The translations under genes were made by a program, and so were the position numbers. Below are positions 1-64,000 of a stretch of DNA of 64,000 nucleotides, piece after piece. The notes beneath the pieces are model-generated. The model did no database searches. It saw nothing but the letters and a program-made list of their open reading frames with translations, and was not told where the DNA came from. The stretch's first letter is position 1. Each line of letters opens with the position of its first letter. Location of the stretch: contig NC_043014.1 of the NCBI RefSeq assembly GCF_006345805.1, positions 23,994,001-24,058,000 of the forward strand. Reading direction: 5' to 3'. The stretch is from Octopus sinensis (lineage: Eukaryota).

Positions 1-306
1 TGGCATGTAAAAAACAACATTCAAGCATGGTCGTTGCCAATGCCACCGGACTGGCTCCCATGAAGGTAGCATGTAAAAAAAACCTTTTGAGCGTGGTTTT
101 TGCCAGAACCGCCTGACTGGCCCTCGTGCTGGTGGCACATAAAAAGCACGCACTACGCTCTCGGAGTGGTTGGCATTAGGAAGGGCATCCAGCTGTAGAA
201 ACTTTGCCAGATTAGATTGAGCCTGGTGCAGCCTCTGGCTCACCAGTCCTCAGTCAAACCATCCAACCCATGCCAGCATGGAAAGCGGACATTAAATGAT
301 GATGAT
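1..306 (+). mobile_element. RTE LINE 3' UTR end with (GAT)n tail
   Basis: Reverse complement of the terminus seen at 11981, 32844 and 36060. Confidence 0.88.
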
Positions 307-799
307 ATACAAATATGTGTGTGTGTCTTTGTGTCTGTGTTTGTCCCTATCACCACTTGACAACTGGTGTTGGTGTGGTTAGGTTCCCATAACTTAGCAG
401 TTTGGATAAAAGAGACTGATAGAATAAGTATTAGGCTTAAGAAATTAGTCCTGAGGTCGATTTATTCAACTAAAACCCTTCAAGGCAGTGCTCTAGCATG
501 GTCGCAGTCAAATGACTGAAACAAGTAAAAGAATAAAAGAATATATGACAAAGAAATAAAGAAGGTACCGAGTGGTCGTGGGATGTGCTAGAAACAACAG
601 CAAAATCTCCCTTAAATCACACACCTTTTTGTCTGGAAATTATAACAGAGGCCAGTTTTACCCAATTAATGGCTGAGAGGAAGCTGTTTCTGAAAGGTTG
701 GACAGAAATGATGAATGCCTACACTGCCTCCATTATTATTTATCACTTGACCATCGTGCCTAGCTCTAGCGACCACTCAATCAAATTAGAATGTCTATT

Positions 800-1320
800 A
801 TTTATGTATTTTATGGAAAGAACATGTTCCAATGGTCAGTCTGCTGTCAGAATTCTGTGTGGTGAATTAGGTATGCTGTAGCTTCATGTGTAGACATACA
901 CTGAAGTAACAACACCTGGAATGAAATGTTTTATCAGGCACTTACAGCCTTCTACAGTCATGTGTGCGGGATCTGTCTGTTGGCTCAGTTAGGTAGGTTA
1001 GGCAGTTTTTCTTTGTCTGGAGTCGACTGCCAAAAACGTTGTTTAGTGAACAACTCTGAAAGACATGAGAACAGACAATTTCCTCTTTGACAGATCCCTC
1101 ATTAACTTTTTCAAGTTCCACTTGAAAAGGAAAGTAAGAGTTGAGAAAGAGTCAGTGTCTTCAACCGAATTTATTGAAAAGTAGGTGAATGTTGCAAAAA
1201 TTGCAAGAGTGAATGGCTCCACTTTAAGTATAGAACTGTAAATTGGAGAAATGGAACTGGAGATGGCACTTAACCATGGTGTCCACAGAAAACTTTCTGA
1301 ATTCTTCAATTGTCCCTAGA
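800..1320 (-). mobile_element. Possible highly degraded Penelope-like C-terminal remnant
   Basis: Broken reading frames weakly resembling the PLE linker/GIY-YIG region (LFK, KEKLP); no intact motif. Confidence 0.3.
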
Positions 1321-1559
1321 GGTCCACCTGATAAAGGACCACATCACTATTACCTATATTTTTTTTAAAAATACACTATACATACTTCCTTTTTTATTAT
1401 TGTATACCACGTATACATGTTACTCTTTCTGATATCATCTCATTTTATGTAAATCACTGGACTTTATATCTGTATTGTCTCACTTGTCTGTCACTCTGGT
1501 AGCAATTAAAGAAATCATTAGTATTATTATTATTAAGGCAAGATGGCGGAATCATTAGC

Positions 1560-2285
1560 ATGCTGGACAAAATACTAAGTGGAATTTTTCTACATTTACA
1601 ATCTGAACAAAGGATGCATTCAACTTCCCAATCCACTGAGCAGATCACACTATCATTATCCATTGACTTAAATACACTGTCTAGATACAATCTGGATGAC
1701 CAATTGTAGTTGTTCCATGTCCACACTGGCTGGCACACCAGGAAAATTCAATCAAAAGCTATCAGACAGCTGGAAGATTCTGAGCAAGTTTTGAGGCTTT
1801 TGGACCACATTCTACTATATATTAATTACCCCCCCCACACACACACAATCTTTCTGTGCATCCAAAAGACAATTTCAATCCCCAACAAGTACCAAAGAGC
1901 AATATATTCTCGAAACATTTCTACACGCCTAAAGTAATCTGGACTTCCAGCCCCTGTTGGAGCATAAATCGTTACCAGTCTAATGACACCACACTTTCCA
2001 CCACTCACATGCAGGACCACTAATCGACTGTCTGGTCCAAAAAGACTGCTCGTAGTTGGAGATCTAAAGATTCTCAGAATAGCACAGTTACCTTTCCACC
2101 TCATCCCAACAGACCACGAGATATGTCATTGATCATGGAGCTTGTGCATGCTTTCTAGTAATACTTGTCTCACCAATGGCTGCTACATTTAAATTAAGCA
2201 GCAGGAAATCATTGAGCAAGTGACCTGGCTTCCAAGCTGACCCCAGGTCATGCACATTCAAACTCCTCACTCTCAACAGTCATGT
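1560..2285 (-). mobile_element. L1/Tx1-like APE endonuclease remnant
   Basis: ORF 1826..2104 RLVVLHV...IRLVTIYAP...DYFRR; broken frames. Confidence 0.6.
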
Positions 2286-2509
2286 TAGTTGGAGAAAAAC
2301 GGAAATTGCTCACCTTGATTTTTGAGGAGTTAGGATGTTTCAAACCTCTTTGGATGAAAGTTTTTTAAAAGTCTTCTATTCATAGTTTTTTGTTAATCTC
2401 AACACTAATGGGAATTTTTCCAATTTATTTTACAAATCAGAAGACGTCTGCCATTAGTACACCCATTCACTATTTATGCTTTCTCTCTAAGAGAAAGACA
2501 AGTGAAATG

Positions 2510-2642
2510 ATCATCATCATTTAACAGGCATTGTCCATGCTGGCATGGACTGAGCAGTTTGACTAGGGCTGGTAAGCTGAGGGGCTGCACCAGACTCCAA
2601 TCTGATTTGGCATGGTTTCTATAGCTGGATGCCCTTCCTAAC
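2510..2642 (-). mobile_element. Short RTE 3' terminal fragment
   Basis: (cat)n ttaac...ccatgctggcatgg...gctggatgcccttcctaac. Confidence 0.8.
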
Positions 2643-3526
2643 GGCTTGTATTTCATCTCTGAGATTTTGAAGCAAACACCATGTATGTGTATGGGTGAGA
2701 GATTAATATGATGGGTTTTAGAATCAGCAGAACATTGGACAAACTAATTTCTAATATATATTTGGTTATGCCTCCTTTAAATTCTGAATTCAAATCCAGC
2801 TCAGGTCCACAAGTAATGAACCTTCATGTCCATGAGAGATTATCCCCTGATCTACTTTACATTTTTAGAAGCCATAGATAATTACCATTAGTGCCATATT
2901 TAGTAAGTCAAGAAATTATAATTTATTAGAATTATATTGAAGTATGAACAAACAACTCATAATGTTAATGACTCAATCAGGTCAAGAAAAGTATGTGAGA
3001 TAATATATACAATTTTTTAATTAAATACAATGGTTAGAACTTTGGTATTTCAATGAGAATTGTGGATAGTCTCATACATCACAACCACTGTTACTCCAAG
3101 ACCTTAGAATAACTAGAGAAAATATAGGTCTACTTTTTAAAATAAATATGGAATTAGTCATTTAAATAATGACTGTTTTCTAGGGATATAATTATAATTA
3201 AAATTTCTGAGCTCATTATGTTAAATATGTTAGTGCCACTTTACTACTTGTTCTTCATGTAGCAGATGTCCTTGGATATACTTTCCTCCAATTATCTTAC
3301 TAGGTAAAGCACTAGCCCCATAGAGCTTTAATTCAGAAAACGATTGATGTTTTGATATGTTGCTATTTAGTCCTGAAAGAACAGCGTGAATATTTGATCA
3401 AAGACATTCTAGCTGGAGGGAGGAAGTAATCATAATTTAATACCTGTTTTTCATGTTGGCAAGCTTGAGGACAGTGCCAAGTTATACTGTCCAGTAATAT
3501 CTTGTTCAATATATTCTAAGACAGTA

Positions 3527-3725
3527 GGGCAGTGAGCTGGCAGAATCATTAGCATGCCAGGCAAAATGCATAGTGGTATTTTGTCTCCTGATATGTTGAG
3601 TTCAACTGTCTTTCATCCTTTCAGGGTCAATTAAATAAGTACCAGTTACACACTGGAGTTGAAGTAATTGACTTAATCCCTTTGCCTGTCCTATGTTTAG
3701 CCCCCTGTGGGCAATAAAGAAATAA
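3527..3725 (+). mobile_element. SINE with Nin/Deu-like domain; second copy 48652-48866, fragments at 4815-4950 and 31145-31240
   Basis: gagctggcagaa head and ctttcatcc...ggggtc...aaataagtaccagt central domain repeated in the window. Confidence 0.7.
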
Positions 3726-4079
3726 ATATATTCTAAGACAATAGTGTGATTTTATGAAGGCTTGACTACTATTTCTAGCAGGCCAGGCCACCAAATAGAG
3801 GCTCCCTCCTTAACTGGAACTATTTTTTTAAGACAGTTCTGAATGCCATCATCTGTATTTCCACAATACTCTTTCCTTATAGTTTACATGAAGCATTGTT
3901 ATTGAAATACCAACCATAATGTGTGATGAAAGCCACAACACACATGTCTATGTTTACCGAGGGTAACTTAGCCATTTGATAAATACAGATTTGGTAAAAC
4001 AAGTGCCAGAATGCAATAAGGTGGTGCCTCATCTTGGTCACAGACTGAATTAATAAAAGTAAATTTCAGCAAAGTACTA

Positions 4080-4575
4080 CGAGGTGGTATCAAAAGGTTC
4101 CCAGACTAGTTATGTTTAATAAAAAATAACTTATTTACTTAAGTTTTAATATCATCTCTTTCAAAATAGTCACCTTGTATGGCAGTACATCAGTTCCAGT
4201 ATTCCTGCCACTTATGGAATCTAGCTTGGAAGGCATTTTCTCTGAGTGAGTCGAGGACCTTCTGCGATTTGCTCTTGATCTTGACAATGGTGTTAAATCG
4301 ACAACCTTTGAGCTGTATTTTCATCTTGAGGAGATGGAAATCTGCAGATGCTAAATCTGGCAAAAAGGGTGGGTGCAGAAGCGATGCCATGCTGTTTTTG
4401 GCGAGAAACTTATGAGCAGGAGAGCTTGGTGACATGGTGCATTGTTGTTGTGAAGAATCCAATTCTGGTTGCTTTTATCGAATTTTCTTCCCCAAAATCT
4501 TCAAAATGTCATTGATTGTCCTCCAGCAATCCTCATGCACAAGCTGATAAATTTTCTCCACATTTCCAGTGATGA
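4080..4575 (-). mobile_element. mariner transposon 3' remnant
   Basis: TA|CGAGG terminus; HPPFLPDLASADFHL corresponds to HPPYSPDLAPSDF. Confidence 0.85.
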
Positions 4576-7359
4576 AACATGTGGAATAAGGGTAAGAAAC
4601 TATTGGTTGGGTCTCCTGCTACAAGAAACCTGTTTCGGTTTACTGACAGAACATGACATCAGACCCACACATACTGATGAATAGATTTTTTCATATTTTC
4701 TGATTTACTTTTTTGTTGTTGCAAGATTATTTTGACTGAATATTTTGACTGAAATGTCTGAGATAAATTGTTTTTAACAAGATTATAATTATTCAAACTG
4801 TACATATGGCAATAAGGCAGTGAAGTGGTAGTACTGGATAGACAGTCTAATGCTATATGTCCAGGCTCTCAGCATTCAAATTCCACTGATATTAACATAA
4901 CCATTCCATCCCTCTGAGGTAGGTAAATTATCAGCTATGTACTGGGGCATATTTGTTTCTCCCTCTCAGAATCATTGTGTTCTGGGGAGCTACTAACAGC
5001 ATCCTTTCTCCAACAATAGAGAAAGGTTGAGTAAGGACTTGCAGCTTCTCGCAGGAAAACTAATATGCAACTAGAACCATCGAAAGACAGAGTGACAGCA
5101 CAAAATAGGAATAAAGAAGATAAGCATCAATAGTTGTGAGGGTAAAAGGGCAATAACAATATAGAATTCCAGAAATAAAAATGAAACAGTGAGGGAGCCA
5201 CTAAATGGTTGTTTGATATGCTAGAAATAACACTCAAACCTCTTATATCACTTGAAAAAGTGAAAGACACATTAGTGTAGTCTGAGATATACTTTGCTAG
5301 GAAAAAAAAAAAAAAGATTGGTCATGGCTAGAATATTTTTGATGCACAGAACCTAGAACAAATAAGATAGCTGATGATCAGAAAGATCAGGTAACTAAAA
5401 CAACGTTGATACAAATATTTAAATACTAGTAGTCTGAAAAATTAATTACATTTGTTTTGTTGCTCAGTCTCCTGCAACATCATCAGATAGATGCTGATAG
5501 ACATTCTGCAGTTGCTCAATGCACAAGAAATAGCAGCCAAATCTCCAAATTACAACTTCATCATCTGGCATGATTTGGATAGTTTTTCTGAGGCAGTGTA
5601 TTATGACCAGATACTCTTTCTGTTGCCAACTTTTAGTCACCTTTAACAACATGCATGAGCATGGAATATCAATTCTAAAACAGATAGACAAGAAGTACAT
5701 ATTGGACAATTTAGTGTCTGATAAACAATGGTCATGACTAAAATACCTTTGATCACAGATCTGTATGATTAGTGGTCAAACAACAACACTCATCTGCTCA
5801 ACCTGGGATTGAACTTGTGAACTTCATTCAGTTCCAACAGTTTTATCAACAATGTTACTGACAATATTTGGAGACATGTGAGGAATGGGGACAACAGTTC
5901 TACAGAGTTTTTACATACCAGTTCACTGTTGATATTTTTTTAAAAACTATTTTGTTACCAGATTTCTGTTAAACTACACAGTCTTATTTTGAAAATAATG
6001 AAGAATTTAGTAAAATGACTTTGTTATTATTAAACTGGTGCTTGGAGCATGACATGAGGTTTTAATTTAAATCACTTCAAAACAGGAAATTTGTATCATA
6101 GAATAAAGATGGTCTCAGTTGGGCTGGTACCTAAAGGATGAAGGAACATGAGGATTACAGGTAAGAAACTATGGGCTGTGTCCATAGAAATGTGGCTCTT
6201 CACTGATAGAACATTACTTTGTCAAAAATAGGTGGCTTACTAGTGTTAACTGTTTTAACCTTTCAGTATTCAGATTTCTTTGTCAAATAAATTGTTTACT
6301 TATTCACATTGTTTTGAAATAATCCTGCATTATCTTGTAGCTTTGAGATTTCAATGGGCCAGATTAAATGCAAAAGGGTTAAGGCATTTAACATGTGGGA
6401 TGATCACCAATAAAATGTGCTCAATTTAGTGGTGTACTTGGTGGTATGCTATGGTCTAGACTTATGTTATCCCTATGATCAAATTTATTCTGTCTCCATC
6501 CCTATTATATTTTTTTACTCACAATTTACCCAGGACTATATTATTCAATGTGTCAATTCTGATTGAGCAGGTAGTGACCCCTAAATGTGAACTAGATTTG
6601 TTTCTTCAGATATACCTTGCCTACTGCAGAACCTAGCATGCAGTCATGAATGCCTTAAAATGGATGAATATATTGGTGCACAAACAGAAACTAATGGTAG
6701 CACTACATGTTCACCGATGATATTGTCTCTTTGATTGTACACAATGTCTTGTACATGTTATAACACAGCAAGCCTTTGGTGTATTATAGACACTGACTGC
6801 AATAGCTGGAGCCTTCACATTCCTCTGACCCAATCCTTCCTCCTCAGAATGTCAAATTTCTGAAATACCTTTATTTCTCATGTCCTTTTTTGTTTTTCCA
6901 AAATGTTCATATGCAACAGTTTAATAGGAACATTCATAGCATCAATGTCGCTAACCTTAGAGGGCCTGCTCCTGCTTACTGACATAACAACTATTAAAAA
7001 AAAAACTGTCCTTCTTTTCAATGCACTCTAGGATGTGTGTGTGTAACAGCAACACAATCTCTGATATGGGAGCAGTATCCCATTGTAAGCATTACATAAA
7101 CTTTGTAAAGAAACAGCTATCGACATGATTTTCTGATCTTAAGAAAGAAGACAGATCTTTGGGATATAAATTTGATTATGTCATAACTAAGTAAATTGAA
7201 TATGATGAAAAAATACAAGGCAAGGTAGGAGCAAAATCTTGGAAAAAAGATCATTTCTTTTTTATCAAAAGAAAATATATATAGGAAAACACACACACAC
7301 ATACAACTGCATGCACATGCATGTATGCAAAATTTATACAATTTATATATATATACAGC

Positions 7360-7486
7360 CATAAATGACAGAAATATTTAGATGAATCTTTATTTAATGA
7401 TAAAAATCCAAATATCTAAAAGTCGTGATATTTGGATATTTTATTGTTAAATAAAGATTCATCTAAATATTTCTCTGTCATTTATG
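7360..7486. repeat. Long near-perfect inverted repeat (~55-bp arms)
   Basis: cataaatgacagaaatatttagatgaatctttatttaa...ttaaataaagattcatctaaatatttctctgtcatttatg. Confidence 0.9.
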
Positions 7487-7776
7487 ATTATTATACACTC
7501 CTTATTATATTCTCTTGTATATTACTATATATATTATATATGGTTTGTATAATGACACATTAAAGAGCTTTTTTATGAGTACTAGAAGATTACTTGAATC
7601 CATATATTGTGACTTTATATATATATACATATATACACACATATATATTAAGTACATGCAAATGCTCAAACACAACCACACACACTATATAGATATATTA
7701 CAAGTAGATACAAATGTTCATACGTCATCATTATCATTTAACATCTGCCTGCTGGCATGGATGGGACAGGCACTAT

Positions 7777-7834
<58 letters not shown>

Positions 7835-7835
<1 letters not shown>

Positions 7836-7964
7836 TGGAAACGTGAAACTCAGAGTAACAGGTTTTGTTGAATTTTCTGCTGCTTTTAAATAAAGCATAT
7901 TACTCTACCACTGGTATTTGAGTACTCTTTTTTCCACCTTGTTTCACATTTATGTGTTTACTCT

Positions 7965-7966
<2 letters not shown>
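7835..7966 (+). mobile_element. Second copy of the hammerhead-bearing (PLE-type) fragment embedded in (TA)n; 5' half of ribozyme core missing
   Basis: ATG gaaa CGT GAAA CTCAGAG TA ACAG plus ~35 nt downstream nearly identical to 39678-39737. Confidence 0.7.
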
Positions 7967-8008
<42 letters not shown>

Positions 8009-8275
8009 ATATAATGCATAGTTGAAAGTATAAGCAGTGTAAGATATCAAGTAAATGATTCATTAAGAACTGATGACAAACACACACACACACACAAAAG
8101 GAAACAGACAAAAGATAACCCTGTTTCAATAACAGAGAAATAAAATCTTTTCTTTTAATATTCAATAAACTGTATTCTTTAGTCATTCTTTTCTTCCCAA
8201 CATGATCCTTAAACCTGACTTCCTCACTCACAAGCTACCAATGGAAAACTAACTGAAGTGAGTGCTAAGATGAAG

Positions 8276-8967
8276 TTAAGTACTTAGGTATTGTTCTGTA
8301 GTTGCATTAGCTAAGAGATTGATAGCTGAGAAGTCCACAGTGGTAACCATTTGTTGGCCAGTTTGTTCGTCCCTTGTGATTAGGCTTGGATCAACAGTGA
8401 TTTGGTATACCTCTGTTGCAGTGTGCTGTCCACAGTCCTCACTTGGGATGGTTGTAAGGTGGTGGGTGGCAGTTGGTGAAGTGGAGTGATCCACTCCAGA
8501 CTCTGCAGCAGCAGCTGCTGCCACCACTGCCTGCTGCTCCAGTGCCTTACACTCTTCATCTGTAACATTTCCTGATGTCACAATGTATGTCATGACAGGT
8601 GACGTGTTGTCTTCCACTGTGACTGTCTCGTTTGTTACTGCTTCTTCCTCTAACACCGACGCAGCTGCTGCCGCTGCCAGCTTGTCTACATTATCATTAT
8701 CATCATCTCCAGTTGTTGGCAATGCCACACCTTGCAATTCTAAGGAACTACCAGCATCCTGCACAAGTTTGTGTCGTCGCACATGGCGGTAGTATGTGGA
8801 CATATCATAGAAAGAGAGGTTACACATTTTGCATGAATAAGGCTTGTGTCCTGTATGTTGGTTAAGGTGTTCCTTCAGATACTGAAGTCTAGTGAATGTC
8901 TTTGGGCAGAGGTTACACAAAAATGGTCGTGCTCCAGAGTGTTTCAACTTGTGACGCTGCAGATCTC
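8276..8967 (-). CDS. C2H2 zinc-finger gene last exon (end of finger 6, fingers 7-8, acidic/poly-Ala tail, stop)
   Basis: tttctttgcag|GA GAT CTG gives TKGDLQRHKLKHSGARPF; ORF 8276..8947; spliced total 2037 nt is divisible by 3. Confidence 0.95.
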
Positions 8968-9217
8968 CTGCAAAGAAACAAAAATAACAAGTATGACAAC
9001 ATTAATACAGCAATAAATAACAGGAGTATTGTGTTAATGATAATGGTGGTGGTGAACATGTTGGTAATGATGGTGAAGATGTTGGTAAAATAGGTGAGCT
9101 CTGTATAAGAAGACCTTATGTTAACAACATTCCCATCATGACTACAATATCTATATTTTTAAGCATCAGAAGATATAATTTGAGGGATATATTTTGCTGC
9201 TATTTCTAGTTTGTTAA

Positions 9218-10244
9218 CCCTTTCGTTACTATATTTCTGACCAAAATACACCCCTTATGTGTTTCAATTAATTTCTAACGTAATCATAAATTTAGTCTGG
9301 TTTCATTAAACAACTATAACTTTTTTATTTATCAATATATTAATCTGATTTTTGGAAGATAATTTAATGAAATATTCTCAACCAATTCTATACTATAATT
9401 TTTGTCACAAAGTGACTCTAATTGCAGGTAGATACAGGTAAATTCAACAAAATATAAAATTAAAATTTTGTTCAAACATCGCTATAGAAAATTCAATATT
9501 CAATTGGGTATACAACAAAATTTTACGATAGAATTTGTTATTCTGGGTAACTTTCTGATACCCATAATAATATTTACGGCAAAATAGTCTTAATTTCATT
9601 TAAGGTTATGGGAAACCACAAACTATCGTTTCTTTCGCTTTGTTTACGTTTAGCGTAACGGTTCGTTTTCGCCGTAATGATTTCAAATAGGCTCATTCGA
9701 AAAAGTAAAAAGAAATAGTCTAAGGCTTTACTCCTCTGGGAAAGTCTGTGGCTTGGTCCAGTTTCTTCAGAAAAATCACCGAAAGAAACAGTTTAAAAAT
9801 TTTCACTCCATTCAGGTGCCAATTCGTTTTCTTTATCGCTGTCGGAGCTCTCGAATTCAGTTTTCACTTTCGGAAAATGAAACATCAGGTTCATTATCAA
9901 ATACCATGTGCTTTTTTTTTTCAGTCATAGAGTTAGATTTATGAAGGTCTTCAGTAGAAAATCCTTCGAATTCTGACTCGCTGCTTGATATAATGAAATT
10001 CGTATCCATTTTTTGTCAGAATTACAAATTTTGAAAACACAATAGGAACAAATTTCGGAAAAAAATCTCTCAAAATTCACGGAATTAAAATTACACTTCG
10101 ATTATTGTACAAAACTGTAGTTGAACTGTTTATGAAGTATAATACGTGTTTTCACGAATGTACTAAAGAGATTTGCTCTGATATTCTCATTTAAATATGA
10201 ATAGGTAAATTCGGGCGGCTTTGGGTGGTTTGGTAATGAAAGGG
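9218..10244 (-). mobile_element. Non-autonomous piggyBac element in intron 4
   Basis: TTAA on both sides; TIRs CCCTTTCGTTAC / GTAATGAAAGGG; internal acidic start MDTNFIISSSESEFEGFSTEDL at 10009. Confidence 0.88.
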
Positions 10245-11067
10245 TTAAGCACAGAATTTCTTTCATTGGTTTACATATGTATGCTGAAGACGTTGGTGGT
10301 GATGGGACATCTTTCAGTCATAACTAAAACATTAAAACAAGGTGGGGCATCTTTCAATACTCACTAAACATTGAAATAAAACAGGATATCTTTTAATACT
10401 TACTAATTATGCTGGCACAAGAGGGACATCCCTGTATGTTAAACAACAGTAGTAGTAATCTAACTTTGTGTAGCTGAGTTGTTGAATGAATTCCAAATGA
10501 AGTACATAATGTGTTTGTTGAAGTAAGTGGAGCATAGCTAAATCAACAAAAACTCCTGATTAAGCCAAATCCCTACATAACAATACCACTTATCAAACAA
10601 AACAAACATACACAAGCCACTGAAGAGGATCTGTATGTTGTCACTCAATATCTTATATATAGCAATCATATCTCCCTCAAATCACACACTACTGTCCTTG
10701 AAGAAAGGTATATTGAACAATGTAGTGCTTGATAAAAAAAAACCCAAAATACACAAGACTGTCATTGCTGGAACACCTTTGATCAGGACTATCCAGGACT
10801 AAACAACAATAACTCAATGGAGGAGTAACCAAGTCATCACCTGATTGGCTAGAAACAGCAGCCAAATCTCCCTCAAACCTCAAACCATATTCCACCATCA
10901 AAAAAAAAAAAAAAAAAAAGAAACATGCCATAGTGTAATTCAAAATGCCTGAACAAAATGGAAAATAAGATGGTCATATTTGAAACATCTCTGATTATTA
11001 TGTTCAATCAGCACTGACATAGAGTTAAGTAACAACAAAACAAGTAAAATGAACATGTTCAACTAAC

Positions 11068-11276
11068 CTTTAGTAAAAAATGATGCATTACAGTCAGTTT
11101 CAGGGCATTGAAAGGTTCGATGGTTTAAATGTCGCTTCTGATGTAAACGCAGCTGAGATTTCTGACGGAAGGCTTTACCACATGTATCACAGAGGTGCCC
11201 TTTATGACCTGTGTGGAGGTAAATGTGTGTCTGCAGGATTCCTGTTTGGGCAAATCCACGACCACAGATCTTACAC
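11068..11276 (-). CDS. C2H2 zinc-finger gene exon 4 (fingers 4-5, first half of 6)
   Basis: ttccag|G TGT AAG completes PYKCKICGRGF; ends ACT AAA G|GTTAG (phase 1). Confidence 0.95.
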
Positions 11277-11334
11277 CTGGAATACAAGGCATATATGTAT
11301 TTAATGATAAGCAAAGGTATGGTTATTTAGCTAA

Positions 11335-11545
11335 CCCTTTAGTATTCAGTAACATGTAATGCTTATTTATTCACATTGTTTTGAATTAATCATGCACTGT
11401 CTTGTAGCTTTGAGATTTTGATGATGGGATTGTTTATATTCAGTATGACATTGTAGGGTAGGCGTTAGAGGCTGGATCTGATTGGCTTGAACATAAAACA
11501 GGTGGTACATTTTGGCCAAATGTTGCTGATTTAAATGCTAAAGAA
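11335..11545. mobile_element. piggyBac-type MITE (same family as 25035-25256, opposite orientation; shorter copy at ~6259-6379)
   Basis: taa|CCCTTTAG start, shared internal sequence, degenerate right end before TTAA. Confidence 0.75.
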
Positions 11546-11980
11546 TTAAGAAATTCACTTCAGAACCATGTGGTTTATGGTTGTTCAAACTTTTTGGAGA
11601 CATTGTCAACTGGACTTCTGTTACAGCTATGGTGATTAATGCTTTGTAAGTGAAATTTGATAGAAACTAGAAGAAGCTTAATATTCATTTGTTAACACTG
11701 CTAGCAGTAGTAGATGTGTTAAATTAGAAACAACCAATGAGCTAGTGTCTACATAGCAACAAACAGTTGCTCCGCAGAAATGGGAGTGGTTAACATTTTC
11801 AAGTACTAACAGCTCCATTATTGTTACGTGGCAAGGAATTCATATTCAGATGACATTCCTGGTGATAAGAAACCAGTTAAAAGATCTGAGTGTCACCAGT
11901 ATGCTATAAGCAAGTATAATAACAGTAAAATGAATGAAACAATAAAATAATAAAAAAAGTAGATGTTAAAAAATATATAC

Positions 11981-14900
11981 ATCATAATCATCATCGTTTA
12001 ACGTCTGCTTTCCATGCTAGCATGAGTTGGATGGTTTGACTGAGGACTGGCAAGCCAGGAGGCTGCACCAGGCTCCAATCTGATCTGGCAACGTTTCTAC
12101 AGCTGGATGCCCTTCCTAATGCCAACCACTACAAGAGTGTCATGGGTGTTTTTTACATGCCACCAGCATGGGAGCCAGTCAGGTGACACTGGCATTGGTC
12201 ACATTCGAATGGTGCTTTATACGTGTCACTGGCAGTGGCATCAACCACACTCAAATGGAGCACGGGGGCCAGTTAGGTGGCACTGGCATTGACCACGCTC
12301 GAATGATGCTTTTTATGTGCCACCAGTACAGGAGCCAGTCAGGCGGCACTGGCATCAACCATCCTCGAATGGAGCTTTTTATGTGCCACCAGCATGGGTG
12401 CCAGTCAGGTGACACTGGCATTGGTCACGCTTGAACAGTGCTTTTTACATGCCACTGGCACGAGTACCAGTCGAGCAGAACTGGCATCAGCCACAACTAG
12501 GATTTCACTTGGCTCAACAGGTCTTCTCAAGCACAGTGGGTACTTTTAAACAGGCCAGTTATGTGATACTGGCATCAGTCACGATCTCACTTGGCTTTCT
12601 GGGTCTTCTCAAGCACAGCGTATCTCCACAGGTTTCAGTTGTCTGTCATTGCCTCTATGAGGCCCAACATTCAAAGGTCATGCTTCACCACCTCGTCCCA
12701 TATCTTCCTGGATCTACCTCATCCACAGGTTCCCTTCACACAGCTATCCGCATCCGCACGCAACACATGACCATACAAGTCTCTCTTACATACCACATCT
12801 GATGCTTCTTATGTCCAACTTTTCTCTCAGGGTGCTTACACTCTGTCCAGCAAAGTATACTAGCTTCATTTCTTTCAAGCCTATGTATGTCCTCAGCAGT
12901 CACAGCCCATGTTCCACTGCCATGTAGCATGGCTGTTTGCACACAAGTATCATTCAGTCTACCTTTCACTCTGGGCAAGAGGCCCTTTGTTACCAGCAGA
13001 GGTGAGCGCTCTCTGAACTTTGCCCAGGTTATTCTTATTCTAGCAGCTGTGCACTCAGAGCATCCACCCTTGCTACTGACTTGGTCACCTAGGTAACTAC
13101 TTCTTGTTTTTTTCTCCCTGGCATGTAATGGAATCTATTTTCTGTACATGTTCCCAATTAAGCTTCCTTTGATATTGCTCTACTTGTTGTGTCCATAGCT
13201 TATACCAGGTACATCTTATGGAGTTTCTATGTACACCTTTTCTACAGATCGAGCAGCACCATCTACCTGAAGGGATTTGTGATTTGTCTACCTTCCTATT
13301 TACTAAGACTTTGGTTTTTGCTAGATTGATTCTAAGGCCCTTTTGATTCTAGACCTTGCTTCCACACTTTCTTCTCTAGTTCTGGTAATAACTCAGCTAT
13401 TAGAACAAGATCATCAGCATAAGGAGCTCCCAGAGGCAGCCTGTTTTGAATTCCTCTGTTATTGCCTGGAGGACTGATCCTTAGTGAACCCCTACTTCTA
13501 CCCTGAATTCTTCACTATACTCATTGCCAATCCTCACCTTACTGACAGTGTCCATGTATATGGCTTGTACAGCTCTCACCAACCACTCATCTATCCTTAG
13601 TGTCCACATTGACCATTAGATAAGGGATCAGGACACTCTGTCAAAGGTTCTTTCCATGTCAACGAAAGTCAAGTACAGAGGTTTATCTTTGGCTTGGAAT
13701 TTCTCTTGCAGCTGTCTTACCAGAAATATAACATCAGTGGTGCTTCTCCCTGGCACAAACTGAAACTGCATCTCATCTAAACTAACTCTCTCCCTAATTA
13801 GCTGGGCTATGAACCTCTCCGTGACTTTCATCACCTGCTTCAACAATTTGATACCTTTGTAATTATTCCTATCTAATGTGTCACCTTTACCTTTATAGCA
13901 GTTGACTATGGTGCTGCTACACCAGTTATTGGGTATGACTCCTTCATGTATCACCTGGTTGACTATACAGATGACTAGACTATAGCCTACACTGTCAGAT
14001 ATTTTAAGTAGCTCGGTAGTGATTCCTAATGGGCTGGGGGATTTACCCGTCTTCATATCCTTAATTCTTTTATCTACCAAGGTACTGCCAATTCGAATAG
14101 CTGGTCCTTCTGTTGGGTTGACATTTGACAGACTCTCTTTCTCCCGTTCATTCTCTTCATTTAGCAACCTTTCATAGTAGCATCTCCAAGTCTCTATCTT
14201 TGCAGTATCATTAAATGCAAGTGAGCCATCATCCATGCTGATATATTCTCTCTCACACACTATCTTGCAATATGAAACACTTCAAGACTTTGGTCCTCAC
14301 GACACAGAACATTGGCTAATTTTTTCTTATCTGCTTCCCCTCTGGCTAAATAAACCTGTCGCCTAGCCTCCTTTCTGGTGATCTGATACAGTTTCCTGCT
14401 ACCACCACACTTCCAGTCAGTCCATGCCTGTTTCTTTTCCCTAATGGCCCTGTCAACATTATTCCACCACCACATTACCTTAGGTCAAGTGGGGACTTTG
14501 CACCAGCCACAAATATGGTCAGTAGTCCTCAACAGATTGTCCCATAGGAACTTCCAGTTGTTCTCCAATTTGTGTGATGCTATATCCTCTTTTTCATCAA
14601 AAGCTTCAAGTAATACGTCTCTATATCTCTATCCATTCAGAGGATCCTTAAGCTTCCAGACCCTTCTTTTCCATACTGGTCGTCTTCTGGACATTTAGCC
14701 TTGATCCTGAAGTCGCTAACTCCTAACCCAAGTTGAGTGCATTCTTCACCTGGGAAAGTTTTGGCATTTATAAGTAGCCATATTTCCCATTTACTGGTGA
14801 GAATGTAGTCAATTTGACTAGTGTGCCCACCAGACTGGTAGGGGAACAGGTAACTGGCAGGTTTCCTAAGTTCGCTGCAAACATTTTTGCCACAGAAAAA

Positions 14901-16430
14901 TTCGCCTCAGGATTTTGGGCCATAGAAAGTTCACCGCAAAACAAAAGATAAGTTGCTTCCCTTGGTATATAATTGTTTCAACCAATAAGAAGGGGTAAAG
15001 CAATTTCTTAACTTATTTAAAATTTCTTTATTCATTCAACAATATCTTTTGATGTAGCCAACCCATTACAATGGTCTATCAAGCAGGAACTAGCAGAGGC
15101 GGTGTGAAATTAGTTGATGATCTTCACTTTGGTTATAGTATGAACAGAAAATATGATGAAAAAACCTATTGGAAATGTGAAAATAGAGAATGTAAAGAGT
15201 GCATACCATGCTGGAAAATGATAATTTATTTCTATGTAAAACATTCGGCGAGCATTGCCATCCTTCTTAGCCATCAAAACCAAAAGTTTACATTGTAAAA
15301 ACAAAATTGAAATCACTAGCCACTGATTCACAAACTTCTGCATGGTCATTAATTGCAGAAATTTCATCTAGTTTAGATGGTAACGCATTCTCACTGATAC
15401 CAACTTCATCGCATTTGTCTTGCAATATTAGAGGTTGGAGGCAAAATTTTTATTAAAACAAAACACATGGGTGAATTGAATCTCATGGTGTGAAGAATCA
15501 ACACAACACATATGGGTGAAGTAAAACATAACACAACATGCAGCTGTCATGGTAACAAGCTTTTAATGCCTTGCTGTCCGTTGATTGGCTAAAAGTACCT
15601 AAATTTTCCCAAATTTAATTCCAAATAACATCAGATTCTTTAATTTACAATACACCACAATTGAAAACAATCTGAGCAAAATTAAAGGGGGATAATTTTG
15701 CGAATGAACTTGCAATAAAAGATTGCTTTAATCCTTCTTATTGGTTGAAACAATTATATACCAACAGGGTAACTCATCATTTGTCTTGCGGCGAACTTTC
15801 TTACAGCCCAAAATCCTGAGGTAAATTTTCCTGCGGCAAAAATGTTTGCAGCAAACTTTCTTAGAACCCATAAGATTATTTGTATCACAGAACTCCAGTT
15901 CCCTCCTCATTGCGGGAACCAAATCTGTTGCCACCATGTACACCATAGAAACTCCCTGGATGTTGTCTAACATTCCCATTGAAGTTGCCAGTCACAAAGT
16001 GAAGGTCCCTGTCATTCGTCGACAAGGTAGTCTACAAGAGGGTATCATAAAATTGGTCTTTCTGTTCATCAGGTAGCCCTGGCAAAGGAGCATAAGCCGA
16101 GATAATGGCTGCTAATCCATGTTGCAGCACTAGTCTAAGTTTAAGTATTCTATCACTAACTCTGACTACCTCGATTACCTTATCAATCCATTTCTCTGCA
16201 AGGAGTATACACACATCTCCCACCCCATCAGTGTTCCCAGAAAATCTTATACCTATGTTCTTTACTTGTGAGGAACCAAGCAGAACTTCCTCTCTACCTT
16301 ACTTCTTTGATGCAGCACAAATCTACACATCTCCATTCAAGCATTTTAACATTCTCACCAGACCTACCTTTCAATGTGCCAACATTAAGTGTGCCAACTC
16401 AGAGGGTGCAGAAGGTGTGTGGGCTGGCGA
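11981..16430 (-). mobile_element. RTE-clade LINE, near full-length ORF but degraded, interrupted by a MULE element
   Basis: From APE start (VGTLNVGTLKGR) through RT (ORF 13628..14260) to repetitive 3' UTR and (GAT)n tail; colinear with 36060-39541. Confidence 0.92.
14860..15869 (+). mobile_element. Non-autonomous Mutator-like (Phantom-type) element with FLYWCH remnant
   Basis: ~85-bp sub-repeated TIRs (ttcgctgcaaacatttttgcc...ctcaggattttgggc); ORF 15071 SRGGVKLVDD...YWKCENREC is FLYWCH-like; splits RTE APE coding sequence; TSD not clear. Confidence 0.75.
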
Positions 16431-17002
16431 AACTCTGGGATGGGGGACAACAGTATTCAAAGGTAAAAAATTTTTTTTTAAATAAATCAACATCAATAGT
16501 AGTAGTAGTAGTCACAGGAGAAAATCTAGTATAAGAAAAAAATGGACATTGTGTATAGATTCACACATATAGCAATGCATCATTATCATCATATTCATTG
16601 TCTAAATGTCCACTTTTCCATGCATGGATAAGATGAATTTCATTGTAACAGATTTTCTATAAATGTCAAAAACATATTTTTTAAATAATTTAACATCAAT
16701 TATTCTTTCTTGGCCTGAAATTTTGGTGGATGGGGTTAGTCGATTACATCGATCCCCACAAGTAGACTGATATCTATTTTATTGACTCTGAAAGAATGAA
16801 AAACAAAATCAACCCCATGAGAAAATCTGGTGTTATAAGAAACATGACATTGTATGTTTGACATTTATACATACTGCTGTACAAAGAACCATGCATTGAT
16901 ACATGTTCTTGCAGCCATGCACACGCACACATAAGTATATCAAATATTCAAACCTATACATCTATGTGTATATACACATATATATATATATACACACACA
17001 CC

Positions 17003-18615
17003 TCATCATCATCATCATTTAACATTTGTTTTCTTGTTTTCCATGCTGGCATGGGTTGGATGGTTTGACAGGAGCTGGCAAACTGGAGAGCTGCACCAAG
17101 ATCCAATTGTCTGTTTTGGCATGGTTGCTACAGTTGGATGCCCTTCCTAACATCAATCACTTTACAGAGTGTAGTGAGTGCTTTTTATGTGACACCAGCA
17201 CAGATGATTTTTATGTGGCATCAGCATTAGGGAGGTCACTGAGTAACTTGCAAGACAAAGATCTTTTGAGAGTGGGGTGGTATTGAAAGAGGTGGCTTTG
17301 TGAGGATGAGAATATAAACGGGATGGTAGAAGATTGCCTAGGGTGCATGAGTAAGGAGGACAGGATTGGGTTGTAGAAGAGATGAGGATAGAACAGGAAA
17401 AAGAGATGTGAGGAAGAGAAGTAGTTTGGTTTATTGGAGTACGGTGTGTGAAAAATTTAAAGTAACATGTAGGTGGAACACACCACTTTCAGAACTGCTT
17501 CACTGAGGTGGATGGGTGTTCTCAAGAACTTGATATTGCCAGACATCTTGGTTCACTGTCATCTCCTTCATGAGGCCTAACATCTTGAAAATGGCCCTCA
17601 CTACCTTATCCCACATCTTCCTGCGACTCTCCCTCTTCCACAGGTGCCATCCACTTTAAATGAATGACACTTCTTTAATCTTTTCTCTTGCATGCTGCAT
17701 CTGATTCCTCTTATGCTCAATTTTTCTCTCAGCACATTTACATTTTGTTGCACATGCACATTGATGTTGGATATCCATTGAAGCATACTAGCTACATTAC
17801 TGAGTAATCTGCACATGTCTTCTGCATTCAGAGCCCATGTTTTACTACCATGGAGGATAGCCATTTGTACACAAGCGTCATATAATCTGCTCCTCATTCT
17901 GAGAGATAATCCTTTTTTTTGCCAACAGATGTAATAGCTTTCTGAACTTTTTCCAGCTTGTTCTTATTCTAGCAACAATACTTTCAGAACATCCCCCACC
18001 ACTAATTTGCTCACCTATTTACAAACCTAAGGGAGCCTCCTGGGTGCTTGAGTCTAATTCCCATGAGTCCTTAGAGCTTATTGTTCCTGTGCATCTGCCA
18101 CATACTAGGACAATTTTTTTCTGTTAACCAATCTGTGATTCCACTGCACATCTTATATATTCATAGCTTGCACTGGGTGCATCAAAAGGAATTTTTTCCA
18201 ACACTTCCCCTACATAGTAAGCAGGGCCATTTACCTGACAGAAAGTGAATCTTATCTACTTTCTTGCTAACAACAACCTTAGTCTTCGCTAGGTTAATTT
18301 TAAGGCATCTTAAATTTCCATTTCTGCTATAAGAGCAAGGTCATCAGCATGAACAGCCAGTTTAAATTCCTTCATTATGGCCTGGAGGATTAAGATGAAT
18401 AAAAGTGGACTGAGAACTGAACTCTCATGATCCCCACTTGTACACTGAATACATTGTTGTACTCATGAAGACTCTCACCCTACTGACAGCACTGCTATAC
18501 ATAGCTGGTACAGCTCTAACAAGCCACTCATTTACTCCTAACTTCCTTAGAGACCACTAGATAACAGAGCAAGGGATTCTGCCAAAAACTTTCTCTAGGT
18601 CAACAAAAACCATGT
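17003..18615 (-). mobile_element. RTE LINE 3' half, degraded
   Basis: (GAT)n tail, shared 3' terminus, RLYDACV...LHGS.TW ORF remnant. Confidence 0.88.
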
Positions 18616-18616
18616 A

Positions 18617-19550
18617 CAGGGTGGGACAGAGAGGATGGACGTTTTTGAAAATTCACAAAATCATTAACTTTAGCTGCAAACAAATTTTATAGACATCTAT
18701 CTGTTTGCACTGAATTAACATTTGTCAAAACCAAGTATGGAAAACATCTATCATGTGGTGTCCATTTTCATCGATGTATTTCTGGAGGCATTCTTGGAAG
18801 TTGGTCTCCACTCTCTCCAGCATTGCTCTGTCAATTTGGGTGACTTCCATACAAATAGCTTCCTTCAAATCATCCAATGTACAGGGTTTATATCCATACA
18901 CATGTCCCTTGAGGTTTCCCCACAAGAAATAATTACATGGACAAATCAGGGGACCGAGGGAGCCAAAGAATGTCAGCAAACCTGGAAATGAGGTGGTCAC
19001 TAAAGAACATCCATTGATGCTCTGGCTGTGAGGGCCATTGCCCATCCAACGGAAACCACACACATCGAATAGGCATACGTTTTCATCGTAATTCAGGTAC
19101 AAAGAAGTTGTTTATCATCTTGATGTAATGCTCAAAGTTCACAGTAACGGCATTCCCATTACTGTCTTCAAAAAAGTAAGGACCAATGATGGCAACTTTT
19201 CCAACAGCACACCAGACCATCAGTTTTGGGCTTTGCAGTGGTCTTTCGCACAGTTCTCTCAGATTTTCAAGAGCCTGATAACAGTTCTGTTGATTTACCA
19301 TGCCATTGAGATGAAAATGAGCTTCATCACTCATTAACAAAATGAGGTAGTCATTTGCCTCAAAAATTGCTCCATCTGACATGTGAAGTTAAGCCATTGT
19401 GCATAATCCCATGATTTCAACTGTTGCCCACTGACCAATTTACACGGGTGGAAATGCAGGTTTACATGTAAAATACGCCTTATCGATTGATTATTGATGT
19501 CAAGTTCAGTGGAATGCCTCTGAGCAGAGAGATTCGGACACTGTATCAAA
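18617..19550 (-). mobile_element. Tc1/Tc3-like DDE transposase remnant
   Basis: TA|CAGGGTG terminus; SDEAHFHLNG.VN.QN, IGPYFFE, C.YFLWG.LK motifs. Confidence 0.85.
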
Positions 19551-19950
19551 GCTTGTATTTATATTTGTGTCTGTGTTTGTGTCCCACAACTTAGATCAAT
19601 CAGACTTAAAAAAATAGGATCCATGGAAATTCTGCGGAACAGAAAAAATTAAGAGGAGCTATTTAAGAAAGAAAGGATGATTTGCATTTTTAGAATAGAA
19701 GTCAACACTGATAGAGATTTGAATTCAGAAAAAAGAAATACTGTAAGGTATTTTGTCAGACATTCTGCTACTCTTCATTGCTTAAATAATTTATAAAAAA
19801 GTATAACATATGCATGCATACCATTTCATGTAAAGCCAAAGAAAACTGGCAGTGGTTGAATATCTTTCTTCCCAGAAACATGAAATTCTTCTCATCAGGG
19901 TATATGAATTTAACCAAACTCATGAAGTGTACAGGTTTAAAACCACTTAC

Positions 19951-20155
19951 TTGTAAGGCCTTTCTCCTGTGTGACTTCTCATATGAACTTTCAATGATTT
20001 TTTCTCTGTAAAACGTTTCTTGCACTCCAGACATTCAAATGGCTTCTCTCCAGAATGAGTTTTCTCATGTCGTAATTTGTTGCCATTGGTTGTAAACCCT
20101 CGGCCACAGGTAGAACAAGTGAAAGGTTTCTCTCCACTATGTCGGCGACGATGAA
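19951..20155 (-). CDS. C2H2 zinc-finger gene exon 3 (end of finger 1, fingers 2-3)
   Basis: tttag|TT CAT CGT completes [12 protein letters not shown]; SGEKPF/TGERPY linkers; donor TAC AA|GTAAGT (phase 2). Confidence 0.95.
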
Positions 20156-21299
20156 CTAAAAATAAGTTAAACAAAAGACTAAAGAGAATCAATTTTCATC
20201 AACAATTGAGGGACAAGGTAGCTGGTGAATGAAGATGATCAACTTGCACTCATCAGCTTTGAAAGCCAAGCACTTCAAGTTAAGGTTTTATGAACTTGGC
20301 TTGACATCACGGCACAGGTGGGGTTATGCATCTCTGACAAAGACTAACCACAAGTAGTCCACTTCACTTAGCTGTAAAAGATACCACCAAAAACAGCAGT
20401 ATTGAATAAGTGACAAATGTGCTAGTTCATAGTGATGAATCCAGATATTCTACAGGGTGTGACCTTGAGGGGTTTAGACTCAAATGACTGATTTGAACAA
20501 ATTACATTACACAGAGTCTTTAAGTGGTCCTCTTATAACATAACCAGTTATGGGTATCACGTTACTTAAATCTAATGCCTACAAGTTGTTAGCTATATTT
20601 CAGCCCCATCTGAGCTCATCCAATGCATTTTGTCTTCTGTTTCTTGCCATTAATATTTTTTTCCTATCCCTAAACATGCACCAAACATTACATGAAAATC
20701 TGTCGTTCCAAAGATACCAATACTGTATAGAATTGGCTTCTCTTCTATTTTGACATTATAAACCCACTTTAACTGCTTTCATTTCATTCACCCCATTGTG
20801 TATGAGTACTGATGTTCCTCTCGGGACACAGCAATAAAAATATCCCTGAAAGCAAGGACAAAACCATCTGCTCCTTCACACAAACATGCATATTTGCATT
20901 CAATTTCTAAGTTATAGGACGGGAAGTCCTATAACATACTGCATCATAGGCACCTCTAATGATTATTGTTCATTCATAGATCTTGCAGCAAGTCAGCTTA
21001 GTAGAACATACCCAAAGAAGTTAAACTTAACATTATAAGTAATAAATGTAGTTGCTGTAGCACTCAATTCTAGAGAGCTACAACAGCCTAGAATTTTGTG
21101 TCATTCCTACTCTGGGTATTATGGATCAGGACATTTGAAAATTAAGTATCTTAGCTAAGTGCCAGTGCAAGGATTTGAAATATGAAGCTCTTATACTATC
21201 AACTCAGCCATCTACACAATTAACTTCTGATATAATAATTTAACATTGGAATTATACTAGTAAAAACAGGAAAACATCAGCGCACTTCATTCCCTATAT

Positions 21300-22130
21300 C
21301 ATTATTTAATGTTTGTTTTCTATGCTGGCATGAGTCTGATGGTGTGTTGGGATCTGGCAAGCTGCAGGGCTGTGTTAAGCTCCAGTGTTAGCTTTGGTAT
21401 GGTTTCTACATCTTTTCTTAATGCCAACCACTTTTTTTTGTGCCATCGGCACTAATGAAGTCACTAAGTAATTTGCAAAACAGTAAAAAAAAAAAAAACA
21501 GGAAAAAGGAGAAAGTCCTAAGTGGGACAGGGAGTATTTGAGAGCGGGAGGTGGCTTTATGCCAGGGGTTGAAAGGCTTAAATATGATAGAGGGTCAAGC
21601 ATAGGTGTTTGCTACAGAGGAAATACATGGCTACCCAACATTACATATAGGTGGGTAGAAGTAGCTAGGAAGAAGATAATATGGTAATGATAAGGCACCA
21701 GAGCAAACTCTCAAGGTACAAGAAGGTGAGCAAAAGTGAAGATATGGACAGTGGATTGTGAACAAGAAGAGGAAAGGATGGGTAGTTTCATAAGGGTGTG
21801 AAGGGAGAGTAAATAATTAGAAATAGGGTTATAAATGAATATAGTGAGTGATAAACAAAGATGGAGGTGCAACTTGATGGAAAATATCAGTATGGAGAGG
21901 GAGTAAGGCAAGAGAGATAGAAGAGGATATGTCAGAAGGTAGGAGGAGGATGTTGAAGGTGTTGAGAGGGAGATGTAAGAGTACATAAGGGTGACTGTAG
22001 TGAGTGGGATGTGATGGCGGATATGAGTGGGTATTGAGAATGACAGCAGATATATGAGGTGTTAAGATGGAGTATGATAGAGATAACTGAAGATAGAGAG
22101 AGGTAAGTTCAAAGTAAGGGTAGACAATGT
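21300..22130 (-). mobile_element. RTE 3' terminus plus pyrimidine-rich UTR fragment
   Basis: tttaatgtttgttttctatgctggcatg terminus shared with other copies; GA-rich plus strand. Confidence 0.65.
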
Positions 22131-22714
22131 AGTCTTAAATATCCAAAAAAAAAGAATAGGTCAGAATTGGAAAATTTTTGATTATAAATCTCTCAGTCAG
22201 AGTTGAGCTGGAGATAAACAATACAACATTAACAATGAGCCAACAAGAAATAGCAACCAAATCTTATCTTAAATTAGAAAAGGACATTAAATAATCTTTC
22301 ATATCTAAGTCAAAATGGTTATACCTTGAGCAACTCAAAAATCTGCTTAATCAGGACTGACCTGGTGGTAAACAACAACTACACATGTGCATGTTCTTGT
22401 CAGTAATTATACAATTCTCATTTCTCTTATTTGTACATTCAACATTTGCCTTGCAGATTTATATGACTTCTCTATTTGAACATCTTTCATACAGTTCTCT
22501 GTCATCACAAACCAGAAGTCAGTTCATATTCTATTGGCAAAGTCTACAAACATTTGGACCGGTATTCAATATAAAACTTGCTGCCTTGATGGCTAGCAGC
22601 CACAATGGAAGCAAATTAACAGCAAGATGGACAAAAGCTTCTGAAGGCGGTGTTTGTTTAGCTGCTAGGTCAGATTTGATCTAGTAAGCTATGAAGACAT
22701 TTGACATAAAATGT

Positions 22715-23140
22715 AATTGCATTTGACACCAGCATTCAACCATATTTGGCACATGAATCTCAAAGCAAAATTGCCTGCCTACAGGCTCTACCCCTTTCTT
22801 GGATCAATGACCTTTCAACAGATCATTGCATCATATTGTTTACTAACAGAGCTCTCCCTGATCCACATCATCAACTATGGCTTGCTCCAAAATTCTGTTT
22901 TGTTCTTATTAATAACCTACTTGTTGTCACTTCCAATAACAGTCATTCCTTTGCAGATGATACCACTCTTCATTCCTCCCTAACTTCCACCATTCGAGTG
23001 TCATCGACATGCAAATAGACACTTTGTACCAAACTTGTACTGATTCTATAAATAGAGACCTTGAAAGCATACTTCAATGGGGTCATGCTAATTTTGTCTC
23101 TTTCAACAACAAAAAGATCCAATCACTTTTCATACGAAAA
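22715..23140 (+). mobile_element. CR1/Jockey-group LINE RT remnant
   Basis: AFNHIWH.NL..KL, QNSVL, HSFADDTTL, INRDL.SILQWG..N.VSFN.KK. Confidence 0.75.
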
Positions 23141-23231
23141 CATATTATTGTAACTATTGTTATATTTGGAGATAGTCATTTTGCTGATAAACACACACAT
23201 TATTTATTTGGTCTTCACTTTAGCTTTATTA

Positions 23232-23746
23232 TTCATTATCATCGTCCACCTTATGCTAGCATGGGTGGGATGGTTTGACAGGAGCCAGCCAGGCAGAAGC
23301 CTGCAGCAGACTTCTGTGACTGTTTTGGCAGAATTTTTACAGCTGGATACCTTTCCTAACACCAACCACCCAGCAGAGGGGACTTAATGCTTTTTATGTG
23401 GCACAAGCACAGGCAAGGTTAGTTTTGGCAAGGTTTTTACAGCTGGATGCCTTTCCATATGCCAACTACTTTACAGTGTGGACTGGATGCATTTTAAGTG
23501 ACACCTGCACTGACAGGGTCACCAAGTAACTTGCAAGATAAAAATCTTGAGAGGGGAGGGGCATTGGAGATGATCTTGTGTCAGATGATAAAAGGTTACA
23601 GTGAGACAAAGAGATAGAAAAAGGTGTCTTGCTGTGGAAGAGGTACAAGGTTACTCGGCCAGAGAGAGAGATTGATCAGCAATGAAGACAGAAACATGTG
23701 TGCTGCCACAAAGGAGATACATGGTTACCCAATCAGAGGAAAGTGC

Positions 23747-23785
<39 letters not shown>

Positions 23786-25672
23786 AGACAGCAGGATAGA
23801 GATGGCAGCAAAGAGCCGGGCATACTAACAAGGGATGGGGATCAGAATATAAATGGGATGGTCAAGCAAAGGTAGAGAGAGATATGCCCTAGCACTGCCA
23901 GGGTATACCCTTGATGTTTGAAGTTCATAATATAAGTGGCAGGATATTGCCAAAGAAGTGTGAGTAGAGAGTGGGAAGGGGAAATGAGTGGTGAAAACCT
24001 GGGGATACAGAGAGGGAGGAAAGCTACTGGATAGCAATGATAAAGAGAAACAGGGTCCATGAAGACAGGATTGGGGAGTGAGAGGTTGGCATAGTTCATG
24101 AAGGATGAAATGTGAGGAAGAAAAGAGATGTAGAGATGTAGATTGGTTTGTTGAGGTAGGGTATGTGAAAAGTTTTCGTTACATGTAGGTGGGGCACACA
24201 CTGCTTCTAGAACTCAGTTTTGCTGACATGGGTAGGTCTTCTCAAAAACCTCATATTGCTAGACATCTCAGTCCACTGTCATTTCCTTCAGTGAGGCCCA
24301 ACATCCTGAGATCGGTCCTCACTACTTCATCCCACGTCACCAACCACTTTCAGTGATCAACACTTCTTTATGCAGCTGTCCTAATTCATATGCATCACAT
24401 GTCCAAACCAATGTAGTCTTCTCTCTTGCATGCTACATTTGATTCCTTTTATGCCCTACTTTTCTTTCAATACATTTGAACTTTGTTGTACATGCGCACT
24501 GATGTCACACACCCAAGGGTTTACACGTCTTCTGCATTCAGAGCCTATGTCTCACTACCAAGGAGTATAGCTGTTCGCACGCAAGCACCTTACAGTCTAC
24601 CTTTCACTGAGAGAGTCTTCCTCCACCCTATTCTTATTCTAGAAACAATACTTTCAGAGTATTCTCCACCATTACTAATTTGATCACCTAAGTAACAGAG
24701 ACTATCTACAATCTCAAGCAAGCCTCCTGAGCATTTGAGAGAATCTAAGTCCCATATGCTCTCAGTTCTAGAAGCACTGTGTGTCCCACACACATAACAA
24801 AAACTTTTCACACAACCTACCTCTCTACATCTGCCACATACAAAGACAACTTTATCTGTCAATCTACCTGTGATTCCACTGCATCTCTTATGTGTCCATA
24901 GTTTACAGAGTGTAGTGAATTGAATTTCTTCTAACTCCTTTCCTACATGGCCCTAAGCACTTTTAGAGATGGAATTAGAGTTTTATGTTCTTTCTTACTG
25001 ACAAAAACTTTGGTCTTTGCTAGGTTAACCTGTACCCTTTAGCATTTAAACTGGCCATATCCGGCCAGAAGTATTCTGCCTGTTTTATGTTCAAACTGGC
25101 CAGATCTGGTCTCTTACACCAACCCTACAATATCATTTTAAAAATTAACAGCTACCTCATCAAAATCTCATAGCTACAAGATAATGCATGATTAGTTCAA
25201 AACAATGTGGATAAAAAAAGCATTAATTTGGGCAGAGTAATGCGAACACTAAAGGGTTAAGGCTCTTTGATTTCAGGTTCTGTTTCTATACTTGGAATTT
25301 TTTCTCCAATTCTGTTAAAGATTCTGCAATAAGAGCAAGGTCATCAGCATGTAGCAGTTCCCATGACCATCCAGTTTTGAATTCCTCTGTTACGTTCTGG
25401 AGGATGATAATGAATAAGAATGGGCTGAGAACTGAGCCCCAGTGAATCCCTACTTGTACACTAAATTCATCATTGTATTCGTGGCTGACTCACCTTACTG
25501 ACAGCAGTACTGTACATAGCTTGTACAGTTCTAACAAACCACTCCTCTACTCCTAACTTCCTTATAGATCACCATATAACAGAGCAGGAAACTCTGTCAA
25601 AAGCTTTCTCCAGGTCAACAAATGCGAAGTACAATGGCTTACTTTTGGCCAAGTACTTTTCCTGCAGCTTGC
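23232..25672 (-). mobile_element. RTE LINE 3' half with long pyrimidine-rich 3' UTR
   Basis: Shared 3' terminus, YLGDQIS.GG..SES.V.RI, AFVDLEKAFDRV. Confidence 0.88.
25035..25256. mobile_element. piggyBac-type MITE inserted in an RTE copy
   Basis: CCCTTTAG...CTAAAGGG|TTAA termini; RTE sequence resumes on both sides. Confidence 0.85.
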
Positions 25673-26319
25673 ACATATTTTTCTCCGATTCCTTTTAGCC
25701 TTTCAAAAATTGTGTTGGTGTTTATCAGGATATGAATACAGGGATAGTAGCTGAGTTACTGGAAAGGTTCAATTATTACGTATCATCTGTTCAATGCAAA
25801 AACTGAAGCAGACATCTTAAAGTGGTGGTGTTAGCATATTGGTTGTAAAAATTCTGCAAGGAACCAGTTCAATGTAATTTCATGGTGCAGTGAGTACAAG
25901 AAGATGGCATCTCTGGTACTCTTCCCATTCATCAAACATTCTGTGACCTCTTCAATGATTATCTGTTCTTTGTGTTTCCCTTTTCTCTCTGGTCTTAACT
26001 CCTCTATTCCATCTTGTCTTTCTCTGGTATACCACAGGAAGATGGAACAGGGAGGACAATACCAGAGAGAAGAGATACAAAGAATAGATATTGAAGAGGT
26101 CACAGAATGTAAAGAACTGACAAATCAACTAATAATAATAATAATAATGATAATAATAAAGTGAAGATCAAAGCATATTTATCAGCCAATTGACTATCCC
26201 CAAATATAACAATATCTGTTTCAACACATGATTTCACATCAAGAATCTTGCAAAACAAATACATAAACGTGATTATTGTAACCACCCTGTTTAAACAGGA
26301 ACAACATGCAACTAGAATC

Positions 26320-26580
26320 CTCAATGTCTCTAAAAATGCTTAGACTCACCATCACTGAAGATGTCTCCTGGTGAACACAGGTCTTCAACTTGGTAAAGAT
26401 CACATCAAAGAGAGTAGCTTTCCTCTTTAGGAGGAACAGAAAATACTGTGGCCTTAAACAACAACTGTGAAACCTGCAATGGAGTACTGCTCTCATTTCA
26501 GGGTCAGTGCTGCAGTTGCATACATAAACATCTTAGACCACATGCAAAAGAAGTTCACTCAACTGATTGGTATGAAGTTA
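26320..26580 (+). mobile_element. CR1/Jockey-group LINE C-terminal remnant
   Basis: VKPAMEYCSH...ILDHMQKK resembles RPxLEYCSxxW...LDRIQ. Confidence 0.6.
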
Positions 26581-26671
26581 CATTTATTCTTCAACACATA
26601 TACAAATGTACCGAAAAAAGATAATCAGAACTTCAGCTTGTATCCTGCTTAAGTAAATATATCTTAAAGAT

Positions 26672-27236
26672 GATGCATCACATTCCACTGGCTTCCTTGG
26701 TATGGTATCTACAGCTGAATGTTTTTCTTAATGCCAACCACTTTACGGAGTATAGTCGGTGCTCTTTTTGTGCCACCATGCAGCTCACAAAAACTGTGAA
26801 TCCTGAGGGAAAAAGTTGCAGCTTGATGCTAGAGGATGATGGGATAAAGTATGAGATGGTGGTGAATGGGTGGGTGGGGGTCAGAGCAGGTTCTTCTAGA
26901 GAAGCTGCATGCCTAATCACATTTAAAAGAGGGAGAGAATGATCAGTCAGAGCTGCAAAGAGATAAACAATGGAGATGAGGTGTGCAGGTAGTCCTTGAA
27001 TGCACAAGGTGAGAAATGGGCAGTTGAGGTTGCAAGATTATATGAGGAGCAGGATATGGAGGAAGGGGAGGCAGGCTGCAGCTGTAATGATTGAGTAGGG
27101 TTGAAGGGTGGATGACTGATGAGTTGGGAGAAGAGAAAAGGATGCAGAAGAGAATGAGTGGAGACCATAGGGTAGTGACGATATAGCTGACAGAAGAAAG
27201 ACAAGAAAGAAATGATGTGTGATTGGGTAAGCTACA

Positions 27237-27270
<34 letters not shown>

Positions 27271-28420
27271 GCAGGTGTAGTGCATGATGTGAGATAATTT
27301 AAGGGTGGGTTATTAATCGATGTAATGTTAGAAGGGAGAAAACAATATTAATGGATGAAGAATAACTAAGAAGTAAGATAGTACTGGTAGGTGGGAAAAT
27401 AAAGTGGTTGAGCTGCATTGAGAGAGATGTCAGGTAGAAGGGAGGATGATATAGGGTGAAATGCCTATTTCTGCATATATATATATATGTATAGAGTGTT
27501 TGAAGTGGTGTACAGATATTGTATATTGAGAAAAAGTAGGCAGTTTGAATTTTGGATAATCCTTTATTAGTGCTTTCGTTCATTTATGAGCTCATCAAGA
27601 CAAAATCAAAATTATTTTGATTTTTCTTGAGTTCATAAATGAATGAAAGCACTAATAATGAATTATCCAAAATTCTGACTGCTTCCTTTTTCTCTCTCCC
27701 TATATATACACAGTTCTTCCAAAACTTAGTTACACTGAGGTGGGCAGGTCTTCTCAAGAACCAAGCATCCTAATCCTTTGTCATCTCCTCTGTGAGGCTC
27801 ATGGTCCTGAGGTCAGCCTTCACCACTTCTTCCCATGTCTCTCTCTTCCATGAACTCTAACAATATTACATGATCATCATCACTTCTTTGTACATCTGTC
27901 CTCATTTGCACACATCAAATGTCCATACTAGTGCAATCTTCTTTCTTGCGCACTCCATCTGATTCCGTTTATGCCCAGTTTTCCTTTCAGCACATTCTAT
28001 GTCATTTGAAAACATCCAAAAGAGCATGCTTGCTTCATTTCTTTTTAATCTTTTCAAGTCTTCTGTATTCAAAGCCCATGTCTCACTACCATGCAGTATT
28101 GTAATTCTAACACAAACATCATAAATCTACCTTTCACTCAAAGGTCTTTACCTTTGTTACCAACAGAGGTAGTAGCTCCCTGAACTTTCTTCAACCTATT
28201 CTTACTCAGGCAACTAAACTTTCAGAGCAACCACTTTTCTGGCTAAATACATCTCCTGGATAACAAAAGCTATTAACTATTTCTAGTGAGCTATTTGGGC
28301 AATGAAGAGAGTCTATTTACTATGTTCATAGTATGTGTCGATTTAGAGCATCTATCATGAGCTTATGTTCTCTGCTAGCCTGCCTGCAATTCCACTACAT
28401 GTCTTGGGTGCCCATAGCTT
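26672..28420 (-). mobile_element. RTE LINE 3' part, old, interrupted by a fold-back insertion at 27528-27694
   Basis: Degenerate 3' terminus and C-terminal ORF homology to the other copies. Confidence 0.75.
27528..27694. repeat. Fold-back palindrome (~80-bp arms) containing degenerate hammerhead-like motifs
   Basis: Arms gaattttggataat...ttattagtgctttcgttcatttatgagctca and tgagttcataaatgaatgaaagcactaataa...attatccaaaattc. Confidence 0.85.
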
Positions 28421-29244
28421 ATATTGGATAAAATGTATGGAGCTCACACCTACACTGACACATATTCTCTGTACATAATTCTCAAGCTGAATCACTGTGG
28501 TGGCATGCAACAAGGCCAGACCTTTGAATTACTGGAACAGTCCATCTATCCAGTTCCACTCACAAAGCTTGGAATGACTCAAGCCAGTAGTAAAGTCACT
28601 TGCCCAAGATACTACACAAGCAAATTTCTTTAAAACTCAGTCATATCTTCATCCATTTATATCTAAATATACAACTACCTTTTTAAATAAACCATTCAGG
28701 CTTCCTAGCCTTACTGTCCAATTTTTATTACACACACACACTCCAGTCTATGAGACTCTTGTTAATATTTCAAATAATTTTAAAATACTGTGTCTTGCCC
28801 ATATGTATTAATTAAGCTATTTCTGATGAAAAACTTTCAAACTTTATGTACTCTCAAACAATTCAAAAATTCATCACCAGTTTGCAACTATATCAAAACT
28901 TCTTTCTTAACAGATAAATTGTGAGAGTACAGAGGTTTTTTATAATTGGACTCCTTTCCAAATAACAATCACTCAACAAGACAGTAATAGCAGTAGATAA
29001 TTTTTGTAAGGAAGTAGACCGAAGCAAGCAGTGATGTTTCTATTATAACACACTATAAACTGTTACTAGCAGAGTTTTTACACTCAATCATTCTAATGTC
29101 AAAGATCCAAATATCTCAAGCAATCACCACCATATACTTACTATACAATCTACTTAATACATAACCTGAATTTTGTTTGTCAATCACACTGATCAATAAC
29201 CATTTAATCAATTGTTACAAAATTTACAAAATGGAAAATCTTAC

Positions 29245-30118
29245 CAATAAGAGAAGCTAAATATTGAACCTCAACACCACATATTTCACAAGTGTAGGCA
29301 CCATTTGAAGACTGGAAGTTGGTTTTCTTCTTTTTATACTCAATCTGTGGCTGTATTGTGGCTTTAACTTCTTTAGAGATGATATCTAAGGCTTCAATAC
29401 AAACAGGGTCACCAAGGTTAGTTTGTCCAGTGCTAATCAATCGAGCAGGGCCATGACCATCAGGTAACTCTAAATCAAAGTACAAGTCTGTCTTGTCTTT
29501 TCGTATACGAATTCGCTTGCTCTTCCGCAACACTGAATTATTATTTTCATTTTTGCCATCTGATTTAGTTTCATTCTTACCATCCAGCTTTGATTCAATG
29601 TCAACCACTTTCTCGCATTCTAATTTTGCATCATCATTTTTTTTAGCAGAAGGTTGTTTTAATTTTTTGGGACATGAAACATTTTTTTTTGCACAAAGTC
29701 GTGCCATATCAATAGGAGGAGGTAGTTTTATGGTCTGTTTTTCACCTGTACCATCACAGGTGACAATGTCAATATTTGGGTAACAAAATATTGTTTCTGT
29801 TACCTCTTCTTCTTCATTCGAAGAGATACCATTTCCTTCTGTCAACAACTTTGATGTCTGATCAGAGTATGTTACCCGTAATTTATCAGCCAGCACCATC
29901 AAGCTGGATGCATCATTTTCATTACTTGTGGCTTCTGTTAAGGAAGTCACTACTTCTTCTACTGGCTGCAACTCAACTTCTCGCAGATCCTCATCAGAGG
30001 GAGTTGGCTGATCAGAAGGACTAAATTTTATAGCAACTGAAAGAACTTTCCACAACTGAACAGCTTCTTGTTTTAAACAATCTGGCATAGTGTTAAAAAG
30101 ATATATGGCCTCTTTTAA
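29245..30118 (-). CDS. C2H2 zinc-finger gene exon 2 (acidic/Lys-rich N-terminal region plus first half of finger 1)
   Basis: Acceptor ctatttttag|TTA in frame with ORF 29204..30088; ends CEICGVEVQYLASLI G|GTAAG (phase 1). Confidence 0.92.
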
Positions 30119-32843
30119 CTAAAAATAGAAAAAATATGTAAATTTACTTCATTATAAAATGCAAAATATACATCCACACACCCAAAATAGATATTTTTAA
30201 AAAATTTACTTATTTTATAAATGTCTATTTGTTGAATGGATGTGTTACTTTTCTGATGTAACTCAATGTATCAGCCTATTCTGAAATAAACACATATAAG
30301 ATGTGCATCTGCAGTTTCCATCTACCAAATTCCATTCATAAGATTTCAGTTGGCCTATGTGAGAGTACATCCAAGGTGTTATGCAGTGTGACTGAACCTA
30401 TAGCTATGAATTCTAAACTCAAGTCTAATAGTAAAATTTTTAAGTAAAGATTAGTTGAAATGAAACTGCATGACAAATGCCAAGAACAAATAAGACAATA
30501 AATGCCTTATAATATAGTATGTAGAACTGGAGGTTTAAGTATTGGTGATTCAGTATTAACAAACTTAACTACTTTTATCATTCAACAGATGTATTCTTGT
30601 ATTGAAATAACTCCCAAATCTATGTAATGCAAATTCACACATGATGACTGACAAGTGATGACAAAGCAAGATACGATAGAGAGCAATGGAAAATTTGGAA
30701 TGAGATAGAAAAAATCTGAGAGGATATAAAGTGAGAGAGTACTTCTGATGACAGATGCTTAATGAATCTTGCTAAGTTGCAAAAATTCTGCCTTAAACAT
30801 TTGTTAATTTCAACAAAAAATGAGAGATAGATGCAATTTAAGGGAACTTTAGAGGCTATTTCTAAAAGGTCTAGTAACCACAAAAAAAGAGAGAGATGAT
30901 TACTGATAGTGAATAGTTTTTGGTTTGTAAATATTAATAACAAATGGCAAAGTGACCACCATCTTCAATATCAAACATCAATCTAAAATGCTTACATGCA
31001 TGAGTGGACAATCCCTAAACATCTGCTGATACATTTTTGTGTGAATACGTAGTTTTGATGCTAACACATGAGAATGAAGAGTCATGATCATAAATATATG
31101 AATGAACTCTATGCCATGTACTTACTAACTCAAATATTTGGATGTATTAAAATAAGTACCAGCTGAGTACTGAGGTTGATTTAATTGATTTAGCTTCTCC
31201 CTCTAAACTGCTGGCCTTGTGTCAAAATTTTAAACTAATCTTTGGATGTATTCTTTTATTGGTTTCGATCAATGGACTGTGACAATGCTTGGGCACTGTC
31301 TTCAGAAGTGTTAATCATAATGGCCCCAGTACTGACTTTAGACTGGCATTTATTCTATAAATCTCTATTTGTTAAACCACAAGTTACAGGTTACAGAATT
31401 AACAACATCAGTTTTCAGAATAGTGCAAACACAGACACACACACACAACAGGCTTCTTCCCTAGATTTTATCATCTAAATGGAACTGCATAACATGTGCA
31501 GCATCTTGGGCAGGGGTTGTCTACTATAGCCTTAGGTGAACTAATACCTTATAAAGTGAAACTTTTAACCATACACACATAACTGCACATATATCTTTTA
31601 TCTTTTACTTGCTTCAGTCATTAGACTAACCCATGCAAGCAAAGAAAAGTACACATTAAAACAAAGATTATGATAATCCCCTTATTCTATTCACTTGTGT
31701 TGGAATTAAGAAATTGAGATGTTAAAAATAAATGGGAAATGTAAAAGTATAAATTTTCTACTCTATTGAAGTAATTACCATTTCTATGGACTGTGTGAAT
31801 TAATCCCCACCACTTTCTTCAAAACTGAAAATGCAACTTTTTGTATCTTGTCATAGTTGTTTAGTCTCAGGTCAATTTTTGCTTGAGCAAAAATATGATC
31901 AAAAATGTATAAGCTGTGACCATCCTATTTTTGTGCTTATTATTAGGGACTACATTATCCAATGTGCCCTTTCTTTTTAAAGAGAGTCAGGTATAGTTTC
32001 ATGATCTGATTGCTATTTTTAGCAGATCAAATGATTGCACAGACAGTGGTTCCAGAGATTTTTGGGCTGCCACCCAGGCCACATTCCTAGTGCAAAACAC
32101 ACACCTCTTTCTACTGCAAATTCAAAACAATTGTATTTCAGAAATAAAACTAAACCTAGTTAGCCCATTAATTTGCTGTTTTTACAACATGAAAGAGTAA
32201 ATTTACATCTTAACTGTAACAATGCTTTTTTTCTTATTTTTACTGCAATCGAGGTACATTGTACAGAAATATCAGCTTTTTGACATCAAATTGAAAAGTA
32301 CTAAGTAGTAGTCTTAGATCCCCACATTTAGTAATACGTATTTTTCAAGAAAAAATTATGTACTTCCACCTCTTCATTTTAATCTTCACAATTAAAATCC
32401 TGCAGTAGAAAAAAAAAAAAAAACGACAGAGAAATTCAGATTTTTTTATATAAAATGAATTCATAGGCACAGATGCAGCTGTGTGGTAAGAAGCTTGCTT
32501 CCCAACCACAAGGTTCTGGATTCAGTCCCACTGCATTATCCCTTGGGCAAGTGTGTCCTACTATAGCCTCGGGATGACCAAAGCCTTGTCAGTGGATTTG
32601 GTAGATAGAAACTAAAATAAATCTATTGTATATATTTATATATATAGTGTGAGTTTGGAGGGATATATTATCTGGGCGGATATTGTGGTGGCTCTCAGTT
32701 AAAGGCTAACCACATCAATTAGTATTTAATCTCTATGGCTACTATAATTATAAGGATATAGAATACGGAGACTTGCTCATCCTCAAAATTTATTTCCTCT
32801 TATTTTACAATTTCGTACAGCATATTTTTATGGTTGATACAAC

Positions 32844-35207
32844 ATCATCATCATCATCATCATCATTTAGCGTCCGTTTTCCATGCTAGCATGGGTTGGA
32901 CGGTTCAACTGGGGTCTGGGGAGCCCGAAGGCTGCACCAGGCCAGTCAGATCTGGCAGTGTTTCTACAGCTGGATGCCCTTCCTAACGCCAACCACTCCG
33001 AGAGTGTAGTGGGTGATTTTATGTGCCACCGACACAGGTGCCAGACGAGGCTGGCGAACGGCCACGCTCGGATGGTGTTTTTATGTGCCACCGACACAGG
33101 TGCCAGACGAGGCTGGCAGACGGCCACGCTCGGATGGTGTTTTTATGTGCCACCGACACAGGTGCCAGATGAGGCTGGCGGACGGCCACGATCGGATGGT
33201 GTTTGTTACGTCCCCAAAGCACGGAGGCCAGTCTATGCGGTACTGGCTACGGCCACGTTCGGATGATTTTCTTGTGTGCCACCGGCACTGGTACCACAAA
33301 GATACAAATTCTATTGATGTTCATCTATTTTGATTTGATTTGATTTGATTTTCACTTGCCTCAACAGGTCTTCACAAGTGTCACAAGAAGGAAGGTATGC
33401 ACAGGTGGACTGACTACGTCGCAGGTAGGGGCCACGGGTTATGGCCTGACTAGTCTTGCCGGGTTTCGGATGGTGTTTTTATGTGCCACCGACACAGGTG
33501 CCAGATGAGGCTGGCGAACGCCACGATCGGATGGTGTTTGTTACGTGCCCACAGCACGGAGGCCAGTCGATGCGGTACTGGCTACGGCCACGTTCGGATG
33601 GTTTTCTTGGTGCCACCGGCACTGGTACCACAAAGATACAAATTCCATTGATGTTATCTATTTTATTTGATTTGATTTGATTTTTTCACTTGCCTCAACA
33701 GGTCTTCACAAGTGTCACAGGAAGGAAGGAAGGTATGCACAGGTGGACTGACTACGTCCCAAGTAGGGGCCACGGGTTATGGCCTGACTAGTCTTGCCGG
33801 GTCTTCGGTTGGTGTTTTTATGTGCCACCGACACAGGTGCCAAATGAGGCTGGCGAACGGCCACGATCGGATGGTGTTTGTTATGTGCCCACGTCACAGA
33901 GGCCAGTCGATGCGGTACTGGCTACGGCCACGTTTGGATGGTTTTCTTGTGTGCCAACGGTACTGGTACCACAAAGATACAAATTCCATTGATGTTCATC
34001 TATTTTGATTTGATTTGATTTTCACTTGCCTCAACAGGTCTACACAAGTGTCACACACTTGCCTCAACAGGTCTTCACAAGTGTCATAAGTAGGTGTCAC
34101 ACACTTGCCTCAACAGGTCTTCACAAGTGTCATAAGTAGGAAGGTATGCACAGGTGGACTGACTACGTCGCCGGGTCTTCGGATGGTGTTTTTATGTGCG
34201 CGGTACTGGCTACGGCCACGTTCGGATGGTTTTCTTGTGTGCCAACGGTACTGGTACCACAAAGATACAAATTCCATTGATGTTCATCTATTTTGATTTG
34301 GTTTGATTTGATTTGATTTGATTTTCACTTGCCTCAACAGGTCTACACAAGTGTCACACACTTGCCTCAACAGGTCTTCACAAGTGTCATAAGTAGGTGT
34401 CACACACTTTCCTCAACAGGTCTTCACAAGTGTCATAAGTAGGAAGGTATGCACAGGTGGACTGACTACGTCGCCGGGTCTTCGGATGGTGTTTTTATGT
34501 GCCACCGACACAGGTGCCAGATGAGGCTGGCGAACGGCCACGATCAGATGGTGTTTGTTGTGCCCACAGCACGGAGGCCAGTCGATGCGGTACTGGCTAC
34601 GGCCACGTTCGGATGGTTTTCTTGTGTGCCACCGGTACTGGAACCACAAAGATACAAATTCCATTGATGTTCATCTATTTTGATTTGGTTTGGTTTGATT
34701 TTCACTTGCCTCAACAGGTCTTCACAAGTAGTGTCACACACTTGCCTCAACAGGTCTCCACAAGTGTCACACACTTGCCTCTGCCTCAACAGGTCTTCAC
34801 AAGTGTCACACACTTGCCTCAACAGGTCTTCACAAGTGTCATAAGAGGGAAGGTATGCACAGGTGGACTGACTACGTCGCCGGGTCTTCGGATGGTGTTT
34901 TTTTATGTGCCACCAACACAGGTGCCAGATGAGGCTGGCGAACGGCCACGATCGGATGGTGTTTGTTGTGCCACACAGCACGGAGGCCAGTCGATGCGGC
35001 TGTGACGCTACGGCCACGTTCGGATGGTTTTCTTGTGTGCCACCGGTACTGGAACCACAAAGATACAAATTCCATTGATGTTCATCTATTTTGATTTGGT
35101 TTGATTTTCACTTGCCTCAACAGGTCTTCACAAGTGTCACACACTTGCCTCAACAGGTCTCCACAAGTGTCACACACTTGCCTCTGCCTCAACAGGTCTT
35201 CACAAGA
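32844..35207 (-). repeat. Compound tandem array derived from the RTE 3' UTR
   Basis: One (GAT)n tail, then six higher-order units (marker AAGATACAAATT near 33299, 33633, 33975, 34262, 34649, 35060) built from 62-nt and ~31-nt subunits. Confidence 0.92.
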
Positions 35208-36059
35208 ACCTACACATGTTTCCACTGCACAAAGTATGTGCAGTTATACATGCAACTGGGCATGATTTTCTTCAAGATCTGTCCATTTGGCTAGTTTTGA
35301 AGTGAACTGAATTCAGTTGGTTGTTTGTTAGTTAGGGGTCAGGAAGAGGTTGCTTTGAAACTGAAATCAGTTCTGTCTCTAAGCTTGTGAAGTTGACCTG
35401 TTTCACACCAGTTGCTGTCTGAAATCAGGATTCTATCTAACTAGGTCAAGGTTGATGTTACTGTTTTGGTAGGCCTCTTTGTGTATTGTAGTAGTATATA
35501 TCTATGTGTGTGTGTCTTTATATCAGTGTTTATCCCCCACCACTGCTTGACAACTGGTGTTGGTGTGTTTACATCTCTGTAACTTAGCAGTTTGGCAAAA
35601 GAGACAAAAAAAAAAAAACAAGTACCAAGCTTTAAAAATAAATAAATCTTGGGGTCAATTTGTTCAACTAAAAAACCCATCAAAGGTGATGCCCCAGCGT
35701 AGCCACAGTTGAATGACAGAAACAGATAAAAGATATATACATAATGCCTAAGCAAAATATATGTAATATATATATGTATATATATATAAGTATTTATATA
35801 TGTGTGAATGTGTGTGTATGTATATATACAAATAAGAAAATGGAGAAATAAATTCATCTCATTCATCAATTTATGGATATTACAATTTTACATTATTTAT
35901 TAATTATACAAATGGGAACATCAAAATCAGACTAGACATTATATAAATCAATAGGTAATATAATAATAAAAATAATACAAATACATATTTTAATAGTCAT
36001 ATTATAAATTAAATTATTGAAATTCATAAACTACTCCTTATTTTTTTTATATGCATGCA

Positions 36060-39000
36060 TGCATCATCATCATCGTTTAACGTCCGCTTTCCATGCTAGC
36101 ATGGGTTGGACGGTTCAACTGGGGTCTGGCAAGCTCGAAGGCTGCACCAGGCCAGTCAGATCTGGCAGTGTTTCTACAGCTGGATGCCCTTCCTAACGCC
36201 AACCACTCCGAGAGTGTAGTGGGTGATTTTATGTGCCACCGACACAGGTGCCAGACGAGGCTGGCAGACGGCCACGCTCGGATGGTGTTTTTATGTACCA
36301 CCGACACAGGTGCCAGACAAGGCTGGCGAACGGCCATGCTCGGATGGTGTTTGTTACATGCCCTCAGCACGGAGGCCAGTCGATGCGGTACTGGCTACGG
36401 TCACGTTCGGATGGTTTTCTTATGTGCCACCGGCACTGGTACCACAAGGATACAAATTCCATTGATGTTCATCTGATTTGATTTGATTTGATTGATTTTC
36501 ACTTGCCTCAACAGGTCTTCACAAGTGTCACAAGAAGGAAGGTATGCACAGGTGGACTGACTACGTCCCAGGTAGGGGCCACGGGTTATGGCTTCACTAC
36601 TCTTGCCGGGTCTTCTCACGCACAGCATACTTCCATAGGTCTCGGTCTCTAGTCATTTCCATGGTGAGACCTAACGTCGTGCTTCACCACCTCGTCCCAG
36701 GTTTTCCTGGGTCTACCTCTTCCACGGGTTCCCTCAACTGCTAGGGATTGGCACTTTCTCACACACCTATCTTCATCCATTCTCGCCACATGACCATACC
36801 AGCGCAATCGTCTCTCTTGCACACCACAACTGATGCTTCTTAGGTACAACATTTCTCTCAAGGTACTAACGCTCTGTCGAGTAAGTACACTGACATTACA
36901 CATCCATCGGAGCATACTGGCTTCATTCCTCACGAGCTTACGCATGTCCTCAGCAGTCACGGCCCATGTTTCACTGCCATGTAGCATGGCTGTTTGTACA
37001 CATGCATCATACAGTCTGCCTTTTACTCTGAGCGAGAGGCCTTTAGTCACCAGAAGAGGTAAGAGCTCCCTAAACTTTGCCCAGGCTATTCTTATTCTAG
37101 CAGTTACACTTTCAGCGCACCCCCCCCACTACTGACTTGGTCACCTAGATAACGGAAGCTATCAACTACTTCTAGTTTTTCCCCCTGGAAAGTGACGGAA
37201 GTTGTTTTCTGCAGATTTTCGGAGGTCAATGCTCCCGAGCATCTGCCACATACAAAAACTATCTTCCCAGTTAGCCTACCTTTGACATTGCTGCACCTCT
37301 TATGTGTCCATAGCTTACACTGGGTACATCTTATAGAGTTTCTACCTACACCTTTTCTACAGATCGAGCAGGGCCATCTTCCTGAGGATATTTGTGGATT
37401 GTCTACCTTTCTACTTATTAGGACTTTGGTTTTAGCTAGGTTGACTCTAAGGCCCCTCGATTCTAAACCCTCCTTCCACACCTGGAACTTCTCCTCCAGT
37501 TCTGATAGTGACTCAGCAATTAGAGCGAGGTCGTCAGCATAGAGGAGCTTCCAGGGGCAACCTGTCTTGAATTCCTCCACAATTGCCTGGAGGACTATGA
37601 TAAATAGGAGGGGGCTGAGTACTGAACCCTGGTGGACCCCAACCTCTACTTTGAATTCTTCTGTGTACATGTTGCCAACCCTAACCTTACTTACGGCATC
37701 TCTGTACATGGCTTGCACAGGCCTCACCAGCCATTCATCTATCCCTAGTTTCCTCATTGACCACCAGATGAGGGTTCGGGGGACCCTATCAAAGGCTTTC
37801 TCCATGTCAACGAAAGCCAGGTACAGGGGCTTATCTTTGGCTAGGTATTTCTCCTGCAGCTGCCTTACCAGGAATATAGCATCAGTGGTGCTTTTCCCTG
37901 GCACGAACCCAAACTGCATCTCATCTAAACTAACTCTCTCTCTAATTAGTTGGGCTATGACCCTCTCCGTAACCTTCATTACCTGATCCAACAGCTTGAT
38001 ACCTCTGTAATTATTTGTATCTAGGGCATCACCTTTACCTTTGTAGCAGTTGACTAGTATGCTGCTACACCAGTCATTGGGTATGACTCCTTCGTGTATC
38101 ACCTGGTTGACTATACGGGTGACTAGGTTATAGCCGACACTGCCAAATATTTTGAGCATCTCTGCAGTAATTCCTGATGGGCCTGGGGCTTTCCCTGTCT
38201 TCATGCTTCTAATTGCCTTAGCTACCACGGAACTATCAACTCGGATAGCTGGTCTCTCTGTTGGGTCAACATTCGGCAGACTCTCTTTATCCCATTCATT
38301 TTCTTTATTCAGCAACCTTTCATAGTGGCATCTCCAAACCTCTCTCTTTGCATCCTCATTTAGCGCAAGTGAACTATCATCCATGCGAACACACTTCTCT
38401 CCTACCACATCACGATTCTCTCTCACACACTGTCTTGCAACACGAAATACCTCAAGTTTTTCATCCTCACGGCTCAGAACATTGGCAAATTTTTTCTTAT
38501 CCGCTTCCCCTCTGGCTAAATAAACCTGTCTCCTAGCTTCCCTTTTGGCTAAATAAACCTGTCTCCTAGCTTCCTTTTGGCTAAATAACCTGTCTCCTAG
38601 CTTCCCTTTTGGCTGTCTGATACAATTCCCTGCTACCACTGTTCTTCCAGTCCTTCCAAGCCTGTCTCTTTTGTCTAATAGCCCTGTCAACCCTGTTCCA
38701 CCACCATGTTACTCTGGGTCGAGATGGTACTTTGCTCCATCCACAGATCTGTTCAGTGGCTGTCAGCAGATTGTCTCGTAGGAATCTCCAGTTGTCTTCC
38801 ACATTAAGTGAAGCTATATCCCCTTCTATTTCGTCAAAGGCTTCGAGTAGTATGTCTCTAAATCTCTGTCCATTTGCAGGATCTTTAAGCTTCCAGACCC
38901 TTCTCCTCCAAGCTGGTCTTCTTCTGGGCAACCATTTAGCTCTGATCCTGATGTCGCTAACTACTAATCTATGTTGAGGAGTACATTCTTCGCCTGGAAA

Positions 39001-39541
39001 GGTTTTGGCATTTATAATCAGCCCTCTTTCCCTTTTTCTGGCAAGGATGTAGTCAATCTGGCTGGTGTGTCTGCCAGAACGGTAGGTGACTAGGTGAGAG
39101 GTGGGTTTCCTGAAGTTGGTATTGCAGACCATAAGGTCATTTTCATCGCAGAACTCCAGCAGCCTGGTTCCCTCCTCATTACGAGAGCCAAAACCGTAGC
39201 CTCCATGGATGCCATGGAAGCCCCCGACATGTCGTCCAACATGTCCATTGAAATCACCTGCCACGAAGAGAAGGTCACTGTCATTTGTCAACGAAGTAGT
39301 CCGCAATAGGGTGTCATAGAATTGGTCTTTTTGTCCTTCCGGTAGCCCTGGTTGAGGGGCATATGCCGAGATGATGGTAGCTGTCCTATGGTGTAGGACT
39401 AATCTAATTTTAATTACTCTGTCACTTACTCTGACTACCTCGATTACCTTACCTACTCATTTCTCCGCAAGAAGTATACCCACGCCCCCGACCCCGTCAG
39501 TGTTCCCTGCCCAGAAAATCTTGTACCTGTGTTCTGTGAGC
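36060..39541 (-). mobile_element. RTE-clade LINE, young, 5'-truncated, inactivated (APE endonuclease + RT + PHD-like finger + 3' UTR + (GAT)n tail)
   Basis: GDFNGHVG, SQIDYIL, QFGFVPG, GVHQGSVLSPLLF, YADD motifs; TGG>TGA at 39457-39459; frameshifts near 38550-38590, 37120 and 36677. Confidence 0.95.
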
Positions 39542-39593
39542 ATATATATATATATATATATATATATATCATTCATAACCCCTATCTTACTTT

Positions 39594-39666
<73 letters not shown>

Positions 39667-39667
<1 letters not shown>

Positions 39668-39704
39668 TGTCTGATGAACGGCAACGAGAAACTCAGAGTA
39701 ACAG
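39667..39704 (+). ncRNA. Minimal type I hammerhead ribozyme motif
   Basis: CTGT-CTGATGA-ACG gcaa CGA-GAAA-CTCAGAG-TA-ACAG; canonical core, stem I 4 bp, one mismatch in stem II. Confidence 0.75.
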
Positions 39705-39769
39705 ATTTTGTTGAATTTTCTGCTGCTTAAAATAAAGTATATATATATATATATTATATATATATATAT

Positions 39770-40268
39770 AAAATAATAGTTATCGCCATACTAATATGGC
39801 ATTCTTATAAAAATAAGAAAAAAGCTGTCCGCTTATTAGCTCCATGAGGCCATCGCCTTAAGTTAGCTATTTGATACACAAACTGTATCCATATAACCTT
39901 CGAACAAGGGAGGTCAGTCGCTCCACACTACTTGACCAGCAGCTACAGACGCGTTTCGGAGTATTGCCCCTTTTCAATGCAGCGTAGCCAGCCAGTAGGT
40001 GTCGCTTCCGACAATCTCTGTTCGATGGTTTTATTTACCTAGTTTCGGTGGAATACATCCACTTGTTTTCAATAATAGAAATATTAAAATAACTAAGTCT
40101 CTCTAAAAGAGAACAGCGGCAGCGTTCCCGGAAAATAATAGTTATCGCCATACTAATATGGCATTCTTATAAAAATAAGAAAAAAGCTGTCCGCTTATTA
40201 GCTCCATGAGGCCATCGCCTTAAGTTAGCTATTTGATACACAAACTGTATCCATATAACCTTCGAACA
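39770..40268 (-). mobile_element. Penelope pseudo-LTR / retrozyme-like tandem unit (362-nt period, 1.4 copies)
   Basis: Identical 137-bp direct repeats 39770-39906 and 40132-40268 enclosing the hammerhead motif; CpG-rich; abuts (TA)n. Confidence 0.7.
39942..39983 (-). ncRNA. Minimal type I hammerhead ribozyme, U3-A8 core variant
   Basis: Minus strand GCTGCA-TTGAAAA-GGGG caata CTCC-GAAA-CGCG-TC-TGTAGC: stem I 6 bp, stem II 4 bp, palindromic ACGCGT stem III, GUC cleavage triplet. Confidence 0.8.
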
Positions 40269-40269
40269 T

Positions 40270-40530
40270 GTCACCTACTGCATCTCCTACTCTCTCTGTC
40301 TTTCCCTGTATATTGGTCAAACAGGCCAGTGCTTAGCCAACTGGTTTGCCAAACATCTCCAGAACATCAGACTCAGCAATGATACCCCAGGCATTCTGCT
40401 CAACAGGTGAATCGCTACATCTGTCTGTGTTCAGACTGGCCTTGCACAGAGGCCACCTGGATTCCCACCTCTGATGAGAGCAGGAATCTATTTTCTCTCT
40501 TCATTCCTCAGTTCCTCAGTCTCAATTCAT
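40270..40530 (+). mobile_element. Penelope-like GIY-YIG endonuclease remnant
   Basis: Translates VTYCISYSLCLSLYIGQTGQCLANWFAKHLQNIR, matching the PLE pattern VIYxIxCxxCxxxYIGQTGRxLxxRFxEH; later EQExIFSL. Confidence 0.8.
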
Positions 40531-42100
40531 CACCCCCACACATTTTCACACATCCATTTTCCACTACCCCTCCTCCTCTACCTCCCATACACCTATCGTG
40601 GCCATGCATTGCCCTCTTTTGACCACCCTGTTATCACCCCATTTTTCTCCAACGCCCCACCCTCCGGACCTTTCCATCGCCCACTTTGAGAACCACTGGC
40701 AAAGGAGTTCCTGCATATGCCATATTTATATATCATTGTCAACATATTTATCAATGATCAGTTTCGCTTTTCGTTTGATTCAAGTTCACTCAAGTGTTAA
40801 CATTGAGGAAAGACAGAACATTATAACAGTGAACGGTTTATAATTTGGACATTTTTATAAAGTTACAAGCATCATGTCATATTTCATTTAGATACTATAA
40901 ATGTTTAGCTAGTATATGAAATTGTTTTGTTTTGTTATTTTCTTTTCTTCTGTAGGTAAAGCCTATATTCTTTATTATGTTAAGAGGTCGTCTATTTGGC
41001 GATCTTGAAGTTCAACTTAGGGTAAGGGGACTAACAGCTATTTCCCCATAAAATGGCATGTAGGGAGATACGCAAGCATCCACTCAAGGCACACACTCAT
41101 TCTGGGCAATAGCATTTAGAGAGCAAGGTAAACACAGATATTACGCTAAGAGAGCCAGGGAAACAATCATTCTAGATAATGATAAACTATAATGGTATTA
41201 CACATCTGTAAACAACAAAACACACACAAAAGCATTACTTCCAGTCCTTCACTTTGCATCTGTTCAAAAGGAAACTGACAGATGTATCAATAAGAGTTCT
41301 CATGAACAAGAACTGATCTGTTGACGAGTTGAAACCATCGCTGCGGTTTTACGAAGCGTTGTGGAAAAGTCATGGGACGTCATGACTTACCCAATAAACT
41401 ATTTTCCAGATATAAAAAAATAGAATCGTTTCTTTATTTCTGCTATGTGAAACGACAAATATGTCTAATGGTAATTTTTCTTTTCTATTTTTTTTTTTTA
41501 CTTTATAAAACGTTTCAAATTTATAATATCAATAACGTAAGACCGGAAAACGTTCATGCCTTCCTTAAGCCCAGATCGTAAATGAAGTGATGTAGCTACC
41601 GAGAACTAAAGCTTGATTTTGAACTCTGTCAGGAACTCATTTGCTCGACGGCGCTTATGCAATTAACGTGAAAAAAGAAAAAAAAAGCAGGTTGAGAGAA
41701 TTTCAAAGTTAGCTTTGAATTTTACAGCGAAAGTACAAATAAAAATTTTAAAAAATGAAAAGTAACTAAAAGAATATACATACATATGACCTGATCAACA
41801 ATCTAACTTGAAATGTTAATACACACCGGTTAGCATAGAGCAATTCTTTTAGTCACAAGAAAATTAAATATTGTAAACAGTGATATTATATATATCATGA
41901 ATATGTTGAAATGGTTTCATCGATCATTTAAAATAAATTTTTACAAAAAAAAAAAAAATATTAAAAAGTATTAATGATGTGGAATTTTCATAAAAAAGTG
42001 TCAATATTTATCTATCTCTATATATAACACCTACATAGTTATGTGTATACTTCATTCAAATAGACTAAAGAAAAATACGAGTGAATGATGCTACTTATAC

Positions 42101-42157
42101 CTTAGTTTTAAATTGCTGCAAAACATCAGTCGAAATCGGATTAAGTTGCTCCATCAT
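42101..42157 (-). CDS. C2H2 zinc-finger gene, probable first coding exon (MMEQLNPISTDVLQQFKTK)
   Basis: ATGATG start, 57 nt open, ends AAG|GTATAAG (phase 0), matching the phase-0 acceptor at 30118; lies in unique, relatively CpG-rich sequence. Confidence 0.65.
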
Positions 42158-42300
42158 TCTCAGAGTACAGTAAAGTTTTGGTATATATTTTCAACCGAAG
42201 AAATGATAACTTACAGTAAATTACAATAACTATGATATTCAACAACTTCGGTTTCCACCATAATGAAAGGAAAATGTGACTCTTTAACTGGAGATTTCAT
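42158..42300 (-). promoter_or_regulatory. Putative 5' UTR/core promoter of the zinc-finger gene, with a 16-codon upstream ORF (42261-42211)
   Basis: Unique sequence directly upstream of the inferred ATG; ATGGTGGAAACCGAAGT loosely resembles YY1/ETS-type motifs; TSS not observable. Confidence 0.3.
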
Positions 42301-42729
42301 GGCACTCAAGGGGAGACAAAATCGTATTTACAGTTTAAACAAGGCAGAGAACTCTCACTTTATCTTTTTCAAAGAAGGATCATCTGTGATCAAGTAAATC
42401 TCGATCAGAAACACTTTAACTGTGCTATCCTGTCTTCTTCTCAAACATAGTGTACCTAGAACCAGCTTTATTCAATGTGCTGTTCTGTTAAAATGATACG
42501 ATTTGATTTTATGGAGATATTGTGGTTATTTATAGCAGTTTGAAGTGTAGAGGCTCTCTCGGATTGTATACAGATGTATGCTGTTTCCAGCTGACTCTTA
42601 ACATGTCTCTAACGTCAAACTATTTCATACATTTTGACGCCTTTGTTTTTTTCTCGATTGACTTTCCTATATGACGAATAAGCAGAGCCAAAAAACATAT
42701 GCTCAATATAAATTTGGCATAATTATACA

Positions 42730-43275
42730 AATGTATACCCCACTGACTTTGTTAACTCATAACTTCCAGAAAGATGGATACTTTTTAACGAAACATTCAA
42801 CAAATAATCGATTAGATCCTGTAGTTTGAGTGTATGTAAAGATTTGTTGGAAAAACTTCTTCCGAGCGGTTCGGGAGAGGAGTTTCGGAAAATTCACACG
42901 ACCCGACATTTACCCCCTCATAACTTTCAGGAAAATGGGATCATGGGTAATTTTTAATGAAATTTTATACAAATACCTTTCAAACAATTGTAGATTACGA
43001 TTACAAAGAAATTTGTAAGCAAAATCTTTTGGAACGGGGCAGGGGGAGGAGTTTCTGGTAAAAACAGAGTTTCAGATCAGACGGCCCACATAAGATGGAA
43101 TTTCTCCGTTTTGACGTGGATTTTTCCCAACTTATTTTCCAGCACAGCCTCCAGAATGAAGGAAGCATTTTTTCAAGAAAAAAAGAAAAAATAGGATTTT
43201 TTTTTCACTCACGCCACCCCCTTTCCATGCCAGTTCGGAGTGATTTTAGCCAAATTTTTTTTTCACTATGTACTT
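42730..43275. repeat. Unclassified DNA-element remnant with ~158-bp internal tandem duplication
   Basis: ctcataactt...gaaa...gatt...tttg repeats at ~42756 and ~42916. Confidence 0.4.
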
Positions 43276-43372
43276 AAAACCTGTGAGGGAGACCTTTTTA
43301 GTTTAAAAAAAGGAATTGTTAATAATTTCAGAGGAAAATGTGTGATTTAAGGGAGATCTGGCTGTTGTTTCT

Positions 43373-43895
43373 AGCTGTGATGTAAAAGAAGAAAAAAGAC
43401 AGAAGCGTACCTGTTGGTCCAGAAAAAGGGTCACTTTCAACTTCCACGTGCTGTCTTGATCTCCAAGGTTCACTTCACATCCATGTGCAAGATCGAGACA
43501 ACACATGGATGTTGAAAATGACCCTTTTTCCAGACCGACAGGTAAGACTACTGTAATTCTCTCTTCACTTCTGACTTTTTTCTTCTATTTCTAGGTATAG
43601 CAGCAACGCTGATCCATCAAGGTCCAACAGTATAAAACTCACTAGATCATCTATACTTTGTCACCAACTTAATTTTTTGCAGCCAAGCGGTCACATTTCC
43701 CTCACCACAAAATAGCCTAACCATCTCATTCAAAACACAGACCATACCCATAATTTTTTTTTTTTTCTATTTGAGCCGAAATAGCTTGTGATGTAACAGA
43801 AGTGAAGAGAGAATTACAGTAGTCTTACCTGTCGGTCCGGAAAAAGGGTCACTTTCAACATTCATGTGCTGTCTCGATCTCCAAGGTTCACTTCA
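43373..43895. repeat. Direct-inverted-direct triplication of an ~85-110 bp segment
   Basis: 43400-43461 and 43795-43881 are direct copies; 43491-43573 is their reverse complement. Confidence 0.85.
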
Positions 43896-44049
43896 TGTGC
43901 ACTATCCGTTGCTGTACTGTCTCAAACGTCTGCTCTGATGTGCTGTTCGCCACTGACTGACCCTTGTGCTTCACTGAATTCCACATATCCACCGTGGCAC
44001 TTCAGGTGAGATCCACAGGCTCCACTTCTGACAGGACATGCCTACTCCC

Positions 44050-44334
44050 GGATCTTTACCCTTTGAATGGCAGATCGAGAAATTAATTTTTTGTAACTAA
44101 ACACTTTCAAACTTCGGACACTGGTAGAATGTGTCATATAAAACATCTTTTACTCTTAGTGTTGTTGAGAAAAGTTTGTATTTTCAAAGTTATTTCGTGC
44201 TAAAGTTGTCGTATTTCGGTAATTTCAAGAGTAAAAGATGTTTTATATGATACATTCTACCAGTGTCCGAAGTTTGAAAGTGTTTAGTTACAAAAAATTA
44301 ATTTCTCGATCTGCTGTTCAAAGGGAAAAGATCC
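44050..44334. mobile_element. MITE with ~108-bp TIRs and 8-bp TSD (Merlin-like)
   Basis: GGATCTTT...AAAGATCC termini; CTACTCCC duplicated at 44042-44049 and 44335-44342. Confidence 0.85.
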
Positions 44335-44779
44335 CTACTCCCTCACTTCCGATCCTTCCCTACAACACAGCTTGGCTCATAACACCACACTAGCACAACC
44401 CAAGACCTCCCTCTTCGTTTCTTTCTCACTCACGTCTATTGATGTTTTTCAATATTTTTCCCCCCCATAAATACATTTTATGGAATAATGATACCAAAGT
44501 AACACATGTGTTGTCCATTGCTGGGATATAAGAAAAGAAAAAAGAAATGGTAATTTAAATTTTTACTCACACCCCAACCGAACGAGGCTGCATATGCAGG
44601 GGTTGTAAAAAATTAATTGCAATATATTGGTCCAATTAATTGATTGGGGTTGTACTGTCAAATTCTTGCATTGTATCCTTACGAGAAGTTTTTAAAGGTA
44701 TTTGCTTCTATCGGCAACCATTGTGCACAGCCCAAATTTTGAAAGTAGAGTTGTGAAAATTTTATAACATGCAGAAACA

Positions 44780-46050
44780 GAGCTAACTGTGGGTGAAGTA
44801 GCTGCTCTACATCAGCTGAGAGTGATGGCAGACATGTCACAACAGTCTGATTTAACTAATCGGATCTCTAAGGGAGCTCGGAATAGCTTTGCTTGCATGC
44901 TCTCCAGCTTGTTGAAAAACATATGTTTATCCAACAATGCATCCAACTGGCAGAAACTGTTTCTGTTCCCTCTCTTCTCTCTCCATGTGCACAATGTGAA
45001 ATTGGACTCCATTACATCCTCTCTCAAGCAACAGTTCCAGCTATTTGAATCCACCCCGACCACTTCTCACCTCAATTTGACATCGAGCAAGGTGCCTACT
45101 GACAGGCAACCTATAAACCTCAAGCATGCAGTCAATGCCAAATTCAGTGACTCTGATATAAAAGGAATTATCCATCTCCTCTCTTCTCTATCCTCCCCCG
45201 CATCATGTAACTCTGAGTTTCTTAAACGTCTGAAAGAGAAGCACCCATCGGCACCCCCAGATAATCAACTAAACTGGCCCAATCCCCCAGAATACTTGAG
45301 ACCAGTCTTCACCTCTGATAAAATCAGAAAGTGATTTCATCCTTCCCTGCTGGTTCAGGTGCGGGAATTCATGGCCTTTAGCCTCAACACCTCGAGGATG
45401 GTATCTCCTTATCAGCCGGTGACTTGAAGAATTTGACTCAGTTTATGAACCAGTTCTCTTCAGCGAATGTCCTCCCTTATATCCACCCACTATTCTTTGG
45501 TGCAAAATTATTTGGTCTCACTAAACCCAATGGAGATCTGCGCACCATTGCAGTCGGCTGCACCCTTCGCCATTTAACTGCAAAGGTGTTCTTACAATTG
45601 GTCTCTAGCTTACTGGAGGAGGAATTTCCCCCATTCAGCTATGAGTGGGCACCAAATTGGGAGGTGAAGCTGCTGCCCACACTACCAGAGCCTATGCCCT
45701 CCTTGTTACCCAAGGTCATCCGCAAACTTGACCTTAAGAATTCTTCAACTCCACCAGCCACAATGCTGTCCTCAGCTTAGTAAGACAGAAGGTCCCACAA
45801 CTCTACTGCCTTGCATGGCAGGCTTATCGGGATCCCTCCTATCTCTCTTTCAGTGACCAAATCATCACCTCTGCCTCAGGAGTCCAACAGGGCAATCCAC
45901 TCAGGCCTGCTCTGTTCACACTGGGCATTGATGACATCACCAAGATGAGGGGCAAGCTAAATCCTCAATGTCTGGTATCTCAATGATGCTTGTTTGGAGG
46001 ACCTCCGGAAAGGGTTCTCGTCATTGCAAACATGATGGTCAAGGAGCTTA
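44780..46050 (+). mobile_element. CRE-clade (early-branching, RLE-type) non-LTR retrotransposon RT remnant
   Basis: LKEKHP, FPAGSGAGIHGL*PQHL, FFGAKLFGLTKPNGDLRTIAVGCTLRHL, GVQQGNPL, VWYLND; multiple stops and frameshifts. Confidence 0.8.
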
Positions 46051-46122
46051 TCATTTATAGCAGAGATAATAGTAGCAGATTCTGGGTTAAACTATACCCT
46101 ATTTTAATAGTTTTAATATTAA

Positions 46123-46488
46123 CTAGCAGTATCGCCCGGCGTTGCTCAGGTTTGTAAGGGAAATAACTATAAAGCATTTTTAGAGAGTTATAGCCAAAAA
46201 ATGGAAAAAAATGATGGTAAATTTTTTTTTGAGATTTAAAAAAGGTGGAGTTGCGTCCCCTAGACAGTTTGTGGTTCGTGTTTCTGATTCTCGACCCCAT
46301 GTCGAATTTATCGATTTTTTTCAGAACTGGGGGAACTTTTCAAAATTTTCGCTGGGTTAGTTTTGAATTATGACATTGGGCTATGTGTGTGTCAAGTTTC
46401 ATCAGAATCGGTTGAAAGCCGTGGTCAGGGTGAGGGTACAACCTGACAGACACACAGACAGACAAACTGCCGTTTATATAGAGAGAGA
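46123..46488 (-). mobile_element. Non-autonomous Helitron
   Basis: Minus strand A|TC...CTAG|T ends, (CTGT)n near 5' end, GC-rich subterminal segment before CTAG. Confidence 0.8.
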
Positions 46489-47007
46489 TAATTTCATGAA
46501 ATGTATTGTTATTGTTAAAATACTTAATAATTGAAAGGATAGATTTTACTAGATTACTCTTAATTTGCAGTATCAACCATATCATTAACTTTGATATTAT
46601 ATTAATCTCTTCTTTTCCTTCTTTAAGACATAAAATATGCACTACCTTCTCCCCATGTAGAATTGAGGCCTTCTATAACCGGCTCTTTTTGTATATACGC
46701 TATCAATTAATGGTTTATAGCCATTATCTCAACATGTATTTCTAATCAGTATGTCTTTTCTACCTCTGAAGAGATTCATCTTATGATTTTAATTTTATAA
46801 ATTAATCATCTAAAGATTTCTGAATCAAAACAGCTGTCAATAGGCACCACACAGGTCATCTTGTGACAAGAACACAACAATATTGATCACTCCAAAATAT
46901 TCCGTTTCTTTATTCTTGATGAACTTAACTCTCCTCTCCACTATTTTCAATTACTATTAGTCTTATCTTTATTATTATTTATATATTTATTTTCTTCTTT
47001 ATTTCAT

Positions 47008-47100
47008 TTCTTCTTCTTCTTCTTCTTCTTCTTCTTCTTCTTCTTCTCCTCCTCCTCCTCCTCCTCCTCCTCCTTCTTCTTCTTCTTCTTCTTCTTCTTC
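47008..47100. repeat. Compound (CTT)n(CCT)n(CTT)n microsatellite
   Basis: Directly visible pure polypyrimidine tract. Confidence 0.95.
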
Positions 47101-47377
47101 ACACATGGTTTTGTATTTTTATATATATATATATTTTTTTATATATTCTCCCCTTTTTTGTGTATATTTTTTGTATTTATACTCATAAGAAAAAGTCTTT
47201 TGCTATTTAAGTAACCAGTAAAACATACATTTTTCAGTTTGAAAACAGCTACTTGAGGCTCAAAACTCATATCAGAGTAACTCACTGTAAACATTATTAT
47301 TAAGATTAAAATAAAAATTATCCCCCTACAGAAGCCATCTCTACTCATTTTTTCAAATATATATATATATATATATA

Positions 47378-47830
47378 TCATCATCATCATCATCATCGTT
47401 TAACGTCCGCTTTCCATGCTAGCATGGGTTGGACGGTTCAACTGGGGTCTGGCAAGCCCGAAGGCTGCACCAGGCCAGTCAGATCTGGCAGTGTTTCTAC
47501 AGCTGGATGCCCTTCCTAACGCCAACCACTCCGAGAGTGTAGTGGGTGATTTTATGTGCCACCGACACAGGTGCCAGACGAGGCTGGCAGACGCCCACGC
47601 TCGGATGGTGTTTTTTATGTGCCACCGGCACAGGTGCCAGACGAGGCTGGCGAATGGCCACGCTCAGATGGTGTTTGTTACGTGCCCACAGCACAGAGGC
47701 CAGTCGATGCGGTACTGGCTACGGTCACGTTCGGATGGTTTTCTTATGTGCCACCGGCACTGGTACCACAAGGATACAAATTCCATTGATATTCATCTAT
47801 TTTGATTTGGTTTGGTTTGATTTGATTTTT
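47378..47830 (-). mobile_element. Young RTE 3' UTR-only insertion next to (TA)n
   Basis: Nearly identical to 36062-36500; truncated at the internal (GATTT)n tract. Confidence 0.92.
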
Positions 47831-48054
47831 TGATTTTTCATAATTTTGAAGTATCTATAAAACCATCAAAAGCTTGTTCATTTTTATGTTTTTGATTTAT
47901 TATTAGTGTTGCTTAATATGTTTTGCTAAAATTGCTGTTTCTTTTCAGATATCAGAAAAAGGTAATTAAAATTCATTAAAATTCATATATATATGAATTC
48001 ATAAAATATATATATATGAATATATATAAAATATATATATATGAATTCATAAAA

Positions 48055-48104
<50 letters not shown>

Positions 48105-48106
<2 letters not shown>

Positions 48107-48402
48107 GAGGCGCAATGGCCTAGTGGTTAGGGCAGCAGACTCGCGGTCGTAGGATCGCGGTTTCGATTCCCAGACCGGGCGTTGTGAATGTTTATTGAGC
48201 GAAAAAATGCTTCACGAGGCTCCGGCAGGGGGTGGTGGTCCCTACTGTACTCTTTCACCACTCTTTCTCCCACTCTTTCTTCTGTTGGCCTGCTCGCTTA
48301 GCCAGCGGGGTAGCGTCATTCAAAGGCTAAAACAATGCGAACGCATTGTGATCAGCGATGTGTAAAACATCTGATGGTCTGGTCGGTCACGTGATCACGT
48401 GA
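48105..48402 (+). mobile_element. Young tRNA-derived SINE inserted in (TA)n
   Basis: A box TGGCCTAGTGG, B box GGTTTCGATTCC, CpG-rich body, (TA)n on both sides. Confidence 0.88.
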
Positions 48403-50659
48403 TATATATATATATATATATATACATATTCTTTTACGTGTTTCACTCATTTGACTGCAGCCATGCTGGAACACTACCTTAAAGAGTTTTAGTTGAAGAA
48501 ATTTATCCCAGGCTTTATTCCTTGTAAGCCAAGTACTTATTCTATCACTAAGTTATGGTGACATAAACACATCAACATCGATTGTCAAGCAATGGTGGTG
48601 GTAGGGGGTGACAAGCACACACACATGCATAAATACACACACACACATGTAAGGTGAGCTGGCAGAAGCGTGAGCAAGCCGGACGAAATGCTTAGTGGTA
48701 TTTCGTCTCAGTTCAAATATCACCAAGGTCGACTTTGCCTTTCATCATCTTGGGGTCAAGTAAATAAGTACCAGTTACACACTGAGGTCGGTGTAATCAA
48801 CTTAATACCTTTGTCTGTCCTTGTTTGTCCCCTCTATGTTTAGTCCCCTGTGGGCAATAAAGAAATATATATATGATGTATGATGGGCTTCTTTCAGTTT
48901 TCGTCTACCAAATCAACACACATGCTGAAGTGTCAGTCATGAATTTTCCAATTTTCTAGGAATTAATGAAATAAATGAAAAATAGTTTCAACTAGAAATT
49001 GAAACCAAGTTATGAACTTGATTGTGAATCATAGTTTATTACAAGTGATGAGTGGTCAAATATTAGACTTTATGTTAATAAATACTTGTTCTCAGAATGA
49101 GAAATAGCAAAATTAATACTTGCTGGATCTGACCATAAAACAACAAAATATCAGAAATGATGTCATAAAATTCCTCTCAATCCTGCTGTTTTATGTTTAA
49201 TTTTCTTATCGGGATGGTTTCTCCAAAATTGGACATTAGTATATACTGTCAGAAATGCTTTTACAGTTGGACACCCCCATACTACTCATTTTACAACTAA
49301 AGTTAAAACAGGACCTGAAGCAAGCAGAATTATAATGACAACACAGTACACTGCTTTTAGTAGTGTTTGAACTCATAGTCACATGCTCAGTAGACTAACA
49401 ACTGAAATTTACAGCAGTTTAGTCTCTGCCAAGTTATTAGCACATCTTATTTTAATTGAAATACACACAGGAAAAATATACTTTTCTAGGTATTGTCTAA
49501 CAATCAATCATTGATTAAATCAATGAAAAATAATTGCATCTTTCAATCAATAATCCATTTTTAGAGCACCAATATAACATAGTTTTCCTGTACCTTTTAT
49601 GAGATTCTAGCTGAATATCCTGTCATTGCTGGGCATTTTTTACAATAGAATGTCTTGTATAAATTTTTGTCTATTCCATGTCAGACAGAGAGGCCTCTTG
49701 ATCAGGAAGAATTCTTGCAATTTTTCACAAAAAACTTTGTTGAGGACTTTTTTTCCTTTTTAAATTATTTACATGTATGTTCAACCATTTCGCATGACTT
49801 TATTCATTAAAACTTATTAAAACTTCAGAAGTTCTTACAACTCTGATTGTCATAATGCTTTGCTTTCGTTTGTTTAATAAAAATTCCTCCTTGTAATGAT
49901 TTTGCTTTCATTTTGTGATAGACAGCTATCATGCAGAAAATGCCAGTTTCCAAATCCTGTTTTCTGATTAGGTAAAACTGATTAAAATTTAAACCTCAGT
50001 AACATTTTTCTGCAATTTTTCTGGAACAAATAAATAACAAAATCAGATTTAACAAGGAAAATTATTTCAATATACAAAATTTGAAAATGTTGACGTAATT
50101 TTAAAATTTTGCAATATGTGACAGCAACAGGGAAGACCCTACAAAAGTAGAAAGACAAAGAATTATAGGACGTCACTCACACACACACACAAACACACAC
50201 ACATTTACAAATTTACACAAAAGTAATCATGAGTTTAAAATGGTGTATAGTAGACATATGTATTTATGTATGTACATGTATGTATGTATATATGTATGTG
50301 TGTGTGAGCGTTTCTTTACGATGGACAGCAGAAAAGCAACCTACCCTTCTCTCCTTAAAGCTATGTATCCCTCACACCCACCTCTCTTTCCCTTACTCAG
50401 TGTATTGAAAGTTACTTATGTGTGTGTGTGTGTGTATGCATGTATCTATGTATTTACAAATCTATGCAGTGTCACTTGTATATCTCTGAATGACAGCTGT
50501 ATTATCGTTACCATCCCACTGCTACTCCATATCTGTCACTTACAAAATGCTGTTCTCCCTTTTTATTGAAGTCCAACAGGTATTAAATGATGATGATGAT
50601 GGTGGAAGTTTATTAAAATAAATTTCATTTTCGAAATTTAATAGAATCTACTCACAGAA

Positions 50660-51200
50660 TTTCAGGATTGAAAACATTTGTGCAAATTTTTCTAGCTAGG
50701 TTAAATGGAATATTTGTTTTGTTATGTTTTGGGTGCTATGAAGTAAATAGTAGGTTCAGAGTTTGTTGGTTTGTATTGGATGTCAGTTTCTGTGTTTGTG
50801 ATATTCTTTATGATCAAAAATATCTAGGAAGGATAATTGGTTTTGGCTATATTACATTATGTAGTGAATACAGTTCCTGATGCTAATGGGTATGAATTTG
50901 AAACCATTGAGTTGATTGAGATTTTATGTCCACAGAATGGGGCAATCATCTAAGTATCATTTCCTATTTTCCACTGGTTATTTTTAGAAGTTGACACTGT
51001 ACAATCCCTTCGTTTTTTATGCAGCTAAACTTCACTGTATGCCATGACTAAGTTGGCATATGTTAGGGCAGTCCCAAATATTTGTTGCAGTCCCAAATAT
51101 TTGTTGATAGGTGTTTCCCTTGGAAATGAAGTAATTTTGAAGAATGAATTTTAATCTCTCTGTGATGAAGAGGAATTTGCAAGTGTGAAGTTTTATTTCC
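50660..51200 (-). mobile_element. Degraded Penelope-like RT remnant flanked by ~85-bp inverted repeats (about 50575-50660 and 51482-51570)
   Basis: Motifs QIFGTA, SFLD, TDIQYKPTNS, HPKHNKTNIPFNLARKICT. Confidence 0.7.
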
Positions 51201-51545
51201 AGCAAGATAGTAAGGGCCTACCTTGACTAGATGATTCTGTCAAATAAGCAGAATATACAAAGATGGACAAAATGGTTTAGTAGAATACCCTCCACATTTA
51301 CCAGACACCACACCACTGTACTTCTGTGATGTGGACACTTAAAAGATACAGTTTATGGTACAAACTGTGGGCATCCATTGAATGAGACTACACACAAATA
51401 CCAAATATATTTTTTGATGTTATCAGCAATGCCTGGACTAAAACAGTCATCAGTTTGAAAACAGGTACTCATAAAAAATTAAATTATGTCAGTAGATTCT
51501 ATTAATTTCGAAAATGAAATTTATTTTAATAAACTTTCACCATTA

Positions 51546-53735
51546 TCATCATCATCATTTAATATCTGTTTACTATGCAGACATGAATTGAGTGGCTTGA
51601 CAGGAACTGGTAAAGCCAGGGAACACACTAGGTTCCAAAGTCTGTTATGATTTGGTTTCTACGACTGGATCCCCTTCCTAACTCCAATCACTCCACAGGG
51701 TGTACTGAGTACTTTTTATGTAGCACCATCACAGGTGCTTTTACATGGCACCAGCACCAGAGCTTTTTATGTGGCACCTTGGTTTTAGGATTTTAATTCT
51801 TTTGTGGTGGGTGGATCTTCTCAAGTACAGCAATGTACTACATAGCTCGGTCCACTGTCATCTTCATAAGGCTCACTGTTTTGAGATTGGCCTTCAAAAC
51901 TTCATCCCATTTCTTCCACAACTTCCTTCAACTTTAAGCAATTGGCATTTCTTTATGCAGCTGCCCTTATTCACCTGCATCAAGATCAAACCAGCACAGC
52001 CTCCTGTCTTGCACACTGCATATAAATCCTCTTATGCCTGACTTTGCCCTCAGTTTACCAGTGCTCTGTCACATATGCACAGACATCACACATCCAGCAG
52101 AACATACCAGCTTCATTCCTCTCCAGCCTTTGCATGTCCTCTCCATTCAGGGCCCACATTTACAGTATCACAGTTTGTACACATGCATCATGAAATCCTC
52201 CCTTTACTTGGAGAGCGAGACCTTTGGTTGCTGATAGAGGTAAAAACTCTCTGAACTTTCTCCATCCTATTCATATTCTAGTAATTACACTTTCTGTATG
52301 ACCTCCTCCACTGCTAATTGGGTCACCTAGGTAACAAAAAGTATCTACAGCTTCCAGGGAGCCACCAGGACATTTAAGGAAATCAGTTTCTCATGTATCT
52401 GTTGTCTTTATGGCTCCTGTGCATCTTCCACATACAAACACTACTTTCTCTGTTAATCTTTCACTGCACCTCTTGTGTGTCCATTGCTTGCACTAGATAT
52501 ACCAAATGGAATTTCTGTCTACACCATTGCTACATATCGAGCAGGACCATTTACCTGACGGGTGAAAGGTTGTGTCATTTTTCTTGCTTACTAGGACCTT
52601 GGTCTTTACTAAGTTTGCTTTAAGACCCTTAGATTCCAGGTTCTGTTTCCACACCTTTTCTAATTCTGCTATGAGGGAAAGATCATCAGTATACGGGAGT
52701 TCCCATGGGCTTCCAGTTTTAAATTCCTCTATTATGGCCTGGAGGACAATGACGAATAGGAAGGGGCTTAGGACTAACCCCTGGTGGACACCAACCTGTA
52801 CACTAAATTTATCAATGTACCCATGATCAACTCTTAACTTATTAACAGCATCCCTGTACATGGACTGTATCACTTTTGGTAGCAATTTGTCTATCCCTGG
52901 CTTCCTCGGGGATCATATCAAGAGTACAAATACCAAGTACAATGGTTTGTTCTTACTAAATACTTCTATTGCAATTACCTGACTATGAAAATAGCATCAG
53001 TGGTACTTCTTCCTGAGACAAGCTGAACTGCATTTCATCTAATTTAATTCTGTTCCTAATTAATTGGTCTATAACTCTTTCTGCAACTTTCATCACCTGG
53101 TCCAGCAATTTGATGACTCTATAGTAACTTCTATCTAAGGAATCTCCCTTGCTCTTCTAGCAGCTGATTATGATCAGTCACTAGGGATTACACCTTCCTG
53201 AATAACCTAATTAACTATACTGGCCACTAGACTGTATCAAATTCTACCAAATATCTTGATGGGTCAGGGGCTTTCCTCATCTTCATATCTTTAATTGCCT
53301 TATCTATCATGCTGCTGTCAACTAGGATAGCTGGTACCGCTGTTGGGTTCATTTGAGGAAGACTCCCTTTCTCCCATTCATTCTCCACATTTAATAGTCT
53401 TTCATAGTTCTTCCATGCTTCTTTCTTTTCAGGATCATTAAGAGCAAGCATACCATTATCTGTCCAGACGTACAACATCTTGATTCTCTCTAACACACCG
53501 TTTGGCAATCCTGAACACCTCAAGTCTCTGATTGTCATGCTGGCAAACATCTTCCTTTCCAAGATATAGCAAGATATACCTGATGCTTAGTTTTATATCT
53601 GATATGGTTCTTTGCTACCCCTATTCTTCTAGTTTTGTCTCTTTTCTTTTATAGTCCTACCTTCCTGTTCCACCACCATGTCACCCTCGGTGTGGTAGAA
53701 GCTTTGCTCCAACCACAGTTTGGGTCTGTCACTCT
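51546..53735 (-). mobile_element. RTE LINE, degraded
   Basis: ORFs 52493..52885 (GVHQGLVLSP, YTDD) and 53227..53562; 3' terminus at 51546. Confidence 0.9.
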
Positions 53736-54321
53736 TGAGTACTATTGGTAAGCTCAACAAAAAACGTACTCCAGTGTGAGATAAATATCATTTAATAAAC
53801 ACAGGATTTAAATGAGAGTTATAAGTTTCATGCTTGGATAATTGGATGGGCTGTGTGTTATTCTGCAATCATTCAGGCTTAAAATAAACATGTTTGCTCT
53901 CTGAGAAAAATTAAGAAAGAATGAGAAGAAAAGGGAAAAAATGAGAAAAGGAAGATAAGAGTTGAGTTCCTTTGGTCCATTAGAAAGGGAATTAACAATG
54001 ATCGGTGTTAATCTGATGTGGAAAGGTTTTAATTTTTGTAAGTCTGTGTTGAATCTGGAGAGGGTGGTCTTCTCTCCAGTTTGATAGCATTTGTTAAAAT
54101 TTCTGATCTCCACTTCAGTAAGTCAGCAGAGTTCTTAAATTTGAACAGGATATGCAAAGCCTGCACCTCCTTGTCCCATTAATGTATAATGCAGCTTGCT
54201 TTATGAAGCTCAACTTGATGGCTTGTAAGGTATTTTTTGGCATTCAGGTCTTGGATATGGCCACATAGCTGAGTGGTTTTCTTCTTGTCCATGTGTTGGA
54301 AAGGAAATTTTCGCATACGTG

Positions 54322-54710
54322 AAGGCACAGAAGTGGCTGCCAACCACATGGTTCCGGGTTCAGTCCCACTGTGTGGCACCTTGGGCAAGTGTATTCTACT
54401 ATAGCCTCGGGCCAACCAAAGCCTTGTGAGTGGATTTGGTAGACGGAAACTGAAAGAAGCCCGTCGTATATATGTGTATATATATACATGTGTGTGTATA
54501 TGTGTGTGTCTGTGTCTGTCCCCCCAACATTGCTTGACAACCGATGCTGGTGTGTTTACATCCCCATAACTTAGCAGTTTGGCAAATGAGACTGATAGAA
54601 TAAGTACTAGGCTTACAAAGAATAAGTCCTGGGGTCGATTTGCTTGACTAAAGGTGGTGCTCCAGCATGGCCACAGTCAAATGACTGAAACAAGTAAAAG
54701 AGTAAAAGAA
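54322..54710 (+). mobile_element. tRNA/CORE-type SINE with internal (TA/TG)n and AAAAGAGT-type tail; partial copies at 315-545, 32465-32640, 35503-35730 (+) and 31250-31620, 48430-48600 (-)
   Basis: GGTTCAGTCCC B box, cttgggcaagtg core-like segment, tail cagtcaaatgactgaaacaagtaaaaga shared between copies. Confidence 0.8.
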
Positions 54711-54799
54711 TACGTAACCATGCCTGGTCAAGTGGATAAGTAACTGGGTTCCTGAAGTTACAGTTTGGAGAGGGTGCCTGGTGTGTCTTACATGCAATA

Positions 54800-55410
54800 A
54801 TGCATCTGTGTTGAGGCAGCAGCTATAAGAAACTTTCACAGAACATCTATCAAAGATTTTCTTGTAACCTTTTGCAATCAGGGAAATGCTTATCCATCAA
54901 AGCTAGGAATTTTCTACCTATGTTAATCTTAACATTTGAAGAGAAAAGGCGGGTGGTGATCCATACAATCTTCCTAGGTTTATTTTTAGGCTTCATTCTT
55001 TTCATGGTTGTTCCAGAGCATTAGTATTGTAGGGGTCTGCCTTGTAAAATATTTCTTTAGAAGGAGAGAAATTAGATATCTTATTACTAATATTGGCTAC
55101 AAGGTTTTTAAAGATGATAGTGGGGGTGGTGGCAAAACAGTTGATATATATATGTAAACTTTTCATTAGGTTTTTTCTTAAATGTATTTGTGGTATGGCC
55201 ATCACAGCTATGGGATATACCTAATCCATCATCACAGTATTGACCAATATCATGGGAGAGAACTTAGGTCTTAGATATCTAATATAAAGGAACCTACTAA
55301 ATCATACATTTGAGCAATATCAAATGAACCCATTGATGCATCAGACAATTCTTCTAGATCAGATTCTTTTTACCCATGCTGAACCTTTACTAAAGAGGAG
55401 GGTTTTTACT
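54800..55410 (-). mobile_element. Degraded Penelope-like RT/C-terminal remnant
   Basis: Frameshifted motifs SMGSFD, YCDDGLG, YIN...NISNKISNFSPSKEIFYKA, KVSYSC. Confidence 0.7.
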
Positions 55411-57310
55411 GAAAAAAGCTGTTCCAAAAATACAAGGAATTGTTGATGTAATAATGTGTATAAAACAAACGAGTGTACATACTGATGCAATAATATACAT
55501 CAAACTAATAAAAAGTATTAACATGTAAGGATGATACATTAATGTGATCAAAGTGGATCATTTTCATGTCAAAATACATTACATTTTCCCTGTGGAAAGT
55601 TCTGGATGTGAACTTTGTTTTCATATAGTTATGATCAAAATCCAACACTTACATATCAAGCCTGATATTTCCACCTATTCACAAAGTGTGTCCAGTCTTT
55701 ATTTATTTATTTTTTTTTGTATGTGTGTTTTGACTGTAGAACAGAGGCCTTTACTATTGTTCAATTCACTGGAGCACTATAACTCAATTTGTGTTGAAAA
55801 TTATAGTCATGAAGAAAACTATTTTTTGCTTTGTGTTGATATCGATGGAGAGAGGTCAGATAATTGTTATGAAATGTAAAAGTGAGAATTTTATCGTTAA
55901 TTTTCTCTTAGAAATCTTTAAGATTTTTATACCATAAGAAAAAAATTATTTGCAAATTCAATATGGTCATTGCCAAATCTGGCCACAGTATGGCAAAAAG
56001 GCGCAAAGTCAGTAAAGAGGGCGGTATACTGACACTATTTGTCAAACTGATGTATTCTCGAATGGTGAGAGATCAAACGGAATACAAATCCAAGTTTTTA
56101 ATTATCAAGTTTGAGCCAGAATTTCAAGAAATGGATGAACAAATTACTAAATAAGCATATTTCTACAAAAAAGTGCTTTAAATTGATCTACATAAGCATG
56201 GAACTATCGTACTGAGAATGTTGTTTATTCCTTTTCACTGTTTTAACAAAGAGTGGAGATGACATCTAAATTTTACCTCGTGGAATTTTAACTTGTGGAT
56301 ATACATGTAAATTTTATTTTTTTGTTGAGAAATATTGGTCAAATTTTGCCAATAAAAATTATATTAGGCAATGAATATTATTTTGTAGAATATTATAGTC
56401 AGATGTGATGGTTTTTTTTTCTAATTTTGAATGCAGTCTGACAATTTGTAGTAGAATTTACATATTTGTTTTGGATATTTTTCTCTCTCTTATTAATGAG
56501 TTTGCTGTAAAATTTTAATGTCTTTAATTTGTGCTTTTAAAACTAAACCAAAGAACTAGTTTTGAGATTTTGTTTGTTTTTTTAAATTTAGGTATACATG
56601 CAATACTGAAAAGGACATCGTGGGATGTCCTAGAAACAACAGCTAAATTTCCCTTAAAACACACAACTTCGTGTTTGAAAATATTTTCAAATTTTTTTTA
56701 ACCAAAAAGGCTTCTCCCATCATTTTTAAGTGCACAGGGCAAAAATATTGGGTGAAGGGAGGGGGTGGAAAATATAAATTTTCAAAAATCTTTTCATAAA
56801 AAGCATCTATGGAAAAATCACTGTCAAAACAGAAAATTCAATTTATGTATGCACCCTAATCTGAAGCTCCACCATTTATAGCCATTTTTTATTGTCCTTT
56901 TATTGAAATGGTATCATGTCCCAAAATCTTTATACCTACTACAAATGTACCAAAACTCAAGTCCCTGTTGCTTGTACTTTTCAATTTAGCTAGGTCTGAG
57001 AACACTGCAAAATTGACTGCTTGTTACACATAACAAAATAGGCTTTACATAAATATTTTAGAAATTGCCAAAAAAAAGTTTCCTTTCCAAGAACCTGAAA
57101 ATAAAAAATAAGCAACTGCTATACCATGGACACTATTAATTTGTGTAATTTAAAGATGATTATCACCTCCAGTTTCAAAAATATGACATCCCAAATATGG
57201 CTAATTATTCATTTAAGCCAACTAGACAAGATTTCAGCCATTTCAGACAAGATTTCAGCTGGCCATTCAAATTGTTATATTTCCTAAAATATTCATCCAA
57301 ATTTTACAAA

Positions 57311-57760
57311 TGAAGTGAGTGGAATTCTTCATGTACAATGTTGACTTTCCTGCTAATGGACTGATTATATCCACAAGGAAGTAGCTCAGTGGATGACATG
57401 CTGAACCTCTACAGCTCATTAAAGGTCTTAATGGAATACCATCCTATAGTGAGCTGTAGAGGTTCAGCATGTCATCCACTGAGTCACTTCCTTGTGGATA
57501 TAATCAGTCCATTAGCAGAAAAGTCAATATCATTTGTGAAGAATTCCACCCACTTCACAGAATTGATCAAGGATACCTATCAGTTCAATTCGAGACAGTG
57601 ACCTGAACGATGACAACGAAAAATACCTTAGGAATGTGAACCCATGTTCGAAATTTCCCCAAGACACCTAATGAATGCTTGAGGGTATATCAGCTGAAAC
57701 ATTGTGTTAACAAACAAGATGAGGACAAATTTCTGTCAAATATAAATAATCTAAATAATG
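57311..57760 (+). mobile_element. Penelope-like RT fragment with inverted duplication plus pLTR remnant
   Basis: HPIVSCRGSACHPLSHFLVDIISPLAEKSISFVKNSTHF is the PLE RT RPIVS...VKNS motif; ~110-bp inverted arms 57311-57557. Confidence 0.8.
57663..57708 (+). ncRNA. Degenerate hammerhead motif in a Penelope pLTR remnant
   Basis: ACAC-CTAATGA-...-GAAA-CATT-GTGT; core G5 mutated, stem III looks like CpG-decayed AACGTT; next to PLE RT fragment. Confidence 0.5.
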
Positions 57761-59008
57761 TAAATGTTAGATATGGTCAGTTTTTAATGTGTAAACAATA
57801 TCAGGCATGTCACATACATCTTCTGTCACTTAGCACTTCTATTAGGAGTAAGACAGTGACTTGAGCTTTGAGTTCAAATGTCCTATGTTGATGAATATAC
57901 TTAACGAATTTCTTTAACAATATAGATATAAAGCAGCCTACAACTAGACATTTTCAATTTGAATGCTAAAAGTTTAAAGTTTGGCATTATATATTAATTG
58001 AATAAAATAAAATAAACTGAAATAACAAATAAAAGATAATTAAAATTTAATGAAATACAAGTTATCTTACATCAGAAACTAATACAACAGACGCATCAAT
58101 AAATCTTGTAAAACCTTCCTTCTGCAAACTATTTATTTATCATAAATTTTTATTCAAAATCTGTTTAAAATGCTTTTTCATTGCAATCATATTCTTAATC
58201 TTGGTCCTCATCCTTCATAAAACAATTATATATGTTCCATTGTCATTGTTTAGTTGATAGAAATCCTGTTATTATGTAGTTAAAGTAAAAACTTATCAAA
58301 TTGACTTATGATCAACAGAATTCTGTCACTGACTTTCAATGTTTCATCCTTTTGTTCTTTTTTTTCTTTAGATATAATATATCTAGACAACATTATCTAA
58401 TTAAGATGATAGTGAGTGACATGCAAATTTGGCTTATATTTATAGCAGACTGAATGATCATTTATAGGCTGTCTGCTATATATATAATGTAGAACATATT
58501 CAGGTATTGTATATTTAATTGCAACTGTTGTTGTAATGTGTCATCCAGTTTTAATTAAACAGATTATCCGATGTCCCCTTTTTCAAAGAATTTCAAGTGG
58601 GATATGAAGAAAATATGGCTGCTTAGCAGGTTGAGGCACTGAATTGGTGGGGAAAATTTGATTACAGATTAGCTAATCTGTAAATTAGCTAATCTTTATT
58701 AAGGGAATAATAATAGGGTTCCTCATGTCAAATTAAATTATTTCTCTGTTTAACATTCCAAAGATGGATGACATTCCTCACCATTATAGTTCACAGTATC
58801 AATAGAGCGCTTCATTTTCTGAACTATAGACCTGTTAACAAATTGCAGAATATCATTACAAGTACATGAAATGTTAAGAAATGTATAAATACATACACTC
58901 ACACACATGATATATGTATGTATGTTTGTATGTATGTATGTATATATGTATGTATGTGTATAACAACAACAGCAACAACAACAACAACGACAACCAACAA
59001 CAACAATA

Positions 59009-59545
59009 AATGCCCTGATGCAGTACCAGGTAGTGGCTCTCATGGCTTCTGATCTTTACTGATTGGAAGTGATTTCATGTACATTGTTTTGTCTTGGTAT
59101 AAAAATGGGCTACAACAAATATTCTGCTCAATACCACAGATTTACTTGTCAGTTGTTTGACTTTAACCAGTTGAGCATGTCCTTTAGTGGCTGATGACAT
59201 GTGCATCTCTGATCACGAGCAGAAGTAGTGGGGGTGCGTCATAGCCATGTGCTGAGAGTAAGTCTTTGGGGTTTAAATAATTCTCCTTTGGAAACATGGG
59301 TGTTCATCATCCTTAAACAGGAGCTTTTGAGCAGGATAGGTCACTCAACCTGAAAAAAACTCTAACTGGGTCCCACCTGCAACATCATGCGCTGCTGTTT
59401 ATCTTGATATGTCGTACACATATGGTTGTGATGCATGTGCCTCGTGTACCCTTATCAGACGGGTAATTATGATTGGTATATTGGGTTTCGTATATTTATA
59501 CCCCAGTGTCACTTTGATGGCATGTGTTGCTCTCTCACTTAATGA
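59009..59545. repeat. Unclassified interspersed element bounded by (CAA)n and (GAT)/(GAG)/(AAT)n tracts
   Basis: Sharp GC-richer island between trinucleotide microsatellites; no ORF; probably a non-LTR UTR or SINE. Confidence 0.4.
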
Positions 59546-60119
59546 TGATGATGAGGAGGAGGAGGAGGAAGAGGAGGAGGAGGATAATAATAATAATTCA
59601 AATGTCGGTAAGGGCTTGATCCTTGCTTTGCAAACTGTATATAACTACACAGGTACAACATTGTACTACTTCAAGGCTCAACATCATAATCATTTACTTA
59701 AGTTTAGAATTTATATAAATAAGGCTAACTAGACATCACTATCCAAGTTAATTTGGAGCCTTAAACAACAACATAAAGACTACTTAATCATTTGATCTAT
59801 AGTGCAATGCTTTATACTGAAGGTGGAAGTTTTTGCAGATTATACGATAATGAGCTGCCAACTATTTTGTACTGCAAAGATAACTTGATAAACAAATTTG
59901 ATGAAATCATAGTGAGGTACTTGCATCTTATAAAGTGAACATACTTATATAATACTTGTTGATCAATAAGATTAGCGCTTTGGCCAGTTGTAGGGATTTA
60001 GTTTTGATTGGGTTTTCTTTCTTTTCAGATTTTCATTGCATTTTATGCTATACTTTATATTTTATTTTGTGTTTGTATCTGGTTTGCAAGACTTTTTATG
60101 TGAATTTGTGTGTTGAAAC

Positions 60120-60619
60120 AAATTTTGTCGTGTGTAGGGAGAGTCATTATGCCAATATGATTAACACACACACTGGTTCAGTTTCATTCCTTTATTAGTC
60201 AATTGGTTAACTATCCAACTAAATAATTGTTTAATTTGTTTTGGGGAACTGTAATATGAGAAACAAAATATAATTCACCTACCTCTCAGTGTCGACTGTC
60301 CAGCTGGGTTAAATCCAAGACATGCCCTACTCATCTGATCTATCGCTAGAACCTATGGCTAATTCCCTTTCTAGCTCACACATCTACATATGTCTGTCCA
60401 CTCCCACTGCTCTAGGCCAAAGAGGCCCATGCTGGTCCTACTTCTGCCCGCTTCCTCACTCACTTTTCCTCTTCTGGTAGAGCCCATCACTGACCCTTTC
60501 CTTCTGGTTCTCCTCATCCCCACATTTGTCAAGCACTTTTGCTGCTACTTGCAATCTTTTCAATGACTATTGACTTAGTCCTTTATAGAAGCCACGTTTG
60601 TCTGTTTGAGATTTTGTTG

Positions 60620-60666
<47 letters not shown>

Positions 60667-61465
60667 ATGCCAGCAGGCATGTGTGCTTGTGTATGTATGT
60701 ATGAGTGTATTCTGCATATTCATGTGTTTGTGTGAGCATGCTTGTGTGTTTGTGTATGTATGTATGTATGTGTGTGTGTGTGTTTGTGTCTATGTGTATG
60801 AGTTTGTGTATGTACATGTGCCTGTTGTGTATGCATGTGTGCCTATATGTGTCTGTGTATATGCATGTGTGTGGAGTGTATGTGTATATATATATGGTCA
60901 TGCGTTTCTGTCTACTTATGCATGTGTGCATGTACTTGTCTATCTGTATTACCTATTTACCTACATACCTATGTATGTACCTATCTCTCTCTCTCTCACT
61001 ATCAATTTATCTATCTATCTATCTACCTACATATCTATATATCTGTCTACCTACTTATTTACCTATTTATCTACCTACTTACATATTTATCTGTCTACTT
61101 GCCTACTTATCTACCTATTAGCTTGCCTATCTTCCCACCTATCTACTTATCTACATAATTAAGTAAGTAACTAACAATCTATATAACTGGCCTAACCACC
61201 TAAAACCTATCTACTTACCTATCTACCTACCTCTTTGACTGCCTTACTTAGGAATGTACCTATGTTTGTATACTCTGTGGGTGATATCTGTGACATTGGT
61301 GTATCCCTATCTTCTATGTGCATTTCCTATTTAGTAAAAATTAAACAATTGATTAATTAGTTGGATATTTAACAAATTGACTAATAATAAAGGAGTGGAA
61401 TTGAACCAGTGCATGTGTTAATTATACTGGTATAATGACTCTCCTTAGACACAACAAAATTCACA
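60120..61465. repeat. ~120-bp inverted repeat pair (60120-60238, 61340-61465) enclosing a compound (TG)n/(TATG)n/(CTAT)n low-complexity block
   Basis: gagagtcattat...ctggttca...ttattagtcaatt...atccaacta matches in reverse complement. Confidence 0.75.
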
Positions 61466-62082
61466 TGTATACTTGTATGTATATGCATGTTGATATGTGT
61501 GTGTGCATTTATGTGTATGTGTGTATGTATATATAAGTATATTTATATTGATACATATATGGGTGTGCATATTTATTTATGTGTATATAGGTATATCTAT
61601 ACATGGGTGTGGGGTTTAAAATGCGTATGTACATGTATGTTAGTGCATGTTTGTTTAGATGGCTATTCCTTCTTTGCTGAGTGTATGTATCAGCATATAT
61701 GATTCTAAGTTTGTAAGGATATATATACAAGCATATGCACTTTTGTAAATAGTTATGGATTATTATTTTTACTTTGTATATATTATGCAGGTATATGTAT
61801 GTATTCATATCATTGTTTATATGAATACCAGTATGTACCAAAGTGAATACTGCCTTTATGTATACATGTGTATGTACATATCTGTTTCGTTGCATGTATG
61901 TTGTTATATATAAATGTATTTTGATGTAGGTATGAATATTTATATATATATATGTTTTATATGTATGAGTATTTATGTATGTTCATGTGTTTATATTTAT
62001 TTGATAAGTTATAGACAGCAAGAATTACATTTATGTGTATATGTGTGTATATGTGTGTGTGTGTGTGTGTATTTATATACTT

Positions 62083-63160
62083 CTTTATGCAGCTGTCCTC
62101 ATCCATACACATCTGCATTTCACCCTTCGTTATAAACAAAGTAGAAGCTCTCTGAACTTTGCCCAGCCCATTCTTATTCTAGTAACTACACTTTCAGAAC
62201 TACCTCCACCACTGCTAACTTGTTCTCTTAGGTAACAGAAGCTATCTACTATTTCTAATGATACCCTGAGCATTTGAAAGAGTCTATTGTCTGCCTTTTT
62301 AGTGATTTATTGTATTTGCATATCTGCCACACACAAAGACTATATTCTCCGTAAACTTTCCAGTTATACCACCACACCTCTTATGTGTCCAAAACTTGCA
62401 CTGAGTACAATGTATGGAGTTTCTACCAACATCTTTCGTACATATCACACAGGACCAACTCCCAGAATGCATTTGTGATTTGTCTGTTTTCCTACTTACT
62501 AGCACTTTGGTTTTTGCTAAATTAACTCTGAGGCCCTTAGATTCTAGGCTTTACTTCCACACCTGAAATTTCTTCTCTATGTCAGTTAGTGATTCAGCTC
62601 TAAGACAAGATCATCAGTGTAGAGGAGCTCCCAAGGACAGCTGGACTTGAATATCTCTGTTAAGGCCTGGAAGATTAAGATAAATGGGGGGGGGATGAGA
62701 ACTGAGCCTTGGTGAACTCCTATTTGTACACTGAATTCATTGCTATACTCATTGCCAACCTTCACTTTACTGGCAGCATCCCTGTACATGACTTATACAG
62801 CTCTCACTAACCACTCATCTATCCCTAGCTTCTGTATTGACAACCAGATAAAGGAGCTGGGGACCCTGTCAAAGGCTTTCTCCATGCTGACAAAAGCCAG
62901 ATACAGAGGATTATTTTTGGCTAAATACTTCTGCTGTTGTTTAATCAGGAATATAGTATCAGTCATGCTCCTACCTGGCACAATTCCAAACTGCATCTCA
63001 TCTATGCTAACTCTCTTCCTACTTAATTGAGCTATGACCCTTTCTGTGACTTTCATCACTTGGTCAAGCAATTTGATGCCTCTGTAATATACCTGTCTTC
63101 TAGCCTCTTTTCTGGCTATCTGATACAGTTCCCTGCTACCATCACACTTCCAGTCCTTCC
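62083..63160 (-). mobile_element. RTE LINE internal RT fragment
   Basis: ORFs 62793..63071, 62586..62789, 62299..62505 homologous to the RT/PHD region. Confidence 0.9.
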
Positions 63161-63709
63161 TCTGCCAAAGTATACAAATCTCAGAAGATGCTTAGATAAG
63201 TTTTGTCTTTTCAACCTTGTTCATCTACTCTTCTATTTCAGTACAGATCATAAACCCCTTATTAGTTCTTTTCATTATTCTATCTATTTCATTACCATGT
63301 CAACATGTAAATATAGTTTCAATAGTTTCGTCTTCTTCGTTGTTGTCTTAAGATAACCTTAGTTCACACATATCCTTAACCGCAACATATTTTCATTCAT
63401 TCATCCATTCAAGTTTATCACACAGTCACTTATTTCCCTGATTTTGTCATATTGGCTGACCGAAAACTCTCAAATTTTTCAATTCTATTTTACTATTATC
63501 AACATTTGCTGTTTCATTAAATTATGCTACCCAAATCCCAAAAGAATATTTTTCTCCCTCATGTTCTGACCACCTTAACTCTGATACCCCCTCTCTCTCT
63601 CTCTATCCGCCTCACTCTGTTTCTGTCCCTCCCTCGGCCTTCCTCTGTCTCTCTGTCTCTCTCGTCCTCACTCTGTCTGTCTGTCTCTCTTTCGATTACC
63701 ACTTGCTCG

Positions 63710-64000
63710 GCTGGATGTGTAATGTCAGTGTGCATACTCGACAGAGTGTAAGTACCTTGAGAGGAAAGTTGGACCTAAGAAGCATCAGATGTGGTGTGCA
63801 AGAAAGACGACTGCGCTGGTATGGTCATGTGGCAAGAATGATTGAGGAGAGCTGTGTGAAAAAGTGCCACACCCTAGCGGTTGAGGGAACCTGTGGAAGA
63901 GGTAGACCCAGGAAGACCTGGGATGAGGTGGTGAAGCACGACCTTCGAACATTAGGCCTCACTGAGGCAATGATTAGTGAGCGAGACCTTTGGAAATATG
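63710..64000 (+). mobile_element. RTE LINE C-terminal ORF fragment, runs off the window
   Basis: WMCNVSVHTRQSVSTL...RRLRWYGHVARM...GRPRKTWDEVVKHDL. Confidence 0.92.

What the first reader, a model, noticed from the sequence alone, without database searches (positions are those of the whole stretch)
39770..40268. Young 362-nt tandem unit carrying a U3-A8 variant hammerhead, sense to intron 1 of the zinc-finger gene (retrozyme/pLTR-like)
Seen: two identical 137-bp repeats 362 nt apart enclose a minus-strand GCUGCA UUGAAAA GGGG-caaua-CUCC GAAA CGCG UC UGUAGC. Established: the hammerhead core has a tertiary 3-8 base pair, so UUGAAAA (U3-A8) is a compensatory version of CUGAnGA rather than decay. 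Minimal type I hammerheads with palindromic stem III (here ACGCGU) typify Penelope pLTRs and animal non-LTR retrozymes and cleave as dimers. Inference: a recently mobile non-coding RNA element that could yield ~362-nt monomers or circles from tandem loci. This copy would be transcribed within the host pre-mRNA if exon 1 is at 42157.
Basis: partly seen in the sequence, partly recalled or inferred. Interest (0 to 1): 0.78.

Follow-up and report, generated by a model that had tools for sequence, protein, structure and literature searches.

The report
Jumping ribozyme RNA with its parasite
This is one copy of a young, protein-free jumping element of an octopus-like genome that carries a predicted self-cutting RNA, is likely copied from RNA circles by Penelope-type enzymes, and is itself the precise landing site of a second jumping gene that likely borrows its promoter and ribozyme.

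Summary
Observation confirmed. The stretch is a 1.38-unit copy of a 362-nt hammerhead retrozyme (1,235 exact motifs, ~0.5% divergence), sense in intron 1 of the zinc-finger gene (splice shown). The hammerhead is canonical with an extended helix I, not minimal; U3-A8 is a published variant and also sits in this genome's Neptune-type Penelope elements. Copies show Penelope hallmarks: (TA)n targets and head-to-head arms, one ending at a fixed site, the other 60 nt further (48 of 55). Variants shared by all units and both arms, and period-2/4 patterns, point to circular templates. New: an L1/Tx1-like LINE inserts at one site of the unit (29 of 30 best 3' ends, 17-nt duplication, same strand). That site lies where a U1/U2-type promoter in the unit would start; a sister LINE targets a sister retrozyme at the matching site and carried that retrozyme's first 14 nt into a U2 gene. 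Cleavage, circles and promoter are untested. This copy has one ribozyme and a cut promoter, so is likely a dead end.

The parts
39770..40268 (-). Whole insertion, 499 nt = unit positions 226-362 followed by 1-362 (position p of the full unit = window 40132-p)
40132..40268 (-). 5'-truncated partial unit; starts at the family's truncation hot spot (unit 221-228) and keeps only 5 nt of the distal promoter-like motif
   Evidence: 21 of 150 arm 5' ends fall at 221-228
39770..40131 (-). One full 362-nt unit ending at the 'A' 3' end next to a (TA)n tract
39928..39998 (-). Canonical type I hammerhead with U3-A8 core, palindromic helix III, UAC/U internal loop and 12-bp helix I extension; predicted cut between 39948 and 39947
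   Evidence: activity untested
39993..40009 (-). Unit 123-139: target of the site-specific LINE (17-nt duplication in other copies; empty here) and inferred transcription start
40048..40090 (-). 43-nt block identical between subfamilies that are 82% alike; holds the 'B' 3' end (40072) and the PSE-like motif (about 40071-40049)
40072..40131 (-). 60-nt tail between the A and B ends, present on one arm only in two-armed insertions
39902..39914 (-). Distal motif shared with U1 promoters; lies 265 nt before position 123 of the next unit (absent here)
39738..39769 (.). (TA)n tract used as target
   Evidence: 111 of 123 3' ends have (TA)4 or more within 30 nt
30119..42100 (-). Host intron 1 of a C2H2 zinc-finger gene, between coding exon 42157/42154-42101 and exon 30118-29246

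Best explanation
The stretch is one dispersed copy of a young 362-nt non-coding hammerhead retrozyme that is likely transcribed from a captured snRNA-type promoter, predicted to self-cleave and circularise, likely inserted into TA repeats by Neptune-type Penelope proteins, and is the precise target of an L1/Tx1-like LINE. Steps: (1) inferred: in an array, each unit supplies a distal motif (-265) and a PSE-like motif (about -60) for a start near position 123 of the next unit. (2) predicted: the ribozyme cuts after position 184, helped by a second copy through the palindromic helix III; host ligase closes monomers and some multimers. (3) shown as DNA structure, inferred as mechanism: both ends of a broken (TA)n prime on one template at two fixed AU-rich sites 60 nt apart; each copy runs round the circle, stops, and the two join head to head by microhomology. 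(4) shown: the LINE inserts at 123-139 on the ribozyme strand, nearly always full length. (5) inferred: the LINE RNA starts at the retrozyme's +1 and ends at the ribozyme cut 62 nt past its end. The window copy has one ribozyme and a cut distal motif; it is likely a dead end whose only possible effect is an occasional cut in the host intron.
For: Family size and youth. Compensatory changes in helices I-extension, II and III across subfamilies. 48 of 55 two-armed insertions have one A and one B end, 2 AA, 0 BB, as Penelope elements have a tail on one end only (PMC8557442) and as this genome's coding Penelope family does. Those coding elements have 780-781-aa RT+GIY-YIG frames, the Neptune CxxxxCxxC linker, TA targets, 97.5-98.8% identity and a U3-A8 core with the helix III palindrome of the older retrozyme subfamily. 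Minor alleles shared within arms 38 of 72, between arms 46 of 80, between loci 1,229 of 24,748; period-2 and period-4 patterns in three arrays. LINE. Promoter; newt satellite 2 precedent (cited in PMC2220036).
Against: No cleavage, circle, strand or start site was observed; only contigs were available. Eight of nine Xenopus retrozyme dimers did not cleave in vitro (bioRxiv 2026.07.22.740005). Arm 5' ends do not pile up at the cut site (8 of 150 at 181-188; 4 of 101 in the unbiased set, p=0.19) or at the inferred start, but at 221-228, which is unexplained. The PSE match alone is weak (shuffles reach it in 21-178 of 300; 94 of 300 and best start at 127 with U1+U2). U2 promoters lack the exact distal motif (0 of 30 exact) and the older subfamily has one mismatch in it. 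No sequence homology links the unit to the coding Penelope ends. Sharing of variants also fits linear transcripts of uniform arrays; 196 variants were single-unit.
Confidence: 0.72

Rival explanations
1. Same element and same Penelope machinery, but the template is a linear read-through transcript of an existing array, and long arrays grow later by unequal crossing over; the ribozyme is weak and circles play no part.
For: U3-A8 and a 2-bp helix III predict slow cleavage; Penelope ribozymes cleave poorly (PMC4209133). Uniform source arrays would also give shared variants. Higher-order periods can arise by DNA duplication or assembly error.
Against: Variants seen in one locus only are carried by every unit of both inverted arms in several loci (L023, L077, L107, L091, L120). 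Period 2 repeats three times in L236. Arrays of 10 units occur in a family under 1% diverged, while linear copying can only shorten them. Helices keep pairing through double changes.
Confidence: 0.15
2. The LINE picks its site by DNA sequence alone and has its own promoter; the promoter-like motifs in the unit are chance or vestigial and the arrays are transcribed by read-through.
For: PSE score not significant alone. Tx1 endonucleases are sequence-selective (PMC4494074). Older relatives of the LINE end at TATAC-like sites, only 1 of 8 a U1 gene.
Against: Exact distal 8-mer at the same distance as in U1 genes (about 2e-4 by composition, post hoc), kept in the 54%-identical sister family, which also shares a 10-mer with one U2 promoter class at -61/-60. 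The sister LINE in a U2 gene begins with the retrozyme's first 14 nt.
Confidence: 0.2
3. Ordinary pseudo-LTR fragments of a coding Penelope element.
For: Tandem and inverted structure, TA targets and tail are Penelope features; U3-A8 is known from pLTRs.
Against: Only 5 of 119 loci have any Penelope coding match within the fetched flank, none continuous with the unit where checked; pure arrays reach 10 units; the ribozyme is canonical; no homology to coding Penelope ends.
Confidence: 0.04
4. The LINE and the unit are one composite element and the LINE moves the retrozyme.
For: Five consecutive units at G000:C3:72.50-72.53 Mb each hold a LINE.
Against: Those five differ by 8-30 substitutions and their nearest relatives lie at other loci; near-identical LINEs sit in different retrozyme subfamilies; most LINE-bearing arrays also have uninterrupted units; about 40 LINE ends against 1,235 motifs.
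Confidence: 0.03

Closest known systems
Animal non-LTR retrozymes (coral, mussel, axolotl; PMC7229834; bioRxiv 2026.07.22.740005)
   Same: Non-coding 170-400-nt tandem units, low GC, one type I hammerhead per unit, highly paired fold, co-existence with Penelope elements.
   Different: U3-A8 core in a canonical ribozyme; mostly short two-armed insertions with two fixed ends instead of long satellites; a dedicated LINE parasite. The mobiliser is inferred here from insertion anatomy, not from co-occurrence or pLTR homology.
Neptune-clade Penelope-like elements and their pLTR ribozymes (PMC8557442, PMC4209133)
   Same: Partial tandems, inverted 5'-truncated arm, tail on one end, (TA)n bias, U3-A8 variant.
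   Different: No reading frame; canonical rather than minimal ribozyme; tail 60 nt rather than 30-40; no detectable homology to this genome's coding elements.
Newt satellite 2 (snRNA-type promoter, Coats 1994 as cited in PMC2220036; original not held)
   Same: Hammerhead repeat with an snRNA-type promoter and an internally looped helix I extension (PMC6155905).
   Different: Mollusc, dispersed and young; promoter here rests on sequence match and a LINE junction, not on assay.
Target-specific Tx1-clade LINEs (Tx1L in Tx1D, Keno in U2, Tx1-Mar; PMC4494074) and R2 co-transcription
   Same: Gag-like ORF1, APE-RT ORF2, fixed site in a multicopy sequence, 14-17-nt duplication, tandem insertions, reliance on flanking transcription.
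   Different: Target is the inferred +1 of a mobile hammerhead RNA gene; two LINE/retrozyme pairs; relatives join +1 of U1 and U2. A figure legend in PMC4494074 lists 'satellites' among Tx1 targets without naming them in what I saw.

Membership tests
Non-LTR retrozyme | Non-coding tandem units of 150-450 nt with a type I hammerhead in each | tested here: met
Non-LTR retrozyme | No LTR, primer site or coding partner in cis | tested here: met
   repeats are unit overlap; 5 of 119 loci near Penelope coding sequence, none continuous where checked
Non-LTR retrozyme | Ribozyme structure under selection | tested here: met
   3 pairs with double change, 97.4% cells paired, in 8 sequences I picked for divergence
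Non-LTR retrozyme | Self-cleavage | not testable with these tools
   needs in vitro assay
Non-LTR retrozyme | Expressed as linear and circular monomers | tested here: inconclusive
   family sequence is in contigs of three runs shown to be RNA by a splice joint; contigs give no strand, ends or circles
Penelope pLTR with minimal hammerhead | Helix II 7-8 bp, helix I 4-5 bp, unpaired base after A9 | tested here: not met
   helix I 6 bp plus extension, helix II 4 bp, no unpaired base (definition in PMC4209133)
Penelope pLTR with minimal hammerhead | Flanks an RT/GIY-YIG frame | tested here: not met
Penelope-mobilised sequence | Inverted 5'-truncated arm, one-sided tail, (TA)n target | tested here: met
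   55 of 82 insertions two-armed; 48 with A+B ends; 111 of 123 ends at TA
Penelope-mobilised sequence | Active partner identified | tested here: inconclusive
   young Neptune-type family with like ends exists but shares no sequence with the unit
snRNA-type (SNAPc) promoter | PSE near -60 and distal element near -250 | tested here: inconclusive
   distal 8-mer exact at -265 as in U1; PSE ranks first in 3 of 4 windows but is not significant alone; clearer in the sister family
snRNA-type (SNAPc) promoter | Capped start at +1, SNAPc binding | not testable with these tools
   only indirect: 14-nt leader on a LINE in a U2 gene, sister family
Target-specific LINE | Over 20% of flanks in one sequence (criterion in PMC4494074), independent insertions, duplication | tested here: met
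   29 of 30, 33 of 39; independence
Tx1 clade | RT phylogeny with named Tx1 elements | not tested
   no named Tx1 sequences available; best solved relative human L1 ORF2; domains

The most novel reading that the evidence does not exclude
A three-tier parasite chain: Neptune Penelope proteins copy a circular hammerhead RNA that has captured a U1/U2-type promoter, by priming both target ends at two fixed sites on one circle; and a LINE lineage that homes to snRNA start sites has specialised, twice, on these retrozymes, using their promoter for its 5' end and their ribozyme for its 3' end, and tracking them as they diverge while the ribozyme core drifts through C3-G8, U3-G8 and U3-A8.
Probability: 0.5. 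Interest if true: 0.85.

Novelty: new variant of a known kind. Interest (0 to 1): 0.7.

Why it matters
The retrozyme papers leave open which enzyme moves animal retrozymes and whether circles are the template. This young family records both in its insertions: Penelope-type two-armed structure with a strict A/B end rule, and unit patterns expected of rolling round mono- and multimeric circles. It gives a 60-nt cis element and a near-intact partner to test. The LINE is a retrotransposon that inserts full length at one site of a mobile ribozyme gene and seems to take promoter and 3' processing from it; I found no such case in the searches run. It bears on how Tx1-type elements switch targets and on site-specific insertion tools. 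The window copy itself is probably unimportant to its host gene.

Tried and rejected
Rfam found no hammerhead at E up to 5-10. Run search: no RNA holder listed on record; only contigs could be laid, so ends, strand and level are unknown. A hammerhead-like reading of unit 55-100 was dropped: helix I and II are mismatched and the older subfamily breaks its GAAA; the block is better read as B end plus PSE. Pile-up of 5' ends at the cut site or the inferred start: not found. Homology of the unit to coding Penelope ends: none. Composite LINE-retrozyme mobilisation: three apparent truncated cases ended in assembly gaps. Target duplication at the window copy: none visible. Names for Tx1 placement: homologue search gave unnamed proteins. 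Earlier findings: none. Coats 1994 not held. Literature searches for a LINE in a hammerhead repeat, a cephalopod hammerhead, a retrozyme snRNA promoter or twin priming by Penelope returned nothing relevant beyond the papers cited; searches for the 3-8 variants returned only PMC4209133. Repbase and most subscription papers are not searchable; the supplements of PMC7229834 and PMC4494074, file 1 of PMC4209133 and those of the preprint were not seen and may list cephalopod retrozymes or this LINE.

Full report
OBSERVATION. The two 137-nt repeats and the 362-nt spacing are exact. The minus strand holds a type I hammerhead with U3-A8 core and a predicted cut after 39948. Numbering the unit so that position p is window 40132-p, the insertion is 226-362 then 1-362, ending in (TA)n. 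Helix I has 6 bp, then a UAC/U internal loop and 12 more pairs; helix II has 4 bp. By the definitions in PMC4209133 (read: parts 1-2 of 4; 2 supplement files searched, 1 not) this is the canonical form; the same text reports about 1,300 U3-A8 motifs in Schistosoma Penelope ribozymes. The host gene is a C2H2 gene whose named homologues are cephalopod (98% to an Octopus protein); exon 42154-42101 joins 30118 in three homologues and in 3 of 4 runs laid.

FAMILY. In G000 the 499 nt gave 766 candidates, 40 scored, 104 matches at 98-100%. An exact 31-nt motif, free at positions 3, 7, 8 and one stem base, occurs 1,235 times; 99 of the 100 listed are U3-A8, one G3-A8; 165 carry the window's G-U in helix II. 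Across 342 segments of 82 insertions substitutions are 390 of 76,625; I dropped one duplicate locus and one older copy first. An older subfamily is 82% alike (2,684 candidates). Eight sequences picked for divergence keep 97.4% of cells paired with double changes in the helix I extension, helix II and the helix III palindrome, and change at N7; the set is small and related.

INSERTION ANATOMY. Of 82 insertions 55 are two arms head to head, 20 single, 7 complex (some of the latter two later proved to be LINE-split pieces). In 48 of 55 one arm ends at 355-362 and the other at 55-62; 2 are AA, none BB, 5 have an odd end (p 1e-12 on 48 of 50). 111 of 123 3' ends lie at TA repeats; 44 of 55 junctions overlap by 1-10 nt. 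The older subfamily shows the same pattern by eye. PMC8557442 (12 passages seen) describes partial tandems, an inverted truncated copy, a tail at one end and TA bias for Penelope elements. G000 holds a young coding family: 781-aa frames at five loci, RT plus GIY-YIG, Neptune-type cysteine linker, a U3-A8 ribozyme near the 3' end, and the same two-end design in 2 of the copies viewed. The unit shares no sequence with it, and 5 of 119 retrozyme loci have coding matches in the flank, separated by TA or other sequence in the cases viewed. Mobilisation in trans is inference. It agrees with bioRxiv 2026.07.22.740005 (parts 1-3 of 5 read) and PMC7229834 (parts 2-4 of 6 read), which propose it from co-occurrence and homology.

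TEMPLATE. Minor alleles are shared within arms 38 of 72 times, between arms 46 of 80, between loci 1,229 of 24,748. Of 59 recurring variants 44 are in every covering unit; 196 are single. Among 12 long arrays, L236 shows period 2 three times over and L233 period 4; L081 shows period 2. One circular template, sometimes a dimer or tetramer, explains this most simply; uniform linear transcripts or later duplication are not excluded. Arm 5' ends cluster at 221-228 (21 of 150; 10 of 101 among loci recruited by the motif), not at the cut; the window copy starts there. This is unexplained.

THE LINE. Several loci shared a flank that proved to be a 5.36-kb LINE (zinc knuckle, APE, RT, zf-RVT; best solved relative human L1 ORF2; one copy with open 512- and 1,140-aa frames, the others broken, partly perhaps by assembly errors). 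With its 3' end alone as query, 29 of the 30 best copies continue into unit 123/124: 27 into the unit, 2 into the 17-nt duplication and another LINE. 33 of 39 exact 3'-end motifs are followed by the junction; five of the other six belong to an older subfamily, one was not viewed. All are on the ribozyme strand; 28 fetched copies are full length with the 5' junction at or near 139. Five copies filling five units of one insertion differ by 8-30 substitutions and group with other loci, so insertion is at DNA level and repeated.

PROMOTER. An older relative of the LINE ends at +1 of a U1 gene. 26 of 28 U1 upstream regions (4 sequence groups) have CTCCCTTG at -245 to -265; the unit has it at -265 from position 123. 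A U1 PSE matrix ranks a start at 122-123 first of 724 in 3 of 4 windows, but shuffles match the score in 21-178 of 300. The PSE-like stretch lies in the one 43-nt block identical between subfamilies. A LINE found at +1 of a U2 gene led to a sister LINE, 89% alike: of its 30 best 3' ends 23 enter a third hammerhead family (358 nt, 207 of 383 aligned columns identical to ours, score 175 against at most 108 in 100 shuffles), 5 are tandems, 1 is U2, 1 other. That family starts ATCG like U2, has a U2-type 10-mer at -61 and the distal motif at about -265 where the flank reaches that far. The copy in the U2 gene spans 5,380 nt, duplicates U2 +1 to +14 with one mismatch, and begins with the retrozyme's first 14 nt: one natural record that the LINE RNA starts at the retrozyme's +1. 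An snRNA promoter is on record for newt satellite 2 (passage in PMC2220036; original not held). Target-specific Tx1 elements and flank-driven transcription are described in PMC4494074 (12 passages). For our own pair the borrowed start is inferred by analogy.

EXPRESSION. Three runs shown to be RNA by the splice joint hold contigs of the unit, mostly with the majority alleles at 39938 and 39960, so from other copies. Nothing shows strand, ends or circles.

VERDICT. A new cephalopod non-LTR retrozyme, not a pLTR; ordinary in its ribozyme variant, unusual in what its copies reveal: a strict two-end rule, signs of circular templates, a probable snRNA promoter and a dedicated LINE. I found no printed case of the last; Repbase and several supplements were out of reach. 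Host ligase action is taken from PMC7229834; the labels PSE, distal element and Tx1-like are by analogy and recall.

Noticed in passing
window 39667-39740 (+): Second, unrelated hammerhead remnant (CUGAUGA core, short helices) inside the same TA tract; similar sequence occurs as head-to-head pairs in TA repeats at L049 and L035, so another Penelope-type short element.
   Followed up: partly
L334-L362, L371-L389: Sister retrozyme family (358 nt) with mainly U3-G8 core (20 of 23), one C3-G8; with our U3-A8 this suggests a path through a wobble pair. Activity of U3-G8 unknown.
   Followed up: partly
L049:2072 and L043 (minus 2937): Penelope-linked hammerhead-like motifs with A3-U8 and U3-A8 cores.
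   Followed up: no
G000:C3:72500871-72529901: One retrozyme insertion whose five units each carry a full-length LINE.
   Followed up: yes
L363-L370: Older subfamily of the LINE ends at TATAC/ATACT-like sites; 1 of 8 is U1, others unidentified (Rfam found nothing in four checked); some could be unannotated snRNA-type genes.
   Followed up: partly
L053:6738-7400, L054: Another non-coding two-armed element with a one-sided tail beside a Penelope copy.
   Followed up: no
window 36649-39456 (-) and 13628-14281 (-): RTE-like LINE frames (endonuclease and RT) in introns of the host gene, the first ending about 300 nt from the retrozyme.
   Followed up: no
L381, L385, L387: Sister-family arms also begin at the distal motif, like the 221-228 hot spot; cause unknown.
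   Followed up: partly
L244-L272, L273-L302: U1 and U2 promoters of this genome fall into several classes with an ATCAGT core near -58; U1 classes share a distal 8-mer.
   Followed up: partly
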